From Klebsiella phage 150049: 64,000 nucleotides of DNA. The notes below the pieces were generated by a model. It saw nothing but the letters and a program-made list of their open reading frames with translations. It made no database searches and was not told the origin of the DNA. Position 1 is the first letter of the stretch. Each line of letters opens with the position of its first letter. This document shows positions 1 to 64,000 of the stretch, in pieces. A program made the position numbers and the translations under genes. The stretch lies in the sequence record OP045498.1. The stretch is one strand, 5' to 3'.

Positions 1-241
1 GCTTGATAACTTCATCAAGAACTCCGAATAAGCGGTCACGATTACGGAAGCCACTTTCCATAAAGATATCGTTGAGATAGTTTTTAACTTCCCCACGATT
101 CATTATATCACGGAATGCAATCTCGGACATTCCAAGACTACGAGCGGCGGCAGGAACATCACTACCGCACTGTAAATAGGCTTCAATAACATCCATGCCT
201 TCGGGAGACATGAGATCGGGAACTAATACATCATTTGCCAT
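1..241 (-). CDS. HTH-containing protein, 5' part only (gene continues beyond window start)
   Basis: ATG at 241 preceded by AGGAGG; translation [10 protein letters not shown]...[18 protein letters not shown] has a helix-turn-helix-like segment; truncated by window edge. Confidence 0.35.
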
Positions 242-251
242 ATATCCTCCT

Positions 252-2033
252 TTAGGTTAGGCGTTGAACTGTTACACGTAGTCTTGGCAAGAAAACAGCT
301 GCCGCTTCTGCAGCGTGAATGATAACACCCAACTCAACGTTGCCATTACCAAGGTTTTTAATAGTATAAATATATCCGTTCCTACGGAAAGCAAACTCAT
401 CAGGCCTACTAGCCCAAGTTTGTGTATAACTATAGGAAGTTGTACTGTGATAAGGTACTAGATATCCAGGTGGCAGAGTAAGAATCTGGTGGAATACACC
501 ATCACCAGCTGTATAACTTTGTTGACGTCTACCTTGTACCTGCCAAGCGCTACCGCCGTAAGTACGCACAGGCATTCCAGCAGTATTAAGATTACCCATA
601 ATAACTTCAGTAGTTAATATAACAGTAGAGTGAGCATTTGGTAATCCCAACCAAACTGTGGCCAAAGGTGTGTAGAAGTCACCAGCACCAGGGTAGGATG
701 GAGTTATATCGTCCCCTACATAAGTACTTGCAACGTTGCCTGGGAATAACCTGAGGGGTACAGTACTAGGACTCCACACAGGTCCATGTTCATTACCAAT
801 GGAGTTGGTATTAGTATCTACATACCATTGTTTACCTACACCAAATTTATATAAGCTAATTTGAGAAGCTGCACCCCCATAGTTAACAGGAGACCACAAC
901 CCGCCATTACTAGAGCCGATAAATTCACATCGTGCAGTATTATCACCAAAAACTCCGGTATACGCAGCGTTATTACCAACATACTCCATATCAGGGCGAT
1001 AGCCTAAGTTTCCGAAAGCATTCTGGTTAATAAATTTATAGCCTGTATTTGGTAGGCTAACACCTTTAATAGTAAAGTTAGATGGAGATATTAGGATATC
1101 TGAACCGGTAAATGGATTACCAGAAACTCCCATACTACCATTAGAATAGCGCAGATTTAGCACATACCAAATAACCTTAGTTGGCGTAACGTTATACCAG
1201 TCCTGTACATATACCTTTCTAGCAGACTGAGCAGCCATATTAGAAGTAGAACCTCTACAAACATATATTTTTTCTGGGTATGCAGGAGATTGGTAAAGAA
1301 CGTTTACGTTATCTGGTAGTACGCCTTTTTTACCTGCGAAGCCACGAATATTAGAACTACAAACATAAAACCAATCATGGCCTCTACCAGCAGAACCAAT
1401 AGGCGCCTGCCAGTTAGGTTCCCAATAATCTGCGTTACCACCATCTAAAGGAACAGTAGAGACACCGGTTGGAAAACCCATAAGACTCCAGGCTCTGGCA
1501 ATGGCTTCACCAGCAGAAACACCACCAGGTCTAAAGATCTGGAAACCAGAGGACTGTAGTAAACTGCCTCCAGAACCTTGCCGAGCAATAGATTCCTCAT
1601 GACCAAGACCACCATTATAGATATAGGTACCATGAGCTAAACTATCACCGATCGCAAAAGCAGATGTTACAGATAATTCAGCACCAGCACGTGGTGGGTC
1701 TTCAAAGAATGATAAGAACTGGCCAACCTGAGATTGAGTACCATTGAGGAATCCTCTATGGGTACCATTAATCTCAATAGCAGTTAATATAACTCTACCC
1801 GGATCATTGGATTTAATATTTATAATATCCCAAGGCATCTGAGTAACAAAGTATCCATTACCTGCATTACCTAGAGCCGCTTCATAAGTCCCATCAACCA
1901 GGACGAAAGGCATATCTGAGTGAAAGATACTATTAGTATTTGGAGAGTAGTGTTCACCAGTATCACCACCATTAGCAGCGTTTAGCGATAATACAGTTTT
2001 ACCATCACTAAATTTTCCTGCGAAAAAACTCAT
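252..2033 (-). CDS. Gly/Asn/Ser/Trp-rich 593 aa protein, possible tail fiber/receptor-binding structural protein
   Basis: Long ORF; composition typical of phage fibre tips; T4 late-promoter-like TATAAATA about 55 nt upstream on coding strand. Confidence 0.4.
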
Positions 2034-2116
2034 ACAATCTCCTTCTTTAAAAATGTATTTGCTTAGATCCCTCTATTTTGCTATAATATATTTATAAATT
2101 AAACAGAGGAACGATT

Positions 2117-2383
2117 ATGAAAAAGTTACTAGCTATCGTAGTTGCAGCAGTAGTGTTGACGGGTTGTGTACCAGCTCCCGAGCCATTTTGTAAGGCATAT
2201 GTGAAGTCTTATGGTCATGTTGGTGAAGAACACTATGCTTTAGATATTCGAGAAGCACGTACTGTAGGCTACCGATTCCCTAAAACTCAGTTACGCACTA
2301 AGTTTGGGTGGTGGGATTTGTCACAGTTTGATCTCAAATATGGCGATTGCAAATTTAAACTAGAACAATCTGGTCACTTGTAA
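2117..2383 (+). CDS. small lipoprotein
   Basis: Signal peptide with lipobox LTGC; preceded by early promoter cassette and RBS GAGG. Confidence 0.6.
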   Translation: MKKLLAIVVAAVVLTGCVPAPEPFCKAYVKSYGHVGEEHYALDIREARTVGYRFPKTQLRTKFGWWDLSQFDLKYGDCKFKLEQSGHL

Positions 2384-2457
2384 TTAGTATAAAGTAAAAA
2401 GATCTCGAAGTAAACAAAAATTTTTATTTCTGGGATGAGGTACAGGTAGCAAACACA

Positions 2458-2772
2458 ATGCAAGATGTAGAAAAGTCCTTTCAGGAACCTGTTAACTTTG
2501 AAATAGATCCCAGGACTAAAGCAATACATGATGCGATTAACGAAATCATTCAAGACGTCATAGAAGATACAATAGAAGACGTGATGGGAACATCCTTCTT
2601 ACTAGAAGAGTCCGGCTTCGATGAAGTAATGGATCTTATCGGGACAGTCATAATGGTTCGTGCAATTGCTAGGATATTCCAAATACCAGGACTACAGGAG
2701 AAGCAAAGAGATGTCAGACGACAACAGAAGAAAGAACAGACGCGGGGAAGTGTACGAAAGTTGGATAAATAG
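2458..2772 (+). CDS. hypothetical acidic protein
   Basis: ORF in plus-strand operon 2117-3406. Confidence 0.45.
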   Translation: MQDVEKSFQEPVNFEIDPRTKAIHDAINEIIQDVIEDTIEDVMGTSFLLEESGFDEVMDLIGTVIMVRAIARIFQIPGLQEKQRDVRRQQKKEQTRGSVRKLDK

Positions 2773-2845
2773 TTTCGGATTCGGAACTGTATTATTCTTT
2801 ATCTTTGTACTCTTTTGGTTAGCAGCTATGGCGGGGTGGTTATAA
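2711..2845 (+). CDS. small membrane protein (overlapping ORF)
   Basis: AGGAG RBS 10 nt upstream of ATG 2711; C-terminal TM segment; overlaps previous CDS in another frame. Confidence 0.25.
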   Translation: MSDDNRRKNRRGEVYESWINSFGFGTVLFFIFVLFWLAAMAGWL

Positions 2846-2949
2846 TGGAAGTAGTAATTATTGCTTTACTAGTTGTGGTAATTATCGGGCAGTGCATTCT
2901 AGATAACCACTTAGCTCGTATCGAACGTAAGCTGCGGGGAGATAAATAA
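2845..2949 (+). CDS. 34 aa single-TM peptide
   Basis: ATG 2845, stop TAA 2947-2949; hydrophobic core. Confidence 0.3.
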   Translation: MEVVIIALLVVVIIGQCILDNHLARIERKLRGDK

Positions 2950-3194
2950 TGTTTAGCTTTGTAGCTATCTTCATTATCGGGGTGCTTGCGGGAATCTTCG
3001 GAACACTCGGGGCTATTAACAAGCATCGGGAATATGTTGCGGGAGTATCGCGGGAGCTTTCGGAAAGGGAGCGGAGGTTTGCGGAGAAACGTGCGGAGTT
3101 TGAGCGGGAGTGGTCGGATGGATCTCGGGCATCGCGGAGGAGATTTCGTATGTCAGAATCGGGGGATAAGCCAGTAGATAGGAGAAGCTCATGA
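2949..3194 (+). CDS. membrane-anchored charged protein
   Basis: N-terminal TM then Arg/Glu-rich tail; TAATG overlap with previous ORF. Confidence 0.45.
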   Translation: MFSFVAIFIIGVLAGIFGTLGAINKHREYVAGVSRELSERERRFAEKRAEFEREWSDGSRASRRRFRMSESGDKPVDRRSS

Positions 3195-3406
3195 AAGAAT
3201 TCGGGCGGTTTTTCGGGGAGTTTGAGATAACTCAAGAAGAACTAGAAAAGATGGGCATCACTCAGGAGTTGCTACAGGTTCTTCCTAAGTCTTCGGAAAT
3301 TCCAGAAGGATTTATGAGATTTGATGAAGCTATTGAGTATATCAATAATCTTGTTAAGACTGACCCTCTATGGCAGTCCATTCTCAAGCAGTCAGTCCAT
3401 AAATAG
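3191..3406 (+). CDS. hypothetical protein
   Basis: ATGA overlap with previous; followed by terminator hairpin. Confidence 0.45.
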   Translation: MKEFGRFFGEFEITQEELEKMGITQELLQVLPKSSEIPEGFMRFDEAIEYINNLVKTDPLWQSILKQSVHK

Positions 3407-3511
3407 CGCTAATTTGACTTTTGCCAAATCTCATAAGATTACACATGAAGGTGTGCCCAGAGGTTCCCTAGATGAGAATGAGTCTCATTACCGCCCCGGT
3501 ACTTAGCAAGC

Positions 3512-3551
3512 TAATAGTCACACCATGTTATCGTTACACAGTGTGACTATT
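3512..3551 (+). terminator. rho-independent terminator
   Basis: stem AGTCACAC...GTGTGACT followed by T-run after plus-strand operon. Confidence 0.6.
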
Positions 3552-3564
3552 TTATTTTTAATTG

Positions 3565-4299
3565 TTAGGCAACTTTTAATTTATCAATGAATTGTTGCGG
3601 AGTGGTACTATATTCCGCGCGTTCTTCCTCGGTCATACCTTCCCAACACATTTTTAAACGTTCGGCTAGGAATTGATAATCGTTATCATCATCTAACGAT
3701 TCATCAATAAAGGTTTCACCGATCAATGTTACCCCGATTGATAGGATATCATTAACGGCTTGAGCGTCCAGCGTTTTAAATCCAGCACTTGCCGCCGCTG
3801 ATAATACACCTTTATGATCATCAATCATCGTAAAATCAGCGTTAGGATATAGCTGTTTAAACAGTTCAAAGTAATAAGACTTATATACAGCGTCTTTGCT
3901 GTGATATATTTCGCTAACCTTACCCGCTTCAAAGTATTTATGTAATGTATCGCGGGAAAATACGCGAATATTACTATTTCCGCGCCCTCTTAGACTTTGT
4001 TTACGCAAGAAATAATAATCAGATTTACCCATTAAGCGAGCGGTACAAATAAGGTTTAAGGTATTGGGATCATTCATACATTGGCGCATATATTCAACCA
4101 ATGGCAATAAAGAATCCTGCATAATTAAATCATGCTTGCAGGCTTCGCGGGAATATTTATTTAAATCTAAATTCCCATTATCATCAAAACAAGGCCCGAC
4201 ACGGTGCATTGAGTTAATGATTGTACCGTCTAAATCCCAAATCATAACGCGGGAAATATGCGGGAAAGTGCGGGTAATATTCATGTTGACTTGATTCAT
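3565..4299 (-). CDS. HAD-superfamily phosphatase (possible nucleotidase)
   Basis: Motif I IWDLDGTII (DxDGT), motif II ICTAR, motif IV MIDDHKG. Confidence 0.6.
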   Translation of the reverse strand: MNQVNMNITRTFPHISRVMIWDLDGTIINSMHRVGPCFDDNGNLDLNKYSREACKHDLIMQDSLLPLVEYMRQCMNDPNTLNLICTARLMGKSDYYFLRKQSLRGRGNSNIRVFSRDTLHKYFEAGKVSEIYHSKDAVYKSYYFELFKQLYPNADFTMIDDHKGVLSAAASAGFKTLDAQAVNDILSIGVTLIGETFIDESLDDDNDYQFLAERLKMCWEGMTEEERAEYSTTPQQFIDKLKVA

Positions 4300-4335
4300 T
4301 TGTTACATTCTCCATTTAAGGGATTTAGGTTAATT

Positions 4336-4372
4336 CAATCTTGCCAGCTAATTATATTGGATTAGCTGGCAA
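4336..4372 (-). terminator. 12-bp perfect inverted repeat hairpin
   Basis: TTGCCAGCTAAT tatattgg ATTAGCTGGCAA downstream of CDS 4387-4779. Confidence 0.4.
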
Positions 4373-4386
4373 TGTTCAATTAACTA

Positions 4387-4779
4387 TTAGTTAGTGAGGC
4401 CATACGCTAGCGCGTCACCGATAAAGCTAAGATCTTCACCATGTACGCTAGAGCGAATCCCCGCGCAAGTGTAAACCATCGCGCTAGCTTCGGGATTGCA
4501 GACCGGACACGGCTTAACAACTGCAAACGCTAGACCGGATTTAAGCGCATCAATAATAATTGTTTGCACTGTCAAAGTATCAGCGTAAACGCCTTTTGCT
4601 TTTGTATGGCTTGCCACTTTGCCGGTATCATAAGCAAAGGTAGTAACCTGCAAAGCGTCGTTATAATTCAGCAAATCAAAATTAACTTGCCCCGCCTCGA
4701 CGTGATAACGTTCACCATTAGAATAAACTAAAACGATGGAAGAAGTAGCACGATCAAAAGGAATGTTTTGGTTTTTCAT
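4387..4779 (-). CDS. hypothetical protein
   Basis: ORF with RBS; GC-richer block. Confidence 0.5.
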   Translation of the reverse strand: MKNQNIPFDRATSSIVLVYSNGERYHVEAGQVNFDLLNYNDALQVTTFAYDTGKVASHTKAKGVYADTLTVQTIIIDALKSGLAFAVVKPCPVCNPEASAMVYTCAGIRSSVHGEDLSFIGDALAYGLTN

Positions 4780-4815
4780 GTTTATGACTCCAGATTATTT
4801 AATTACGGGATTAAT

Positions 4816-5073
4816 TTATTTAATTGCAATTGTTAATTGATACGGCGTTAATTCGCCGTTATTAGTAATACTTTGATCATCTAACCATTCCATAAAGTCA
4901 GAATAATCATTAAACGTTAATACGTCATTATCACGGGTATCAACTGCAATAATACAACCTGTATTCGTCGGACTAGCCAACATATAATCGAATTGGTATA
5001 CCTTGCCGCATTCCATATCATCCGGCGTTATATACTGCTTTTTATCCAGTGTTTTAGGTAATACAATATTCAT
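4816..5073 (-). CDS. hypothetical protein
   Basis: ORF. Confidence 0.5.
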   Translation of the reverse strand: MNIVLPKTLDKKQYITPDDMECGKVYQFDYMLASPTNTGCIIAVDTRDNDVLTFNDYSDFMEWLDDQSITNNGELTPYQLTIAIK

Positions 5074-5125
5074 TTAATAAACCTTTTATTAATGGCGGTA
5101 TATTTCAACCGCCGATTAAATTTAA

Positions 5126-6790
5126 TTATGCAAAGAATTTACCGTTCTTAAAGTCAATCAATGTTCTTTGACCGTTTGCATAGGTAATTAAATGCGTTTG
5201 CGTCCAGCTTGACGCGCCCACGTTGTAGCCCATATCAAGGGAACCAGCAACGCCAGCGGTATAAACGCCGCCGTAAATGCTAGCCGTGTGAGTGTGACCA
5301 GTGTTAAGGCGTCCAAGTTTCTTAAACTGCTTAGGATTGCCCCGACTGCCGTTAATGCCATTGTGACCATGTACGCCGCATTCAATGCCAGCGATTTTAA
5401 ACGACTGGTCAGTAGTCAGGAAAATAGCGTTAAATTCGCATCCTGCGACGTTCCGCAAGGCGTAATCTAGCACGTTAAAGGTATCATCCTTTTCAGCAAT
5501 AGCGGCGTAAATCGCAGCGTTTAGACGGTGATACAATTCCGCGTTTGCGGGATCGTCTTTGATGTTAGCATTACGATCATCCAGCCAACGAGATAACGCT
5601 AGATCATGGTTAGATTCAACAATGATTGTTTGAGAGAAATCACGCTCCATAGATTCCAACACGCGACCGGTATCGATAAGATCATCTAGAACTTTGTCAC
5701 GTCCGGCGGCGTATTGTTTAGCAAGGAATACACCACTAGCGCGGTTATGATGATTGCGGGATGTAAAATCGTGCACGTCATGGACAAACTGATATTTAGG
5801 CTTGAGAATATCAAGCAAGCTGTTTTCACTAGCCCATGACGCAACGGCGCATTCATCATCTAATTTTTCGGCGTGAATATCACCATATTGCAAGCCTAAA
5901 ACGTGTCCAGACGTTTCATAACATCCGGCAGGAGTAGCGCAAATATTCAAATCATAAAACATTCCGCTTTCGTCCATTGTTTCAAGCTGGCGCACAAAAA
6001 ATTCGCCGTCGTCGTCAAACTCCACCAGCAAAGCGCCGAAATTATGCAGCGCCTCGGCTTTTTGACCTGCTTTCTGCTGAATGTAGTTTTTAAGCGTAGC
6101 CGTTCCGGTTGAATACATACGGCGCACTACTTCACCTTTTAACGCTGGCACACTTTCAGCGGTAATTTTAGCGTGACCAATTGCCAGACCTTCAATATTT
6201 AAAGCCGTGGCGGTTTCTGCGAATCCTGAAAGCGGATAGTCTGCCGTTGGTAACACGTTAATTTCAGCCATGAAAGCAAAACGGCGATTATTTAAAAATA
6301 CGTTTTTCTCGCAAATATATTTATTAAATGCGGGATCGTATTTAATGCCTTCGTTACCTTCTCCATTCTGGAAGCCGTTTTTATTGTAAATGAATTTACT
6401 AACCAGCAATTCACCGCCGATATATTCAGCGAATTTTTCCAGACTTGCTAAAAAGTTTTTATGCGGGAAAGTATTATTTTGAATCGACGTTAGAATAAAA
6501 CGGCGACCGGATTTAACTTCCCACTGTTCCACGGTACTAGAAACAATTCCCGCCGCTTCGGGGCGATCATCATTTTTAATCGCCTTTTCAGCTTTTGCCG
6601 CTTTCGGTTTTGCTGGCTTATTTGCTTCCAACCAGTCGCAAATTGCGGTTGAATGTTTCGTTGTATCGTAAACAGCTTTTGATATATCGTCGCAAACTTC
6701 CAGCTTAGTAGCGCGTAAACGTTTACCGTAGAAATTAAAATCAGCGGCAAGTTTAACGATCTGGGCTTGTTTTTCTGCGGAAATATTCAT
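5126..6790 (-). CDS. calcineurin-like metallophosphoesterase with large N-terminal extension
   Basis: C-terminal half carries GDIHAE, SNHD, VHGHNG and GHTHT phosphoesterase motifs; Lys/Ala-rich linker; GC about 50%. Confidence 0.55.
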   Translation of the reverse strand: MNISAEKQAQIVKLAADFNFYGKRLRATKLEVCDDISKAVYDTTKHSTAICDWLEANKPAKPKAAKAEKAIKNDDRPEAAGIVSSTVEQWEVKSGRRFILTSIQNNTFPHKNFLASLEKFAEYIGGELLVSKFIYNKNGFQNGEGNEGIKYDPAFNKYICEKNVFLNNRRFAFMAEINVLPTADYPLSGFAETATALNIEGLAIGHAKITAESVPALKGEVVRRMYSTGTATLKNYIQQKAGQKAEALHNFGALLVEFDDDGEFFVRQLETMDESGMFYDLNICATPAGCYETSGHVLGLQYGDIHAEKLDDECAVASWASENSLLDILKPKYQFVHDVHDFTSRNHHNRASGVFLAKQYAAGRDKVLDDLIDTGRVLESMERDFSQTIIVESNHDLALSRWLDDRNANIKDDPANAELYHRLNAAIYAAIAEKDDTFNVLDYALRNVAGCEFNAIFLTTDQSFKIAGIECGVHGHNGINGSRGNPKQFKKLGRLNTGHTHTASIYGGVYTAGVAGSLDMGYNVGASSWTQTHLITYANGQRTLIDFKNGKFFA

Positions 6791-6899
6791 AACTAATTCA
6801 ACTCCTATAAAGGGATAAAGATTAAAGCTGGCAATATTGCCAAATATAACGCCTTGCCTGAAGTGAGGACAATTTAAAAGGCGTTATAATTTGCAACAT

Positions 6900-7124
6900 T
6901 TAATTAAGCGGCATTAAACTAGAACAAAAGCCAAATACAATGCCAATTGTAAGAAAGATAATTGACAGATATTTTTGAATGTTCGCGTTTTTGCGGAAAT
7001 TATTTGCGGCGTAAACGTTATTAATTCCGATTATTGCTAGAATTGACCGCGTATAATTCAGAATAAAAGCGGCGGCAATAATAAATAAACCTAAAATAAA
7101 CGCTTCGCTAGGATAAAAGATCAA
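6900..7124 (-). CDS. small multi-TM membrane protein (TTG start)
   Basis: AAGGAG 7 nt upstream of TTG; hydrophobic throughout. Confidence 0.4.
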   Translation of the reverse strand: MIFYPSEAFILGLFIIAAAFILNYTRSILAIIGINNVYAANNFRKNANIQKYLSIIFLTIGIVFGFCSSLMPLN

Positions 7125-7174
7125 GATTATTCTCCTTTAAGGGATAGCGGGGAATATTCCCCGCTAATTAAAAT

Positions 7175-7591
7175 TTATTCACCTGCGGCCTGTTTTACTT
7201 CCTCCGCTACGCCTAACAATTGCGCTACAGCGTCCAGAGTTTCAAGTTTAGCACTTTCAAGGCTTGCCAGATCGTCGGCATCTTTTACGATACCTGAATC
7301 AATGGCGTGTTTAGCGATGACGCGCACATAGTGAGCTTTACGGACACTAGACCCGCCGCCAACTTTACGCGGTTTATCGCTTTTCTGGTAGGCTTTTGCG
7401 CTTGTCAGTTTAGAACGTACAGAAACAGGACTTGCAGCGCCAACGGCGGCGGCAATTTCTTTTAAGCCGTCACTATTCGCAAACTCAATCCCGCTTTTAG
7501 CGACCATTTCAGAATACATAGAAACAGCCTTTTCGGTGTTTTCTTCGTTCCAAGAGAATTTTGCGGTTTTTTCGGTTTTAACGTTAGACAT
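7175..7591 (-). CDS. hypothetical protein
   Basis: ORF, flanked by GC-rich hairpin 7148-7167. Confidence 0.5.
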   Translation of the reverse strand: MSNVKTEKTAKFSWNEENTEKAVSMYSEMVAKSGIEFANSDGLKEIAAAVGAASPVSVRSKLTSAKAYQKSDKPRKVGGGSSVRKAHYVRVIAKHAIDSGIVKDADDLASLESAKLETLDAVAQLLGVAEEVKQAAGE

Positions 7592-7691
7592 AATTTAATA
7601 CTCCATTCAATTATTAATTAAGGGATTATGATTAACTAATGTTAATCCATATATTCCCCATATTTCAGGGGAATATAAAAGTAACACTAAT

Positions 7692-7943
7692 TTATGCTAT
7701 AGCTTGCCATTTATCATCTTTCTGAATGATCTTTACAACGTCGCCAGATTTAACGCGAACATTATAAATAGGCTTGCCGTTGTTACTGCGTTCCGTTTCC
7801 GCATAGACCGCTTCAATCTTATCAAAGGGATCAAGCGCCGCACCTTTGATACGTTCGGCTTTTCCGGTTAATTCATCAGTTTTAGTTACAAAAGGAATGA
7901 AAACAGATTGACCTACTTTCGGCGCGGTAATAACGTTTTGCAT
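7692..7943 (-). CDS. hypothetical protein
   Basis: ORF with RBS. Confidence 0.5.
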   Translation of the reverse strand: MQNVITAPKVGQSVFIPFVTKTDELTGKAERIKGAALDPFDKIEAVYAETERSNNGKPIYNVRVKSGDVVKIIQKDDKWQAIA

Positions 7944-8107
7944 TTTTAATACTCCGGTTTATTGGGGATTATTCCACAATAGCGCCTCGATACTTTGAAA
8001 CGCTATTAGATTATAATCCGCTAGGAGTTAGCCTAAACATTACCGTTATCCAAATTTTTAAAGAGCAGTTACTACGGGGAACATCTTAAAACCTATCGGC
8101 TAGCGTG

Positions 8108-8326
8108 TCAAGCGTTTTTTAAACTTTTTTCGATTTGATGTGAGTTATATAAATCAATCATTATATTACGCCACACCATTTCCAGACCTTGCTGCTTACC
8201 TTTCTTGTATTGCTTGAATCTGTATTTTACAGATCGTTGCGCTACTGTCAACAAATTTTTTGTTCTGCTATCTAATGCGCTAGCAGGTTTTGCACTAATC
8301 ACTAAAGCGTTTTTTGATTTGATCAT
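8108..8326 (-). CDS. small basic protein flanked by 24-bp inverted repeats
   Basis: Lys/Arg-rich 72 aa; inverted repeats GGGAACATCTTAAARCCTATCGGC at 8076-8100 and 8359-8382. Confidence 0.45.
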   Translation of the reverse strand: MIKSKNALVISAKPASALDSRTKNLLTVAQRSVKYRFKQYKKGKQQGLEMVWRNIMIDLYNSHQIEKSLKNA

Positions 8327-9070
8327 ATCTGCGATTCCTTATAATGTATAAGTTTACCGCCGATAGGCTTTAAGATGTTCCCTAATTTTTAAAGAGCGTG
8401 GCGGTAAACTTCCCCGCCGTTGTAATCTGGCCTTTCGTTTCCGTCTTGCCGTCCTACGAGATAAATAATAGCAAATTAAGCGAAAGAGACAAGCGTATTT
8501 TTGTAAAGAAGTGTAAAGACAAACGCCACCGCACCACGTCCAGCGGCGCACTAAATTTAATGAAACGGGCGCGCGAATAACACCAAAACAACCATTTTAG
8601 CAAGTAATTTTTTCATTTATATCTGCTCTAGGGTACTTGACAAAATCTAAAATCCTCGTGGTGACGATAACGGCTAGTAGGCAATGCACTTGCCTAGCTT
8701 TTCCTTTGATGCGCTTAGAATCGCTTACAGAGCGTTTTAGACCCTGTTAATAACTTATACAAAAAGCAAAAATGAAATTTAATGAGTTATCCACTTGATT
8801 TTTCAAAAAAGTATTTTCTGCTGTTATTTTTCATTGACAAATAAGTTTAGACGTGCATTGATTGGTTAGCAGACTAATAATCCCTAGGATGATAATCACG
8901 CTGGTGGATTGTAACAGCCGAAATAGTTAGCAGACTATTAATACTCTAAAAACCTATTAGCCAACTAACTATTTCATATTATATAATATACTTATAAATT
9001 AAAGAGAAATAATAACTATAAGAAACTATCGGCTAAGTAAGAACCACTATCATTTAGGTTATTCACAAAG

Positions 9071-9129
9071 TTATCCACAGCACAAAATAACTTGACGCAA
9101 TAGGCGACGTTTTGGTGACTTATCCACAG
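9071..9129 (+). promoter_or_regulatory. two consensus DnaA boxes (TTATCCACA)
   Basis: Boxes at 9071-9079 and 9121-9129, plus a TTATCCACT copy near 8786. Confidence 0.5.
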
Positions 9130-9151
9130 ACTTATATACAGGTTATCCTAC

Positions 9152-9167
9152 TGTATAAATATACAGG
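9152..9167. promoter_or_regulatory. LexA-box-like palindrome CTGTATAAATATACAG (left copy)
   Basis: CTGT-N8(AT-rich)-ACAG form of the gammaproteobacterial SOS box; identical copy at 12735-12750. Confidence 0.45.
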
Positions 9168-9415
9168 GTAAAAGGGTAGCAGTAACAACCGCAATCAAAT
9201 TTAAGCGGCCTAGAACGCATTCTAAGCGGTTTTCTCACTGCTACCCTTATTATAATAAAGCCTTGTGTACGCTTACAGAGAGCTAGAAATAGAAAACGCG
9301 CGGTTATCATAAAAACAGGCAGTAAGCAAGAAATAAAAAACCTTTTCTTTTTTCTTGCCCCTAGCGAACAATTATCTATATCATTCACTCACCGATTAAC
9401 GAGGGAGACAAAGAA

Positions 9416-10411
9416 ATGTCTACTGTAAGAATTGCAGTACCAGCAAACGCCACTATTATTAAGGGTAGTTTGCGCAACCTGCTAGACGGATCAAGTCCAG
9501 CAAGCCTACAACATACGGCGGCAATGGTTGAAAAGATTCACGATGATATTTTAGATAATAATGATACTCATTATTGTTTAAGTGATTTCACACAACTACT
9601 AGACCCTACCCGCGTTCTAGTGCTTTACAACCGTGACTATCACATCATGCGAAATCAGCGGGGAAGCGATATTGATTTTATCATTGTAGGTCACGACGAA
9701 AAAAGCTATATTGCCCGTGGTTACAATGTACAAGAAAAGGAAATGGTTTTCGCTACTCGCGTAAATGGTATTAATTCCAGCGATGTAGAAGATTTACTAT
9801 CTAGTATTTGGGGCGAATTGACAAGCGCCATTAAACGTGCTGATAGTGACGCAATCGAAACAACTGGCGTATTGTGTTTTGAACGCGCTAGCGGTAACAT
9901 GTTGATCCCTAACGATTATTTAGGGTATGGGAATGAATCAAACATTGCAAACGCTGGATTTACACTAAAACCAGTTGACAACGTAGCAAAACAGGCTGTA
10001 AACTCTCAAACTTCAAGCGCAAATGCGCAAACTACTGAAAATAAAGGAAATATTATGTCTAAAGTATCTTCTATCGTTGCTGCTAACAAATCCGCCGTTG
10101 TAAACGCTGCTAAACTGGAAGCGGGTAAAATTGCATTGACTCAAATTACAAAAGTAGCGGCTAAAAAAGCGCCGTTTATGATTAAAGGTTATATTGATAC
10201 TCCGATTGGTCGCGTAGTGATCGCTAACCTGTTAAGCGTAGCGGTTGACCAGTACGCCCCGACTAACGCAAAAGCTAAAGCGGTAGCAGGCGCGGCAATG
10301 GAAGCGGCAATGTTGGAAATGGTGCAGAGTTTCAATATTGCTGAAATGATCGATGAAATGGTAAAAGGTATTGACATTTCTACCTTTACCCAAAGCGCCG
10401 AAACAGAATAA
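9416..10411 (+). CDS. hypothetical 331 aa protein with Ala/Lys-rich C-terminal region
   Basis: First gene of the plus-strand island; RBS GAGGGAG; no family recognised. Confidence 0.55.
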   Translation: MSTVRIAVPANATIIKGSLRNLLDGSSPASLQHTAAMVEKIHDDILDNNDTHYCLSDFTQLLDPTRVLVLYNRDYHIMRNQRGSDIDFIIVGHDEKSYIARGYNVQEKEMVFATRVNGINSSDVEDLLSSIWGELTSAIKRADSDAIETTGVLCFERASGNMLIPNDYLGYGNESNIANAGFTLKPVDNVAKQAVNSQTSSANAQTTENKGNIMSKVSSIVAANKSAVVNAAKLEAGKIALTQITKVAAKKAPFMIKGYIDTPIGRVVIANLLSVAVDQYAPTNAKAKAVAGAAMEAAMLEMVQSFNIAEMIDEMVKGIDISTFTQSAETE

Positions 10412-10419
10412 TAATTACT

Positions 10420-10448
10420 AGCGGGGATTATTTCCCCGCTTTACTATT
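10420..10448 (+). terminator. rho-independent terminator
   Basis: AGCGGGG attattt CCCCGCT followed by T-rich tract. Confidence 0.55.
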
Positions 10449-10475
10449 TCCCTGTTAATTGTTAGGAGACTAATT

Positions 10476-10970
10476 ATGTCAGAAGAAAAATATGGCTTTT
10501 CGCTAGAAAGTGTGAATGAAGCTAAACACGATATGATCGTTTTAGTTGATTGTCATACTGGCTATTGCGGGGAGGGCTGGACGGAGGAACATTTTGTTCC
10601 CGCTGGCTGTGATCTGGACGCTTTCGCAAACGAACACGCATATGATAATGCTTCTCGTTTCGGTAGCGATGGGGAAGAAGATGAAGAAACAGGGGAATGG
10701 ATTGAAAATGATAATGTATATGCGAGTCTTTATCATTATCAATTGAGTAAGTCCGGTACTTATGTAAATGGCGGCGATCCTATTAATACCGTTATGAAAC
10801 TAATTATTAAACACGGTGGCGCGGAAATAATTGGTAACAAGGCGTTATTATACGCAAATCGATTAAAACAGCTTGTTTATATTCCTGATAATTCCCGTTG
10901 GGATGAATATGCCGTTTTACAGAAAGAATTAAAACGCTGTTTCAACATTGAAGCGTTAGAAATAGTCTAA
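10476..10970 (+). CDS. hypothetical acidic protein
   Basis: ORF with RBS AGGAG. Confidence 0.55.
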   Translation: MSEEKYGFSLESVNEAKHDMIVLVDCHTGYCGEGWTEEHFVPAGCDLDAFANEHAYDNASRFGSDGEEDEETGEWIENDNVYASLYHYQLSKSGTYVNGGDPINTVMKLIIKHGGAEIIGNKALLYANRLKQLVYIPDNSRWDEYAVLQKELKRCFNIEALEIV

Positions 10971-11076
10971 TGTAAAGTTTTGTAAAGGTCGCCTATGTTG
11001 GCGGCCTTTTTTGTTATAATGCCTTTACACCGAAACGGTGGATTGAAAATTTCCCTGATTTCTAGGAGGCGTTAAA

Positions 11077-11307
11077 ATGGTTGCTTTCTCTTCTTCTGAC
11101 TCTCTTTTCACTGGTAAAGGTTGGGTGTCTAATCGCTGGATTATTGATCAGATGGTTTCTGAATTTGGGATTGGTAAAACTTATGTTACCATTCAGGCGC
11201 TTTATGATAATGATAAGATTGACCAGCAAACCGCCGGATTTTTGCTGGACACGTTGAAATCAGAACATTGCACCAAAAAGCAAGCGGCGAAAATTGTTTT
11301 AATGTAA
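11077..11307 (+). CDS. hypothetical protein
   Basis: RBS AGGAGG upstream. Confidence 0.45.
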   Translation: MVAFSSSDSLFTGKGWVSNRWIIDQMVSEFGIGKTYVTIQALYDNDKIDQQTAGFLLDTLKSEHCTKKQAAKIVLM

Positions 11308-11312
11308 ATAAT

Positions 11313-11340
11313 AACGGGGCGTTACTTTCGCCCCTCATTC
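11313..11340 (+). terminator. hairpin terminator (weak T tract)
   Basis: GGGGCG ttactttc GCCCC. Confidence 0.35.
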
Positions 11341-11356
11341 CCTTACTAGGAGTCAT

Positions 11357-11573
11357 GCAAATGTTAAAGAATGTTTCCCTTGCCCGTTCTAAAGGTTTTA
11401 AGCTGGTGGATGTTAACACGTTTGAGCGTCCAGATTGTAAAATCGAATATGTAGCACGCAACAAAAACGCGTTTCGTGTTACTGAAAAGAAATTTGACAA
11501 GCGCGGAAATTTGGTAGCCGAAACGGTTAAACACTTTGCCACCTTTTACGCTGCTTTTCGTGGGGTATTATGA
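11357..11573 (+). CDS. hypothetical protein
   Basis: TAGGAG RBS before ATG 11357 (inner start of ORF 11268-11573). Confidence 0.45.
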
Positions 11574-11682
11574 GATCCTTATATATTGCTCTAGCGTTTG
11601 CTACCGTTGGCGTTGTTTGCTCATTCGCTGCATTTGTTTTAAAAATGTACCTGATATTTTCCCAGCTTTAGGAGCTTGACAA

Positions 11683-12027
11683 ATGGTTATATACGAGGGT
11701 AATCGTTTTGTTACTAATTGCCGTCCGGCATTATTAGCAAGCTATTTAAATCAGCTTTCACCAGTTTATAAAGGCGTGGTTAATATCTATGAAGGCAAAG
11801 CACATTATAAGATTAATGCCGTTGTTGCTCGCGAGCTTGCCTTCCAGTTTCTTACTTTTGGCGCATGTGATGTACAGGTTATGGGTGAGCCATTAGTAGC
11901 AGAAAATGAAAATGAATTTATTGACATTTTCCGCAAAGTATGTACAGAGCGCCTGATTATGAAAGGCGCATATATTCAATCAACCGCTGAAAGTATCGAA
12001 ACAGCGTTTCGAAAGGTGGCGCAATGA
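11683..12027 (+). CDS. hypothetical protein
   Basis: ORF. Confidence 0.5.
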   Translation: MVIYEGNRFVTNCRPALLASYLNQLSPVYKGVVNIYEGKAHYKINAVVARELAFQFLTFGACDVQVMGEPLVAENENEFIDIFRKVCTERLIMKGAYIQSTAESIETAFRKVAQ

Positions 12028-12224
12028 CTAAAGATGAAGCGTTAGAAAAAATGAAACAAGGTTTCAAAGTTAGTAATCAATATTTTACTAGCGATGAATT
12101 TTTGTACATGAAAGAAAACGGCGTGATCATGTCGGAAGATGGTTACAATTTTAATGATTGGTTTTTCAATATTCGCAAGGGGGAGGAATGGAAGCTAGAC
12201 GGTTGGAGCGTTTACCGTGAATAG
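12024..12224 (+). CDS. hypothetical protein
   Basis: ATGA overlap with previous ORF. Confidence 0.45.
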   Translation: MTKDEALEKMKQGFKVSNQYFTSDEFLYMKENGVIMSEDGYNFNDWFFNIRKGEEWKLDGWSVYRE

Positions 12225-12347
12225 CTGGTGGCGAAAAACACAAAGCCATAAATCTAATAATACCGCTGGGAAACATTCCCAGCGTTTACGATTTGGTAAT
12301 GGCTTTACAATGATATTGATAATCATTCTCATTCTAGGAGCAATGGC

Positions 12348-12587
12348 ATGGCTGTAAGAATTTTACGATATGTAGAACGTAAAGAAACCGATATTATGCA
12401 ACATCATTTAACTGATGGGCAATACGCGCAATTTTTAGAAATGCGGAAAAGCGGAGCTAGTACGGCGGCGCTAGGGGCGTGGATCAATTCAGTCTCAACG
12501 TGTACGCATTTTGACTCATATGGATATACGCCAGCCGAAACCGTCCAGATCTTTGACGACTACGAGAAGGAATACATAGCAGACTAA
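12348..12587 (+). CDS. hypothetical protein
   Basis: ORF followed by terminator. Confidence 0.5.
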   Translation: MAVRILRYVERKETDIMQHHLTDGQYAQFLEMRKSGASTAALGAWINSVSTCTHFDSYGYTPAETVQIFDDYEKEYIAD

Positions 12588-12593
12588 TAATAA

Positions 12594-12624
12594 CGGGGCG
12601 CAACTACCGGCCCCGCCTTTTCTG
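12594..12624 (+). terminator. rho-independent terminator
   Basis: CGGGGC gcaactacc GCCCCG then CCTTTTCTG. Confidence 0.55.
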
Positions 12625-12734
12625 CCTGCAAACAAATTTCCCCTTATTAAAATACCTCCTCCAAAAATAAACGCGTTAGGATGCGTTACAGAGCGTTTTA
12701 GAGCTATATTAGAGTTATTCACTACGCAGGAATA

Positions 12735-12750
12735 CTGTATAAATATACAG
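12735..12750. promoter_or_regulatory. LexA-box-like palindrome CTGTATAAATATACAG (right copy)
   Basis: Identical 16-mer to 9152-9167; lies inside a ~50-bp imperfect inverted repeat of 9121-9167 that also contains GTTGATAA/TGTGGATAA DnaA-box-like elements (12834-12842). Confidence 0.45.
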
Positions 12751-12867
12751 TAGAATAACCTGTTGATAAGTCTGTTGATAACGCCTCAAAATCGCTAGGA
12801 TTTTGTCAAGTCAAATCGTGCTGTTAATAAACCTGTGGATAACTTAAATAACAGTGTTTCTCACTTC

Positions 12868-13020
12868 GCTTTCTAAATGCAAATCATTCTCATTATGCGA
12901 CTCATTCGCATTCCGCCAATCAAATGATAACCATTCTCATTCCTCTTTCTAAACGCGAATCATTCTCATTCGCATTCAACTTCTCAAATGCGAATCAATC
13001 TCATTATCATTCGCATTTCG
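12868..13020. repeat. three ~26-bp direct repeats (TTCTAAAtGCgAATCAtTCTCATT family)
   Basis: Visible tandem-like copies of aatcattctcatt / cattcgcatt units. Confidence 0.55.
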
Positions 13021-13056
13021 GCAGGCAGGGCATTTTCATTTTTGCCCTGCGCTTTT

Positions 13057-13796
13057 GTGCAAATCCGACATTTGCCCCCACGGATTACGTGCCAGCGTGC
13101 ATGTGCGAATCCGACAATTTTTGGTAGTGTGCAAATCCGATGGGAAATATTTTTATAGTGTGCAAATACGACAATGAATTTTCCTAAAAACTCGGGCAGA
13201 CTCGTGCTGCGCACAAATCCAGCCGTATATGTGCAAATACGACATGAAATTTCTAGGAATGAGATGTGCAGATCCTACAAGATTTTTGTGACTTCGATGA
13301 TAGGGTGTGTGATTGTGTGGGTTTGGGGAGAAGTGCGAATCCGATGAGATTTTGGGAGGAACTACGGGAGGAGCAGCGGTGATGGTGCTTTAGCACCGGT
13401 TTGCTGCGTTTTTGGGGGTAATGCGGGATGTTTTGGCTAGAATTGAGATTAGGGGAGATTATGCGAAATTTTATTAGCAAAATAGGGCAAAATAGCTTGA
13501 CAAGTGAAAATTCCTGTGGCTCTAAAAACTCAGGCAATCATGGGCCTTCGGCCCGAAATAATGCTGCTATTTTCAGTGTTCCTAAAAACTTTGGAGACTC
13601 CTATCAATGTGCAAATCCGACCATAAATTTCTAGAAACACAGTGTGCAAATCCGATAGTAATTTCCAGAAATGTGTTTTGGAAAAATGTCTACTAGAAAT
13701 AACCGCCCTGTATTAAACCGCCCTGTATTAAACCGCCTATTGCTGGAGTTTTTAGGAACAGGAGAAACTGCCCTATAACATGTGCAAATACGACAG
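13057..13796. repeat. iteron array: about 11 copies of 14-mer GTGCAAATCCGACA-like, irregular 25-71 bp spacing
   Basis: Copies start at 13057, 13103, 13128, 13160, 13209 (degenerate), 13231, 13266, 13333, 13609, 13645 and 13783; interleaved TTCCTAGAAAC-like motifs and a 16-bp tandem (aaccgccctgtatta) at 13712-13755. Confidence 0.6.
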
Positions 13797-14148
13797 GATT
13801 TTCCTAGAAACTTAGGAGTCTACTAGAAAGTGTTGTGCCATCCTAGGAAGAGCGGCGGCAACAAGTGTATCATCTTGAATGTAAATTATGTGGACAAAAG
13901 TTTTACCTTTTATTTAAATATAAGATCCCCCAATCTCGTAAGTCTGCTGCTCTAGGCGTTCAAGATCTGTATGCTAATCCCGTGATAACTGCTGCAGAAT
14001 ACATCCTAACGCCAGAGGCGCTGGTGTACTCTTCGAGTTGGGATAGCAATAATCTTGTTGCCTAGAGCTAAAAACAGAAGTTGTTTTTAATCTATGAGAT
14101 TATTATAACATGTGCCTTAATGAGTTGTCAAGAAGATTTTGTTAACGT

Positions 14149-14880
14149 TTATTCCTTCCGCTTGTATTTGAGAACGATACCCTTCGAGACCATGAAGAGG
14201 AAAGTTGCAAGATAGGAATGTGGGGATTTTAGCGCATCATAATCTACAGTCCCGAAAGAACCTTCGCCAAAAACTTCGGAGTTCTCAAAGGTTGGTAGTA
14301 AACGTGCTAATCCGACAGCTCCTAGAATCTTAAAGAATTGATCCCAGTCATTTAACATTGCTTTATGTGCAGACTGTAAGATTAACGGCATCTCTATTTT
14401 CTTTTCGAGACATAGATGAACCTGCGCAATCGTAGAAGCAATCCCTAGCAATACTTCATCTTTTGTATAAGGGAAGCCTTCTTCTTTTCTTTGGAGTCTA
14501 GGAAGATGATCATATTCACAACGTTTAGGTGGAATAAACTTTTCATCAGGATAGAGTTCTAATGCAACCTTAACATTCCCTTCTCTAAATGTAGGAAGTT
14601 CCTGATCCGCAAATACATGGTATGAATTTGCTTTGAACCCTACAATATTATCACCAACAGAATTGATGATCTTTCTCATTGCAATATAAGCGGGAGATAA
14701 TGTTACGAAATTTTCTTCTTTATTATATTTAACAATTCCAGCTTCTGTGTAAGCTGCGGGATGAAACTCAGAACAGAATGCTACTGCGTGAGCTTCATCT
14801 GGAGTTAGCTCAGAAACACATTTACCATCTGCATTTCTAGCTAACTTAATAATAGTCTTTAAGTTCTCACTAATACTCAT
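14149..14880 (-). CDS. hypothetical protein
   Basis: ORF. Confidence 0.55.
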   Translation of the reverse strand: MSISENLKTIIKLARNADGKCVSELTPDEAHAVAFCSEFHPAAYTEAGIVKYNKEENFVTLSPAYIAMRKIINSVGDNIVGFKANSYHVFADQELPTFREGNVKVALELYPDEKFIPPKRCEYDHLPRLQRKEEGFPYTKDEVLLGIASTIAQVHLCLEKKIEMPLILQSAHKAMLNDWDQFFKILGAVGLARLLPTFENSEVFGEGSFGTVDYDALKSPHSYLATFLFMVSKGIVLKYKRKE

Positions 14881-15227
14881 ATATCCCAGGCCTGATCTCC
14901 AGTGGACTTTTTAACTGGTCTTTCTTTTAATGTTATGACTCTATCTATAGCGGGATCTAATTTAATCCATATTAGATTTAGTTGAGCAACAATATGGGAC
15001 ATGTTTCTAGCTGTGAAAGGTATATCTTTTGGCAGCCTAAATACTAGCTCTTTGAGATCATTCATTAAATGAGCATCAGCAAAGAATAAGTACGATAGCC
15101 TTTCCACACGTTCATATTCATCCTCTTTAATTTCAAAGATCCCAATAGTTTCTTCGTTATTAAAAGACTTTTCATTGAGAAAAGCCACCTTGCAGTGGCC
15201 TATAGTAAATTCAGTAACTAGTTCCAT
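14877..15227 (-). CDS. hypothetical protein
   Basis: ATGA overlap. Confidence 0.5.
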   Translation of the reverse strand: MELVTEFTIGHCKVAFLNEKSFNNEETIGIFEIKEDEYERVERLSYLFFADAHLMNDLKELVFRLPKDIPFTARNMSHIVAQLNLIWIKLDPAIDRVITLKERPVKKSTGDQAWDI

Positions 15228-15883
15228 TAATTAAAACCCTTACTATTAGTCAGATCAACAAGAGCTTCCATAACAGCATCAGCTAAGCTCTCATTCCTAC
15301 TAGATGGTGTACTCAAATGAATAGTGTATGAGTTCCTAGAAACTCCAGAGTCCTCGAACTGTTTCTGTGCTATCTCTTGGAACTTCTCGGTAGATCCCGT
15401 ACCACCATCTGCAATCTTTAGAGCATCAATTTTAGTACCGATTACCATTCCATTAGCTAGAATGGGTTCTCCACTAGCTTCCCCAAACTTATATGATTGC
15501 GTATTACTTACCACGCCACCACAAGGAACATTGTGCATATCCGACATTAATCTTTTATCAGAATTAGTCAGTGCAGTAATATGCCAAGGGTCATTACGAG
15601 GAATAGTTGTAGTACTCGGGCGATTCACTTCAGTCTTCACGAGTTTGTATCCTGCATCGATCAGTGCATTAATCAGATTATCAGCCGGGATGCGAGCTGT
15701 GCCAAAGATCTTACGAGCATTCATGAGCTTAGCCTGAAACTCTTTGCAAGCCTGAAGATCAATGTGCAAAAACGACAGTTGCATAGATTTAAACTGTACT
15801 GTAGCAGTCAGATCTTTAAAGCTGTAATCCCATGTGTCGAGTTCATGATCTGCAACTACTTTAATGGTTTGTTGTGTAAACAT
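15227..15883 (-). CDS. hypothetical protein
   Basis: ORF. Confidence 0.55.
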   Translation of the reverse strand: MFTQQTIKVVADHELDTWDYSFKDLTATVQFKSMQLSFLHIDLQACKEFQAKLMNARKIFGTARIPADNLINALIDAGYKLVKTEVNRPSTTTIPRNDPWHITALTNSDKRLMSDMHNVPCGGVVSNTQSYKFGEASGEPILANGMVIGTKIDALKIADGGTGSTEKFQEIAQKQFEDSGVSRNSYTIHLSTPSSRNESLADAVMEALVDLTNSKGFN

Positions 15884-16068
15884 TATCTATTCTCCAGTTT
15901 ATCTAACAGCTTACGAGCTGCGATATTATGTTGTTTAATTTCTCGGTTAAGAATCTGATTCTCACTATCTAATTCTAGATTCTTAACATTGAGGCGACTA
16001 CATACAATTATCAAGCCTAGAATAGTTAAGAGTGAGCCGCCTAGTAGTACAAGAAGTAATGTTTCCAT
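15883..16068 (-). CDS. small membrane protein
   Basis: TM helix; 1-nt overlaps between adjacent ORFs. Confidence 0.4.
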   Translation of the reverse strand: METLLLVLLGGSLLTILGLIIVCSRLNVKNLELDSENQILNREIKQHNIAARKLLDKLENR

Positions 16069-16301
16069 TATTTGATTCCCATGTAACGTTTAAGATATAC
16101 TATGAAGTCTTCTGCTGTATGTTCTAGGCTACCTTGGGCCACGAATAGCTTGAGAGATTCACGTTGTAATTTAAGAGTAGCCACCTCTCCACGTAACTTT
16201 GTTAGATCCTCTGCTAATTCTCTGGCTCTACGCATAATAACGAAAGATACGAGTATTACTATGAATAACATAACTACTAAGACGCTTGCTACAATTTCCA
16301 T
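16068..16301 (-). CDS. small membrane protein
   Basis: N-terminal TM. Confidence 0.4.
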   Translation of the reverse strand: MEIVASVLVVMLFIVILVSFVIMRRARELAEDLTKLRGEVATLKLQRESLKLFVAQGSLEHTAEDFIVYLKRYMGIK

Positions 16302-16588
16302 TAGTTACTCCAAATTAACATCCAACTCTTATCAAAATTAGATGCTCTATTAATTAATTCGCCCATAGAAACATTATTGTCGTCTATGGCTTCTTGTACA
16401 AACTCTTTACCAAAATCATCTAATAAGTATTCTGTATCATTTATAATAATCTTATAGAGGGTTGGGACTAAAGGATGTTGATGATTAAGTGGATTCTCAT
16501 TAACAGTTATCTCATGCCTTCCCCACGTCGTCTTGAACAGTTTGTGGGATAGTAGAGCTAAGGGGTTTGACCAGACTACGTACTCCAT
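16301..16588 (-). CDS. hypothetical protein
   Basis: AGGAG RBS; overlaps the next upstream gene by 77 nt. Confidence 0.4.
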   Translation of the reverse strand: MEYVVWSNPLALLSHKLFKTTWGRHEITVNENPLNHQHPLVPTLYKIIINDTEYLLDDFGKEFVQEAIDDNNVSMGELINRASNFDKSWMLIWSN

Positions 16589-17030
16589 CTTTCTTTAACT
16601 CCTGTTTTAACTTTTGATCTTTATTATACCAAATTATATGCTCACCGTCAACTACAAATTTGTGGAAAGGTGCTGGTACGGTGTACACTCCATATTCTGT
16701 TAAGCGTGTCACAACTTTATGAGCACATAATCGGCAACCGTGTCCTTCTAAGTGAGACCGTGCAGTTTGCAAGAAGTAGCCATCATGATCTGGGCAATAG
16801 ATCTCAACCTGCTGCTGCATAGTTCTATACTTAACTCTTTCATATCCAAAGAACTTACCATGTGCTTCTACAGCTCTCCTGATAAAGATAAGATTAAGTG
16901 CATCTTGCTGGAAGTCTGGATGAAGTTGTTTGAGCTTAGTTCTATTAATAGATCCATCTGATTTAGTGAATCTATTTATGGGGAATTGTAATGCTTCCTC
17001 ATAAAGTAATTCGTTTATTTTATCTCTCAT
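16512..17030 (-). CDS. Cys/His-rich protein, possible zinc-finger/HNH-like nuclease
   Basis: CPDHDGY...GHGCRLCAH motif; start placed at ATG 17030, downstream of terminator hairpin 17040-17066. Confidence 0.4.
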   Translation of the reverse strand: MRDKINELLYEEALQFPINRFTKSDGSINRTKLKQLHPDFQQDALNLIFIRRAVEAHGKFFGYERVKYRTMQQQVEIYCPDHDGYFLQTARSHLEGHGCRLCAHKVVTRLTEYGVYTVPAPFHKFVVDGEHIIWYNKDQKLKQELKKDGVRSLVKPLSSTIPQTVQDDVGKA

Positions 17031-17039
17031 AGTATACAC

Positions 17040-17066
17040 GAAAGGCCAGAACAATTAAGTCCTGGC
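17040..17066 (-). terminator. hairpin terminator
   Basis: AGGCCAG ... CTGGCCT followed by TTCGTGT on the minus strand. Confidence 0.45.
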
Positions 17067-17074
17067 CTCTAGGA

Positions 17075-17458
17075 TTAGTGAAGTTGCTTGCCGTTTAAGG
17101 CCATATCAGCAGTTTCCAGAAGAGATTCAGTAATCTCACGAGAAACTAGATATTCATCAATTGAGTGGCGGCGTTTATAGGCATAAGCATTAACAATCAG
17201 ATCTAGAGCACCGAGAACATCATGAACAGTTACTTCTTCATCATTATCTAGCTCTTCTTGGGTAATCTCGATTAACTGGCCAACTGCCATTAAAAGCCCA
17301 AGAATATCTGCTGTTTCACCTGCCACCAGCGGATTAGCACATCCTACTGTAAGATCGAAAGCATGATTGACAATTGACTGCCCATCAACGCTTCCTTCCT
17401 CAATCTGCTTCTCCAACTGCTTCATCTGCTCTAGCACTGGATTTTTCTTTTGTGTCAT
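17075..17458 (-). CDS. hypothetical acidic protein
   Basis: Start at ATG 17458 with AGGAAAT RBS. Confidence 0.45.
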   Translation of the reverse strand: MTQKKNPVLEQMKQLEKQIEEGSVDGQSIVNHAFDLTVGCANPLVAGETADILGLLMAVGQLIEITQEELDNDEEVTVHDVLGALDLIVNAYAYKRRHSIDEYLVSREITESLLETADMALNGKQLH

Positions 17459-17867
17459 GGTAAAGATTTCCTGTATCAGTTGGAAGGAATGCCGACTGTG
17501 CTTTCGGCGGATGTTGTTTAGCAATCCAGTTGAGGATCAGTACACGGCTAGGAACGATATCGGTGTTATACCAGAAGTCATGAATCCAATGTCGTGCATC
17601 TTCGAACTTACCGAACTTATACGCTTTCTTAAACAGTTCAAAACCAAAACAATCAGGTGCAAAATCTACATCACGATAAGGAATTACCTTAGAACCGGTG
17701 AGATCTTGAATCGCTGCATTAATCTCTGTATGCGAGAACTTCGTCTCATGGAAAGTATTAAAGAAGCGGTAATTAAAACGTCCGTTCGTTTCGACAAACA
17801 ACTGGATGAATAGATCATTAAATTGGCCATCAAACCAGTAATTCTGTAATCTTTGCAGTGCTGTCAT
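17400..17867 (-). CDS. hypothetical protein
   Basis: ORF; 3' end overlaps next gene by 58 nt. Confidence 0.45.
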   Translation of the reverse strand: MTALQRLQNYWFDGQFNDLFIQLFVETNGRFNYRFFNTFHETKFSHTEINAAIQDLTGSKVIPYRDVDFAPDCFGFELFKKAYKFGKFEDARHWIHDFWYNTDIVPSRVLILNWIAKQHPPKAQSAFLPTDTGNLYHDTKEKSSARADEAVGEAD

Positions 17868-18064
17868 TTACGAACTCCATTTATTGCTGCGATAACGCCT
17901 TCATACATGAAAGGAAGAACTTGTGAAATGTGGAAATCTTGAACTGTCCAACCAGCTTCTTGATACATAATGTTAATGATTGCACAACTTAACATAAAAG
18001 CTGGTAAAATTATAAAATACTCCCAAATGGATTGGGAGAGCTTAGAACTAAGAAGTCTTAGCAT
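17864..18064 (-). CDS. small membrane protein
   Basis: Hydrophobic ORF. Confidence 0.35.
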   Translation of the reverse strand: MLRLLSSKLSQSIWEYFIILPAFMLSCAIINIMYQEAGWTVQDFHISQVLPFMYEGVIAAINGVRK

Positions 18065-18163
18065 TGTTTTTAAGTCTCCGTATTACTTTGGCCTGCTCAA
18101 CGATTATGAAAACGGCAACCACTAAACCGAAGATTAGGATTGCCGTAACAGTTGTTAAATCAA

Positions 18164-18496
18164 TCAAGGTAGACGCCAAACGTAATGGGCTGTCCAAAGT
18201 GTTTCTGGTTCATCGTCATGATGCATCACTAAGGACTCTGGAGAATAACTATTAGCTAGTTCTTTACGAACCATCTCACGTTCTTCACCAGTTTCAATAT
18301 TTTTAACAATCACTTTCATATTAAGAGGAGTTAACTCAGAAAGCGGTCGCCATAAGTCTTCCAGATCTGTTTTAGTTTTATTCTGGATAGATTGAAGGAC
18401 TTCTAGTGTCTGGGGGTCTACGTTAATAAACCCACGTTCAGTAACAAAACCTAGAAACTCGTCCAGCAGGGTTAATTCACTAAAATTAAGCTTCAT
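18164..18496 (-). CDS. hypothetical protein
   Basis: ORF. Confidence 0.5.
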   Translation of the reverse strand: MKLNFSELTLLDEFLGFVTERGFINVDPQTLEVLQSIQNKTKTDLEDLWRPLSELTPLNMKVIVKNIETGEEREMVRKELANSYSPESLVMHHDDEPETLWTAHYVWRLP

Positions 18497-18731
18497 CTTT
18501 CAGAATGTCCTCGATCAGGTCAGAAGATTGCTGTAGTTCGTCTACAATGCGTTTTACGTCAGTTTTTGTCACTTTACCTGCCAACATCGTGAACAACATA
18601 GCAACAATGATGATAGGAACTGGCAGAACAAATAGTGCTACTTTACCAACGTTCTTTGGAGTCCAGGTGTGATACTTAGTAACCAGAACACCAATAATAA
18701 CCAGATAAAAAGCTAAGATAATTAACATCAT
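18486..18731 (-). CDS. membrane protein
   Basis: Two TM segments. Confidence 0.45.
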   Translation of the reverse strand: MMLIILAFYLVIIGVLVTKYHTWTPKNVGKVALFVLPVPIIIVAMLFTMLAGKVTKTDVKRIVDELQQSSDLIEDILKDEA

Positions 18732-19009
18732 TTCTTAATCTCCGTGATTACCTGAGCGCGCAGGACTTTAATAGGAAGTTTAGTGTTACCAACAAGAGCT
18801 TCAACATTCTTTAGCTTTTCTTTAAGAAGATCTGAACGTCTTTGCGTGTCTTCGATATCTTTTTCAGCAGCTATATATTTTTCCCAAAGCGCATTATTGG
18901 TGGCCTTCATTGCTTCCATATTTTTATTAGCATTAAGAATGCCAATGATTCCACCAATTGCTGCTAAAGTCGTGAGAACCAGCAATCCAATTAAAATTTC
19001 TGTAATCAT
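18728..19009 (-). CDS. membrane-anchored coiled-coil protein
   Basis: N-terminal TM. Confidence 0.45.
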   Translation of the reverse strand: MITEILIGLLVLTTLAAIGGIIGILNANKNMEAMKATNNALWEKYIAAEKDIEDTQRRSDLLKEKLKNVEALVGNTKLPIKVLRAQVITEIKK

Positions 19010-19404
19010 TTAAATACTCCGTTGCCACATTCAATATATGGGCTTATAGTTCTATAAAACGTGATTTTTTCTAAAGATTGGTCTATTGATTTACAAAATC
19101 TTTTGGCCTCTTCAATTTGATGCTTTATTTCTTCCAAGTCTTTCATAACGTGTGCATCTTTTACTTCAGCACCGGAATATTTTGAGAGAGCTATATCAAA
19201 CTCTGCTTGATTAAGCACAAGGTTTGCTTCTGCGAGCATTTTATTACGTTTTGCTTGTTCTTTGATTTCCGGGCTAATGTACACTTGTTCAAGAGCTTCT
19301 TTCTTCTCATGCTGATTAAGCATGAAGTCACTAACACCGAGTGTGATAGCTAGAGAGACTAGGGCATTCAGCCCTAGTACAAGTAAGAATTTTCCATTAG
19401 TCAT
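19006..19404 (-). CDS. membrane-anchored protein
   Basis: N-terminal TM. Confidence 0.5.
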   Translation of the reverse strand: MTNGKFLLVLGLNALVSLAITLGVSDFMLNQHEKKEALEQVYISPEIKEQAKRNKMLAEANLVLNQAEFDIALSKYSGAEVKDAHVMKDLEEIKHQIEEAKRFCKSIDQSLEKITFYRTISPYIECGNGVFK

Positions 19405-19673
19405 TATTTCTTACCTTTCAGTTGCTTAACTTCACGCTCAAAAGATGCTGCACGACGTTCGGCAGTTGCTTGATGCTCTTTCGCAAAACGTGCTTCCTGT
19501 TTTGCGAGGTTGAATGCCATAGCATTCTTGTTCAGAGAATCGTACATCTTTTTCATTGCCGGAATAGACATCTTCATGAGCTGACCTTCAAAACCCTGCA
19601 TATCGAGGAGAATTGCCAGAACGTTAGCCATTTCAGTTTTAGTCATGTTTTCCATTAGAATTTCCTCTCTCAT
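19404..19673 (-). CDS. hypothetical protein
   Basis: Preceded by early promoter cassette. Confidence 0.5.
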   Translation of the reverse strand: MREEILMENMTKTEMANVLAILLDMQGFEGQLMKMSIPAMKKMYDSLNKNAMAFNLAKQEARFAKEHQATAERRAASFEREVKQLKGKK

Positions 19674-19730
19674 TAATTTATGAACTTATTATACAGAATT
19701 TTAAAGCTAAAAGCAACTGAATTTTTTATT
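19661..19730 (-). promoter_or_regulatory. early promoter cassette
   Basis: Minus-strand -35 TTGCTT-like and -10 TATAAT with 17-bp spacer, then ATAAATTAATGAGAGAGG leader and RBS. Confidence 0.6.
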
Positions 19731-19733
19731 TAC

Positions 19734-20165
19734 TTACCAATCGTTAACGAAACCTGAGAACTCAGAAGCAAATACTAACTCAAATTTCTCAGCAATTTCA
19801 GGATGATCCTTACAGATCAGTTCAATGCACTTCTCAGGTTCCATACCATCTTCTTCAGGATCACCGTAATACTTGTCCCAAAGATCATCAGGAATAACTT
19901 GCTCAGCTAGATCTTGGAAGTTCACTAACTGATAGCGTGGAGTATCCTCATTAATAAAGATCTCATGCAATTCCTCAGATACTTCTCCTTTATAATCGGA
20001 AATTAGCAGAGCATTGCAAGCAAAACATTCCCACATCATCAAACGCTCAGAAATCGGGTTCGATTTGTCTTGAACATAGGACTGAAAGACTGCCTTAAAA
20101 GTAGCTTTAACTTGCTCAAACTTATCTGCTGTTGCGATTAAAAGTGCTTTATCAATCTTTTGCAT
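19734..20165 (-). CDS. hypothetical acidic protein
   Basis: ORF with cassette upstream. Confidence 0.5.
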   Translation of the reverse strand: MQKIDKALLIATADKFEQVKATFKAVFQSYVQDKSNPISERLMMWECFACNALLISDYKGEVSEELHEIFINEDTPRYQLVNFQDLAEQVIPDDLWDKYYGDPEEDGMEPEKCIELICKDHPEIAEKFELVFASEFSGFVNDW

Positions 20166-20235
20166 TTTGATTCCTTCTCATCAATTTATAAAGTAATTAT
20201 ACAGAAAACTAAGCATTTTAGCAACTGAATTTTTA
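20166..20235 (-). promoter_or_regulatory. early promoter cassette
   Basis: Same conserved cassette. Confidence 0.55.
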
Positions 20236-20326
20236 TAATAAAAGGCCTAAGCCTAGGCCTATAAAGAAAGAGATAAGAACTACTATCCCTATTGCTATAA
20301 ATATCTCACGAGCCATGCCATCAAAA

Positions 20327-20917
20327 TCAAACATTGATATCTCCCCTCAATACCGCTACCACATCTTCATCGATTTGGAGTACTTCACCAGTAGTGCAGT
20401 TAACCACTTTATCATAGCTTGTGAACTTGCCAGACACAATATCCTCTAAAGGAATAGGAGTCTTGCTCATCTCAAAAGAGACGTTGATATAACGTGGGTC
20501 ACGCACAGAATTGGTGTGCACATGTCCGTGAATGTTCAGCTTACCACGAAGTTCCTCTGGGTGTAAAGGACAGTGAGACAGCCAGAACTTCTTGCCACCA
20601 CCTGTTTGCTTACCTAGAGCCTGAATATCGTCATAAACGTCTACAAGATCTTTAATACGTAGACCCTGACGCTCTGCATCGTGGTTTCCCATAATTAGCT
20701 GGTTAGGCACGTTGTGGATAACCGACTTCAACTTGGCCAACCCTTCTCGCCCCACGGCACTATCTCCTAGCAGCACAAGTTTTGTACGCTTGCCAATGTG
20801 CTTGGACAAAGTATCTAGGATATACTCATCGTGCTCTTTCATGTTCTTAAACCAGGGGCGAAAACGAAGAATCCCTGGGTGGTCTAAGTGGAGTTCACTC
20901 CAGAATTTAACTTTCAT
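20327..20917 (-). CDS. metallophosphoesterase (calcineurin-like)
   Basis: GDSAVG, GNHD and GHVH motifs. Confidence 0.6.
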   Translation of the reverse strand: MKVKFWSELHLDHPGILRFRPWFKNMKEHDEYILDTLSKHIGKRTKLVLLGDSAVGREGLAKLKSVIHNVPNQLIMGNHDAERQGLRIKDLVDVYDDIQALGKQTGGGKKFWLSHCPLHPEELRGKLNIHGHVHTNSVRDPRYINVSFEMSKTPIPLEDIVSGKFTSYDKVVNCTTGEVLQIDEDVVAVLRGDINV

Positions 20918-21123
20918 TATTTATCCCTTACACATGTGGATGTAATAGTATAACTATCGTAGAATATACCTTTTGTGAGTCCAATTTGAATACTGGAATA
21001 ATCTAGCTCACCTCCAGCTACATCACATAAGTGTTTTGTATCTTCTGCAGTAAATCTCATATTATCATCGTAGGAATCACATCCAGCTAGTATTAGTACT
21101 GATAATAGTAGTAATCTCTTCAT
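20917..21123 (-). CDS. small lipoprotein
   Basis: Lipobox LAGC. Confidence 0.45.
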   Translation of the reverse strand: MKRLLLLSVLILAGCDSYDDNMRFTAEDTKHLCDVAGGELDYSSIQIGLTKGIFYDSYTITSTCVRDK

Positions 21124-21491
21124 TACAGAACTTCCTCCGCATATTTATTCCAACCCTGACAATAACTACTAATACCACGAAGTTTGAATATTTCATCATA
21201 AACCTCATGGTGCTCTTTCGCTTCTTGATATCCTTTGTCAAGTTCTTCCTGTCGTGCTTGCTCAAAACCAACACGATTCTCTAGCATTTTCCAGACTTCT
21301 TCGTACTCTGGCCAATCATGCTCTACCACGACGGTTTTGAGATCTTCTTTACCACGTTGTGCTCGACTATACCATAGTTTGGACAAGATATGTTCCAAAG
21401 TGGTAAAGTTACTTTGAGTGATATGCCCTAATTCTAGGGCTTTCTCAATATCAGACAGCTTTATAACTACATAACGTTCTTCACGTTCCAT
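21123..21491 (-). CDS. hypothetical protein
   Basis: ORF. Confidence 0.5.
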   Translation of the reverse strand: MEREERYVVIKLSDIEKALELGHITQSNFTTLEHILSKLWYSRAQRGKEDLKTVVVEHDWPEYEEVWKMLENRVGFEQARQEELDKGYQEAKEHHEVYDEIFKLRGISSYCQGWNKYAEEVL

Positions 21492-22354
21492 TATAGAATC
21501 CTCTGTACACCACAGCTATCATCTTTGTCAGTGGTAAATGTCATAATCTTACCAGCTTCATCATTAACTTGCGCAACCGTCAACTGCCCGTTGAAAACAC
21601 CGCCAGTATCGAGATAAACACGGTTCTTGTACAGAATTGGGTAAGGAACACCAGTGTGTCCGTGGAATACGAAATCCACACTCTCAACTTCTGGTACTTC
21701 CACAGTCAATTCATCTTTAAATCCTGCATAACGCTGGAAGTATGGATGCTCCGCACCTTGTTTAGACAGATGAAAACCAATTTCTTGAATTACATCACGA
21801 TCCCATAGATACGGCTCAATGTAATAGCTAGGATGATCATTAGGATCATTTTCACTTGCAGCGATATGATCAATAATATCATCCCAATTAGGTGTATGTA
21901 CATCGAATCCAGCATCTTTATACTGAAACGGTATTCCGCCATGAACAACACCGTATTTCTTGCCACGATGGAGTACGGTCATGAATACAGGCATTTTAGC
22001 TGCCATATCTTCTGCGATACCTTTAATTGTATCGGTATCCAGATCATTCATTGCCCACATTCCACCATTATACATCCAGTTGGTATAATCCCCGGCAATC
22101 ATAAACTGATCATGGTTGCCACGAACGCTACGGAAGCGTGGGTTATATAAGAATTTGGCTAGAACCTGTAAGTTCTGCGGGCCACGGTCAATTAAGTCGC
22201 CAACACAGACAACATAGTCACGCTTTTCTTTATATCCTGCTAGTTTAAGAGCATCTTCCAGCATATCATTACAGCCGTGAATATCTCCTACGAAGAACAG
22301 GTTAACATCGTCTGGTACTACTAACATTTCGTGCAGGTTAAATTCTTTTTTCAT
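21491..22354 (-). CDS. Ser/Thr protein phosphatase (PPP family, lambda-PPase-like)
   Basis: GDIHG, GDLIDRGP and GNHD motifs; ATG 22354 forms an ATGA overlap with the upstream gene. Confidence 0.65.
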   Translation of the reverse strand: MKKEFNLHEMLVVPDDVNLFFVGDIHGCNDMLEDALKLAGYKEKRDYVVCVGDLIDRGPQNLQVLAKFLYNPRFRSVRGNHDQFMIAGDYTNWMYNGGMWAMNDLDTDTIKGIAEDMAAKMPVFMTVLHRGKKYGVVHGGIPFQYKDAGFDVHTPNWDDIIDHIAASENDPNDHPSYYIEPYLWDRDVIQEIGFHLSKQGAEHPYFQRYAGFKDELTVEVPEVESVDFVFHGHTGVPYPILYKNRVYLDTGGVFNGQLTVAQVNDEAGKIMTFTTDKDDSCGVQRIL

Positions 22355-22734
22355 TATCGAGTCATCCAATTAGTGTGTTTTTCAGCTTCTGTATCATTTG
22401 GCTCAAAGACAACGTGACAGTCTACTACTTCCCAGAAAGATTGACGGATGATAGCATTTTGTTCTGCAATATCCAATCCTTCCCATTCTTCAAGTGTTTC
22501 TAGATCTGTATCAACTTCGGTATCACAGCCCACCAGCCCCAAAGTAACAACAATAGTAACACGGCCTTCACGTTCTTCGGGATAAACTTCAGCATATTCC
22601 CAAGCAGCCTGTTCAACATAGTATTCTTGCTCCGATTTAGACAAAGAGTTATACTTTTCTTCTGTGATTCCCATCTCTACAGCACGAGTACCACAGACCA
22701 CGTTGTTATGTATTATAAGATATGCGTAATTCAA
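22354..22734 (-). CDS. hypothetical acidic protein
   Basis: ORF; cassette upstream. Confidence 0.5.
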   Translation of the reverse strand: MNYAYLIIHNNVVCGTRAVEMGITEEKYNSLSKSEQEYYVEQAAWEYAEVYPEEREGRVTIVVTLGLVGCDTEVDTDLETLEEWEGLDIAEQNAIIRQSFWEVVDCHVVFEPNDTEAEKHTNWMTR

Positions 22735-22800
22735 TGTGATACTCCCCTCATCAATTTATACATATATTATATCAAAATTTTTAGCAGAAAGCAAGTAATA
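22735..22800 (-). promoter_or_regulatory. early promoter cassette
   Basis: Conserved cassette. Confidence 0.55.
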
Positions 22801-22836
22801 AAAAACCCAGATCAGCTAAGATCTGGGTTAGATTTA

Positions 22837-23127
22837 TTAATCTTCTGGATTATCTTCCAGGAAGTTTTTGATTGCGTCATGCATAGTTTCTTTACGAAGT
22901 TGACGACCAATCAGAATGTGGTTGGCTTCCACACGACCATTAGGGAGACGATCTGCTAGAACTACTACAGGAACCTGACGAACGCCAAATTTCTGCATAA
23001 GTTCTGTGTTATCAGTCTCTTTATGAACTTCTAGACTGTAGTCCTGTACTACTTTATCGAATACAGGCTCGAAAAGTTTACAAGGATTGCAGGTAGATCC
23101 CTTCAGTAGATATACTAATTTACTCAT
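22837..23127 (-). CDS. thioredoxin/glutaredoxin-like protein
   Basis: CNPC active-site motif; size as T4 NrdC-like redoxins. Confidence 0.55.
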   Translation of the reverse strand: MSKLVYLLKGSTCNPCKLFEPVFDKVVQDYSLEVHKETDNTELMQKFGVRQVPVVVLADRLPNGRVEANHILIGRQLRKETMHDAIKNFLEDNPED

Positions 23128-23530
23128 GTTTATTAATGGCCTCCAAAAATGCCTTCATCACTTTAACAGTTGCAGTGCTAAGATCTAAGGTAGCACCTAA
23201 GCACTCAGATACAGCAGCCTGATAAGGGGCTTTTAGCCTGCCTTCCGGTACTTGTACTTTCTTATAGGTTTTCTTCTTGACTTTATCCAGCATCGTTTCA
23301 AGAACATTGAGAGGCAACTTCTGACCTTCAATATTCACGCCAAGCTCTTCCATTAGCATGGTATTTAAGTCAATACGAGTAAGTTTCTTGCCCTTGCTAG
23401 ACATACGAATTCCCGCCTTTTTCTCAAGTTTTGCACGCTCTGGTGAATCGAGGTCACGTAATGCGATGTTCAATTCATACGGAGCCATATTGTAATGGTT
23501 AGCCATCTGAGTATAGTAACGATCTGACAT
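23120..23530 (-). CDS. hypothetical protein
   Basis: ORF. Confidence 0.5.
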   Translation of the reverse strand: MSDRYYTQMANHYNMAPYELNIALRDLDSPERAKLEKKAGIRMSSKGKKLTRIDLNTMLMEELGVNIEGQKLPLNVLETMLDKVKKKTYKKVQVPEGRLKAPYQAAVSECLGATLDLSTATVKVMKAFLEAINKHE

Positions 23531-23600
23531 TTGTGAAACTCCTCTGATTCAATTTATACAAATATTATATAAAAATTTCAGCGGAAAGTCAACTACTTTT
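23531..23600 (-). promoter_or_regulatory. early promoter cassette
   Basis: Conserved cassette. Confidence 0.55.
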
Positions 23601-23605
23601 TTATA

Positions 23606-24022
23606 TTAATGTGCTTGATGTGGGAATCTCTTCCTAACTAAGTACATAGTTATTGGATATATTGAATACATAAGTATAGGGGAGAAAAGGGTGAAATAAG
23701 CCGTGACTCCCCCAGCTAACATCAGTGGTATCAATGCTAGAGTAAGGGCCATAAGAATCATACCGAATGAGACAGCCAGGGCTACTGTGATGCAGTTCTC
23801 TAACTCCATCCAAAGCCAACAATATTTCGTATTCCTCTGGCAGTTGCATTTGCAAACGCCGAATGTGCCCATAATTATATACTCTAGCCCATGAACGACT
23901 TTCTTTAATGTATCATTTTGGGTAACTAGTGCGACAACAGTGAGAATTATCATTAATATGAAAACTACTAGGCTTATTTTCCATATTCCTAGTAATATCA
24001 TGGTGAATAGTTCTGCAAACAT
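23606..24022 (-). CDS. multi-TM membrane protein
   Basis: 4 predicted TM helices. Confidence 0.45.
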   Translation of the reverse strand: MFAELFTMILLGIWKISLVVFILMIILTVVALVTQNDTLKKVVHGLEYIIMGTFGVCKCNCQRNTKYCWLWMELENCITVALAVSFGMILMALTLALIPLMLAGGVTAYFTLFSPILMYSIYPITMYLVRKRFPHQAH

Positions 24023-24097
24023 GGCTTTCTCCTATCATTAAGTTTTTAAAGCCCCCTTTGCTTTAAAAGGCGGGAATTACCCCGCCTTGATTTATTA

Positions 24098-24511
24098 TCA
24101 GACTAATTCTACGTGACCACCGTCGTAAGTACCACGATCGATCTCATCATGATAATCACCAGAACTATTCCAGTCGGCACCAAAACGAAGTTTGACACCA
24201 AGTTCCTTACCAGCTTGTTCAAAAGCCTTCTTAACAGCCCAAAATGCTTCCAGATCTTTCCAATCAATCTTACCATTAATATATGGTGCAAAATCGATAG
24301 CGTCTCCCGTTACATGTTTACTCTTGCTAGGGTCTTTCAAAAATGAAGTACCATTAGCAATGTTTTGGGCACTTTGTGCTACTGTACGAATACCTTGTAC
24401 GATTGTGAAATCATACGGAGATAGTTCTAAAGCCCTACGAGCTACCTTTTGTAGCTCGGGCTTAACAGTTGCTAATTGTTTTTCGCTATTTTTACCAAAT
24501 TTAAAACTCAT
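24098..24511 (-). CDS. endolysin, peptidase M15 family (L-alanyl-D-glutamate peptidase type)
   Basis: 137 aa; SKHVTGDAID ... DYHDE ... GGHVEL metal-binding pattern; immediately downstream of the holin. Confidence 0.6.
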   Translation of the reverse strand: MSFKFGKNSEKQLATVKPELQKVARRALELSPYDFTIVQGIRTVAQSAQNIANGTSFLKDPSKSKHVTGDAIDFAPYINGKIDWKDLEAFWAVKKAFEQAGKELGVKLRFGADWNSSGDYHDEIDRGTYDGGHVELV

Positions 24512-25164
24512 ATAGATCTACCTAATGATCTTTGCTGCGGTGAGCAAAGCTTTGTTAAGTACTCATTAAATTGTTCCGAGTCAGCTGTATCTACGGGTTT
24601 ATCCTTCCAGGCAATACCTATGTATCCAGCATAGATATTATTTAGATTGAAATACGGACAAGTGTAGACGTAATTAAAAGTAACGTTCTTAAACGCGGGT
24701 ATATTTGACCCCATATATTTATTTACTTTTACACTTAAATCCGAAGCGTAGTTAAAGCCTTCCAGGTGACGTCTATAAAGTTCAGACGTCTTGTTTACTG
24801 CTTTATCGGCCAAGTCAGCCCTATCCAATTGCGCATTGCTTTCCCATGCAATAATGTTCGAATAATCGTTTATAGCATCGGGTTTATACTTGACTACAAA
24901 AACAGCATCCGCACCCGTCTGAGAGAAAAGGACCATGCTCTTTTCTCGTGCTACATTAGGAAAGTTATCTATCCTTTGGGTTTGAACATCCTGTAAAACC
25001 GCAGACGTGGAGAAAGTCTTTAAAAATGACATCACCTCGCTAGTGTTACTTACAAACAAGAAAATAATGACAGCAACTAAGATAGTTAGCAGACGTTTTA
25101 GTAGCGAAGCTGGATCTTTCGCTTCTTGGAGCAGTACCGTTAATAGTTGTAGAAACTTTTCCAC
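24508..25164 (-). CDS. t: holin (T4 t-type)
   Basis: 218 aa; single N-terminal TM; C-terminal YTCPYFNLNNIYAG ... LGRSI matches the T4 holin T periplasmic domain. Confidence 0.8.
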   Translation of the reverse strand: MEKFLQLLTVLLQEAKDPASLLKRLLTILVAVIIFLFVSNTSEVMSFLKTFSTSAVLQDVQTQRIDNFPNVAREKSMVLFSQTGADAVFVVKYKPDAINDYSNIIAWESNAQLDRADLADKAVNKTSELYRRHLEGFNYASDLSVKVNKYMGSNIPAFKNVTFNYVYTCPYFNLNNIYAGYIGIAWKDKPVDTADSEQFNEYLTKLCSPQQRSLGRSI

Positions 25165-25215
25165 TTGTAACCTCCTCTAACCATTACCATTATACTAATT
25201 CTAGAGGAAAATTAC
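25165..25215 (-). promoter_or_regulatory. sigma70-like promoter for t
   Basis: Minus strand TTGTAA-17-TATAAT. Confidence 0.45.
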
Positions 25216-25280
25216 AACGTGTTTTTAAAGATCACTTCTGGAGCATAATTTTTTGTCGTTGTCAAGAAGAATTTTAGGCA

Positions 25281-25318
25281 AAAGAAAAGCCAGAGTCGTT
25301 AAACTCTGGCTTAAAACT
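25281..25318 (-). terminator. rho-independent terminator
   Basis: GCCAGAGT ttaacg ACTCTGGC followed by TTTTCTTTT on the minus strand. Confidence 0.55.
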
Positions 25319-25320
25319 AC

Positions 25321-25920
25321 TTACACTTCTCCATGTTCTTCTGGATGCGGAGCTTGAGCTTTACTATATTGCTCTTTGCGATAATTCGCCAAAATTTCAA
25401 TACGCTTATTGATTTCTTTGCTGTTGAGGTAGATATTCTTATTCTCTTTTACCATATCCTCGATCTCGTCAATAGAGAAGAACGGAAAGTAAACATCGAG
25501 CATCATATCTTCTACAAACTGGTTGTAAGATTCATAGGCTTTCTTGATTTCTTGACCTTTCTCACAGAATCCGCCAGAGAACGTATGTCCCATAAGCGTA
25601 GCATGTGGATGTACAACCCAACCATGGCAAGACAGGAAGATTGTGCAGTAAGCAGAAGCACTAGGACCGAGCAGGTGTCCAATAACCGTTCCACGACAGT
25701 TAGCGATTAGGTTAGATAGTTGTGCAGCAGTATCAACGTAACCACCAGGCCCATTAATCATCAGATTAATTTCATCATCTTCACCAGCCTGCATCAGTAT
25801 CATGGATAGGTCACGATACTCATCTGGTGAACCTAATTCTTCGTCAAAGAAAAAGGTATATTCGTTAGATTGGCGAACAGTGTGAAACAGGTTAGTCTTT
25901 TCTTCTTTCTTGTTAGTCAT
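25321..25920 (-). CDS. ClpP-like serine peptidase
   Basis: INGPGG motif, catalytic-Ser context GPSASAY and His context VVHPH align with ClpP. Confidence 0.55.
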   Translation of the reverse strand: MTNKKEEKTNLFHTVRQSNEYTFFFDEELGSPDEYRDLSMILMQAGEDDEINLMINGPGGYVDTAAQLSNLIANCRGTVIGHLLGPSASAYCTIFLSCHGWVVHPHATLMGHTFSGGFCEKGQEIKKAYESYNQFVEDMMLDVYFPFFSIDEIEDMVKENKNIYLNSKEINKRIEILANYRKEQYSKAQAPHPEEHGEV

Positions 25921-25932
25921 AGTGATCCTTAA

Positions 25933-26685
25933 TTATCCAACTAGTGGTTCTAGCTCTAAGTCACAGAAGTGGTACACGTCGGTACGAAGTGCATCAAGTC
26001 CGTTGAAGGTATTCTCAAATTTATGAGAAATGTATTTTTCAGGAATACCGCTTTCAGACGGATGATCTGTCTCGATGCGATACTTATTAGTAATACCAGA
26101 TTCAACCTTAATAAGCATGGAATCCATATCTAGAGTATTGGTTTCCATGATTAGCTCTCCCTCATTGGGGAAACGCACATCGGTAACGATTGCGACGTCT
26201 GGGTCGTCTTTATCGATGGATTGCTCCAGAATTATGAGCCAAATGCGTTCATGCACCAGCTGCCTTCCTAACTCAGTACCTACAAGCTGTAGCATTTTTC
26301 TTGGGGAGATAAATACGCTATACAGCGCATCATCAGCTTGCCCAATTAACTGCTGAGGATCAAGGTATTTTCCTTCAAAAATCGGCCAAACGTACGAGAA
26401 GTCCTCAAACTTATCGATACCATACTTAAACCATACGTCTCTAGCTCGCTCCAATTGAGATTGTGTGACCGTAAACCATTGGTCAATCTCTTTTCCCCTG
26501 CGCTCTCCCAGAAACTCTGGAGTTACCCCGAGGATTACGGATGCAAGTTCGTAAACGGGTTTAGCAAAACTGTAACGACGGGATAAACACGTTGGGAACG
26601 TGTCATTACACCAGTCAATCATTAATTCTGCAACGGTATCTTTTCCCGCACCAGCCTCACCATGTAAACCGACTAATACTGACAT
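25933..26685 (-). CDS. 1: deoxynucleoside monophosphate kinase
   Basis: P-loop GEAGAGKDT; overall resemblance to T4 gp1 (LQLVGTELG, VTDVRFPNE). Confidence 0.55.
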   Translation of the reverse strand: MSVLVGLHGEAGAGKDTVAELMIDWCNDTFPTCLSRRYSFAKPVYELASVILGVTPEFLGERRGKEIDQWFTVTQSQLERARDVWFKYGIDKFEDFSYVWPIFEGKYLDPQQLIGQADDALYSVFISPRKMLQLVGTELGRQLVHERIWLIILEQSIDKDDPDVAIVTDVRFPNEGELIMETNTLDMDSMLIKVESGITNKYRIETDHPSESGIPEKYISHKFENTFNGLDALRTDVYHFCDLELEPLVG

Positions 26686-27038
26686 TAATCTTTCCTATTT
26701 GTAATGGGTGGATAGTAAACTAAGCAACGTTTTTCTTGTAAATCTTGACGATAGAAGCAAACCATACCGGTCAGTCGTGAAATGTAAGAGTAAACTGCTT
26801 CCTCGCATTTTGCTTTTGCATTCCAATCTTTGTAAGGTACAACAACTACTACGCCATCTTCACCATTTGTAGCTAATTTCTTTTCGAATTTGAAATCAAA
26901 GCTACACGGCTGAAGTCCTTTAGGCCAGTCAACATGAGCTTGCTTTAACTCATGAGATGGCTCTGGTTTTATTTCTTCTGCACAGCCTGTGATTGTGATT
27001 GCGGCTGCGAGCAGTACTCCAAGTTTCCAGTTAAACAT
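26685..27038 (-). CDS. o-spanin-like lipoprotein
   Basis: Lipobox ITGC; overlaps the i-spanin-like ORF. Confidence 0.45.
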   Translation of the reverse strand: MFNWKLGVLLAAAITITGCAEEIKPEPSHELKQAHVDWPKGLQPCSFDFKFEKKLATNGEDGVVVVVPYKDWNAKAKCEEAVYSYISRLTGMVCFYRQDLQEKRCLVYYPPITNRKD

Positions 27039-27418
27039 GCTAATCTTTCCTCGAACTCTTTATTCTGCTTTTTAGCAATTAATGTTACCAATCCAGGCTT
27101 TGCAGCGATAACATCCTGACGACTAAGAGCTTTATCTAACTGCTTAATCTTTTTGTCTAGATCTGCTTGCGAAATATTATTCATTGTGAAGTACTGATTC
27201 ATTAGAGTCTCACGAAGTTCACTCTCAGTTTTCACTTTATTAAGAGAAGTCTCTAGAGTGGAGATCTTTTTAGTCGCAACTGCAAGATCTCCCGCTAAAG
27301 TTTCAACCTTATTTACTAAATGATAAGCACCGAATCCGATACCTATCGCAAGACCAGCTCCCAGGATATACCACTTACCTTGCCATATTCCTGAAAGAAG
27401 TTTTTGTATCAAATCCAT
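26969..27418 (-). CDS. i-spanin-like protein (N-terminal TM plus coiled coil)
   Basis: Architecture of Rz/pseT.3-type spanins. Confidence 0.45.
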   Translation of the reverse strand: MDLIQKLLSGIWQGKWYILGAGLAIGIGFGAYHLVNKVETLAGDLAVATKKISTLETSLNKVKTESELRETLMNQYFTMNNISQADLDKKIKQLDKALSRQDVIAAKPGLVTLIAKKQNKEFEERLACLTGNLEYCSQPQSQSQAVQKK

Positions 27419-28073
27419 GTGCTGCTAACCTGTCTTTATCTGATACGGTAATCATATCAGGCTCACCAGTTCCTAGTACACCGAAGATATACTGTTCGAG
27501 AACTTGGTGTAAACGGTATAAGTTACTTTCAATTTCCTGCCACGGAATACCTGACTGGTGGAAACGAATGTTTGTCTGAATTACGAAGTTACGAACATCA
27601 TCGTTATCGTTCTTCTTAATACCTTTCACATACGCAATTGGTACGCGCAGTTCAGATAAGATACGTTCTGCTTTAGGTTTTGCTTCAACCAACATATCTC
27701 GCATGGTTTCACGAACATCACCACGATTCTTATCTAGTAAGTAAGAACGGGCATGTAATCCCATTTCTTCCATTTTATCAAATACAGCATCGATGTTGAA
27801 CGTTTTGAAACTGAATGCCGGATGCCAGCAGGACAGCTCATGTAACCAGTAAACTTCACCTGCAATAAATAGCGGATTTACTGAGTATTCGAAATCACCA
27901 CGGAAGGATAAGGAACCCTCACGAAACACCTGACGATTATGAACAATATTCTTTTCTACATCGTCAGTTACTTTTACCAGCAGCTCTTCAGTTTTACGCT
28001 CCCAGACACGATCTGGATCAAATAAACTATTCTGCAAATCGTATACATCATTGAACTTTGAAATGATTCTCAT
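27375..28073 (-). CDS. hypothetical protein
   Basis: ORF. Confidence 0.5.
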   Translation of the reverse strand: MRIISKFNDVYDLQNSLFDPDRVWERKTEELLVKVTDDVEKNIVHNRQVFREGSLSFRGDFEYSVNPLFIAGEVYWLHELSCWHPAFSFKTFNIDAVFDKMEEMGLHARSYLLDKNRGDVRETMRDMLVEAKPKAERILSELRVPIAYVKGIKKNDNDDVRNFVIQTNIRFHQSGIPWQEIESNLYRLHQVLEQYIFGVLGTGEPDMITVSDKDRLAAHGFDTKTSFRNMAR

Positions 28074-28150
28074 AAATTATCCTTTTGCCTCAATCTATAA
28101 ACATATTATACAATACTTGTGGCATCTGAGCAACTGAAATTTTATTACAA
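28074..28150 (-). promoter_or_regulatory. early promoter cassette
   Basis: Conserved cassette. Confidence 0.5.
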
Positions 28151-28218
28151 AAATAGCCCAGTCGCAAAATTGCAGGCTGGGCTTTGTCATTATTATTCTT
28201 GCTAGGAGGTGATTATCA

Positions 28219-28608
28219 TCACTCTTGTTTACTTAATTCTCTAGCACGACGTAGCGATCCAGCGGTTCTCCATAATTTAATGTCGTCAACAACTTCTTTG
28301 TAGGGAGCAATAGTAAGACCTAGCGGCCCCGCTACCAACAGTCCAAAGAAACCAATTACACGCATGTAAAGCAAGCATTCTTTGGGAGTCATTGACTGGA
28401 CAGCCTGTCTTTCCTCAGCACTGTCGAACTCGTGTTCTTGATCGTCTAAACGTAGGTACTTAATAAACCATTCAGCAGAATATTCATCCAGATGACGAAT
28501 AACTGCAATAGCATAGCCTAAACCAATAATAAACCATGCTGCTACAATGAATAAAATAAAGCTCATGATATCTCCAATTAAAGTTGAGGTCAGCGACCAA
28601 CTCACCAC
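28219..28608 (-). CDS. membrane protein
   Basis: TM helices. Confidence 0.45.
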   Translation of the reverse strand: MVSWSLTSTLIGDIMSFILFIVAAWFIIGLGYAIAVIRHLDEYSAEWFIKYLRLDDQEHEFDSAEERQAVQSMTPKECLLYMRVIGFFGLLVAGPLGLTIAPYKEVVDDIKLWRTAGSLRRARELSKQE

Positions 28609-28682
28609 TTACCGCACTAAGGGGCACGACTCCCTTATCCGTAACAGTTGCAGGTGACGCAACTCGGTCCTACGCGAGTTCT

Positions 28683-28967
28683 TTACTTGCTCTGCATTTC
28701 AGCACGGAACTTTTTCATCTTACGAGTTTTACGGAAGAAGAAATAAGTAGCTACTGGCCCGAACAAGGTGTCCATGATAAGCATACCTGACATAATGAAT
28801 TTGAACATCTTTTCATCGTCAAATTCTGCTAATTCTGGTGGACGATATTTGTTTATAACATAAAGAATAACATCTTTATTTTTAGAGATATACAGATCAT
28901 CAATCAGACTGTAAATCGCGACAACCGCACCAATAACAAACCACAAAGCAAATGGAGAGATAATCAT
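28683..28967 (-). CDS. membrane protein
   Basis: TM helices. Confidence 0.45.
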   Translation of the reverse strand: MIISPFALWFVIGAVVAIYSLIDDLYISKNKDVILYVINKYRPPELAEFDDEKMFKFIMSGMLIMDTLFGPVATYFFFRKTRKMKKFRAEMQSK

Positions 28968-29257
28968 TTAAGATCCTTTTCGTCAATTAAAATAGTAACA
29001 AATAATGGTACACAACCTGGGCATAAATCTTTGCCAAACTTTTCCATTACATCCCAAAGTGGTAAAGTAATCATACCATTCTTAACTCTAGGATCTGTAT
29101 ACTCAGCTATTCGTTTATTTGCAAAATCGGTAGCTAAATCTGAATTATGCTCATAGCTATAATCAGTCCAGAATTTAGTGTGATCCTTTCTAAGATACTC
29201 TAGTACAGCATCAGTTGCTGGAATCTGTACTAGACTGTTGAGATTTAGCTCTTTCAC
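28964..29257 (-). CDS. hypothetical protein
   Basis: ATGA overlap. Confidence 0.45.
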   Translation of the reverse strand: MKELNLNSLVQIPATDAVLEYLRKDHTKFWTDYSYEHNSDLATDFANKRIAEYTDPRVKNGMITLPLWDVMEKFGKDLCPGCVPLFVTILIDEKDLK

Positions 29258-29630
29258 GTTCTTCTCTCCGACGTTTGCGTTCTTTCATCATGTAAGCTGC
29301 TACAACCTCATGGTAGTAGTCGTTAATGTTGCCTTCTGGCAAGAAATGTTTAATTGTTTCTAGCTGGCAGATAACACGGTAAAGATGTTTATTTGGTAGA
29401 CATAATTTCATGCCCATAACAAATCCAGAGAAGCCTGGAACACTGAACATGGGTTGGGCTTCTACGTTACCCTCGGGATTGATACTAAGTTCAATCGAGA
29501 TACCCATTTTCATACTATAAAGCTGGCAACCTTCACCATTACCAAATCTTGACCAAACAGTGAAGTCCTCATCAATTTGATCTTGGATTTCTTCGACTGC
29601 ATGTTTAATTCTAGGGTCTAAATTACTCAT
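29211..29630 (-). CDS. hypothetical protein
   Basis: Start chosen at ATG 29630 with AAGGTGA RBS. Confidence 0.4.
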   Translation of the reverse strand: MSNLDPRIKHAVEEIQDQIDEDFTVWSRFGNGEGCQLYSMKMGISIELSINPEGNVEAQPMFSVPGFSGFVMGMKLCLPNKHLYRVICQLETIKHFLPEGNINDYYHEVVAAYMMKERKRRREERERAKSQQSSTDSSN

Positions 29631-29922
29631 CTTCACCTTCAAAGCCGCAGTCATAACGGCAAGTAAAAGAATCAGAACTATTAGTACGTTGAGTAGTGAT
29701 TTCACCACGTTTGCTAACAGTAACAGCCGGAGTAGAGAAGTTTTTATTAGTATAGATTTCTACTTTACCATTACGTTCTTTAACATCACGTACTTTACCA
29801 TATTCGGTGGTAATGCCGTTCTGTTGAACTTTAACATTACCATTTTTCATAGAAACTTTGGTAGATGCCAGAGAACCGAAACTAACTGCTGAAATTACCA
29901 GAGCAATAATAAACTTATTCAT
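29623..29922 (-). CDS. secreted small protein
   Basis: Start ATG 29922 with GAGGAAG RBS; signal peptide MNKFIIALVISAVSFGSLAS. Confidence 0.4.
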   Translation of the reverse strand: MNKFIIALVISAVSFGSLASTKVSMKNGNVKVQQNGITTEYGKVRDVKERNGKVEIYTNKNFSTPAVTVSKRGEITTQRTNSSDSFTCRYDCGFEGEDE

Positions 29923-30196
29923 CAGGATCTTCCTCATTACAGTCACGGCATACATCATAATCGTTGTAAGAATGTTCGTGCGCTTCACACCACCAGCCAC
30001 ATTCGTCACACAGAAAGATTTCGGTCTTTTCAATGGCTTGGCCTAGTAATTCGTCGGCTTCGTCATGTGTAATCTTCAGGCTACAAACATCAGCTACTTG
30101 TTGAACAATCAGACTCCCTACTTTGTGGTAGGACATGCAGGTTCCCTGTGCATCATGCTCAAGGACGTGGATAGCACAGTCTAAGCGATTTTTCAT
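29915..30196 (-). CDS. Cys-rich small protein
   Basis: CDECGWWC and CRDC pairs; cassette upstream. Confidence 0.45.
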   Translation of the reverse strand: MKNRLDCAIHVLEHDAQGTCMSYHKVGSLIVQQVADVCSLKITHDEADELLGQAIEKTEIFLCDECGWWCEAHEHSYNDYDVCRDCNEEDPDE

Positions 30197-30262
30197 TTCA
30201 AAGCCCTCTCATCAATTTATATAAATATTATATCAAAAGGAGAGGGTTTTAGCAAATGAATT
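30197..30262 (-). promoter_or_regulatory. early promoter cassette
   Basis: Minus strand TTGCTA-17-TATAAT then ATTTATATAAATTGATGAGAGGG ATG. Confidence 0.6.
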
Positions 30263-30272
30263 ATTTACGAAA

Positions 30273-30626
30273 TTAGTCGTAGCACCACCATAACCCGCGC
30301 TTACGCAGGTCATGATCGCGATTATAGTCGTAATTTTCTGGATCTTTCATCACATGGTGAAGTTCGTAACGGTTTCCCTGACGAACCATTTTGTTAGAAT
30401 GCCACTTAACATTCCTACTAACAGAATCCCAATTGTACCCATCCTTTTTCTCATATTTAATGATATCGTCTTGTAATTCCTTTTCAATTTCTTCTCTAGT
30501 GTACGGGACTGCCGGTTCTTTCAAGGCGAAGAAACGACGATTGTACCCAAGAGTAAAGTTGAATTTAGAACGATGTGCATCACGCCAGTGACGATCACCA
30601 GATTGTTTACGATATGTACGGCTCAT
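30273..30626 (-). CDS. hypothetical basic protein
   Basis: ORF. Confidence 0.5.
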   Translation of the reverse strand: MSRTYRKQSGDRHWRDAHRSKFNFTLGYNRRFFALKEPAVPYTREEIEKELQDDIIKYEKKDGYNWDSVSRNVKWHSNKMVRQGNRYELHHVMKDPENYDYNRDHDLRKRGLWWCYD

Positions 30627-30684
30627 ATTACCTCCATTAAGTCTTTTAAATTAACTTAATGTGGGCGAACTTCAAAATATAACA

Positions 30685-30870
30685 TCAGTAATCTCCGTTG
30701 TCGTTGTATACTACCCCACTGCTCGGGAGTTCTTCTACTGTCACATCCTCGAATTCTATAGAACTTCTATGGTTTCTAGCCAGTTCGATTGCTTCTTCTG
30801 CAGTTTCTGCAACGACAATAGCTGTACCACCTAACCACAGGCCGCTATAGTTCACTTTAAAAATTTTCAT
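30685..30870 (-). CDS. hypothetical small protein
   Basis: ORF. Confidence 0.4.
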   Translation of the reverse strand: MKIFKVNYSGLWLGGTAIVVAETAEEAIELARNHRSSIEFEDVTVEELPSSGVVYNDNGDY

Positions 30871-30934
30871 TTCGAAAATCCTACATACAAGAAAACCCCA
30901 GACTACTTATTCAATAGCTGGGGTTTATTATTAA

Positions 30935-31234
30935 TTAGATAATTTCGACAATATCCTGAGTTACAAAACCGTCGAATTCATCAGAGATACCACCTGTAAA
31001 GGTGATGCCCATAATCATTGCATCCATCTTTTTAATCTCCGAGATTTTCATACCTGCTTTACTATTCTTATAGTATTTGCGAGGATTCCCACACATCCAA
31101 CAAGAACAGATGCAAGGAGTGGTAGTGATAATGCCTAACCGCTTAGGACTTTCTTCATGTGGGAAGACTGTCCAATACTTTTTGCGATTGTTTTTCACAC
31201 GTTGCCGGTGATGGCGTCTTAATGCTCGATCCAC
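30935..31234 (-). CDS. Cys-rich small protein
   Basis: CICSCWMC cluster. Confidence 0.45.
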   Translation of the reverse strand: MDRALRRHHRQRVKNNRKKYWTVFPHEESPKRLGIITTTPCICSCWMCGNPRKYYKNSKAGMKISEIKKMDAMIMGITFTGGISDEFDGFVTQDIVEII

Positions 31235-31315
31235 ACATTTCTCCTAAAACTTGGGAGATAAATGGAGTTTGCTCGACTACCTTGCGTAGCTGGGAGAAAT
31301 CGTATCCAAACCCCA

Positions 31316-31684
31316 TTATATCGCCTGAGTAAATGTACGACTAATAACGTCGTTCTGTTGTTCACGCGTCAATGCGTTAAATCGAACAGCATAGCCAGAG
31401 ACACGGATGGTCAACTGAGGATATTTTTCAGGATGTTTCTGTGCATCCAAAAGCTGATCACGGCTTAACACATTGACATTTAGGTGCTGACCACCCTCGA
31501 CTTGAGGAACCACTTCCACATCTACAATGCGAAAGGCCTCAGGGTCAAAGTGAGGTGTGATACCTTCTAGATCTTCGACTAGAACTTTCTGTTTAAGTTC
31601 ACCATCTTTAGAATATAGTTGAATGATCTGATTGTTATGAACAATGTTAATTACGCCAGACTTAAGACTTTGATATGCTTTCAT
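31316..31684 (-). CDS. grcA: autonomous glycyl radical cofactor (GrcA/YfiD-like)
   Basis: C-terminus [12 protein letters not shown]...[36 protein letters not shown] nearly identical to the E. coli GrcA glycyl-radical motif. Confidence 0.8.
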
Positions 31685-31867
31685 TAGATCTCCCTGATGT
31701 TAGAATTTGGCTCAGCTTTTTGTTAACCCAGAAGCAAGATAAAAACTGGGAGGCAGGCTGTTTATTAAGTGAATACCCGATAATCGCTCGTAGTCCGGCT
31801 TGTGGATTGATAGTCCCATTCAGTTTAATAAACACAGAGATCTGGCACAAAGGCCTGATCTTATCTT

Positions 31868-31943
31868 TGGTAGTTAGTAGTGGATTTGAACCACTGTAGT
31901 CGCTCCGTATGAAGGAGGTGCATAACCGCTCTGCCAACTAACT
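31868..31943 (-). tRNA. tRNA-Met/Ile2 (CAT)
   Basis: CCA-encoded; T-arm AGTGG TTCAAAT CCACT; anticodon loop TTCATAC. Confidence 0.6.
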
Positions 31944-31949
31944 ATAATT

Positions 31950-32025
31950 TGGTACTCCGACTTGGGATCGAACCAAGATTTGACGATTATCGGTCGCCTG
32001 TTCTAACCTGTTGAACTATCAGAGC
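31950..32025 (-). tRNA. tRNA-Ile (GAT)
   Basis: T-arm CTTGG TTCGATC CCAAG; anticodon loop CCGATAA. Confidence 0.7.
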
Positions 32026-32026
32026 A

Positions 32027-32320
32027 TTACATCATTTCATCTAAGTAAGAAGTATACTGGTATTTAGCTTCACCAGTCTTATCTACTTCTACCTCAGTTC
32101 GTGGTACTTTACGAACTAGACCGTGAATCATCTTATAGTTAATAGACTTAGATGGTTCGTGATCTTTTGGAAAGACTTGTTTAACCGTTACTACTTTGAA
32201 GCCTTCACGAGGTGTTAATACAACAACTTGATCACCTTCTTTAATTTTCCAGGACTCAGGAAATTCGTAAGTGTAGCGTTGACCACCAGTTTGGAACACG
32301 ACAGAAAGATAACGTTTCAT
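32027..32320 (-). CDS. hypothetical protein
   Basis: ORF with cassette upstream. Confidence 0.5.
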   Translation of the reverse strand: MKRYLSVVFQTGGQRYTYEFPESWKIKEGDQVVVLTPREGFKVVTVKQVFPKDHEPSKSINYKMIHGLVRKVPRTEVEVDKTGEAKYQYTSYLDEMM

Positions 32321-32385
32321 TTGGTTTCCCTCTCATTAATTTATATAAATATTATAACAAGAAATAAGAGAGAAGGCAAATGAAT
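32321..32385 (-). promoter_or_regulatory. early promoter cassette
   Basis: Conserved cassette. Confidence 0.55.
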
Positions 32386-32395
32386 TTTTTAAATT

Positions 32396-32470
32396 TGGTG
32401 CTCCCACCAGGAATCGAACCCGGTTCAGATGCTTACAAGGCAACTGCATCGCCAGCAATGCTTTAGGAGC
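32396..32470 (-). tRNA. tRNA-Thr (TGT)
   Basis: T-arm CGGGT TCGATTC; anticodon loop CTTGTAA. Confidence 0.65.
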
Positions 32471-32636
32471 ATTAACCCGTTATTTCAACGGGATTTCTTT
32501 TTCAAATACAGGAGACTTATCAGACATTACTGTCATAGCCAACTGCTGTAAGAATTCGAAGGAGAGTTTTAAACGTTCTTCACCCAACTCAACCTCAACA
32601 CACTTCATTTGCTTATCAACCTTTAGCTTTAGATTA

Positions 32637-32858
32637 TCAGCCATCTTCGGGTTCTCTTTGCTCAGCTATTGCTAGCCAGTCTGGTAAAAGAAACTTAGTA
32701 CGAAATTCTTCATATGTTTCTTCTGGATGAAAGCTATAGCCTTGTTTTTCATCATTTAATAAAACCGAACCATCTTCTTGCTCATAAGCTCGATATGTTT
32801 CACCAATAATTAAAACTCGTCTATTGGGGTTTTTATTACGAAACTCAAAAACGTCCAT
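32637..32858 (-). CDS. hypothetical protein
   Basis: ORF. Confidence 0.45.
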   Translation of the reverse strand: MDVFEFRNKNPNRRVLIIGETYRAYEQEDGSVLLNDEKQGYSFHPEETYEEFRTKFLLPDWLAIAEQREPEDG

Positions 32859-32874
32859 AACGTTTCCTTATATT

Positions 32875-32949
32875 TGGTGCGGGATACGAGAGTCGAACTC
32901 GTGTCTACTGGTTGGAAGCCAGTTATTCTAGCCACTGAACTAATCACGC
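32875..32949 (-). tRNA. tRNA-Gly (TCC)
   Basis: Anticodon arm ACTGG CTTCCAA CCAGT. Confidence 0.7.
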
Positions 32950-32955
32950 ATAAAT

Positions 32956-33031
32956 TGGCTGGAGAAGGAGGAATCGAACCTACCATTAACGGAGTCAAAG
33001 GCCGTTGTGCTAACCGTTACACTACTCTCCA
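32956..33031 (-). tRNA. tRNA-Gln (TTG)
   Basis: Anticodon loop CTTTGAC; T-loop TTCGATT. Confidence 0.6.
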
Positions 33032-33037
33032 ATTGTT

Positions 33038-33113
33038 TGGCTGGGATGCCACGGATCGAACGTGGAACCTTCGGAGTCAGAGGCCGACGATCTGCCAATT
33101 GATCTACATCCCA
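33038..33113 (-). tRNA. tRNA-Gln (CTG)
   Basis: Anticodon loop CTCTGAC; T-arm CCACG TTCGATC CGTGG. Confidence 0.6.
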
Positions 33114-33121
33114 ATAATTTT

Positions 33122-33322
33122 TTATTCTACAGGAACCGTGGCGATTGGATCAGGTTCTTCTAGACGTTTACCATTATGATCAACACGAATAATACCACAA
33201 CCCTCACAGATTACAACAGCACCATAGCCTTCTTTAACTTCGGCTTCTGTAATCAGACCAGAAAGATCACCAGTATCTTTGCCCCACATATCGATAGAGC
33301 ATTCTTTGCAGAAATCAGCCAT
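33122..33322 (-). CDS. zinc-ribbon small protein
   Basis: CKEC ... CEGC pairs. Confidence 0.45.
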   Translation of the reverse strand: MADFCKECSIDMWGKDTGDLSGLITEAEVKEGYGAVVICEGCGIIRVDHNGKRLEEPDPIATVPVE

Positions 33323-33346
33323 ATTTTATTTCCTGTTTAAGTTAAT

Positions 33347-33421
33347 TGGTGCATCCTCAGGGAATCGAACCCCGATCGTAAAGTTCGTAGCTTTACATTC
33401 TTTCCGTTGAAATAAGGACGC
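33347..33421 (-). tRNA. tRNA-Arg (ACG)
   Basis: Anticodon arm TAAAG CTACGAA CTTTA. Confidence 0.7.
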
Positions 33422-33427
33422 AATATT

Positions 33428-33504
33428 TGGGGTGGCTAGTGGAATTCGAATCCACATAGGCCTGATTCACAATCAGGATCATTAACCAATTATGATATAG
33501 CCAC
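33428..33504 (-). tRNA. tRNA-His (GTG)
   Basis: Perfect acceptor GTGGCTA/TAGCCAC; anticodon loop TTGTGAA; T-arm GTGGA TTCGAAT TCCAC. Confidence 0.75.
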
Positions 33505-33867
33505 AATTGAAAACCATTGAGGAGTAGCGAACTCTCTACACTAGAAGCTTGCATGCTCATACCTAGTGATTAGACCTAGCAAATAGGCGCTACAAGTAAC
33601 GACCCTAAGTGGTAGACTCAAACAGACAATGATTTTCAATTGTGGCGGCTCTCCGAAACTCATCACACTAACAACTAGTTGATTACTTCTGGATTCTCGC
33701 CCAGAAAATTCTCTAGAAAGGTGCACCGTTACTCTTTGAGCCATTGATGATGGGATGGTCTCTCATCCCCACTAACTACTTAATCCTTACGATTCGTCGG
33801 TTAGCACGAGCAGCAACCCTTCATATATAATTTATAGTGCCCAGAAGGTCATTAGAAGCACTTTATC

Positions 33868-33999
33868 AAGAAGTAGAAGGACTCGAACCTTCAAGAGATA
33901 GACCATTTATCTCAGCCTCGTTTTCGGGTATCTTATGAGGAGTGGATGTTCCCCTTACGCCCTTTAGGAAGCCCCGTCTACCGATTCCGGCATACTTCA
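33868..33999 (-). ncRNA. aberrant ~132-nt tRNA-like element (possible interrupted or decayed tRNA)
   Basis: Perfect D-arm CCCG GAATCGGTAGA CGGG and perfect T-arm GAAGG TTCGAGT CCTTC with pairing acceptor arms TGAAGTA/TACTTCT, but about 80 nt between D- and T-arms and no CCA. Confidence 0.3.
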
Positions 34000-34030
34000 A
34001 GATTCTGCTAGTCCGAGTCATGCTCTAGCA

Positions 34031-34372
34031 TCAAATGCTCGGTGTTAGTGGTTTCCAAAGTTTAGCAAACTTTAAAACATTTGGTATATCGTTAGAACTT
34101 ACTGGCATAACTACTAAACAGCTGGGTTCTGCGTTACAAATAGTACGCTCAAATCCTTTACTACACTCTAGCGTAGACAGAATCTTCTTAAATTCTTTCT
34201 TGTTAACCTTAATAACTACCTTAAAGAAGCAGTTGTCAAACCAATCCTTATATCTAGGATCATCCTGAAATTTAACATGAGCATTTAAAACAGAGTGTGC
34301 CACTAGAGTCGGCACCATATAATCAGGGGCTTCATCTAATACTGCAATATACATCTTACTATAAGTACTCAT
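34031..34372 (-). CDS. hypothetical protein
   Basis: ORF. Confidence 0.5.
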   Translation of the reverse strand: MSTYSKMYIAVLDEAPDYMVPTLVAHSVLNAHVKFQDDPRYKDWFDNCFFKVVIKVNKKEFKKILSTLECSKGFERTICNAEPSCLVVMPVSSNDIPNVLKFAKLWKPLTPSI

Positions 34373-34387
34373 ACTGTTCCTTATAAT

Positions 34388-34477
34388 TTGGAGGAAGGTA
34401 ATGGAGTCGAACCATCACCATATCGCTACAGCGGGCAGGTTTTCAAGACCTGTTACATACCACTATGTCCTACCTTC
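34388..34477 (-). tRNA. tRNA-Ser (TGA), class II
   Basis: Long variable arm CGCT GT AGCG; anticodon arm CAGGT CTTGAAA ACCTG. Confidence 0.7.
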
Positions 34478-34484
34478 CAGTTGT

Positions 34485-34577
34485 TTGGCGGAAGAAGAGA
34501 GATTCGAACTCTCAAGCCTGCTTTCACAAGTCAGCCACTTTCCAAGCGGTTTTCGTCACCAAGTCGATTTGCTCTTC
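34485..34577 (-). tRNA. tRNA-Ser (GGA), class II
   Basis: T-arm GAGAG TTCGAAT CTCTC; 3-bp D-stem; anticodon loop TTGGAAA; long variable arm. Confidence 0.5.
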
Positions 34578-34736
34578 CGTAGATCTCAGGATTAAATCAT
34601 AAACTTCATTAGCGGATACTGGAAGTATGAGATTATACATCTTTTGGTCATACCTCTGACCATACTCTATAAACACATACTCTTTAGTTAATGTATTAAC
34701 AGCTAACCAGATATCAGTTATAGGAGTTTTCATCAT
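34524..34736 (-). CDS. hypothetical small protein
   Basis: ORF; 3' end overlaps the tRNA-Ser(GGA) call by about 50 nt, so one of the two calls may be offset. Confidence 0.3.
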   Translation of the reverse strand: MMKTPITDIWLAVNTLTKEYVFIEYGQRYDQKMYNLILPVSANEVYDLILRSTEEQIDLVTKTAWKVADL

Positions 34737-34752
34737 GAGTTAATCCAATGTT

Positions 34753-34833
34753 TGGTAGGGATGGAGGGACTCGAACCCACACCCGAAGACTAGAACCTAA
34801 ATCTAGCGCGTCTGCCAATTTCGCCACATCCCC
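34753..34833 (-). tRNA. tRNA-Leu (TAG), class II
   Basis: Anticodon arm CTAGA TTTAGGT TCTAG; variable arm; T-loop TTCGAGT. Confidence 0.6.
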
Positions 34834-34840
34834 ATTTTAT

Positions 34841-35059
34841 TTAGTTAGAAATAAATAATAATCCCGCAACAATGGAACCTACGCCACTGAATACCATTAT
34901 CAGCATAGCTTCTAAGCTGATAAAGCGGACAGTATATGGAGCGCCCCAAGAATAATCAGTAAAGAAAGTTTTCTTTTCTTTAGCTAAATCTTTAACAGTT
35001 CTAAAATAGATAGCTAGTGCTAAAGCTGCAAGAACTACAGAGGTTGCTAAGAATACCAT
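34841..35059 (-). CDS. small membrane protein
   Basis: Two TM segments. Confidence 0.4.
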   Translation of the reverse strand: MVFLATSVVLAALALAIYFRTVKDLAKEKKTFFTDYSWGAPYTVRFISLEAMLIMVFSGVGSIVAGLLFISN

Positions 35060-35078
35060 ATTATTTCCTTAATTTGTT

Positions 35079-35154
35079 TGGTGGAGTCACTCAGAATTGA
35101 ACTGAGTTCCACTGCTTGCAAGGCAGTAAGTTTAACCAAATAACCTATGACCCC
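35079..35154 (-). tRNA. tRNA-Ala (TGC)
   Basis: G3:U70 pair; anticodon arm ACTGC CTTGCAA GCAGT. Confidence 0.7.
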
Positions 35155-35159
35155 GAATT

Positions 35160-35233
35160 TGGTGGAGAAAGAGGGAGTTGAACCCTCGTCTTCTGCGTGC
35201 AAAGCAGATGTTCTACCATTAAACTATATCCCC
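35160..35233 (-). tRNA. tRNA-Ala (TGC), second copy
   Basis: G3:U70; anticodon arm TCTGC TTTGCAC GCAGA identical to E. coli tRNA-Ala. Confidence 0.75.
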
Positions 35234-35560
35234 AAAATCTTTTAGTTTACTAAGGCTATTAGCTCGGTGTGCGTAATACCCTCGGCAATTAGCCATGCGA
35301 GGATACCCGCTCTCCACAAACCCGATACACTATTCAGTTGCCGCTGAATCTAGTGGACTAATCTAGAACTTCTTGCAAAGTATCCCCCGCCATTAGGGGT
35401 CTAATTGCAACCGTGCTTTTTGGCAGCCAGTCCTAGGTCGAGCTAATACCTTAGTGAACTAAATTGATGGATATCAGACTAATTTTGCTACGGCGTTTAT
35501 CCTGAGGATCTCTTTTTCGGTAGCTCTGCTAGTGTAGACGTCATACACCTGATATCTAGG

Positions 35561-35640
35561 CAGCTATTTTCACATCAATTTATATAAATATTATAACAAG
35601 AAATTAAGCATCAAGCAAGTACATTTTTAGCAATTTCTTG
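35561..35640 (-). promoter_or_regulatory. early promoter cassette
   Basis: Conserved cassette upstream of CDS 35611-35970. Confidence 0.5.
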
Positions 35641-35970
35641 TAGTTCCTTAACGTCACTAACGAAAAGGTAGTCAGAGCTTCCAGAGTGCATACTCTGCAT
35701 AACCACACCACCATCCGGTGCATCTTCTTTCAAAGTAATACCTAACCAGAACTCGGCAAAACTAGGTGTTACCTCACCTTGACTTGCCTTGAACACATCG
35801 CCTTCTGTAATCTCTTGACCAGTGGAGAGTCCCATGTATGGTACGTTCAGATCAATATCTTTGTAGAATTCAGCTAGATCTTGCTCGAAATCCCAACCTT
35901 TAGAGATAGCGAACTCCATTGTTACATGACCGAAATAGCCTTGAACCTTGCTTGATAATTGCATTTGCAA
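35611..35970 (-). CDS. hypothetical protein
   Basis: ORF. Confidence 0.5.
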   Translation of the reverse strand: MQMQLSSKVQGYFGHVTMEFAISKGWDFEQDLAEFYKDIDLNVPYMGLSTGQEITEGDVFKASQGEVTPSFAEFWLGITLKEDAPDGGVVMQSMHSGSSDYLFVSDVKELQEIAKNVLA

Positions 35971-35989
35971 TTCCTTATTTTGAGTTAAT

Positions 35990-36063
35990 TGGTACTCGGT
36001 GATAGAATCGAACTATCGCAACCGCCGTGTAAAGACGGGGTTCTCCCATTAAACTAACCGAGC
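35990..36063 (-). tRNA. tRNA-Val (TAC)
   Basis: Anticodon arm CCGTC TTTACAC GGCGG; T-arm GATAG TTCGATT CTATC. Confidence 0.75.
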
Positions 36064-36196
36064 AAAAGACGTCCTATAATATAGGCTTCAACTACAAATT
36101 CACAGAAACCTGCTAAAAACATACCTATTGTAAAATCGGCAGAGAATACATAGGAATCTTTTATTTTCTGCTTCATTAAGTAAAACCAGATAGTCA

Positions 36197-36514
36197 TTAA
36201 AATCTCTCCATTCTAAAGCCAATGAAGTAAGGTGCATTACATGGAACATGCTTAAGATCTTTAAGAGTAATTTTACGTCCTAAGCGTCGTTCCATACAAG
36301 TGAAACATAGAACAATATCTTTGGGCTGCTCTTTTCTTATCTGATCCCAGACCCAATCTTCAACCATACACATTTCATGGTATTGTTCACAGTCTCGACA
36401 ATAATGTCGCTGATGTTCTGGTACTTTTTGATTTTTAATACACAGTTCAGTAAAGCGTTTTCCGGCTCTGCCAGACATTTCTGATATTGTTTCTAGAACT
36501 TTGTTAATATTCAT
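36197..36514 (-). CDS. Cys/His-rich protein
   Basis: HYCRDCEQYHEMC ... CFTCMERR. Confidence 0.5.
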   Translation of the reverse strand: MNINKVLETISEMSGRAGKRFTELCIKNQKVPEHQRHYCRDCEQYHEMCMVEDWVWDQIRKEQPKDIVLCFTCMERRLGRKITLKDLKHVPCNAPYFIGFRMERF

Positions 36515-36531
36515 AACAAATTCCTTTAAAT

Positions 36532-36610
36532 TGGTAGACCGCCTGGGACTCGAACCCAGAACCTTCCGGTTAAAAGCCGGGTGCTGCTAAACCAATTGAG
36601 CTAGCGATCT
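36532..36610 (-). tRNA. tRNA-Lys (TTT)
   Basis: Anticodon hairpin CCGG CTTTTAA CCGG; T-arm CTGGG TTCGAGT CCCAG; D-region 3 nt longer than canonical. Confidence 0.55.
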
Positions 36611-36612
36611 AT

Positions 36613-36777
36613 TTAGTACATATATACTTCTTTAATAGAGTAGACTTTTAAGTAAGGATGATTAATACCAAATTCCGCCATCACTTCGTTTTCATCTTTA
36701 CCGTAATGGGCTAGTGGATACTTCTTACGATCTTTGCTAGAACGTAGATCACTTACTTTTAAACGAAATAATTTCAT
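36613..36777 (-). CDS. 54 aa small protein between tRNAs
   Basis: AGAAGGA RBS before ATG 36777; stop at 36613. Confidence 0.35.
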   Translation of the reverse strand: MKLFRLKVSDLRSSKDRKKYPLAHYGKDENEVMAEFGINHPYLKVYSIKEVYMY

Positions 36778-36798
36778 TTCGAAATCCTTCTATTAAAT

Positions 36799-36876
36799 TG
36801 GAAGCGGGTGTAGGAATCGAACCTACCTCTTTCTAGCTTATGAGACTAGCGATCTCTACCAGAGATCTAACCCGCA
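36799..36876 (-). tRNA. tRNA-Met (CAT)
   Basis: D-arm GATC TCTGGTAGA GATC; anticodon arm CTAGT CTCATAA GCTAG. Confidence 0.65.
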
Positions 36877-36882
36877 ATTGTT

Positions 36883-36960
36883 TGGTCTCCGTGGGAGGAT
36901 TTGAACCCCCGACCCTACCGCCCCAAACGGAACGCTCTGGCCAAACTGAGCTACACGGAG
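36883..36960 (-). tRNA. tRNA-Pro (TGG)
   Basis: Perfect acceptor CTCCGTG/CACGGAG; anticodon loop TTTGGGG as in E. coli tRNA-Pro. Confidence 0.75.
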
Positions 36961-36963
36961 AAT

Positions 36964-37030
36964 ATTCTTTGTTAACTCACTTTATAAAATATATTATACA
37001 GATATTTAAGCATAATAGCAAATGAGTTTT
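36964..37030 (-). promoter_or_regulatory. early promoter cassette driving tRNA transcription (no RBS or ATG)
   Basis: Cassette -35/-10 immediately upstream of the tRNA-Pro 5' end. Confidence 0.5.
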
Positions 37031-37272
37031 TAATAAATTTACTTATTGCGTAGGCCACCTCACGCTTCAAACGCTCTGCTGACAAAGAAGTTTGCGAGAC
37101 TTCTCTTAAATGCCAGAATAGACCCGCCGATCTATCGGAACCTACTCAATAAGTAAACTTTCGTTTACCTACACCTACCTGGTCGGGAGGATTTTCAGCG
37201 ACTAGAACCGGCCGGAAACTCATCGCCTTGTTTATCTAGGAGTCCGTTCTCTAGGAAGCAGAAACCTAAATT

Positions 37273-37346
37273 TGGTGCGGTCGGAGGGAATCGAACCCTC
37301 AACTTTTGGTTGGCAACCAAAAATTATACCTTTTAACTACGAACGC
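37273..37346 (-). tRNA. tRNA-Gly (GCC)
   Basis: Anticodon arm TTTGG TTGCCAA CCAAA. Confidence 0.7.
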
Positions 37347-37355
37347 ATAATAAGT

Positions 37356-37477
37356 CAATCTAGGCAGGACTTGAACCTGCTATCACTTGTGCGGATTTAC
37401 GAGAACCATTCTTTCACTCGAATCGAACGAGCTTCTACCCTCGGCAAGCTGGTGTCCCCTCTCCACCACGCTAGAAT
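37356..37477 (-). ncRNA. aberrant ~122-nt tRNA-like element with two T-arm-like hairpins
   Basis: GCAGG TTCAAGT CCTGC and GCTCG TTCGATT CGAGT hairpins; acceptor-like arms ATTCTAG/CTAGATT pair 6/7; no canonical cloverleaf. Confidence 0.25.
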
Positions 37478-37549
37478 GTTTGTTAATGAATAGAGTCCGG
37501 TGTAGCAGTCCGTAAGGGTGCACCTACTGTAGCCTTTACTCTATTTGTT

Positions 37550-37626
37550 TGGTACTCCCAGAAGGACTTGAACCTTCAACCCTCCGCTTAAGAGGCGGTA
37601 GCTCTGACCAGTTGAGCTATGGAAGC
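37550..37626 (-). tRNA. tRNA-Lys (CTT)
   Basis: T-arm GAAGG TTCAAGT CCTTC; anticodon hairpin CCGC CTCTTAA GCGG. Confidence 0.6.
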
Positions 37627-37627
37627 A

Positions 37628-37819
37628 TTAAATCTCTTTTAAGAAATCTTTAGGAATAGTAAAACTAGGATAATCACCTGTTTCGTCTAATGTTACACTT
37701 GTATGCTCTATTCCAGTATATCGAGTATCATCTGAGGCTAAACCATAATCATGAAATTTCAATGAGTATACAGTTTGTCCTGCATGTTCACCTTTAATAA
37801 CTAAATATTTGCGTGTCAT
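37628..37819 (-). CDS. hypothetical small protein
   Basis: Start moved to ATG 37819 (AGGA RBS) to avoid tRNA-Asp. Confidence 0.4.
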   Translation of the reverse strand: MTRKYLVIKGEHAGQTVYSLKFHDYGLASDDTRYTGIEHTSVTLDETGDYPSFTIPKDFLKEI

Positions 37820-37833
37820 ACTATATCCTAAAT

Positions 37834-37910
37834 TGGCGCGACCGATGGGATTCGAACCCACATTCTCTCCCGTGACAGGGGAGTACCATTACCAAGCCAG
37901 CCCCGATCGC
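37834..37910 (-). tRNA. tRNA-Asp (GTC)
   Basis: Anticodon arm CTCCC CTGTCAC GGGAG; T-loop TTCGAAT. Confidence 0.75.
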
Positions 37911-37919
37911 ATAATTTGT

Positions 37920-38105
37920 TTACTCAGCTTTGAGTTTTTTGATAGCTTCCTCAACCTCTTTTAGAGCTTCACGACGCTCTACTTGACCTTGAAGTTCTTC
38001 AAGAAGTTCAGCTTTCAGAGCCTTAATAATATTACCACGAACCTTAATATTATTAATTAGATTATCACGATCAGCTTCTAGTCGAGCAATTGCACGAGTT
38101 GTCAT
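37920..38105 (-). CDS. small coiled-coil protein
   Basis: ORF. Confidence 0.4.
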   Translation of the reverse strand: MTTRAIARLEADRDNLINNIKVRGNIIKALKAELLEELQGQVERREALKEVEEAIKKLKAE

Positions 38106-38207
38106 ATCTATTTCCTCAGTTATTAATGAAAATGGTATCTGTGACTGAATTCGATATCAGTAATGATAGCTGGTTGGCTACCGGTTTACTTAACTCTACA
38201 CAGAATA

Positions 38208-38290
38208 TGGCGGGCCGTGTAGGATTCGAACCTACGTTGTCTTTCGACATGGATTAACAGTCCACCGCCAAACCGCTTGGCTAACGACCC
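38208..38290 (-). tRNA. tRNA-Asn (GTT) with extended variable loop
   Basis: Anticodon arm GTGGA CTGTTAA TCCAT as in E. coli tRNA-Asn, but a 13-nt variable region (83 nt total). Confidence 0.6.
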
Positions 38291-38297
38291 TAAAATT

Positions 38298-38373
38298 TGG
38301 ACGACCGCATGAGATTCGAACTCACATAAGGAGGTTTTGCAGGCCTCCGCCTAAGCCATTCAGCCAACGGTCG
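38298..38373 (-). tRNA. tRNA-Cys (GCA)
   Basis: Anticodon CTGCAAA; discriminator U73; T-arm GTGAG TTCGAAT CTCAT. Confidence 0.7.
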
Positions 38374-38551
38374 ATTTATCTTGCTTTTCGAGATTAGTAA
38401 ACTCTAGATCTTTAGAATGTCCTATAGATCTAGCATAATAGCCATCTCCAGCATCATAGCCTGACTTACCACACTCACACATCTTAAACTCTCTATAACG
38501 AGTGAAAATATGTTCAGAACCACAACACTTAAATTTAACTAACATTTTCAT
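38360..38551 (-). CDS. zinc-ribbon small protein
   Basis: CCGSEH ... CECGKS; 3' end overlaps the tRNA-Cys 5' end by 14 nt. Confidence 0.35.
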   Translation of the reverse strand: MKMLVKFKCCGSEHIFTRYREFKMCECGKSGYDAGDGYYARSIGHSKDLEFTNLEKQDKSTVG

Positions 38552-38790
38552 TTAACACGCTCCGGTAAATCTTCGAGTTTATATTGAGTAGCCACATTAG
38601 CAGCATCTAGTAACAAACCCATATGTTTAAGAATCCTAGTGATAGCCTCGCCTTCTGCTTCTTCTACAAAAGTGCGTAGTTGAATGAAGTCAATACCACC
38701 ATCCATACCAGAGAAAATGTTAAGTAAGCGAAGCATTACCAGCTTACGTTCTTTCAGTTCTTGTTCTGTCATGTTGCTTCTCCAGTTCAA
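38548..38790 (-). CDS. hypothetical protein
   Basis: ORF; cassette upstream. Confidence 0.45.
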   Translation of the reverse strand: MNWRSNMTEQELKERKLVMLRLLNIFSGMDGGIDFIQLRTFVEEAEGEAITRILKHMGLLLDAANVATQYKLEDLPERVK

Positions 38791-38860
38791 TTTATGTAAT
38801 AATTATACAGAACTTTAAGCGGTTAAGCAACTACATTTTTCAGAAATATGATGCCTTTCT
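38791..38860 (-). promoter_or_regulatory. early promoter cassette
   Basis: Conserved cassette. Confidence 0.5.
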
Positions 38861-39110
38861 TTTTCTTCTTATACTTCCACGTTAATGGATTCTGTCTATT
38901 ATGAACGCTTGAGATCTTTGTCTCGTCAAAGTTCTTCAATACCATGTAATCACAGGCCAACTGTTCTAGTGGGATGTGATCTCCGTCAAAAGCATAAACA
39001 TAAGGTTGTTGACTAGCACGATAATGATAGACTTTGTTAATTCTACGTTTCAGTGACTTATCCGCACAGTAAATAAAGAAGTTTTCAGGATGCATCAGCA
39101 TCTCCTTCAA
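38823..39110 (-). CDS. hypothetical protein
   Basis: ORF; its 3' end overlaps the cassette span upstream of CDS 38548-38790. Confidence 0.45.
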   Translation of the reverse strand: MKEMLMHPENFFIYCADKSLKRRINKVYHYRASQQPYVYAFDGDHIPLEQLACDYMVLKNFDETKISSVHNRQNPLTWKYKKKKKGIIFLKNVVA

Positions 39111-39112
39111 AT

Positions 39113-39187
39113 TGGTGCACCCTGTTCGTATCGAACGAACCTCTCAAGCTCTTCAGGCAAGCGCTAATCCATCTCAGCTAAAGGTGC
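39113..39187 (-). tRNA. tRNA-Phe (GAA), weak anticodon stem
   Basis: Acceptor and T-arm (GTTCG TTCGATA CGAAC) good; loop CTGAAGA; anticodon stem has two U-U mismatches. Confidence 0.45.
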
Positions 39188-39193
39188 AAATAT

Positions 39194-39270
39194 TGGCAAA
39201 CCTACTAGGACTCGAACCTAGACCGTACGGTTTTGGAGACCGACATGCTGTCCAGTAACACTCTAGGAAT
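39194..39270 (-). tRNA. tRNA-Trp (CCA)
   Basis: Anticodon arm TCGGT CTCCAAA ACCGT as in E. coli tRNA-Trp; acceptor has two mismatches. Confidence 0.6.
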
Positions 39271-39278
39271 GCAGAAAT

Positions 39279-39355
39279 TGGCGTCCTGTGCGGGGATCGA
39301 ACCCGCAAATCCTACCTTGAAAGGGTAGTGACTTTACCAGTTTGTCTAACAGGAC
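39279..39355 (-). tRNA. tRNA-Glu (TTC)
   Basis: Perfect acceptor GTCCTGT/ACAGGAC; anticodon arm CTACC CTTTCAA GGTAG. Confidence 0.8.
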
Positions 39356-39362
39356 TTAAATT

Positions 39363-39453
39363 TGGTGTTGGATGATGGAGTCGAACCACCCGAGACCCTT
39401 CCGAGTCGGCAGATTTACAGTCTGCTTCGCTACCTCTACGATACTAATCCAAC
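39363..39453 (-). tRNA. tRNA-Tyr (GTA), class II
   Basis: Perfect acceptor GTTGGAT/ATCCAAC; anticodon arm GCAGA CTGTAAA TCTGC identical to E. coli tRNA-Tyr; long variable arm. Confidence 0.8.
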
Positions 39454-39582
39454 ATATTTAGAAATATTCAAATACTAGTTTAAACACTTTTAAATATGTT
39501 TTCCAAATTAGATAACTATTATATCAAGTTTTGAAGGACTGAGCAAGTCAAATTTTAAAGAACTTGCTCAGTGCTATATCAG

Positions 39583-39858
39583 TTACTCGAAGCTAGGAGT
39601 GACACTCAGTTTGAATGGAAGCTCGAACACTTCTTCATAATCATCATTGAGCGTAATTACACGACCTTCTAGCTTAGTCATGGTGATTTCGATATCAGCC
39701 TTTGCATCAGGAGCCATACCAGCTTCCACACATTTAGCTTTGACTTCCGGCAGAAGTTCTACATCGTAGAAATAAAGCCATTCAATCTCACCTTCCCAGC
39801 CACCCCAGGATTTACAAACAGCACTTTCAACACCAGTTGCAGTAACACGTTTTGACAT
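39583..39858 (-). CDS. hypothetical protein
   Basis: ORF; cassette upstream. Confidence 0.45.
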   Translation of the reverse strand: MSKRVTATGVESAVCKSWGGWEGEIEWLYFYDVELLPEVKAKCVEAGMAPDAKADIEITMTKLEGRVITLNDDYEEVFELPFKLSVTPSFE

Positions 39859-39935
39859 TCGTTAACTCCTTCATCAATTTATATAACTATTATAGCAGAA
39901 ATCTTAAGTAAAAAGCAAGTACATTTTTAAAATTT
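39859..39935 (-). promoter_or_regulatory. early promoter cassette
   Basis: Conserved cassette. Confidence 0.5.
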
Positions 39936-39948
39936 CTGCTTGGAGGAG

Positions 39949-40155
39949 TTAAACTCCTGATTCTTCTGCCAGATCAAGCCCAACCAATGTGATTGCCATA
40001 ATAGCCGCGCCATGTTCTTTCTCTCCTAGCTCTTTGGCTTGAGTGAGAATATTGAGGAATTGCTTCTGAAAATCTGCAACTTCTTCTGTCATGCCTGCTT
40101 CAGCAATAATTCCTTTCAGCATAAAGCGTTGTGCCGTAATTTCAGGATTAGCCAT
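39949..40155 (-). CDS. hypothetical small protein
   Basis: ORF. Confidence 0.4.
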   Translation of the reverse strand: MANPEITAQRFMLKGIIAEAGMTEEVADFQKQFLNILTQAKELGEKEHGAAIMAITLVGLDLAEESGV

Positions 40156-40168
40156 TTATTATCTCCAG

Positions 40169-40291
40169 TTATTTAGAATGTAAGCCAAACTTAGGATCAT
40201 AGCGATCGTAAGTCGTACCATTAGTTGAAGCCTTGATGCTATGAAAACGACAGTACATAAATTTACGTAGTGCTTTCTTAATAGCTTTCAT
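40169..40291 (-). CDS. 40 aa basic peptide
   Basis: AAGGAAATAAA ATG at 40291; stop at 40169. Confidence 0.3.
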   Translation of the reverse strand: MKAIKKALRKFMYCRFHSIKASTNGTTYDRYDPKFGLHSK

Positions 40292-40306
40292 TTTATTTCC
40301 TTAATT

Positions 40307-40383
40307 TGGTAGGGGTGGTGGGATTCGAACCCACAAAACCTGAATTTTAAGTCCAGTACCTATGCCAATTCGATTACACCCCC
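40307..40383 (-). tRNA. class-I tRNA with UAA anticodon (Leu by anticodon)
   Basis: Acceptor GGGGGTG/CACCCCT; T-arm GTGGG TTCGAAT CCCAC; anticodon arm CTGGA CTTAAAA TTCAG; short variable loop is unusual for Leu. Confidence 0.5.
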
Positions 40384-40391
40384 ATGTAATC

Positions 40392-40730
40392 TTAGCGAAT
40401 CTCTAAACCCTGGAAATATCGAGGGAATGGAGAGCCAACTTCAAAATTGATGCCCCAGTTAAGTTCAACGAGTTCAGATTTATTAAGATCTAGGCCATTA
40501 CCTTCAAAGATATAGCCGTAAACCGCAGGGAACATAGCTGCTAGATCTTCCATATCGGAATGAGCATTGTGTTCTTCACGGAACTGCTCAAACTCTTCAA
40601 AGAACTTTTCTAGGAAAAACTCAGGTACGATGAACGTTACCACATCAGTAGAATCATCGGTACGATACACCGTAGCTTGGAACAAGCCAACACCTAAAAG
40701 GTTTATTGCCGGAGTAGTAAAAATATCCAT
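40392..40730 (-). CDS. hypothetical protein
   Basis: Start ATG 40730 with GAGAGAGG RBS. Confidence 0.45.
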   Translation of the reverse strand: MDIFTTPAINLLGVGLFQATVYRTDDSTDVVTFIVPEFFLEKFFEEFEQFREEHNAHSDMEDLAAMFPAVYGYIFEGNGLDLNKSELVELNWGINFEVGSPFPRYFQGLEIR

Positions 40731-40731
40731 C

Positions 40732-40917
40732 TTAGCCTCTCTCAATGTCTAGACAAATTGCATATTCAGGGTTGATACCAGTACCTTTACATGTAGGACA
40801 TTCCCATTCTCTACAGAAAATATCCCCAGGCTCTGCATCATCCTGCCTACCACCACCATGACAGTCCTTACACCGACATTCTTCTAATGCTTTCTTCATT
40901 TCATAGAATCTAGACAT
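40732..40917 (-). CDS. zinc-ribbon small protein
   Basis: CRCKDCHGG ... CPTCKG. Confidence 0.4.
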   Translation of the reverse strand: MSRFYEMKKALEECRCKDCHGGGRQDDAEPGDIFCREWECPTCKGTGINPEYAICLDIERG

Positions 40918-40935
40918 ATAGTCTCCTAGTTAATT

Positions 40936-41012
40936 GGTGGCTCCCGGAGGATTCGAACCTACCTACCTTTCGCTTATGAGGCGACGGCTCATACCAAATG
41001 AGCTTGAGAACC
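40936..41012 (-). tRNA. tRNA-Met (CAT), third CAT tRNA
   Basis: D-arm GCTC ATTTGGTAT GAGC; anticodon loop CTCATAA. Confidence 0.6.
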
Positions 41013-41017
41013 AAATT

Positions 41018-41111
41018 TGGAGGAAGATGCCAGACTCGAACTGGCACACCGTGTCTCCACAGCTACTGGCTGTTTAGCAAACAGCTCCCTTACCTTTAGG
41101 GTTAATCTTCC
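41018..41111 (-). tRNA. tRNA-Ser (GCT), class II
   Basis: Perfect acceptor GGAAGAT/ATCTTCC; anticodon arm GCTGT TTGCTAA ACAGC; long variable arm. Confidence 0.75.
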
Positions 41112-41112
41112 A

Positions 41113-41175
41113 AATTTATGAATATATTATACAGAAAATTTCGGCATTAAGCAAGTGAAATTTTACTGAACATTG
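41113..41175 (-). promoter_or_regulatory. early promoter cassette driving the tRNA cluster (no RBS or ATG)
   Basis: Cassette directly upstream of the tRNA-Ser(GCT) 5' end. Confidence 0.5.
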
Positions 41176-41459
41176 CACTGATATACCTGTTTGATACGTG
41201 TCACTGACTTCTTAGTTGGGTTGATAGAAGAACCCTGCCACCAACGTGACTCTGAGCTAAGAACAGCACTAGGAACAGCCTGCTCTTTTGGCAGAACAAT
41301 ATCAAAACACTGTTCACCCATATTATCTTTAATGTGTGACCAAATATCCAAAGTAAATCGTTCTAACTTATTACAAACCTGAACTTGACAAAGTTCCTGT
41401 TGCGGAGCAGCAAATACAGAAGTAGATACTAGAGTCAATGCAAGTACAATGCGTTTCAT
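41163..41459 (-). CDS. secreted small protein
   Basis: Signal peptide MKRIVLALTLVSTSVFAAP; its 3' end overlaps the cassette 41113-41175. Confidence 0.45.
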   Translation of the reverse strand: MKRIVLALTLVSTSVFAAPQQELCQVQVCNKLERFTLDIWSHIKDNMGEQCFDIVLPKEQAVPSAVLSSESRWWQGSSINPTKKSVTRIKQVYQCNVQ

Positions 41460-41530
41460 GTTTGATTCCTCTCTCGAATTTATAAATATATTATACAGAA
41501 ATTTTCTATATTAAGCAAGTGAAAATTTCT
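41460..41530 (-). promoter_or_regulatory. early promoter cassette inside an 18-bp perfect inverted repeat
   Basis: TATTATACAGAAATTTTC / GAAAATTTCTGTATAATA flank the -35 TTGCTT. Confidence 0.55.
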
Positions 41531-41534
41531 GTAT

Positions 41535-41565
41535 AATAGCCCTCTAAGCGAGGGCTATAACTACT
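41535..41565 (-). terminator. hairpin after pnuC
   Basis: TAGCCCTC GCTTA GAGGGCTA. Confidence 0.4.
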
Positions 41566-42258
41566 TTATTTGTTAACGCGTACAAAGTATCCTTTATAAG
41601 CTCCAAGAATAGAGTTGCCTAAGAATACTAGCCACATTGCTAGGATTGCGTAAGATGCACCTGTAGATTGAGCAGTTACAAGCCAAATGTACACAGTACC
41701 AATGTTAATAGCAATCCAAATCAGCCATTGTTCAGCATATTGTTTGACCATAAGCCACATAGCAATCACACTACCAACCGCAGTAAATGCGTCAAGCATT
41801 GGGAATGGATCAGCGGTAGTAGCAAGGAAGCTGCCATATCCTAAAGTAGCTACTGCTAGAACCCCTAGAGTCAGCAAAGCTTGAGCTTTGCTCAGAATCT
41901 TAGTTGGAACATCTGGCAGATTACTTGGCTTATTTTTATGCCATAAGTACATTCCATAAAACTGCATAGGAACATAGTATAGCAGGTTTAGTGCAGCGTT
42001 ACCATAAAGATCTGCATTTAAAGCCGTAATACCATAGGTAAGAACTCCAACTAAGCCCCAAATATAGTTGGAAACACGTCCTTTTGCAACCAGAATAACA
42101 CAAACCACGTTGGTTATTGCAGTAGCCCAATCTAGAGCTGTACCATTATAGTTTGCTAAACTAATAAAGGCGACTGCTATAAACAGCCACAGATATTCCA
42201 AAGGTTTCCAGTTTTTAAAGTCATTTACAAGATAGTTAGTCATATTAAAACTCTCCAA
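41566..42258 (-). CDS. pnuC: PnuC-family nicotinamide riboside transporter
   Basis: 230 aa, about 7 TM helices, W/Y-rich PnuC-like pattern; adjacent to the nadR-like gene. Confidence 0.65.
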   Translation of the reverse strand: MESFNMTNYLVNDFKNWKPLEYLWLFIAVAFISLANYNGTALDWATAITNVVCVILVAKGRVSNYIWGLVGVLTYGITALNADLYGNAALNLLYYVPMQFYGMYLWHKNKPSNLPDVPTKILSKAQALLTLGVLAVATLGYGSFLATTADPFPMLDAFTAVGSVIAMWLMVKQYAEQWLIWIAINIGTVYIWLVTAQSTGASYAILAMWLVFLGNSILGAYKGYFVRVNK

Positions 42259-43300
42259 CGTTAAAGTGATGAATCAGCCAGTCTACTGCGTTTACTGCTT
42301 CGTCCATACGAACCTTATAGTCCGGGGAGTCAATATATACAGTACGCCCTTCTGGGAACTGATTAGGAAATTCTTTCTTCATCTGCTCGAACAGTTCAGA
42401 AGTAATTGAACGATCGGAGTTAATACGTAAACCATCATCTACCCACTTAACAGTAGGTGCTAAAACTATAACTAAATCATAATGCTCTTCTTTAGCAATA
42501 GCTGTTACAACCGGATTTTTACGATGCTCGTAAAGTCTGTGATAAAACTCTGTAATGAAAGCATTTGTGTCTACAAACATGATCTTATTTGCAGTACGTT
42601 CTGCCTCAAACTCTAGCTCTTTGTGCCTGAATGCAATTTTATTATAGTCCTCGCTAGTCAGGAGTTCTTCATTACCAACTAGATCAACTTCGCAGTAAGT
42701 ACGACCATATTCTTCTACCCACGAAGTATTATATAATTTCGCAAGGTACTTTGTTAAAGTTGTTTTGCCGGAGCTTTCAGTACCAATGATAACAACCTTA
42801 CGCACGTAGTCTTTACGAACTACGCTAGGTAGGAATTCCCAATACTTCATAAGATCATTACGAATCATAGTAGCTGAGATTGGAACACGAGTCCGATCAG
42901 AGTCTACAATATAATGTCCAAACTTCGGCAGATATTTCTTATATTCTGCATCATAGTCTATTTCGCTAGAGAAAATGGTAATTTCAGGCAAATGGCCATA
43001 ATTATCATTCAGGATTCTAGCATATTCTGGCCAACCGTTTGGGTACTCTGGAATATCATCTTCAATAATGTACTCTACCGAAACATGCTCGATATCAGCA
43101 TAAGTTTGCTCAAGCCAACGCAGTCGATTCTTTAACTGCAAGACTTCCTGATCACGTGTGTTTTGTTTATCCAGCCAGCGATTATCATGACTAACTACAA
43201 CAATAACTCGCTCACACATAGTTGCTGCTGTATTAATTAAGTTAATATGACCACGCGTTAATGGTGCGAACTTACCAATTACTAGACCAGTCTTAATCAT
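42245..43300 (-). CDS. nadR: NadR-like bifunctional NMN adenylyltransferase / ribosylnicotinamide kinase (no HTH domain)
   Basis: N-terminal GKFAPLTRGH (HxGH nucleotidyltransferase); C-terminal P-loop IIGTESSGKTTL; start ATG 43300 with cassette RBS. Confidence 0.7.
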   Translation of the reverse strand: MIKTGLVIGKFAPLTRGHINLINTAATMCERVIVVVSHDNRWLDKQNTRDQEVLQLKNRLRWLEQTYADIEHVSVEYIIEDDIPEYPNGWPEYARILNDNYGHLPEITIFSSEIDYDAEYKKYLPKFGHYIVDSDRTRVPISATMIRNDLMKYWEFLPSVVRKDYVRKVVIIGTESSGKTTLTKYLAKLYNTSWVEEYGRTYCEVDLVGNEELLTSEDYNKIAFRHKELEFEAERTANKIMFVDTNAFITEFYHRLYEHRKNPVVTAIAKEEHYDLVIVLAPTVKWVDDGLRINSDRSITSELFEQMKKEFPNQFPEGRTVYIDSPDYKVRMDEAVNAVDWLIHHFNVGEF

Positions 43301-43375
43301 ATTTGATTCCTCTCTCAAATTTATAAATATATTATACAGAGAATTTAGCATTCAAGCAATTGAATTTTTAAACTT
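43301..43375 (-). promoter_or_regulatory. early promoter cassette
   Basis: Conserved cassette. Confidence 0.55.
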
Positions 43376-43484
43376 TTTAGTGGAAAATCGCAGGGCACTT
43401 AAGGGTAGCAGGTGAGTGGTGAGGTCCAGAAATTGTTACCCCAACAGAAATTCGGGGGCAATTTTTAAAGACCCCTTGACATTT

Positions 43485-43556
43485 TCGCTGGGGTAGTGTA
43501 AAGTATATGTTATGGATGAGTGATCAAAGAGACACACAATTTCTATATACTAGGAG
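43485..43556 (+). promoter_or_regulatory. sigma70-like promoter TTGACA-17-TAAAGT
   Basis: Upstream of plus-strand operon 43557-45192; RBS AGGAGG. Confidence 0.5.
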
Positions 43557-44549
43557 GTGTCAAAAATGACAGAAGAAGCAACTAAGAAACCTGAGACCGT
43601 CAGTGAAGTCGCAGCAGAACTGAGACGTCATGAGGAATCAGACAAACATAAGTGGGAGAAGGTCAAGGCCTACGAAAAGAAACATCGTGATCACGATGAT
43701 GACGATGAAGATGACGACCATGAGGGCTGTCATAAACATAGGAAACATAAAATGCAAGAACCAGTAAACGTATTCACTAGCGGCTTCCCAGGTCTGATGG
43801 GTGGTTACCCAGCAGTAGCAAATGGTGCTTTCGGCGGTGAAGGTATGGGTCTATTCGGAGCCATCCTGATTGGTGCTCTATTAACAGGCGGATTCGGTGG
43901 TTTCGGTGGTTTCGGACGTGGTGCTGGTGTTGCCGCTGAGGGAACTGCTGTGGATGCTATCCTATCTAACCAGGATACTGCAAGTATTCTAGCTGCAATC
44001 AACACTGCTCGTACCGAAGCGAATCAAGGTACTGGTGCTGTTCTGAGCGCTGTTAATGGTGTAGGTGCTGCTCAAGCTTCTAGCACTCAACAGATTCTGA
44101 CTACTGTGTATGGTACTGGTGCTAACCTGTCCAACCAGATCTGTCAGGAAACTCGTAACGTTATTCAGGGTCAGTTCGATCTTTCTCGCCAGATGGATCA
44201 AGCTTTCGCTGCTAACCAGATCGCTCGTGCACAAGACAAGTTTGACTCTGCCCAGATTGCTTTCCAGCAGTCTCTTCAGACTAACAACCAGTTTGCCGCT
44301 GTTCAGGCTCAGATGTGTGCTAACCAGAACGCTATCGAACGTCAGCTTGCTGAGTGCTGCTGCGAACTTCAGACTGCGATTGCTGGTGTAACTACTGCGC
44401 GTATCCAAGACGAACTGAATGAATGCCGTCTGCGTGAAGCAATCGCTGCAGGTAGCGGTGCAAACGGTCAGGTAATCAATCAAATCGCTGTAAGCCTGGG
44501 TGCAATTACTCAGACTCTAGCAGCTCTACAGGCTAAAGTACCAGCCTAA
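43557..44549 (+). CDS. low-complexity protein: His/Asp-rich N-terminus, Gly-rich TM-like segment, Gln/Ala-rich coiled region
   Basis: 330 aa; HRDHDDDDEDDDHEGCHKHRKHK then GGFGGFGGFG then Q/A/N-rich repeats. Confidence 0.55.
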   Translation: MSKMTEEATKKPETVSEVAAELRRHEESDKHKWEKVKAYEKKHRDHDDDDEDDDHEGCHKHRKHKMQEPVNVFTSGFPGLMGGYPAVANGAFGGEGMGLFGAILIGALLTGGFGGFGGFGRGAGVAAEGTAVDAILSNQDTASILAAINTARTEANQGTGAVLSAVNGVGAAQASSTQQILTTVYGTGANLSNQICQETRNVIQGQFDLSRQMDQAFAANQIARAQDKFDSAQIAFQQSLQTNNQFAAVQAQMCANQNAIERQLAECCCELQTAIAGVTTARIQDELNECRLREAIAAGSGANGQVINQIAVSLGAITQTLAALQAKVPA

Positions 44550-44571
44550 TCTTTAAGGGGAGGAGCCCATT

Positions 44572-44988
44572 ATGAGTAAATATGGTTTTGTGAACAACGG
44601 ATTTAATCAACCAATGGGCTCTCAGCAGCCCATTCCGGGTCTGGATAACCCTTACCTACAACAGTTGCAACAGCGTTTAGCAGAAGCGCAACAGATGCAG
44701 CAGCAACTCCAGCAAAACCCTGGAAGTGTGAGTCCTATGCAAATGATGCAGCAAATGAGCGGGCAGTCGCAAATGCCTCAACAAATGCAGCAACAGGTGC
44801 CTCAGCAGCAAGTTCAGCAACAAACCCAACAACCGCAGGTTTCTGCGGAAGGACAGGCAGTACTAGCCCTTTTCGAAGACTTCGCAAAGACAGAGGATGG
44901 GAAACAGCTTGTATCACTTATGGGTAAGTTTAATAGCTTCTGCCAAAGCCAAGTTGCAAAAGCTCAAAATGGCGGTAATAACTCCTAA
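44572..44988 (+). CDS. Gln-rich (prion-like) protein
   Basis: QQLQQRLAEAQQMQQQLQQN...QQMQQQVPQQQVQQQTQQPQ. Confidence 0.5.
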   Translation: MSKYGFVNNGFNQPMGSQQPIPGLDNPYLQQLQQRLAEAQQMQQQLQQNPGSVSPMQMMQQMSGQSQMPQQMQQQVPQQQVQQQTQQPQVSAEGQAVLALFEDFAKTEDGKQLVSLMGKFNSFCQSQVAKAQNGGNNS

Positions 44989-44997
44989 GGAGGAATT

Positions 44998-45192
44998 ATG
45001 TGTTGCAGAAAATCTGTTTCGTGCTGCCCAATACCTGTAGCACGTTGTTGCTCTCCAGCAATGTTTACACAAATACCGGTGTTCAATCCGTTTACCTTTA
45101 AGCCTACTCTTATCCTGCCCCCTAGAGTAGATTTTCAGTCAAGATTGGTCTCCCGTATGGGTGGTTGTTGTAACAAGAGAGTATGGTTCTAA
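44998..45192 (+). CDS. Cys-rich small protein (CC, CC, CC pairs)
   Basis: MCCRKSVSCCPIPVARCC ... GGCCNK. Confidence 0.4.
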   Translation: MCCRKSVSCCPIPVARCCSPAMFTQIPVFNPFTFKPTLILPPRVDFQSRLVSRMGGCCNKRVWF

Positions 45193-45200
45193 ACCAAAAA

Positions 45201-45233
45201 ACAAAAGCCCCTGCCGAAAGGTAAGGGGCTTTT
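45201..45233 (+). terminator. rho-independent terminator
   Basis: AAAAGCCCCT gccgaaaggta AGGGGCTTTTTCTTTT. Confidence 0.65.
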
Positions 45234-45251
45234 TCTTTTGCCTTAAATACA

Positions 45252-45290
45252 GAAAAGCCCGCGCTCTCGAAGGAAACGCGGGCTTGGTTC
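45252..45290 (-). terminator. rho-independent terminator (convergent)
   Basis: AGCCCGCG ... CGCGGGCT followed by TTTTCTGTATTT on the minus strand. Confidence 0.55.
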
Positions 45291-45308
45291 GAAGATTACG
45301 TGTAACTA

Positions 45309-46253
45309 TTACTTGTTACGCATATCCATGATCATTTGACCATCGTAGCCAGTACCGACAACAGTCTGTGGTACACCACCTTGGTATTTTTCAGCACGAA
45401 GCATTTCAACTTCCAGCTGCTTCCAACGAATCATTTCAGGAGTAATGGTACGTTGCAGAGCGGCGTTAGCTTCAGCTTCTTTCTTAGCTGCGTACAGTTT
45501 AGCATCTGCGTCACGTTCGTTAGCTACTGCCATGTTTTCACGAGCGGAACGATCTGCCTCAGCTTGCTTAACTTTCTGCTGTGCTTCTTGTTCAACACGA
45601 GCCAGTTCAGCTTTTGCAGCGTTAACTTGTTCTTCACGAACTTTGGTGTTCTGTACCTGTTCCATGATTACCGGTGGCAGAGTAATATCCTGAAGGAATA
45701 CTTGCTTAACGGTGTAACCATAAGGACGCGCATACTCTTCTACTTCTTGCTGAATAGCGGTTTGCAGTTGAGCCTGAATCTTAGCGTCGAACAGATCTTG
45801 TGCTTTTGGTACAGACTTACCAAACTCACGAATCGTAGACAGCATCTTCTCTTCAACGTACTTGTTCAGAGCTTGATCCTGAGTACCTGCGTTAACACGG
45901 TTCATAGGAGCTTTAGCACCATCAAACTGCAACATAACGGTAATGTCAACAGTAGACTTAAACTTATCCTGGCTAGGAACCTGAAGTTTATCCAGTTTCA
46001 TGGAAATATCTTTCGTACTAAAAGTATCAAAAGAAGCAAATGGGTTAACAATATGGAAGCCTGGCAGTACAGGGTTCGGGCTAACTTTACCCAGGAAGGT
46101 TTGAGTCTTAACAGTACCATCCTGAACAACTGTGTAGGAATTGAGAGCCAGAATAAGAGCGCCAAGACCAACTACAGCACCAACACCCCAACGTTTAATA
46201 GTACGAATTACTTTTTGATCGGAAGTCAGTTCTTTAGTGTTTTTAGTAAACAT
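45309..46253 (-). CDS. SPFH/band-7 (prohibitin/HflC-like) membrane protein
   Basis: N-terminal TM then a PHB-like domain and coiled coil. Confidence 0.6.
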   Translation of the reverse strand: MFTKNTKELTSDQKVIRTIKRWGVGAVVGLGALILALNSYTVVQDGTVKTQTFLGKVSPNPVLPGFHIVNPFASFDTFSTKDISMKLDKLQVPSQDKFKSTVDITVMLQFDGAKAPMNRVNAGTQDQALNKYVEEKMLSTIREFGKSVPKAQDLFDAKIQAQLQTAIQQEVEEYARPYGYTVKQVFLQDITLPPVIMEQVQNTKVREEQVNAAKAELARVEQEAQQKVKQAEADRSARENMAVANERDADAKLYAAKKEAEANAALQRTITPEMIRWKQLEVEMLRAEKYQGGVPQTVVGTGYDGQMIMDMRNK

Positions 46254-46264
46254 ATATTTCCTTA

Positions 46265-46465
46265 TTATTTAGAAGAGTTAGCTACTACAGTTACTTTAGT
46301 TGCAGAAATAAACAGGCTAGCATCCACAGCAAATTCAGGAGCTTTGATATCTCCGTTATGAAATATGACTATACCGGAGACTACTTCAAATGCTAGCGCT
46401 GTAACATCGGTGGTATTTACTTGTGAATGTTCACCTACTACTTTTACTATATATCGTGTTTTCAC
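46265..46465 (-). CDS. hypothetical small protein
   Basis: ORF. Confidence 0.35.
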   Translation of the reverse strand: MKTRYIVKVVGEHSQVNTTDVTALAFEVVSGIVIFHNGDIKAPEFAVDASLFISATKVTVVANSSK

Positions 46466-46491
46466 TTTATTTTCCTAGCAGTTAATAAAAT

Positions 46492-46566
46492 TGGCCGAGG
46501 TGACAGGATTCGAACCTGCATAAAGGAATTTAGAAGACTCCTGCCTATCCCTTAGACTACACCCCG
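46492..46566 (-). tRNA. tRNA-Arg (TCT)
   Basis: T-arm GCAGG TTCGAAT CCTGT; anticodon loop CTTCTAA. Confidence 0.75.
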
Positions 46567-46569
46567 TTT

Positions 46570-47640
46570 AGGTATTTTTAAGAACTCTTATAAAAGCTCT
46601 TAAAGATACCCGACGGTAGGTAGGGTCAGCCCCCTCAGATTAAGCTCTGCAGCCCTTCCGTCAGACAATATCTTCCAGTTTAAGTCAGGGTGACTTTGTG
46701 GTTATGTTCTCCGTATGTGAAGAACTCGGTTAGGCTTAGGTCATGACTCCCAGCCTACTGCTGCCGCTCAACAGGAATTATCGCGAATTACCTGTACTAT
46801 TGGGCACCATTAGTGCCATCTCTCATGTCAGCGTTTCCCACTCTCATATTCACGCGGTCTGTTAGAATCGCACCTCCGATTTTCGATGCGAAGCTGGATG
46901 CCTAGTCTCAGGTTAAACGGGGCACACACTAGGCAGTGATCCCGAGTTCCGAGTTTGGTTGAGGCCGTCAGGTTTCCTCGTGGTTTAGCTGTTTCGATTC
47001 TAACCTAATACTGATCAGGTGGCGTACCTCCTGAACCGTCATAGTATGTACTCCAGCAGCGAATGCTTATCCGGTATAAGCCCGAGTTATCCGATTCTTT
47101 CCAGAAGGAGCAGTAAAGCTCAATGTCAGCCTGTGAGCATCTGGCAGTGTTATCACATAAGTCAGTTCGACACCCCACATTTTAGTGCCTGGTAGATCCC
47201 GAATGAAGCCCTCAGTCGTTAGACCTCCATCATTCATCAAAGATTTACGCTACCCACTATTCGATGGACAATCGCCGCATTGTGGTATACATACGTTTTC
47301 ACTTGCATCCTAGACGGGTCAGCGTTGAAAGTTATATGGGTTTCTCAAGCCCAACCTTCAGTCTTCTACCCCTGGGACACGCACCGTATTTCACACTGTG
47401 CCTAGCTCCTGTTGAGACCCATCGTTTTGTATAAATTAGAGAAGAGTTTAGAGGAGAGGTTTCAGACGCCTCATTTTACAAGAAGTCTCGAACCTATATT
47501 CGTTACTCTAGTCACTTGGCCGGATATACCGGACTGGACTCGGAACTCTAACAGGTGATCATTCTTAACCCACCGACTCTATTCAGTGTCAGAAGCTATC
47601 ACTAGGTGAATCGCTAAAGCTCACTCAGCGTAATCGGCTC
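46570..47640 (-). ncRNA. 1.07 kb ORF-free, GC-enriched segment transcribed from an early cassette promoter into tRNA-Arg; candidate large structured ncRNA (alternatively a decayed gene)
   Basis: No ORF of 60 aa or more in any frame; GC visibly higher than flanks; cassette promoter at 47641-47700 lacks RBS and ATG and points into this segment. Confidence 0.3.
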
Positions 47641-47700
47641 GCTGTTCTCTAATTTATGAATCTATTATACAGAATTTTGGAACGTTTAGCAAATCAATTT
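47641..47700 (-). promoter_or_regulatory. early promoter cassette (no downstream ORF)
   Basis: Minus strand TTGCTA-17-TATAAT then AGATTCATAAATTAGAGAACAGC. Confidence 0.5.
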
Positions 47701-48144
47701 TTAATTAAATTCGCCAGCAACCTGAGCAGCAATGCCACCATCGTAACGACCAGGAAACTCTTCCTTAATCGCTTTCATCAGCATACCCTTTGTAATCCCA
47801 GGATTCAACTTAACTAATTCTGCAAAGTATTTGCGAATCTCAGAATCAGATAACTGAGGCGGCAGATACTGTTGTAGCCATTTGTTCAGTATATATTCAT
47901 ACTGAGCAGACTGCAAGCTATAATTATCAAGGTCTTGACCGTGAAGTTTAGCTTTTGTCTGATTAATGCTTTTCAGTTGAGCTTTTAGATAAGATACAAA
48001 CTGTTCAGAAGTAATGAAGTCTTTATCAACACGCTGAAGATCTCCGATTATAGTCTGGTAGCTTTTAGCTACTTCTTTATCAGAACCATCAACCTTAGAT
48101 TCCTGCAAAGCCCTACGCAAAACATCTAGAATATTCTCTTCCAT
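47701..48144 (-). CDS. GatB/YqeY-domain protein
   Basis: C-terminal ELVKLNPGITKGMLMKAIKEEFPGRYDGGIAAQVAGEF resembles the YqeY family. Confidence 0.5.
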   Translation of the reverse strand: MEENILDVLRRALQESKVDGSDKEVAKSYQTIIGDLQRVDKDFITSEQFVSYLKAQLKSINQTKAKLHGQDLDNYSLQSAQYEYILNKWLQQYLPPQLSDSEIRKYFAELVKLNPGITKGMLMKAIKEEFPGRYDGGIAAQVAGEFN

Positions 48145-48314
48145 TATTTAATTCCCAGTGCTTGGTTAAAAGATTGTTCTGTCATAACTGCCGAGACTTT
48201 AGCGAAATCAAACTTCTTAGGGTTTGTAGTAATTTCAGCAACGTTAGTAGTTTTAACTGTTTTCGTAGTACGGATACCACGAGTATTAACACCAATAATT
48301 ACAACTGATTTCAT
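48144..48314 (-). CDS. 56 aa small protein
   Basis: Cassette RBS GAGAGG before ATG 48314; TAATG overlap with the next gene. Confidence 0.3.
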   Translation of the reverse strand: MKSVVIIGVNTRGIRTTKTVKTTNVAEITTNPKKFDFAKVSAVMTEQSFNQALGIK

Positions 48315-48382
48315 ATTTCGCTTCCTCTCATTAATTTATGAAAGTATTATACAGAAATTTAAGGCTTTAAGCAATCGAATTT
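48314..48382 (-). promoter_or_regulatory. early promoter cassette
   Basis: Conserved cassette. Confidence 0.5.
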
Positions 48383-48832
48383 TTAAGTTTTCTTAACCAC
48401 AGGCTTGTAGAACGTATGGCCTTGAATCTTCGTTGTTTTCTTAAACTTCTTTGTCCAGTACGGTTTATCTTTACCACTATGGAAGTATAACGCTCCATGT
48501 GTTGGATCTTGTGGTAAATCAACGTAGTATATCACTCTAGCTAAATTCTTAGCAACTTGCCAAGCCTCATCGGTTTTATCAACTTTTGGTCTCTTGGCCA
48601 CCCAAGAGAACTGGTTAGACTGATATACTACTTTACAGTAAGAATCAGGAAAAGTACCAGAGTTAACACGGTTTTTAGTAACCTGTGCAACTGCGATCAT
48701 TCCTTTAGTGCCCTCACCTCGTGCTTCGAAGTAGATATTTTTTGCAATGCAATCAATCTGCTTTGAGTCGTAGGTCGCATGACTATTGAAGCTATAGGTT
48801 AGGGCAGCTATTAAAAGCAAAGCTGCCTTCAT
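48383..48832 (-). CDS. secreted SleB-like cell-wall hydrolase (Hydrolase_2 family)
   Basis: Signal peptide; NIYFEARGE signature; start ATG 48832 with GGAG RBS. Confidence 0.6.
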   Translation of the reverse strand: MKAALLLIAALTYSFNSHATYDSKQIDCIAKNIYFEARGEGTKGMIAVAQVTKNRVNSGTFPDSYCKVVYQSNQFSWVAKRPKVDKTDEAWQVAKNLARVIYYVDLPQDPTHGALYFHSGKDKPYWTKKFKKTTKIQGHTFYKPVVKKT

Positions 48833-48837
48833 TTTAT

Positions 48838-49155
48838 TTACTCCGGCCAATCGTACTCAATACGATTAGGGCTTTCTTGATACCCTTCGTCTAAGAGATC
48901 ATTACGCATGGTCTCTTTAGCTACTGGGTTCGAGGTTACTAGTACCACTTTCTTGGGTCTCTGACCAAATTCTAGGAGTAAACGAAGAATTTGATAACCT
49001 TCCATACCATCTACAGCCAGATCGTTATCCATATAAACGAAATGACCTGTGGTATCGGTTTTATTCAGAAACTCAACAGCGGCTTCTGGGGTTCGAATGA
49101 TAATATCCATCCCATGCAGGTCACGAACATCATCAATCAGAATATGAAAAATCAT
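48838..49155 (-). CDS. hypothetical protein
   Basis: ORF with cassette upstream. Confidence 0.45.
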   Translation of the reverse strand: MIFHILIDDVRDLHGMDIIIRTPEAAVEFLNKTDTTGHFVYMDNDLAVDGMEGYQILRLLLEFGQRPKKVVLVTSNPVAKETMRNDLLDEGYQESPNRIEYDWPE

Positions 49156-49230
49156 AATAGCCTCGTCTCATCAATTTAAAAATATATTATATAGAAAACT
49201 AAACTAATTAGCAAATACATTTTTAAATTG
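49156..49230 (-). promoter_or_regulatory. early promoter cassette
   Basis: Conserved cassette. Confidence 0.5.
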
Positions 49231-49594
49231 AGAGACTAGTAAACCGATAAACAGCCTAGAGGCGCCACAGGCCATATCTTATGAGCCATGTACCTTTGAT
49301 CTAGGGTTTGAATCATCAACGAATACTTTGCATCTTTTAGCTTTAGAAGGTTAGAAGTTTGAGTGCTTTTAACTTTTCAGCTTTCATACTTGAGCGTTGA
49401 TCTTTGAAGTTGTGTTGGTACTACCAACGACCGTTTTTACAGTTCAGCTTAAGAGGCTGGTGTAATAAACATAATCTCCAATAGATTATACTTTATAGTA
49501 TGGTCAGCGGTCTTATTTAACCTCGTATTTCAACCGCTGCTGCGAGGTAAGATGCTTGGGCTTTCGTCTACCGATTTACTAGTCTTTTAAATTA

Positions 49595-50233
49595 TTACTC
49601 TACTTCGATAAAAGTAGAGGCGTTGGACTCAGACAGAACAAAGTCAACGTTGGTTGCAAAGTCCTGGTATTCTTCGTCGTGTTGCTTGATCAGCTTTTCC
49701 AGCTCCAGCGGATCGATCAGGAACGGAGTGTTCTTGAGTTCCAGCAGGTTAAGCTGCATCTTAACTTCATCCTCGGAAGTCTTCTTGTCGCGGGTAGCCA
49801 TGGTATCCTGCAAACGCTCATACTTGGCATCAAACTGAGCCTTCTGAGTGTTAAACTTAACAGTAGCAGCATGGAACTGCTTACGCATGTTAGCCAGCAA
49901 CTGAGCTTTGAGTTCCATAGAACGCTTAGCTTCGATTGCTTCCGCAACAGTCATAGAGCGGGAACCGATCTCTACAACAGTTTCAGCATTGCTCTTGATC
50001 AGCGCTGCTTTCAGCTGATCACGCTGGGACATCATATCCAGCAGAGACTGGAAATCAGTCTTAATACGAGTAGACAGAGCATCTACTTCGATTGCAGCGC
50101 CAACGACAACTTGGTTCTTGTCCTTACCTTCACCAACAGCGATCAAAAGCTGTTGTTCAGTAGCTTTACGGATTTTAGCTTCCAGAGACTTGATAGTTGC
50201 CAGAGCACGAGTTTTAGAGATACGAGTAGTCAT
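49595..50233 (-). CDS. hypothetical coiled-coil protein
   Basis: Start at ATG 50233 (AAGGAAG RBS); the upstream extension in the ORF track lacks an RBS. Confidence 0.5.
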   Translation of the reverse strand: MTTRISKTRALATIKSLEAKIRKATEQQLLIAVGEGKDKNQVVVGAAIEVDALSTRIKTDFQSLLDMMSQRDQLKAALIKSNAETVVEIGSRSMTVAEAIEAKRSMELKAQLLANMRKQFHAATVKFNTQKAQFDAKYERLQDTMATRDKKTSEDEVKMQLNLLELKNTPFLIDPLELEKLIKQHDEEYQDFATNVDFVLSESNASTFIEVE

Positions 50234-50288
50234 TATTTGCTTCCTTATATGAAGTTTGAGATTTGAATTTGTTTTAAAAAACGGTCTA

Positions 50289-50471
50289 TTACAGACCGAT
50301 TGCCAGCAGAGTGCGCAGAACAGTATCAGAACTGTTATCAATATTCGGATTGGCGCGATTCAGTACGTTAAAGATTTTCTGGATGCCGGACTGACGTTCA
50401 GCCATACGACGCAGACCCAGGTTACGTTTTGCTACTTTACCATTTTTACGGACGTTTTTAGATACTGGCAT
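50289..50471 (-). CDS. small basic protein
   Basis: AAAGGAAA RBS; cassette upstream. Confidence 0.4.
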   Translation of the reverse strand: MPVSKNVRKNGKVAKRNLGLRRMAERQSGIQKIFNVLNRANPNIDNSSDTVLRTLLAIGL

Positions 50472-50541
50472 AATTGTTTTCCTTTTGTTGTTCTCTCAAA
50501 TTTATGAATATATTATACAGAATTTTGGAGCTGAAAGCAAA
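50472..50541 (-). promoter_or_regulatory. early promoter cassette
   Basis: Minus strand TTGCTT-17-TATAAT then ATATTCATAAATTTGAGAGAACA. Confidence 0.55.
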
Positions 50542-51243
50542 TCAAATTTTGATTTTTTCGATCATGACGGCTACACAATAACTTTCAACTAAAGCATCGA
50601 ATGCTGGATCATGCTTCACAGGATAGATTCCATAACGAATGGTGTCCATCTTTTCCATTTTAGCTTTTGCCCAACTAGCACCTTCGGCTTCTAGATCTTT
50701 ATAGCTATAACCAGCTTGCATCCACTGATTACGGAAAGATCGAACGTTACCTAAGTTCCAGAATTTCCACGGAACTATTTCTTCATGGGTTCCGGCATGG
50801 AACGTATTTGCAGAGTAGATTGTCATATCAAACTCTGGGCCATTGCCGTAATACAGAGCATTATCTCCTAGAGACAATTCCATAATGTTCTGAGCCATAG
50901 AGAAGGCAGCATAATTAGAGCCTACGTCATTAGTGCAGTGATGCTTACCATCACGGAAGGCAATCAGTTTAGGATTACGACCATTTAGAGCCTCCATAAT
51001 ATGGAGCGCAGATGGACTGTTTTTAGCTTGATCCATCCAGAATGCAATAGTAGAGGCAGTTACCTTAGCACCCGCATTAAGCTGATCTTGAACGTCTAGA
51101 GTAACGAATACCAGATCAGGATCTTTATCAATTCCGTGCATCGCTACAAAAGCGAAAGAAGGCATTGCAATATGAGTAGTACCGCAATTTCCTGGAGTAC
51201 CTAGAGATTCAATGTCCAGCATACCAAAGGGCTTGAATTTCAT
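50542..51243 (-). CDS. dexA: DEDD-type exonuclease, T4 DexA-like
   Basis: N-terminal LDIESLGT (Exo I motif D-x-E); size and layout like T4 exonuclease A. Confidence 0.55.
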   Translation of the reverse strand: MKFKPFGMLDIESLGTPGNCGTTHIAMPSFAFVAMHGIDKDPDLVFVTLDVQDQLNAGAKVTASTIAFWMDQAKNSPSALHIMEALNGRNPKLIAFRDGKHHCTNDVGSNYAAFSMAQNIMELSLGDNALYYGNGPEFDMTIYSANTFHAGTHEEIVPWKFWNLGNVRSFRNQWMQAGYSYKDLEAEGASWAKAKMEKMDTIRYGIYPVKHDPAFDALVESYCVAVMIEKIKI

Positions 51244-51273
51244 AATTATGTCCTTTATTGTTGTAGAAAACTA

Positions 51274-51486
51274 TTAAAGAGCTGTCTCTTTAATAGACTC
51301 CCACTGTTTGGGGTCTTTCAGAGGAAGTTCCTCTTCTTCAAACAGGTCTGTTCCATTTTCACTAACATCCCAGTTTTCTTCCATGATTTCTTCTAGAAGC
51401 TCATGTTTAGAAAGACGAGTGTAGTCTCTAGCAGACTTGTGAGTGCTAGCACGGTTAAAATCATTCTTTGCAACGAAGTTACGCAT
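51274..51486 (-). CDS. hypothetical small protein
   Basis: ORF. Confidence 0.4.
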   Translation of the reverse strand: MRNFVAKNDFNRASTHKSARDYTRLSKHELLEEIMEENWDVSENGTDLFEEEELPLKDPKQWESIKETAL

Positions 51487-51527
51487 AGTTTCTCCAAATA
51501 AGAGGGGCTTTCGCCCCCTGATTTAAA

Positions 51528-51743
51528 TTACTTGCCCAGCAGTTTAAGGATATTTTCCTTAATAGTTTGAGCAGATTTTTCACTCTTATTGGTTTCAGCC
51601 AGTTTCAGAGCGAGTTCTTCCTGCTGTTTCTGAATATCAGCAGCAGTTTTCTGGTCAGCTTCAATACGAGCTTGAAGTTCATCAGTAATAGTGGTAAAGG
51701 AAGCAACGATTTCAGTAACGGAACGTGGTTTCTTAGAGAACAT
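51528..51743 (-). CDS. hypothetical small protein
   Basis: ORF. Confidence 0.4.
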   Translation of the reverse strand: MFSKKPRSVTEIVASFTTITDELQARIEADQKTAADIQKQQEELALKLAETNKSEKSAQTIKENILKLLGK

Positions 51744-51804
51744 AAAAATATCCTTAATTAGTCAGAGAAAGAGTTAGTATATGGGGCTTTCGCCCCATCA
51801 ATCA

Positions 51805-52323
51805 TTACTTCGCTTTACGCTTGCGAGTAGGTTTAGCGGATTTACGATCAGAAGCACCAGTAAACTTAATACCGATACCGTAGCACAGAGCGCGAACGTT
51901 GTCACGGCTATACTCTACACCGAAAATATTCGGTTTAACGGAGCCAAACTGTCCACGGGATTCGCGCATTACATCAGCCATTGGCTTACGCTTCTGATTG
52001 ACTGCTTTTTCGTAGTCTTTCAGAGCCATACCGTTGCGGGCGAACATCTCAGCACCGCCGTTAAAGCTCAGAGTTACCGGTACAGACTTATGACCTTCAC
52101 CCTTGATGAACACAACCTGCTTAGTAGCAGTTGCGCGAGTAGAGTTCTTGGCCTTCGGCTTCTGGCGAACCGGAGCCGCAGACTTCAGGGCAGTCTGAGC
52201 CTGAGCATCAGTAGGATGCTTACGCAGATGACGTTCCAGACGAGCCTTACGATTGGCTTCGGTCTGAGCGAAAGTTTTAACTGCCGGAGCTGCCTGAGTT
52301 TTTGCGTTTTTCTGCTTAGCCAT
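51805..52323 (-). CDS. basic Lys/Ala/Arg-rich protein, possible nucleic-acid binding
   Basis: pI clearly basic; cassette upstream. Confidence 0.5.
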   Translation of the reverse strand: MAKQKNAKTQAAPAVKTFAQTEANRKARLERHLRKHPTDAQAQTALKSAAPVRQKPKAKNSTRATATKQVVFIKGEGHKSVPVTLSFNGGAEMFARNGMALKDYEKAVNQKRKPMADVMRESRGQFGSVKPNIFGVEYSRDNVRALCYGIGIKFTGASDRKSAKPTRKRKAK

Positions 52324-52406
52324 TATTTGTTTTCCTTTTTGTTGATCAATTTATGAGATATATTATACGAAATTTTGAAGCGTTTAGCAAATGAATTTTT
52401 TAAAAA
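52324..52406 (-). promoter_or_regulatory. early promoter cassette
   Basis: Conserved cassette. Confidence 0.5.
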
Positions 52407-52685
52407 TTATCTGCCGATCATCTTAGCTTGTTCCTCACTGGAAACGTACTGATAACCACCCTTGTTATATGCAGGAGCAGTACACAGTTTCTTGCGCTCA
52501 ATTTCTTCTTGAGCTTTGCGTTCCCTTTCGGCTAATTCTTCATCTAGATAAACTAGACGTTGCTCCGGAGGTGGTGGAAGCCTAGTTTCTGGCTCACCAA
52601 TATTTGCCTTTCTGATCTGACGCGGGGATTGTGCGCGTTTTCTCAAAGGTTTAAATCCTAATGAATTTGAGTTGTAAATTCGCAT
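52407..52685 (-). CDS. hypothetical protein
   Basis: RBS GAGGGC can pair with upstream AAAGCCCTC (9-bp inverted repeat spanning the promoter). Confidence 0.45.
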   Translation of the reverse strand: MRIYNSNSLGFKPLRKRAQSPRQIRKANIGEPETRLPPPPEQRLVYLDEELAERERKAQEEIERKKLCTAPAYNKGGYQYVSSEEQAKMIGR

Positions 52686-52761
52686 AAAGCCCTCCTCACT
52701 TTCAATACGAATATTATACTAAATTCGAGGGCTTTAAGCAAGTGAATTTTTAATTTATTTA
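52686..52761 (-). promoter_or_regulatory. early promoter cassette flanked by 9-bp inverted repeat
   Basis: AAAGCCCTC ... GAGGGCTTT. Confidence 0.5.
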
Positions 52762-53238
52762 TTACATCTCAGCAAGTTCTTGCTCAGTAATTACAGTATT
52801 GCATAGAGCATCAACTTCTTCATTACCACGAATACCTGAGTGACCTTTGACCTTAACAAAGGTTGGGTTAGTATCATGGAAATTAATATACTGTTGAGTT
52901 AGTTTAAATGCTTCTTGCCAGAGTTCTAGATTAAGAGGAGTTTCACCATCTCCCTTCTTCCAGCCTTTCTTCTGCCAAGACCACATCCAGCTTTCCATAC
53001 CATTTTTGCAGTAAGCAGAATCAGTGTAGATAATTACTGGACGATTATCTTTCTTAGTAGACCAACGAAGAACTTCTACAATTGCAGTAAGTTCCATTTC
53101 GTTATTAGTAGTTTTAGGGCTGAAGCCAGATTTAGAGCCAATACGATCATCATTATCATTATAGACAACGAATCCCCACGCACCTAAACCAGGATTGCCT
53201 TTACATGCACCATCTGTATATATGTGGAAAACCGACAT
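52762..53238 (-). CDS. rnhA: ribonuclease HI
   Basis: IYTDGACKGNPGLGAWG ... TDSAYC ... GHSGIRGNEEVDAL: canonical RNase H1 DEDD motifs. Confidence 0.8.
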   Translation of the reverse strand: MSVFHIYTDGACKGNPGLGAWGFVVYNDNDDRIGSKSGFSPKTTNNEMELTAIVEVLRWSTKKDNRPVIIYTDSAYCKNGMESWMWSWQKKGWKKGDGETPLNLELWQEAFKLTQQYINFHDTNPTFVKVKGHSGIRGNEEVDALCNTVITEQELAEM

Positions 53239-53507
53239 TATTTACTCCAATCAATTTCAAGCCAAAAACCTTCACGCTGTTCATACTTAGCTTCTACAAC
53301 ATAACCTAGTTTGCTAAGTTTTTGCATGACGCTATTTCTAGCGTTTTCTGAGTATTCAGTTAATCCCTGGATGTGACAGTTAAATTCTTTATCTTTAATA
53401 GCTTTGTCAATCTCTACGGCAATAAGTGATTCTAGGTCAATTACTTCCTTTTTAATGCTAGCAATAGTATTTTGTTTTGCTTCTAAAGCAGATAAAAGAA
53501 TAGACAT
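53238..53507 (-). CDS. hypothetical protein
   Basis: ATGA overlap. Confidence 0.45.
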   Translation of the reverse strand: MSILLSALEAKQNTIASIKKEVIDLESLIAVEIDKAIKDKEFNCHIQGLTEYSENARNSVMQKLSKLGYVVEAKYEQREGFWLEIDWSK

Positions 53508-53509
53508 AT

Positions 53510-54088
53510 TTATTCTCCAGTTACTAAAACATCATGTTGAGAAGATACACCACACATATAATCTGCACAATGCGTAAAAGCCAGATCAATGATTTCAAAT
53601 ATATCATCTACATCTAAATCTGTGGCTCGACAATCCGCAATAGCTAAACCTGTACGAATACTGGAAAGTACATCTTCTCCTCCACAGCCTACACCGGCAT
53701 ATTCAACTTCTAGAATAGAAGCATTAGATTGGAAAATAAAGATTCTTCCTTTGTAGAGCATAATAAATTGTCCCAGATTAGGTTCAGCATATTTTTCATT
53801 TTTCTTTTCGCCAAAATCTTTCTGGTTAAACATATCACGTAATTTAGGTACTATTTCCGTATATAAATATTTATCATCGGAAATATCTGCTAAACGTGGT
53901 GGTACAGTAAAGCTATGCTCTAGTAATTGTCCCATGTAGAAGGAACTAGTGTATCCGAAGTACAAATCATCAGAGATTTTGAATACTTTCGGATTTTTAA
54001 CCAGCAGTTTCGTATAGCCATTAGAACCCATACGATCACCAGCTAAGTATACTTTATCTTTATATTTAAATGCTACTATGGCTGTCAT
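53510..54088 (-). CDS. Ntn-hydrolase, HslV/proteasome beta-subunit-like peptidase
   Basis: Met-Thr N-terminus (MTAIVAFKYKDKVYLAGDRMGS), conserved Lys region, later AGVGCGGE resembling the HslV GSGG loop. Confidence 0.5.
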   Translation of the reverse strand: MTAIVAFKYKDKVYLAGDRMGSNGYTKLLVKNPKVFKISDDLYFGYTSSFYMGQLLEHSFTVPPRLADISDDKYLYTEIVPKLRDMFNQKDFGEKKNEKYAEPNLGQFIMLYKGRIFIFQSNASILEVEYAGVGCGGEDVLSSIRTGLAIADCRATDLDVDDIFEIIDLAFTHCADYMCGVSSQHDVLVTGE

Positions 54089-54186
54089 TATTAAATCCTT
54101 CTGTCAAATTAGAAGTATATTATATTTGAATTTCACTCAGTAAGCAAATGAAATTTAAATATAATAGCCCCGAAGGGCTATTTGAA
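54089..54186 (-). promoter_or_regulatory. early promoter cassette with hairpin
   Basis: Cassette plus TAGCCCC GAA GGGGCTA hairpin. Confidence 0.5.
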
Positions 54187-54540
54187 TTAGATTATAATCA
54201 AGATTATTAGGGCGTATGTCAGATAATGCAGTAACTGATCAAATCCTAAAGCTATCCAAAACTTAGCATCGCTTATAGCGTATTTACAGCGTTGTGCTTT
54301 CCAATAATCTATAATAAAGTGTAGAATTAATTCCATAATAGCTAAAGCTATAGACATTCCTGGTGATGTGAATAGGATTAGAATTGCAAATGTTAATCCA
54401 GCATGTACTAGTGAATGGGTTAATAATGGAAGTTTCCACCCTATTTTATGCGTCTTTCTTAGCATATATGGTGTTTGGAGTGGATAATCGGCCATAAAAT
54501 GTTTTAGAAAGAATATGACAAATAATAGTATAATTAACAT
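54187..54540 (-). CDS. multi-TM membrane protein
   Basis: Hydrophobic, His-containing. Confidence 0.45.
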   Translation of the reverse strand: MLIILLFVIFFLKHFMADYPLQTPYMLRKTHKIGWKLPLLTHSLVHAGLTFAILILFTSPGMSIALAIMELILHFIIDYWKAQRCKYAISDAKFWIALGFDQLLHYLTYALIILIII

Positions 54541-54543
54541 ATG

Positions 54544-55398
54544 TTACACCGTAAATGGATATGCAATAGCAGGATGGTGTTCATAGCCACGAACAGTAAA
54601 ATCATCCTTACTTACCCACGTTAATACATCATCCAAAGTTCTAATATTTGGATTGATTTCTAAAGTAGGAGATGCAAAAGGTTCACGATCGAATTGCTTG
54701 TGTTCCATCAGAACATTATACTGATCTTCATAGATATGAAGATTGATAATCTTTTGACGAGCAATACCTGGCTTAAGACCTGTAATCTGTGCCATAATAG
54801 CTAGAAGTGCATAGCATTGCACCATATTAAATACTTGGCCCAGCAAGAAATCATTAGACCTCTGGAAAGAGTTTAGGTATAGTGTATCACCTAAAATAGA
54901 GAATTGATGGGTATGCATACACGGACGTAGGCATCCTTTACGAAATTCCCCAGGGTTCCAAAAAGTTAAAATTTCTCCACGATCGTCAATCCCTCTTTTC
55001 AAATTATGATAGACTTTGGCTAACTGATCAAATACCATACCATCAGAATTAGTCCAATGACGTCCTTGAACACCATAGACTCGTCCCATATCATCCTCGC
55101 CTTTACGGAATGGATTACCTAGCCAGGCAATATTTTCATTTGCATTAGCATTCCATGTATTAACACCAATAGCGCGGAATTGTGCTGCTGAGTCGTACCC
55201 ACGGAGATATCCTATCATTTCCATTATTGCTTGTTTAGCAAATGCTTTACGAGTAGTTACTAGCGGCAGTTCTCCTGCTCCTACGTTAAAGGTAAAGTCT
55301 GCATCAATAATGGTTAGGCAACGAACCCCTGTTCTAGGATTCGTTACCCATACACCCTCTTCAAGAATACGTTTTCCAGTTTCAATATATTGCTTCAT
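54544..55398 (-). CDS. td: thymidylate synthase
   Basis: 284 aa ThyA: [13 protein letters not shown] ... CMHTHQF ... HIYEDQ catalytic motifs; uninterrupted. Confidence 0.9.
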
Positions 55399-55925
55399 TT
55401 AAATATCACCAATTCTTGTAAGAATGAAAGTGTTTTATCTGCATTCTGTCCTGCCACATAGTCCATTCTAGTTGCCATTGAATTAGTTAAAGTAATGTGA
55501 TGATGAAGATGTACATCAGCAGATAATGGTGTGGCTGAAGTAATAGTAGAGATATACGCCATATCTAGATGATTTTTGACATACATTTCAAGAAGCAGAG
55601 TTGCTCCCCCTAATACTACAGTTACCTCTTCCTTGAGAAAATCAGGCAGACGGTATCCAATGTTGCTTATGCGTGTAGCTGATCCTACAGAGTTAGGTAG
55701 TGGTCTATTTGCATAAATAAATAGGTCAGAATCTCCTAGTATTCTTTTTTGCAGAGTCTCAGGGAAGGCTAACCAAGTTCCTGCTCCTACAATAATATTA
55801 TCAGGTGCTAGAGAATCCAAAGTAGCATAGAAAGTATTTAGTTCTTCTTTGAAAGAACCCCAAGGGAGTTTACCATTGAGGCCGAACTCCCCATTCGGCC
55901 CAGTTGCATAGATTGCTGCTATCAT
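55395..55925 (-). CDS. frd: dihydrofolate reductase
   Basis: [23 protein letters not shown] ... IVGAGTW resembles T4 Frd and bacterial DHFR; ATGA overlap with td. Confidence 0.7.
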
Positions 55926-57070
55926 TAGAACATACCCTCAAATTCGTTGCCAAGATCTTTCAGAGTATCAGCAGAGGTTTCAGTTACCTGACCTACACGA
56001 TATGCTGCACCAATCTGAATCTCTTGCGGAGCAGGTTGTAAAGATGTAGTATCCAACCAGTTCATAATCCACGGAATAGGGTTCTTAGTAATTACAGGTA
56101 AGTGGCTTGGCCATTCTACACCAATGTGCATAAATGCGTTACGTCCTACAAAGTAAAGGTATTCTTCAAGCAATTCTGCGTTCAAACCAATCAGACTGCG
56201 GCCTTTAAAGATAAAGTGGCCCCATTCAATCTCAGTTTTCAGAGTTTTTAGGAGTTGTGCTGGTGCTTTAGCTAATGCTTCGTCTACCAGATCTTTATCA
56301 AACTGCTGGAACATAATCTGGATGATAGCTTTAGACATTTGAGTATGTAGAGCTTCATCTTTAGCGATTAATTGCAGGTTCTTAGCAATACCTTGCAGAA
56401 TATCGTTCTCTGCTAGAGCAAAGGTACATGCAAAGGATGCGTAGAACTGCATTGCTTCCAGACCGTAGATTGCAAAGTAAGCATCTAACAGCTTAGCCTG
56501 AGTTTCACGTTTAACTTCAGGGAACTCAGTTTCTGGATAAGTATTATCACCACGATGATCACGTACTGCAAGGAAATACTGACCTAACAGATACAATTCA
56601 TCAAACAGTTCAACAGAATCTGCGATACGTGCAAATGCTTCTTGGTTTTTAGTTACAGAATCAATAAATTCTGCTGGATCAGTCAGAACGTTACGAATAA
56701 TATTACTATACGCACGGCTGTGCAGATCTTCGAAGTAGCTCCACTGCTTGAGCATACCCTCCAATTCAGGACGGCTTACAAGCGGCATAATAGCTGCTTC
56801 AGGAGCACGGCTAATGAAAGAATCTGTTTGAGTCTGCCATGCTAAGTTCAGGAGAGTAATTTCCTGAATATCACGCGGAAGGTTTGGCCATTGTTTCTTA
56901 TCGGCTTCCAGACTGATTTCAGTTTCAGTCCAAAATTGAGAACGTTGCAGAAGTGCTAGACGCTCAAGTTCAGGATGTGCTACACGAACGTAATCTGCGA
57001 TACCAAGAGAATCGCCCAGGAAAAGGTCAGCGTTAGTATGATCCCAATTCAGGTTTAGTAAAGTAGTCAT
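55925..57070 (-). CDS. nrdB: ribonucleotide reductase class Ia beta subunit
   Basis: 381 aa NrdB-type di-iron/tyrosyl radical protein. Confidence 0.9.
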   Translation of the reverse strand: MTTLLNLNWDHTNADLFLGDSLGIADYVRVAHPELERLALLQRSQFWTETEISLEADKKQWPNLPRDIQEITLLNLAWQTQTDSFISRAPEAAIMPLVSRPELEGMLKQWSYFEDLHSRAYSNIIRNVLTDPAEFIDSVTKNQEAFARIADSVELFDELYLLGQYFLAVRDHRGDNTYPETEFPEVKRETQAKLLDAYFAIYGLEAMQFYASFACTFALAENDILQGIAKNLQLIAKDEALHTQMSKAIIQIMFQQFDKDLVDEALAKAPAQLLKTLKTEIEWGHFIFKGRSLIGLNAELLEEYLYFVGRNAFMHIGVEWPSHLPVITKNPIPWIMNWLDTTSLQPAPQEIQIGAAYRVGQVTETSADTLKDLGNEFEGMF

Positions 57071-57176
57071 TGATTTTCCTCTTTCTCACTATTTCAGGAA
57101 TATTATAGCAAATCTGGTAGCGATTAGCAAGTAAAATTTCAAAGAAAAAGGAGACCCGAAGATCTCCTTGTTTTTA
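57071..57176 (-). promoter_or_regulatory. early promoter cassette (nrdB)
   Basis: Cassette-like TATAAT and AAGCAA elements plus hairpin GGAGATCTTCGGGTCTCC. Confidence 0.4.
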
Positions 57177-59507
57177 TTACAGGTTACAACCACCTGATGC
57201 ACAACCTGCTGCTTCTTCACCAGCTCCACCACCATTTTCAGTGTTGAAGTTAGCGTAGTACCAAGTTTTCCAGCCGTACTTAACAGCAGTCATGAAATCA
57301 CGAACTACTACTGGACCAGGAATGATTTCATTCTCAAACTTGGTGTAGTCATAGTACATATTCGTACTGATAGACTGACTGAAGAATTTCTGCATGGTTG
57401 CTACCCATTTGATCCACTCGATACGATCTACATCATAAGCCAGTTTATAACTCATTAATGTATCCCAATCGGTTGCACCTGGAGCAATTGCAATTACTTT
57501 ATTCACTGCACTACCCTTGATAGATACAATCTTACGAGGCGGCTCGATAGAGTTAGTAACACCTAGCAGTACAGAGGAACTTTCACCCGGCATCTGAGCA
57601 GTCAGAACAGAGTTGCGCATACCATATTTCAGAATATCTGCACGTAGAGATTCCCAATCCATTTCTAGACCTACAGTTACCAGTTCATCAACAGTTTTCT
57701 TGTACGTGTCGATTACCAGAGTTCCTTTGGATGGTTTAGTACGATTAAACCAGTCACATGCACCTTGTTCTTTAGCCAGACGTACAGAGGCTTTGTGCAG
57801 GAAGTAGGACAGCTTTTCAGCTTCACGGTGAATCCAGTTACGGGCTTCAACACCTTCGTAAGCCAAACCTTCTGCTGCCATTGCACCTGCCGCGTTCATC
57901 AGACCAATACCAACGTTACGACGTTTCTTAGCCGTGTATTCCATGGTTGGGAATGGGTAGTCCTGAATCTCGATGATTGTATCAACGAATTTCAGAAGGA
58001 TGTAGCAAGTTTTCTCCCATTCAGCTAGAGATTCCATGCGACCTAGTACAACACCACCTAAGTTACACAAAGATACTTCACCAATATCTTCTGGACGCAT
58101 ATCGTCTAACTGATCTTGGGTCTTATACAGTTCCGTAATGTGATGGAATGGACGGGTTGGCTGAGTAATTTCAACACAAAGGTTGGTCATACGAATCGGG
58201 TCAAGGAAGTTACCATGACGGTTAGATTCACCAATGTGATGAGCATACATACGCCCTGTTTCCATACGGATACGTAACCAAGTATCTAGGATTTCTTTTG
58301 CAGAGATTCTAGGAGCTGCTGGAATTGTTTTTCCTTCGTGGTCGATCTTTGTAAGAGATGCCACACGTTTCTCCGCTGCCACGTAGATTTCTTCAAACTT
58401 AGCCTCATCTTCACCATAAAACGCTTCATGAACTTCTGGTGCGTAGAAGTAGGACATTAGCGTAATATCTTCGTTTTTCAGGTAACGTTTTAACAGAAGG
58501 TTGTTAAAGCTCAGAGAATAATCCATCTTATCGATTTTATTCTCGTCTGTAGCACGTTGCTGCTTAACCTGCATCAACTGAATGATTTCAGGATCGAAGT
58601 ATGGATAAGACACAGTAGCAGAACCGCCACGGGTTTGCTGAGTGTTAGCTTTTACTGAACGGTCAATGTGTCGATAATATGGCAGTTTTCCGGAATGCGG
58701 GAATGCCCCATTTCGCACCGGATCAGCAATTGATCGGCTTTCAAGATGATACCCGATTCCCGCTCTGGCTGCGACCATTTTGAAGACGATATGCTCGGCT
58801 GTGTCGATTGAATCGAGGGTATCAGTACTATCAACAAGACAACAAGAAGCAAAACCGCGGTCACTAGAGCGCAGGCCAACCAGTGGCGGCGTAGGAACGT
58901 TGATTTTGTGGAGCGACATTGCATTGTAGAGGTCGATTGCATCTAGAATTGTCCAGTTAGGTTGAGATAACATCGCCATTGCCATACCCATGTAGGCAAA
59001 CTGCGGGGTTTCATAAATTTCACCAGTTGCAATATTACGACGGGAATACTTGTCGAAGAACTGTTTCAGTCCACCACTGGTGAATAAACGATCACGATCA
59101 TGATCAATAACTTGATTAAGAGCTTCAAATTGTTCATCGGTAATCCATGCACTCATGTCTTCCCAAGCTCCAACACTAACCATATGATCGTGGAAGAAAC
59201 GCAGAGAAGGAGGCTCGAAGGAATCATATAGACGTTTACGCATCTGCGCAAGACGTAATTCCTTAGCCGGCACGTCATATGCTGGGTTATCTTTGATAAG
59301 ACCTTCAGCGGCTTTAATTAACGCATCCATTAGGGTGTCGGAGTCTACAACACCTTTAGGTAGAGTTTTTTGAGCAGCCATAGTGATGGATGACCAGCTT
59401 ACATCAACTGTTTTGCAGCCATACACTGCCCAACCATTGAGTTTTTCAGGAGCAAAGTCTTCTACAGTACCGTCACGTTTAATTACTTTTTCTATGCGAT
59501 GGCTCAT
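57177..59507 (-). CDS. nrdA: ribonucleotide reductase class Ia alpha subunit
   Basis: 776 aa; ATP-cone start MSHRIEKVIKRDGT; start at ATG 59507 with AAAGGAAA RBS. Confidence 0.9.
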   Translation of the reverse strand: MSHRIEKVIKRDGTVEDFAPEKLNGWAVYGCKTVDVSWSSITMAAQKTLPKGVVDSDTLMDALIKAAEGLIKDNPAYDVPAKELRLAQMRKRLYDSFEPPSLRFFHDHMVSVGAWEDMSAWITDEQFEALNQVIDHDRDRLFTSGGLKQFFDKYSRRNIATGEIYETPQFAYMGMAMAMLSQPNWTILDAIDLYNAMSLHKINVPTPPLVGLRSSDRGFASCCLVDSTDTLDSIDTAEHIVFKMVAARAGIGYHLESRSIADPVRNGAFPHSGKLPYYRHIDRSVKANTQQTRGGSATVSYPYFDPEIIQLMQVKQQRATDENKIDKMDYSLSFNNLLLKRYLKNEDITLMSYFYAPEVHEAFYGEDEAKFEEIYVAAEKRVASLTKIDHEGKTIPAAPRISAKEILDTWLRIRMETGRMYAHHIGESNRHGNFLDPIRMTNLCVEITQPTRPFHHITELYKTQDQLDDMRPEDIGEVSLCNLGGVVLGRMESLAEWEKTCYILLKFVDTIIEIQDYPFPTMEYTAKKRRNVGIGLMNAAGAMAAEGLAYEGVEARNWIHREAEKLSYFLHKASVRLAKEQGACDWFNRTKPSKGTLVIDTYKKTVDELVTVGLEMDWESLRADILKYGMRNSVLTAQMPGESSSVLLGVTNSIEPPRKIVSIKGSAVNKVIAIAPGATDWDTLMSYKLAYDVDRIEWIKWVATMQKFFSQSISTNMYYDYTKFENEIIPGPVVVRDFMTAVKYGWKTWYYANFNTENGGGAGEEAAGCASGGCNL

Positions 59508-59628
59508 TTGGCTTTCCTTTTTGTAGTTATCAGGATTTAGGAAATAGTTTACTTTATTATCAGTCATTTGGCAAATAAAATTTTCTGATAGAAAAGGCCC
59601 GAGTATTTTCATACCCAGGCCTTCTATA

Positions 59629-59871
59629 TTACCAGTCTAGTTTTTCGGCTTGATTAATTACTTTTGCTTTCGCATTCGCCCTCAGAAGAATATCTACTGA
59701 TGTTGAAAGTTCATTATAATTAAAAGGCCGATTTGGATTAGAGGCTACAATTTTCCACGCTAGGGTAGTCTTAGGACTTTCTTCCCCTTCCTTACGTGTA
59801 ATCATATTAGCAGCACTCAATGAAGTACGGTGGATCTTAGTTTTGCGGTGCAGATGTACGACGTTTCCCAT
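59629..59871 (-). CDS. hypothetical small protein
   Basis: ORF. Confidence 0.4.
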   Translation of the reverse strand: MGNVVHLHRKTKIHRTSLSAANMITRKEGEESPKTTLAWKIVASNPNRPFNYNELSTSVDILLRANAKAKVINQAEKLDW

Positions 59872-59872
59872 A

Positions 59873-60625
59873 TTACACCTTCCCCATATCCTTAAAGATA
59901 TCGTAGAATGCTTTAGACTCTGGTGAGCGAACGTTGTCGATCAGTTCGATCATAGAGAAAGGAGAGTTTTCGTACTTCTCATAGACTTCCATAAGAAGTG
60001 CTAGACCTGAATCACCCTTGATGTCTTTCTGAGCTATATCTCCACAGATAATTAAACGACAATCTTGTCCTACACGAGTCAAAAGACAGATCATTGCTTC
60101 AACGGAGATATTCTGAGCTTCATCGACAATTACATAGGAGTTGTTGAAAGTTCGGCCACGGGCATGTTCGATAGCCAGGAATTTAATTTTCTGACGTTCG
60201 ACATATCCTTTGTAGGCGTGATCACCGATTGCCCATTTCATGCCATCGGCTATTGGTTCCAACCAAGGCTCTAGCTTTTCTGCCAGATCACCTGGGAGCA
60301 TACCAAGAGATTTACCTAGAGGTTCGTTCGGACGCACGAGGATCACTTGCTCAATATCTGAGTGAATGTCTACGAGTTCCTGAGCTGCAAGAACGGACGG
60401 AATAAAGGTTTTACCAGTACCTGGTTCACCAATACCCACAGTCACTGTGTTGTTCTTGATCATATTGATATATGATTTTTGCTCACGGTTTTTACCAACT
60501 AGGGATTTAGCAACTGGATTGGCGTAATCACCAGAGAAATCTGCTTGAATTACGTTACTCTCATACTTGTTGCCACGCTTTCTTGAACCATTGCGGTTCT
60601 CTCTTTTTTGACGTGCTTTTCCCAT
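59873..60625 (-). CDS. phoH: PhoH-like ATPase
   Basis: Walker A GEPGTGKT, Walker B VIVDEAQN; start ATG 60625 with TAGGAG RBS. Confidence 0.8.
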   Translation of the reverse strand: MGKARQKRENRNGSRKRGNKYESNVIQADFSGDYANPVAKSLVGKNREQKSYINMIKNNTVTVGIGEPGTGKTFIPSVLAAQELVDIHSDIEQVILVRPNEPLGKSLGMLPGDLAEKLEPWLEPIADGMKWAIGDHAYKGYVERQKIKFLAIEHARGRTFNNSYVIVDEAQNISVEAMICLLTRVGQDCRLIICGDIAQKDIKGDSGLALLMEVYEKYENSPFSMIELIDNVRSPESKAFYDIFKDMGKV

Positions 60626-60634
60626 AAATAACAC

Positions 60635-60760
60635 TCCTATAGTGTACTTCGCTAACAGAGGATCAACAAAAAGATCTTGTTTATCAACTTACAAATATAT
60701 TATACCAATATATACGGGAGAAAGCAACTACAATTTTAAATAAGCCTATGATATTGCATT
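60635..60760 (-). promoter_or_regulatory. early promoter cassette (phoH)
   Basis: Minus strand TTGCTT-17-TATAAT. Confidence 0.5.
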
Positions 60761-60867
60761 TAAATAAAAAATTTGCTTGCTTTTATTGGGAGATGTATGG
60801 TACTAGATAATCATTTTATATCGCGTACACGGGTGCGTGATTATACTATTTTTAGTAGAGGTTGGCA

Positions 60868-60977
60868 AATAAAATTTTTTGACTCAGATCATGTTACAGA
60901 ACTTTATAGTAAAATATTGTTGACATCCGCCTTCGAATGAGTTATAATAGTAGTCTTAGTTAGAGAAGGAGGGTATA
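60868..60977 (+). promoter_or_regulatory. nrdD promoter region: FNR-like box TTGAC-N4-ATCAT, TATAGT -10, then consensus TTGACA-17-TATAAT promoter
   Basis: FNR half-sites at 60868-60881 centred about 42 bp upstream of a TSS predicted from TATAGT (60905-60910); second promoter TTGACA 60921-60926 / TATAAT 60943-60948. Confidence 0.45.
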
Positions 60978-62852
60978 ATGAATCGCAATGAAGAACTAAA
61001 GTATAAAGGAATGCAGTCCTTGATTCGAAACTGCAAAGAAATTATCGAAGGTTCAGCAGATGAAGAGCTGCTGTTTAATAATGCCAATAAGCCCTCAGAA
61101 CGTTTCCCTACACAAAGGGATATGCTTGCAGGGGAATTGAGTAAATATCTGATTCTGGAAGAAATGCCAATCCAGATTCGAAATGCTCACATGATTGGTG
61201 ATATTCACTTCCATGATGCTGATTACGCTGCGTTAGGTATGACTAACTGTTGCCTGGTTGCTTTGGAAGATATGTTGAAGAATGGTATGAAGGTTGGTAA
61301 TGCTGAAATCAGTACACCAAACTCTATTACTACTGCGGCTGCTATCACAGCTCAGATTATCACTCAGGTTAGTTCACATCAATATGGGGGTACTTCTGTA
61401 GACCGATTAGATGAAGTATTGGCTCCTTATGTTCGTAAGTCTTATGATAAGAATCATGCGTTTGCAAAGCGTTGGACTAAGGATGAAGCTAAAGCATCTG
61501 TAATGGCTACGGAAATGACTGAGAAAGAAGTTTACGATGCCTGTCAGGGCCTGGAGTATGAAATCAATACGATGTTCAACTCTAATGGTCAAAGTCCGTT
61601 TATTACCTTTGGTTTTGGTCTAGGAACTTCTTGGGAAGCACGTCTTGTACAGAAAGCAATACTAGAAGTACGTATGGATGGTTTGGGTATCAATAAACGT
61701 ACAGCTATCTTCCCTAAACTGGTATTTGTTTTGCGTGAGGGCGTAAACATGAAACCTGGTGATGTTAACTATGATATCAAGAAGTTAGCTATGAAATGTA
61801 CTGCTGAACGTATGTATCCTGACTACATCAGTTATGATAAGGTTGTAGAAGTTACGGGGGACTACAAAGTCTCTATGGGCTGTCGTTCGTTCCTGGCTGC
61901 TGCGGAAGATGGTGAAACTTCTGGTCGTAACAACTTAGGCGTTGTTTCCGTAAACCTTCCTCGAATCGCTATCGAAGCGGAAGGAAATATTGATCTATTC
62001 TTCGATCTGCTTGAGCTGCGTGTGGATACCGCGTTAAAAGCATTGGAGTGGAGGGTTGATCGCTTAAAATACATTCAAGCTAAAGCTGCGCCCATCCTCT
62101 ATATGTCAGGAGCCTTTGGATTACGTCTGGGGCCAGATGAATATGTATTTGATCATTTCTACAAGCGTGCTTCTGTATCTCTAGGATATATTGGTTGCCA
62201 CGAAATGTTGCAGCTCATGTTTGGTAAAGATGTAGATACAATGTCTGAGTCTTGTATCAAGTTCGTTCAACGTGTGCTACAATACATGCGTGATCGTGCT
62301 GATCAGAAGAAGGAAGAGACTCAATTAGGGTATAGTCTGTATGCTACACCATCTGAATCTCTATGTGATCGCTTCTGTCGCCTAGACCGTGAGTATTTCC
62401 CAGAGCATGAAGATATTCTGGCTAAAGGATATTACACTAATTCCCATCACCTTGATGTAGAACGTAAGGTTGCTCCAAATGTGAAGTTTGATTATGAGTC
62501 TAACTTTACTCCTATTGCTTCTGGTGGGTGCATTTCCTATGTGGAATTACCGGATATGAAACGATTCCCTGATGCACTGGAATGGGTTATTAACTATGCT
62601 GCAAGTAAAGTTCATTACTTCGGTATTAATACTCCAGTAGACTCTTGTGGGGAATGTGGGTTCTTGGGTGAAACTATAGCTTCTGAGGATGGTTTCAAAT
62701 GCCCAATTTGTGGCAATCATGATCCTGAGACTCTTGAGGTAACTCGTCGAGTTTGTGGATATCTTGGAAACCCAGGTGCTCGTCCATTTAACCCAGGTAA
62801 ACAACATGAGGTTATGGGTCGAGTGAAACATCAGGACATTCGCGCTAAATAA
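60978..62852 (+). CDS. nrdD: anaerobic ribonucleoside-triphosphate reductase
   Basis: 624 aa; C-terminal glycyl-radical motif RVCGYLG and Cys cluster CPICGNHD; uninterrupted. Confidence 0.9.
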   Translation: MNRNEELKYKGMQSLIRNCKEIIEGSADEELLFNNANKPSERFPTQRDMLAGELSKYLILEEMPIQIRNAHMIGDIHFHDADYAALGMTNCCLVALEDMLKNGMKVGNAEISTPNSITTAAAITAQIITQVSSHQYGGTSVDRLDEVLAPYVRKSYDKNHAFAKRWTKDEAKASVMATEMTEKEVYDACQGLEYEINTMFNSNGQSPFITFGFGLGTSWEARLVQKAILEVRMDGLGINKRTAIFPKLVFVLREGVNMKPGDVNYDIKKLAMKCTAERMYPDYISYDKVVEVTGDYKVSMGCRSFLAAAEDGETSGRNNLGVVSVNLPRIAIEAEGNIDLFFDLLELRVDTALKALEWRVDRLKYIQAKAAPILYMSGAFGLRLGPDEYVFDHFYKRASVSLGYIGCHEMLQLMFGKDVDTMSESCIKFVQRVLQYMRDRADQKKEETQLGYSLYATPSESLCDRFCRLDREYFPEHEDILAKGYYTNSHHLDVERKVAPNVKFDYESNFTPIASGGCISYVELPDMKRFPDALEWVINYAASKVHYFGINTPVDSCGECGFLGETIASEDGFKCPICGNHDPETLEVTRRVCGYLGNPGARPFNPGKQHEVMGRVKHQDIRAK

Positions 62853-62950
62853 TGAATCAGCCAGGTTGCTAGTCGACCTGGCTTTTATTTTATTTGCTTT
62901 CGAGCTAAAACTTATGTATAATTGATTTATAAATTTGAGAGGAGAAAGCT

Positions 62951-63232
62951 ATGAGCGAATTGCTTCCGAAAGTAGATGTTTCCCATCTTGGCGAGCCTAG
63001 TGAAGAACGTAAGGCCCTAGATTGGTTGGGCGGATTTGATTATCGTCGTGTTGTTGCAACATGGAATGATAAGAAAGTTAAGAAGTTTCGGGTACATTAT
63101 GTAGGTAAAGACAAGTGGCTCTGGATTGATTATGAAGAATCGAAGGGGTCTACTAAGGCTGTGAAAATTTATCGTATGTATGGGTATTATTATGCTCACT
63201 GTGATAAGAATGAATTTACAGTACAGAACTAA
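62951..63232 (+). CDS. hypothetical protein
   Basis: RBS GAGAGGAG; lacks a radical-SAM CxxxCxxC, so not NrdG. Confidence 0.45.
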   Translation: MSELLPKVDVSHLGEPSEERKALDWLGGFDYRRVVATWNDKKVKKFRVHYVGKDKWLWIDYEESKGSTKAVKIYRMYGYYYAHCDKNEFTVQN

Positions 63233-63241
63233 GGAACAAGA

Positions 63242-63445
63242 ATGAAAAACGTAAAACATCTTAAATATCGCTTAATTTACAACGGACGTATGGAAACAGA
63301 AGATCTAGCTCAGCTAGCGATCAATTCAGATGAAGTTACAGTTCGTGCTTTGTCCATCGAGAAGCTGCGTGCTTCTTACGAAAATCGTATTATGGAATTG
63401 GAGGAAAAACTTTATGGACTTCTTGAATCAGAATCTAAAAAGTAA
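63242..63445 (+). CDS. hypothetical small protein
   Basis: AAGGAA RBS. Confidence 0.4.
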   Translation: MKNVKHLKYRLIYNGRMETEDLAQLAINSDEVTVRALSIEKLRASYENRIMELEEKLYGLLESESKK

Positions 63446-63608
63446 TTTAGAAAATATGCTTATGGAGCAGTGGAATGCTGGGTATAATGCTGGAGTAGCT
63501 ACCTGTATTGCTGGTTTGGATATGCTTATTAAGCAAGAGAAGGTTCGCCCAGAAGAAGCAATTCTGCTCCAAAATATCATCGAAGGATTCAAGCAAGGAA
63601 TCGTATAA
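63411..63608 (+). CDS. hypothetical small protein
   Basis: GGAGG RBS before ATG 63411; overlaps the previous ORF by 35 nt. Confidence 0.35.
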   Translation, partial: FMDFLNQNLKSNLENMLMEQWNAGYNAGVATCIAGLDMLIKQEKVRPEEAILLQNIIEGFKQGIV

Positions 63609-64000
63609 TGCGTAGACTAATCGTTGTTAGTGGTGCAGGTTTGAGTGTAGATAGTGGTGTTCGTGCTTTCCGTACTGATACTGCTAGTGGGAAATCCTTG
63701 TGGGATGAGTACGATCTAGAGGAAGTATGTAGCTTGCCTAACTTTGAAGCTGGCTTCCGTCGCTTCTGTGGTGAAGATGATCCTAACTACTTCAGTGCTC
63801 GTTTCCCTGGCATTGATAAAGATGGTAACGATCTGTATCTCAAGACTCATGAGTTCTACAACATGCGTCGTCAGGAATTACAGACTGTTGAGCCTAACAT
63901 TGCCCATCTGCGAATTGCAGAATGGTTCCAGCGTTATGGTGCGGATAGCGTGAAGAACTTCACTACTAACGTTGATGACCTTCTGGAACGTGCTGGTATC
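63608..64000 (+). CDS. Sir2-family NAD-dependent protein (N-terminal part; continues beyond window end)
   Basis: VVSGAGLSVDSGVRAFR matches the sirtuin GAGxSxxSGIPxFR NAD-binding motif; TAATG overlap. Confidence 0.6.
   Translation, partial: MRRLIVVSGAGLSVDSGVRAFRTDTASGKSLWDEYDLEEVCSLPNFEAGFRRFCGEDDPNYFSARFPGIDKDGNDLYLKTHEFYNMRRQELQTVEPNIAHLRIAEWFQRYGADSVKNFTTNVDDLLERAGI

What the first reader, a model, noticed from the sequence alone, without database searches (positions are those of the whole stretch)
46570..47700. Promoter-driven 1.07 kb ORF-free GC-rich segment fused upstream of tRNA-Arg: candidate large structured ncRNA
No ORF of 60 codons or more exists in any frame across 1.07 kb of an otherwise gene-dense genome, and GC content is visibly higher than the flanks. 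A canonical early cassette promoter (47641-47700) points into the segment but lacks the RBS and ATG that every other copy has. tRNA-Arg(TCT) lies at its 3' end on the same strand. Large ornate phage RNAs (GOLLD, ROOL, HEARO classes) are typically found adjacent to tRNA genes in phage genomes. The alternative is a decayed gene such as a homing endonuclease relic.
Basis: inference. Interest (0 to 1): 0.7.

Follow-up and report, generated by a model that had tools for sequence, protein, structure and literature searches.

The report
Large structured RNA beside phage tRNA-Arg
This 1.1-kb gene-free stretch of a T5-like phage encodes a large, intricately folded non-coding RNA, the counterpart of phage T5's annotated but unexplained 'RNAX'; its fold is conserved across the sampled T5-like phages, making it a genetically tractable example of the large RNAs that phages keep next to their tRNA genes.

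Summary
Window 46466-47700 is the largest ORF-free gap in the 64 kb (1,235 nt). It is richer in GC than its flanks. A T5-type early promoter without RBS or ATG points into it, and tRNA-Arg(UCU) follows on the same (minus) strand.

The window is phage EPS7. The segment is the unannotated orthologue of 'rnaX/RNAX, stable RNA with unknown functions' in the phage T5 GenBank record, which has the same synteny.

The predicted RNA runs 47657->46567 (about 1,091 nt) and is modular:
- a closing stem (P1) around a variable 5' domain
- an invariant 36-nt hairpin
- a slot that holds a tRNA or tRNA-like element in most relatives but is replaced in EPS7
- a central domain
- a universal 3' domain

Covariation is strong. 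The 3' domain has 18 of 44 pairs with compensatory changes, the 5' half 24 of 84, and the model-aligned core 12 of 17. All exceed 500/500 shuffles and all slid controls.

No Rfam family matches (GOLLD, ROOL, HEARO, introns, RNase P, tmRNA), and no frame holds protein remnants. The architecture resembles GOLLD but membership fails. Function is unknown. My best guess is a trans-acting structural RNA released by tRNA processing.

The parts
47664..47692 (-). Sigma-70 early promoter of the T5 type: -35 TTGCTA at 47687-47692 and -10 TATAAT at 47664-47669. It is preceded by an A-rich upstream stretch and followed by the conserved initial transcribed motif (A)TTCATAAATT.
   Evidence: Consensus scan. 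The cassette occurs 22 times in the window against 0.37 expected. This copy lacks the RBS and ATG of the others. It is conserved in all homologous loci and corresponds to promoter P16-17 in the T5 record.
46567..47657 (-). Predicted primary non-coding RNA (about 1,091 nt), the EPS7 orthologue of T5 RNAX. The 5' end is inferred at A47657 (the A of CATAAATT, 7 nt after the -10 box). The 3' end is inferred at the RNase P site of tRNA-Arg.
   Evidence: Synteny and homology with T5 rnaX. ORF-free. No Rfam hit. Both ends are inferred, not measured.
47431..47657 (-). P1 stem (5' strand AUAAAUUAGAGAA at 47645-47657; 3' strand UUCUCUAAUUUAU at 47431-47443) enclosing 'domain A'. Domain A contains the invariant hairpin CAGCG-AGCCGAUUA-CGCUG (47626-47644), the invariant UGAAUAGAGUCGGUG (47571-47585) and swappable hairpin modules.
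   Evidence: RNAalifold on 11 long forms with pair counts and controls. P1 variants are compensated in L073 and L029, and Klebsiella forms use U.G wobbles. In T5, P1 is a plain hairpin with no domain A. Closing stems of swapped modules stay complementary.
47179..47430 (-). 'Domain B', present only in long forms (EPS7-like phages, S126, Eos, Klebsiella phages). It is a nested multi-helix domain that includes the hairpin GGG-CUUGAGAAA-CCC (47338-47352).
   Evidence: Helices 11-17 of alignment A4, with several both-sided changes such as GGG/CCC <-> GAG/CUC. Distribution map.
47143..47178 (-). Invariant 36-nt block GUGGGGUGUCGAACUGACUUAUGUGAUAACACUGCC, predicted to form an 8-bp hairpin with a 19-nt loop. 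In relatives its 3' GCC(R) is also the start of the acceptor stem of the following tRNA-like element.
   Evidence: Present in all 52 unique loci, including Erwinia phage Key and 11 metagenome contigs. Unique in the window, with 0 expected by chance. Hairpin is helix 18 of A4.
47101..47142 (-). Slot that most relatives fill with a tRNA or tRNA-like element. In EPS7 (and L007, L008) it holds an unrelated 42-nt sequence.
   Evidence: Alignment. Rfam tRNA scores of the element in relatives: Key 50.2, T5 38.3, S126 33.0, Uniso31 30.5, TrudiRoth 29.3, Kpn2-P1 27.6 bits. There is no tRNA-like hit here in EPS7 with Rfam at E<=10 or relaxed ARAGORN.
46843..47100 (-). Central domain. It contains the conserved GGAAAGAAUCGGAUAACU, the covarying hairpin GCUUAU-ACCGG-AUAAGC (47065-47081), the invariant AAACCAC (within 46976-46988) that can pair with GUGG of AGUGGGAAA (46834-46842), and the hairpin UCGCA...UGCGA (46866-46893). 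Other modules vary between phages.
   Evidence: GCUUA/UAAGC <-> GCUUU/AAAGC <-> GGUUC/GAACC <-> GCUUC/GAAGC; UCGCA/UGCGA <-> UCACA/UGUGA. The CCAC...GUGG pairing is invariant, so it is untested by covariation.
46567..46842 (-). Universally conserved 3' domain. It includes a covarying stem around the invariant loop GGAGUCAUGACC (46739-46750, palindrome GUCAUGAC), the covarying hairpin 46706-46725, the invariant AUAACCAC (46698-46705), the hairpin AGUCACCCUGACU (46683-46695), the invariant AACUGGAAGAUA (46669-46680) and a terminal 17-bp AU-rich hairpin (46571-46611).
   Evidence: Alignment A2 of 35 sequences: 44 pairs, 18 with both-sided changes, 96.7% paired, 0/500 shuffles reach the observed value. 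Covariance model R1 hits 46666-46760 at 113 bits and nowhere else in the window. Alignment A7: 12 of 17 pairs covary.
46492..46566 (-). tRNA-Arg(UCU), immediately 3' of the RNA on the same strand. Its 5' processing site is the inferred 3' end of the RNA.
   Evidence: ARAGORN and Rfam tRNA at 49.3 bits. Same arrangement in T5. In some relatives a 169-aa ORF separates the RNA from the tRNA.

Best explanation
The segment is the EPS7 orthologue of phage T5 'RNAX'. It is a non-coding, multi-domain structured RNA of about 1.09 kb, transcribed on the minus strand by host sigma-70 RNA polymerase from a strong T5-type early promoter that has lost its RBS and ATG.

Shown: it is non-coding, it is homologous and syntenic to T5 RNAX, and its secondary structure is maintained by compensatory substitutions. 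This holds across the 35-43 sampled homologues (31 distinct in the core alignment) from Escherichia, Salmonella, Klebsiella, Enterobacter and Erwinia T5-like phages. About 520 phage records hold sequence-similar DNA.

Anatomy, 5' to 3':
- a stem (P1) formed by the transcript's very 5' end, enclosing an optional and variable 5' domain
- an invariant 36-nt hairpin
- a slot that usually carries a tRNA or tRNA-like element, replaced in EPS7
- a modular central domain
- a universal 3' domain with invariant loops, ending in a long AU-rich hairpin directly before tRNA-Arg(UCU)

Inferred:
- The RNA is co-transcribed with tRNA-Arg, and probably with the downstream 66-aa and SPFH genes.
- Its 3' end is made by RNase P cutting at the tRNA, and the terminal hairpin protects that end, which would account for the stability noted in the T5 record.
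- Where a tRNA-like element is present it may be a further processing or recognition site.

Most likely mode of action, at roughly 40-45% of my belief about function: a trans-acting structural RNA of the same general kind as GOLLD and ROOL (large ornate phage RNAs in tRNA islands). The universal 3' core and its invariant loops, notably the palindromic GUCAUGAC loop, would mediate tertiary, intermolecular or protein contacts, and the variable modules would be peripheral decoration. The biological role is unknown. It is plausibly linked to phage tRNA supply or to countering tRNA-targeting host defences.
For: - Identity of the window: 99.9% to phage EPS7.
- T5 synteny: the T5 record annotates misc_RNA rnaX (719 nt, 'stable RNA with unknown functions') between promoter P16-17 and tRNA-Arg.
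- Homology to T5 RNAX by blastn blocks and by covariance model, which hits inside T5 rnaX.
- Non-coding.
- Promoter without RBS or ATG.
- 3' domain covariation: 44 pairs, 18 with both-sided changes against 11.9+-1.6 in shuffles (0/500) and 2-5 with slid partners.
- 5' half: 84 pairs, 24 against 11.7+-2.1 (0/500), slid 4-13.
- Model-aligned core including non-seed members (Eos, KKP_3711, Key, S126): 12 of 17 pairs, and further pair types 32 against 22.8+-1.6 (0/500).
- Strand: 95-97% paired on the minus strand against 84-89% on the plus strand, because of G.U pairs.
- Distribution: 522 phage records match the segment, about as many as carry the neighbouring T5-type hydrolase at 60% identity or more (518).
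- The RNA persists where tRNA-Arg is not adjacent, in Klebsiella phages and in phages with ORF insertions.
- Invariant loops.
- GOLLD-like layout (conserved 3' region, variable 5' region, tRNA in the linker, tRNA island) compared with the description in PMC12286853.
Against: - There is no transcript evidence for EPS7. 'Stable RNA' rests on a GenBank note for T5, and I could not read the primary paper or find any other description.
- The whole-RNA folding energy is barely better than shuffles: z = -1.25 from 20 shuffles.
- T5 itself lacks the entire 5' domain (78 nt from the TSS to the end of the block), and many modules are swapped or absent. So only part of the EPS7 RNA is universal.
- No long-range helix joins the 5' and 3' halves, so the mature product may be two or more pieces.
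- The 5' half test uses only 11 sequences from about four lineages, and the shuffle control ignores phylogeny.
- No Rfam family matches, so the GOLLD/ROOL analogy is architectural only.
- Oligomerisation, partners and function are untested.
Confidence: 0.8

Rival explanations
1. It is a cis-acting leader. The structured RNA would be a long 5' leader or spacer of a polycistronic transcript (RNA, tRNA-Arg, 66-aa ORF, SPFH protein) whose job is to control the processing, stability or yield of tRNA-Arg or the downstream mRNA, with no function of its own in trans.
For: There is no promoter cassette or minus-strand terminator between the RNA, tRNA-Arg (46492-46566), the 66-aa ORF (46265-46465) and the SPFH gene (45309-46253). 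T5 has the same layout, with only 34 nt between tRNA-Arg and T5.080.
Against: The RNA is kept where tRNA-Arg is not adjacent. A 169-aa ORF is inserted between them in TrudiRoth, HMD-P2, S126 and KKP_3711. In Klebsiella phages it is followed by other small CDSs. A 0.7-1.3 kb multi-domain fold with invariant loops is far more than known tRNA leaders need. T5's annotators list it as a stable RNA species.
Confidence: 0.12
2. It is not one RNA but a string of smaller stable RNAs. The interval would be cut, at the tRNA-like element and elsewhere, into several independent small structured RNAs like the 70-170-nt T5 species RNAI, RNAIII, RNA1, RNA2 and RNA3. This rival overlaps the best explanation on structure and differs only on the mature product, so its confidence is not additive with the others.
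For: The T5 tRNA region encodes seven other small stable RNAs, some of them tRNA-like, with counterparts in this window. Most relatives have a tRNA-like element in the middle of the RNA. No helix linking the 5' and 3' halves was found. Modules are gained, lost and swapped independently.
Against: Long-range stems enclose hundreds of nucleotides: P1 spans about 215 nt, and nested helices occur in domain B and the 3' domain. EPS7 lacks the internal tRNA-like cutting signal. T5 annotates a single 719-nt species.
Confidence: 0.2
3. It is an anti-defence decoy. The RNA, through its tRNA-like element or other motifs, would soak up or inhibit host tRNA-targeting nucleases or other RNA-sensing defence systems. 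This is a candidate function that is compatible with the best explanation's structural claims.
For: It is located in the tRNA island of a phage family whose tRNAs are known to counter PARIS and retron/Septu-type defences (titles and abstracts of PMC11464382 and PMC11555353, listed). It has an embedded tRNA-like element with intact acceptor and T arms but a degenerate anticodon arm. It has an early, strong promoter.
Against: The tRNA-like element is missing in EPS7 and close relatives, while the rest is conserved. No direct evidence exists. The universal part (the 3' domain) has no tRNA resemblance.
Confidence: 0.15
4. It is a decayed protein gene, for example a homing-endonuclease relic or other junk DNA, with no function as RNA.
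For: Homing-endonuclease-type ORFs do insert at the edges of this locus in relatives. The region is highly mosaic.
Against: Each frame has 15-33 stops. There is no Pfam hit (E<=1) or PHROG hit (E<=0.1) in any frame. The ORFs inserted in relatives leave no significant tblastn trace: the best E is 0.04, on the wrong strand. Extensive compensatory, strand-specific base-pair covariation and invariant islands conserved out to Erwinia and Enterobacter phages are not expected of decaying sequence.
Confidence: 0.02
5. It is a DNA-level element, such as a replication, recombination, nicking or packaging site, rather than an RNA.
For: T5 DNA carries site-specific nicks, and one major interruption is annotated about 1 kb downstream in T5. 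The composition is GC-rich and atypical.
Against: A dedicated promoter points into the segment. Pairing conservation depends on G.U pairs and is clearly better on the transcribed strand. T5 annotates an RNA product.
Confidence: 0.03

Closest known systems
Phage T5 RNAX (misc_RNA 'rnaX', GenBank AY543070, 40848-41566, 'stable RNA with unknown functions')
   Same: Same position and strand: an early promoter (P16-17 type) after the YqeY-like gene, then the RNA, then tRNA-Arg(UCU). It shares the invariant 36-nt block, the central motifs, the 3' domain (about 79% identity over 170 nt, and the covariance model hits inside rnaX) and the terminal hairpin.
   Different: EPS7's RNA is about 370 nt longer. 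It has the 5' domains A and B, which T5 lacks altogether (78 against 520 nt from the TSS to the end of the block). It lacks the internal tRNA-like element that T5 has. It also lacks T5's roughly 90-nt repeat-flanked insertion in the 3' core. It is not annotated in the EPS7 record.
GOLLD RNA (Rfam RF01998)
   Same: It is a very large (>700 nt) structured RNA of phages, encoded in or next to tRNA islands. [quoted passage not shown]
   Different: No match to the Rfam GOLLD model even at E<=10 in EPS7, or at E<=1 in seven homologues, so there is no evidence of homology. The host range is enterobacterial T5-like phages rather than Lactobacillales, mycobacterial or marine phages. Nanocage formation is untested.
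ROOL RNA (Rfam RF03087) and other large bacterial/phage RNAs (HEARO, OLE, raiA)
   Same: Large size, extensive covariation-supported structure, phage and tRNA-island context (ROOL), unknown function.
   Different: No Rfam model matches. The sequence motifs and helices are different.
Small stable and tRNA-like RNAs of the T5 tRNA region (RNAI, RNAIII, RNAIV, RNA1, RNA2, RNA2H, RNA3)
   Same: Same genomic neighbourhood, same strand, the same kind of RBS-less early promoters, unknown function. Some are tRNA-like, as is the element embedded in most RNAX homologues.
   Different: They are 73-172 nt long, against 700-1,300 nt here. There is no sequence similarity to the segment (one search shows only RNAX matching it).

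Membership tests
T5 RNAX family (GenBank misc_RNA rnaX) | Located between a T5-type early promoter (after the YqeY-like gene) and tRNA-Arg(UCU), all on one strand | tested here: met
   Window: promoter at 47664-47692, tRNA-Arg at 46492-46566, YqeY-like ORF at 47701-48144, all on the minus strand. T5: P16-17 / rnaX / tRNA-Arg.
T5 RNAX family (GenBank misc_RNA rnaX) | Sequence and structure homology to the T5 rnaX interval | tested here: met
   blastn blocks: T5 RNAX 31-66, 350-517 and 677-719 match window 47143-47178, 46673-46842 and 46567-46609. Covariance model R1 scores 113 bits in the window and 99 bits inside T5 rnaX.
T5 RNAX family (GenBank misc_RNA rnaX) | Non-coding | tested here: met
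   No ORF of 60 aa or more, 15-33 stops per frame, no Pfam or PHROG hit.
T5 RNAX family (GenBank misc_RNA rnaX) | Accumulates as a stable transcript in infected cells | not testable with these tools
   Only the GenBank note for T5. No expression data for EPS7.
GOLLD (RF01998) | Match to the family covariance model | tested here: not met
   cmscan against Rfam 15: nothing at gathering, nothing at E<=10 in 46400-47800, nothing at E<=1 in seven homologous loci.
GOLLD (RF01998) | Conserved 3' region, variable 5' region, tRNA sometimes in the linker, phage tRNA-island location (as described in PMC12286853) | tested here: met
   Block map, tRNA or tRNA-like element in the middle of most homologues, 29 tRNAs in the window. 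This is resemblance only, not evidence of homology.
GOLLD / ROOL | Homo-oligomeric RNA-only nanocage | not testable with these tools
   Only a lead: the invariant palindromic loop GUCAUGAC closed by a covarying stem.
ROOL (RF03087), HEARO (RF02033), OLE, group I/II introns, RNase P RNA, tmRNA | Match to the family covariance model | tested here: not met
   No hits. ARAGORN tmRNA calls appear only at a meaningless relaxed threshold.
tRNA (RF00005), for the internal slot 47101-47142 | Cloverleaf recognised by the tRNA model | tested here: not met
   No hit in EPS7 at E<=10 or with relaxed ARAGORN. The equivalent element in relatives scores 27.6-50.2 bits.
Homing-endonuclease or other protein pseudogene | Frameshifted remnants of a protein detectable in translation | tested here: not met
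   Six-frame Pfam and PHROG scans are empty. tblastn with nine ORFs inserted at this locus in relatives gives no significant hit.

The most novel reading that the evidence does not exclude
The RNAX family is a third, independent class of giant 'ornate' phage RNA alongside GOLLD and ROOL. In this reading it would self-assemble through its invariant palindromic loop (GUCAUGAC) and other invariant motifs into a homo-oligomeric particle. It would carry or escort tRNA or tRNA-like modules, and it would act in trans during early infection, for example by protecting or delivering phage tRNAs or by blunting tRNA-directed host defences. It sits in a classic, genetically tractable coliphage group.
Probability: 0.2. 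Interest if true: 0.85.

Novelty: new member of a known kind. Interest (0 to 1): 0.62.

Why it matters
Large structured RNAs of phages (GOLLD, ROOL) are among the most striking RNAs with no known function, and they occur mostly in hosts that are hard to manipulate. Here a 0.7-1.3 kb RNA with comparably rich, covariation-supported structure sits in the tRNA island of T5-like phages of E. coli, Salmonella and Klebsiella.

It is driven by one of the strongest known promoter types. About 520 sequenced phage records match it, yet it is absent from Rfam and unannotated in almost all records. Many records instead call spurious small CDSs, 'tRNA-Sec' or 'tRNA-OTHER' on it.

Natural variants already exist that lack the 5' domains (T5), lack the tRNA-like module (EPS7), or carry inserts. 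That gives ready-made dissection material. Defining this family would correct the annotation of hundreds of therapeutic-candidate phage genomes. It would also make the question of what giant phage RNAs next to tRNAs do directly testable by genetics in E. coli.

Tried and rejected
- Rfam at gathering and at permissive thresholds, on EPS7 and seven homologues: only tRNAs.
- ARAGORN at relaxed thresholds on the EPS7 segment: nothing credible.
- Single-sequence thermodynamics: whole-RNA z = -1.25 on the minus strand and +0.11 on the plus strand. Short variable modules mostly give z between -3 and +1. This is uninformative, so I relied on covariation.
- RNAalifold on a 26-sequence MAFFT alignment of domain A recovered only invariant helices, because the variable hairpins are non-homologous swapped modules. 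I solved this by restricting to truly homologous long forms.
- IMG/VR scans anchored on the YqeY-like protein gave only 26-27 loci, mostly isolate genomes already seen.
- The pattern scan of bacterial genomes gave four MAG hits. These share nothing beyond the 20-base pattern and are not hit by the covariance model, so they are chance matches.
- Aeromonas phage PhAER-3, found through the hydrolase gene, has no homologue of the RNA core.
- The upstream 'tRNA amidotransferase/YqeY' gene as a possible tRNA-binding partner: only a sub-threshold YqeY match (25.4 against 27 bits), and the gene is absent next to the RNA in Klebsiella phages. I dropped it as evidence.
- Literature: no paper in the searchable library describes RNAX or a large RNA in T5-like phages. 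The T5 genome paper is not held.
- The decayed-gene hypothesis was tested and rejected.
Full report
**What the window is.** The segment and its flanks are 99.9% identical to Escherichia/Salmonella phage EPS7 (Epseptimavirus, Demerecviridae, a T5-like phage). About 500 phage records share parts of it. The RefSeq record annotates nothing between the 'tRNA amidotransferase' (YqeY-like) gene and a small ORF beyond tRNA-Arg, not even the tRNA.

**Checking the observation.**
- No ORF of 60 aa or more overlaps 46466-47700; the longest are 57-58 aa.
- All six frames carry 15-33 stop codons.
- This 1,235-nt gap is the largest ORF-free stretch in the 64-kb window, more than twice the runner-up.
- GC is 0.45-0.50 against 0.36-0.38 in the flanks.
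- A sigma-70 promoter (TTGCTA-17-TATAAT) lies on the minus strand at 47692..47664.
- It belongs to a T5-type cassette found 22 times in the window (0.37 expected). The other copies run into a GAGAGGA-type RBS and an ATG within 10-25 nt. This copy runs into AGAGAACAGCGAGCCGAUUACGCUG.
- tRNA-Arg(UCU) is at 46492-46566 on the same strand, with no terminator-like site in between.

**It already has a name in T5.** The GenBank record of phage T5 (AY543070) annotates the syntenic interval as misc_RNA 'rnaX / RNAX, stable RNA with unknown functions', 719 nt. The order there is promoter P16-17, RNA, tRNA-Arg, on the same strand. It is the largest of eight such stable RNAs listed in the T5 tRNA region. 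T5 RNAX aligns to the window in three blocks: the 36-nt block, the 3' domain and the terminal hairpin. I found no paper describing RNAX in the searchable library, and the T5 genome paper is not held. The 'stable' status therefore rests on the database note.

**Anatomy from comparison.** I collected 52 unique homologous loci (isolates, IMG/VR and metagenome contigs). In transcript orientation, window position = 47704 - q. The interval is mosaic.
- *Universal parts:* the promoter; an invariant 36-nt block (47143-47178), present even in Erwinia phage Key; and a 3' domain of about 276 nt (46567-46842).
- *5' end and P1:* the transcript's predicted 5' end (AUAAAUUAGAGAA, 47645-47657) is complementary to UUCUCUAAUUUAU (47431-47443). 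This forms a stem, P1. P1 is a simple hairpin in T5 but encloses a roughly 200-nt 'domain A' in most other phages.
- *Domain B:* 47179-47430, found only in 'long forms'. These are EPS7-like phages, S126, Eos and Klebsiella Sugarlandviruses, which are 70-77% identical to EPS7 overall.
- *The tRNA-like slot:* immediately after the 36-nt block, most phages carry a tRNA-like element. It scores as a bona fide tRNA-Pro in Key (50 bits) and progressively lower elsewhere (38 bits in T5, down to 27.6). This explains the 'tRNA-Sec' and 'tRNA-OTHER' calls in some records. In EPS7, L007 and L008 the element is replaced by an unrelated 42 nt (47101-47142).
- *Inserted ORFs:* homing-endonuclease-type ORFs are inserted at module boundaries in some relatives, either between the terminal hairpin and tRNA-Arg or replacing the 5' domains.

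**Is it a structured RNA?** Single-sequence thermodynamics is unimpressive (z = -1.25). Comparative evidence is strong.
- *3' domain (35 sequences):* RNAalifold predicts 44 pairs, 18 with both-sided compensatory changes. 96.7% of cells are paired. The 18 pairs compare with 11.9+-1.6 in shuffles (0/500) and 2-5 with slid partners.
- *5' half (11 long forms):* 84 pairs, 24 compensatory against 11.7+-2.1 (0/500), slid 4-13.
- *Covariance model of the universal 3' core (95 positions, 17 pairs):*
  - It finds exactly one site in the window (46666-46760, 113 bits).
  - It recovers sequences not used to build it: Eos 79.5, Enterobacter phage KKP_3711 62 (inside its own 954-nt CDS-free gap), Klebsiella 55-58, S126 46 and Erwinia Key 45 bits.
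  - It finds nothing in an Aeromonas phage or in four MAG contigs that matched a short pattern by chance.
- *Model-based alignment (31 distinct sequences):* 12 of 17 pairs covary, and every measure exceeds all 500 shuffles, including the conservative count of further pair types (32 against 22.8+-1.6).
- *Central region:* too modular for one alignment, but it has a hairpin with four covarying versions and an invariant CCAC...GUGG pairing.
- *Swapped modules:* where modules are swapped, their closing stems stay complementary.
- *Strand:* G.U pairs make the structure 95-97% paired on the minus strand but only 84-89% on the plus strand, which agrees with the promoter direction.

**Is it a dead gene?** No. 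No frame gives any Pfam hit (E<=1) or PHROG hit (E<=0.1). The nine ORFs that relatives carry at this locus leave no significant tblastn trace.

**Known RNA families.** No Rfam 15 model other than tRNA matches EPS7 (at gathering, or at E<=10 on the segment) or seven homologues at E<=1. It is therefore not a recognisable GOLLD, ROOL, HEARO, OLE, intron, RNase P RNA or tmRNA. The architecture does resemble what PMC12286853 describes for GOLLD: a universally conserved 3' region, a less conserved 5' region, tRNAs sometimes in the linker, and a location in phage tRNA islands. This is a statement about what it works like, not about membership.

**Notable invariants.** The loop GGAGUCAUGACC (46739-46750) contains the 8-nt palindrome GUCAUGAC. 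It is identical in all 43 matches, while the stem closing it covaries freely. AUAACCAC, AGUCACCYUGACU and AACUGGAA are likewise invariant. Such loops are candidates for tertiary, intermolecular (kissing) or protein contacts. This is inference only.

**How it most likely works.**
- *Shown:* it is non-coding, conserved, has strand-specific structure, and is homologous to T5 RNAX.
- *Inferred:*
  - It is transcribed early by host RNA polymerase from about A47657.
  - It is co-transcribed with tRNA-Arg, and probably with the downstream 66-aa ORF and SPFH/Band-7 gene.
  - Its 3' end is made by RNase P at the tRNA, and the 17-bp terminal hairpin (46571-46611) protects that end.
- *Against a purely cis-acting leader role:* the RNA is retained where tRNA-Arg is displaced by an ORF or is not adjacent.
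- *Best guess:* a trans-acting structural RNA comparable in kind to GOLLD and ROOL.
- *Alternatives:* a cis leader, processing into several small RNAs, or an anti-defence decoy.

**Verdict.** The element is the unannotated EPS7 member of the T5 RNAX family. That RNA was catalogued two decades ago, but to my knowledge and in the searched literature it has never been characterised structurally or functionally, and it is absent from Rfam. I rate it a new member of a known but unexplained kind, of moderately high interest.

Noticed in passing
window 33864-34001, 35317-35448, 37047-37145, 37354-37478, 38133-38205 (all minus strand): These are unannotated counterparts (79-96% identity) of five further T5 'stable RNAs with unknown functions': RNA1, RNA2H, RNAIV, RNA2 and RNA3. 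None reaches any Rfam gathering score.
   Followed up: partly
window 41113-41131, 35577-35595, 14089-14107, 8982-9000, 60686-60704: These are other copies of the early-promoter cassette that also lack an RBS and ATG. One abuts tRNA-Ser. One drives the RNA2H-like sequence plus two tRNA-Ala genes. The copy at 8982 lies in the second-largest ORF-free gap (8581-9142, 562 nt, GC 0.33).
   Followed up: no
L004 (T5) 2801-3170 and L064 7214-7586; Klebsiella loci L006, L072, L074: T5 and one metagenome contig carry an insertion of about 90 nt inside the universal 3' core, flanked by a direct repeat of the invariant AGUCACCUUGACUUAAACUGGAA. Klebsiella forms have a 100-130-nt insert at the same spot.
   Followed up: no
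L002 3176-3685, L003 3114-3623, L005 973-1482, L094 8056-8532; L010 and L078 2604-3086: ORFs of 158-176 aa, annotated as HNH endonuclease in some records (no Pfam hit for the TrudiRoth copy), are inserted exactly at module boundaries of the RNA locus in relatives. They sit between the terminal hairpin and tRNA-Arg, or replace the 5' domains.
   Followed up: partly
window 47143-47178 with the following element in relatives (e.g. L004, L033): The 3' strand of the 36-nt block hairpin uses GCC(R), which is also the first 3-4 nt of the acceptor stem of the downstream tRNA-like element. The two pairings are therefore mutually exclusive, which may be a switch or protection from RNase P.
   Followed up: no
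window 48383-48850 (minus): The window has one 155-aa ORF here, and relatives annotate a single 450-nt cell-wall hydrolase. The EPS7 RefSeq record annotates two separate 'endolysin' CDSs (AGC_0091 and AGC_0092), so this is probably an annotation or sequencing artefact in the record.
   Followed up: no
window 45309-46253 and 47701-48144 (minus): Annotation labels are inconsistent across records. The downstream 'lipoprotein' is an SPFH/Band-7 protein (Pfam, 70 bits). The upstream gene, labelled 'tRNA amidotransferase' or 'recombination-related exonuclease', gives only a sub-threshold YqeY match (25.4 against 27 bits).
   Followed up: partly
L006, L074, L075, L076 (Klebsiella phage records): Several Klebsiella phage records annotate strings of small hypothetical CDSs and 'tRNA-OTHER' across the RNA homologue, while sister records annotate nothing there. 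These CDS calls are likely spurious.
   Followed up: no
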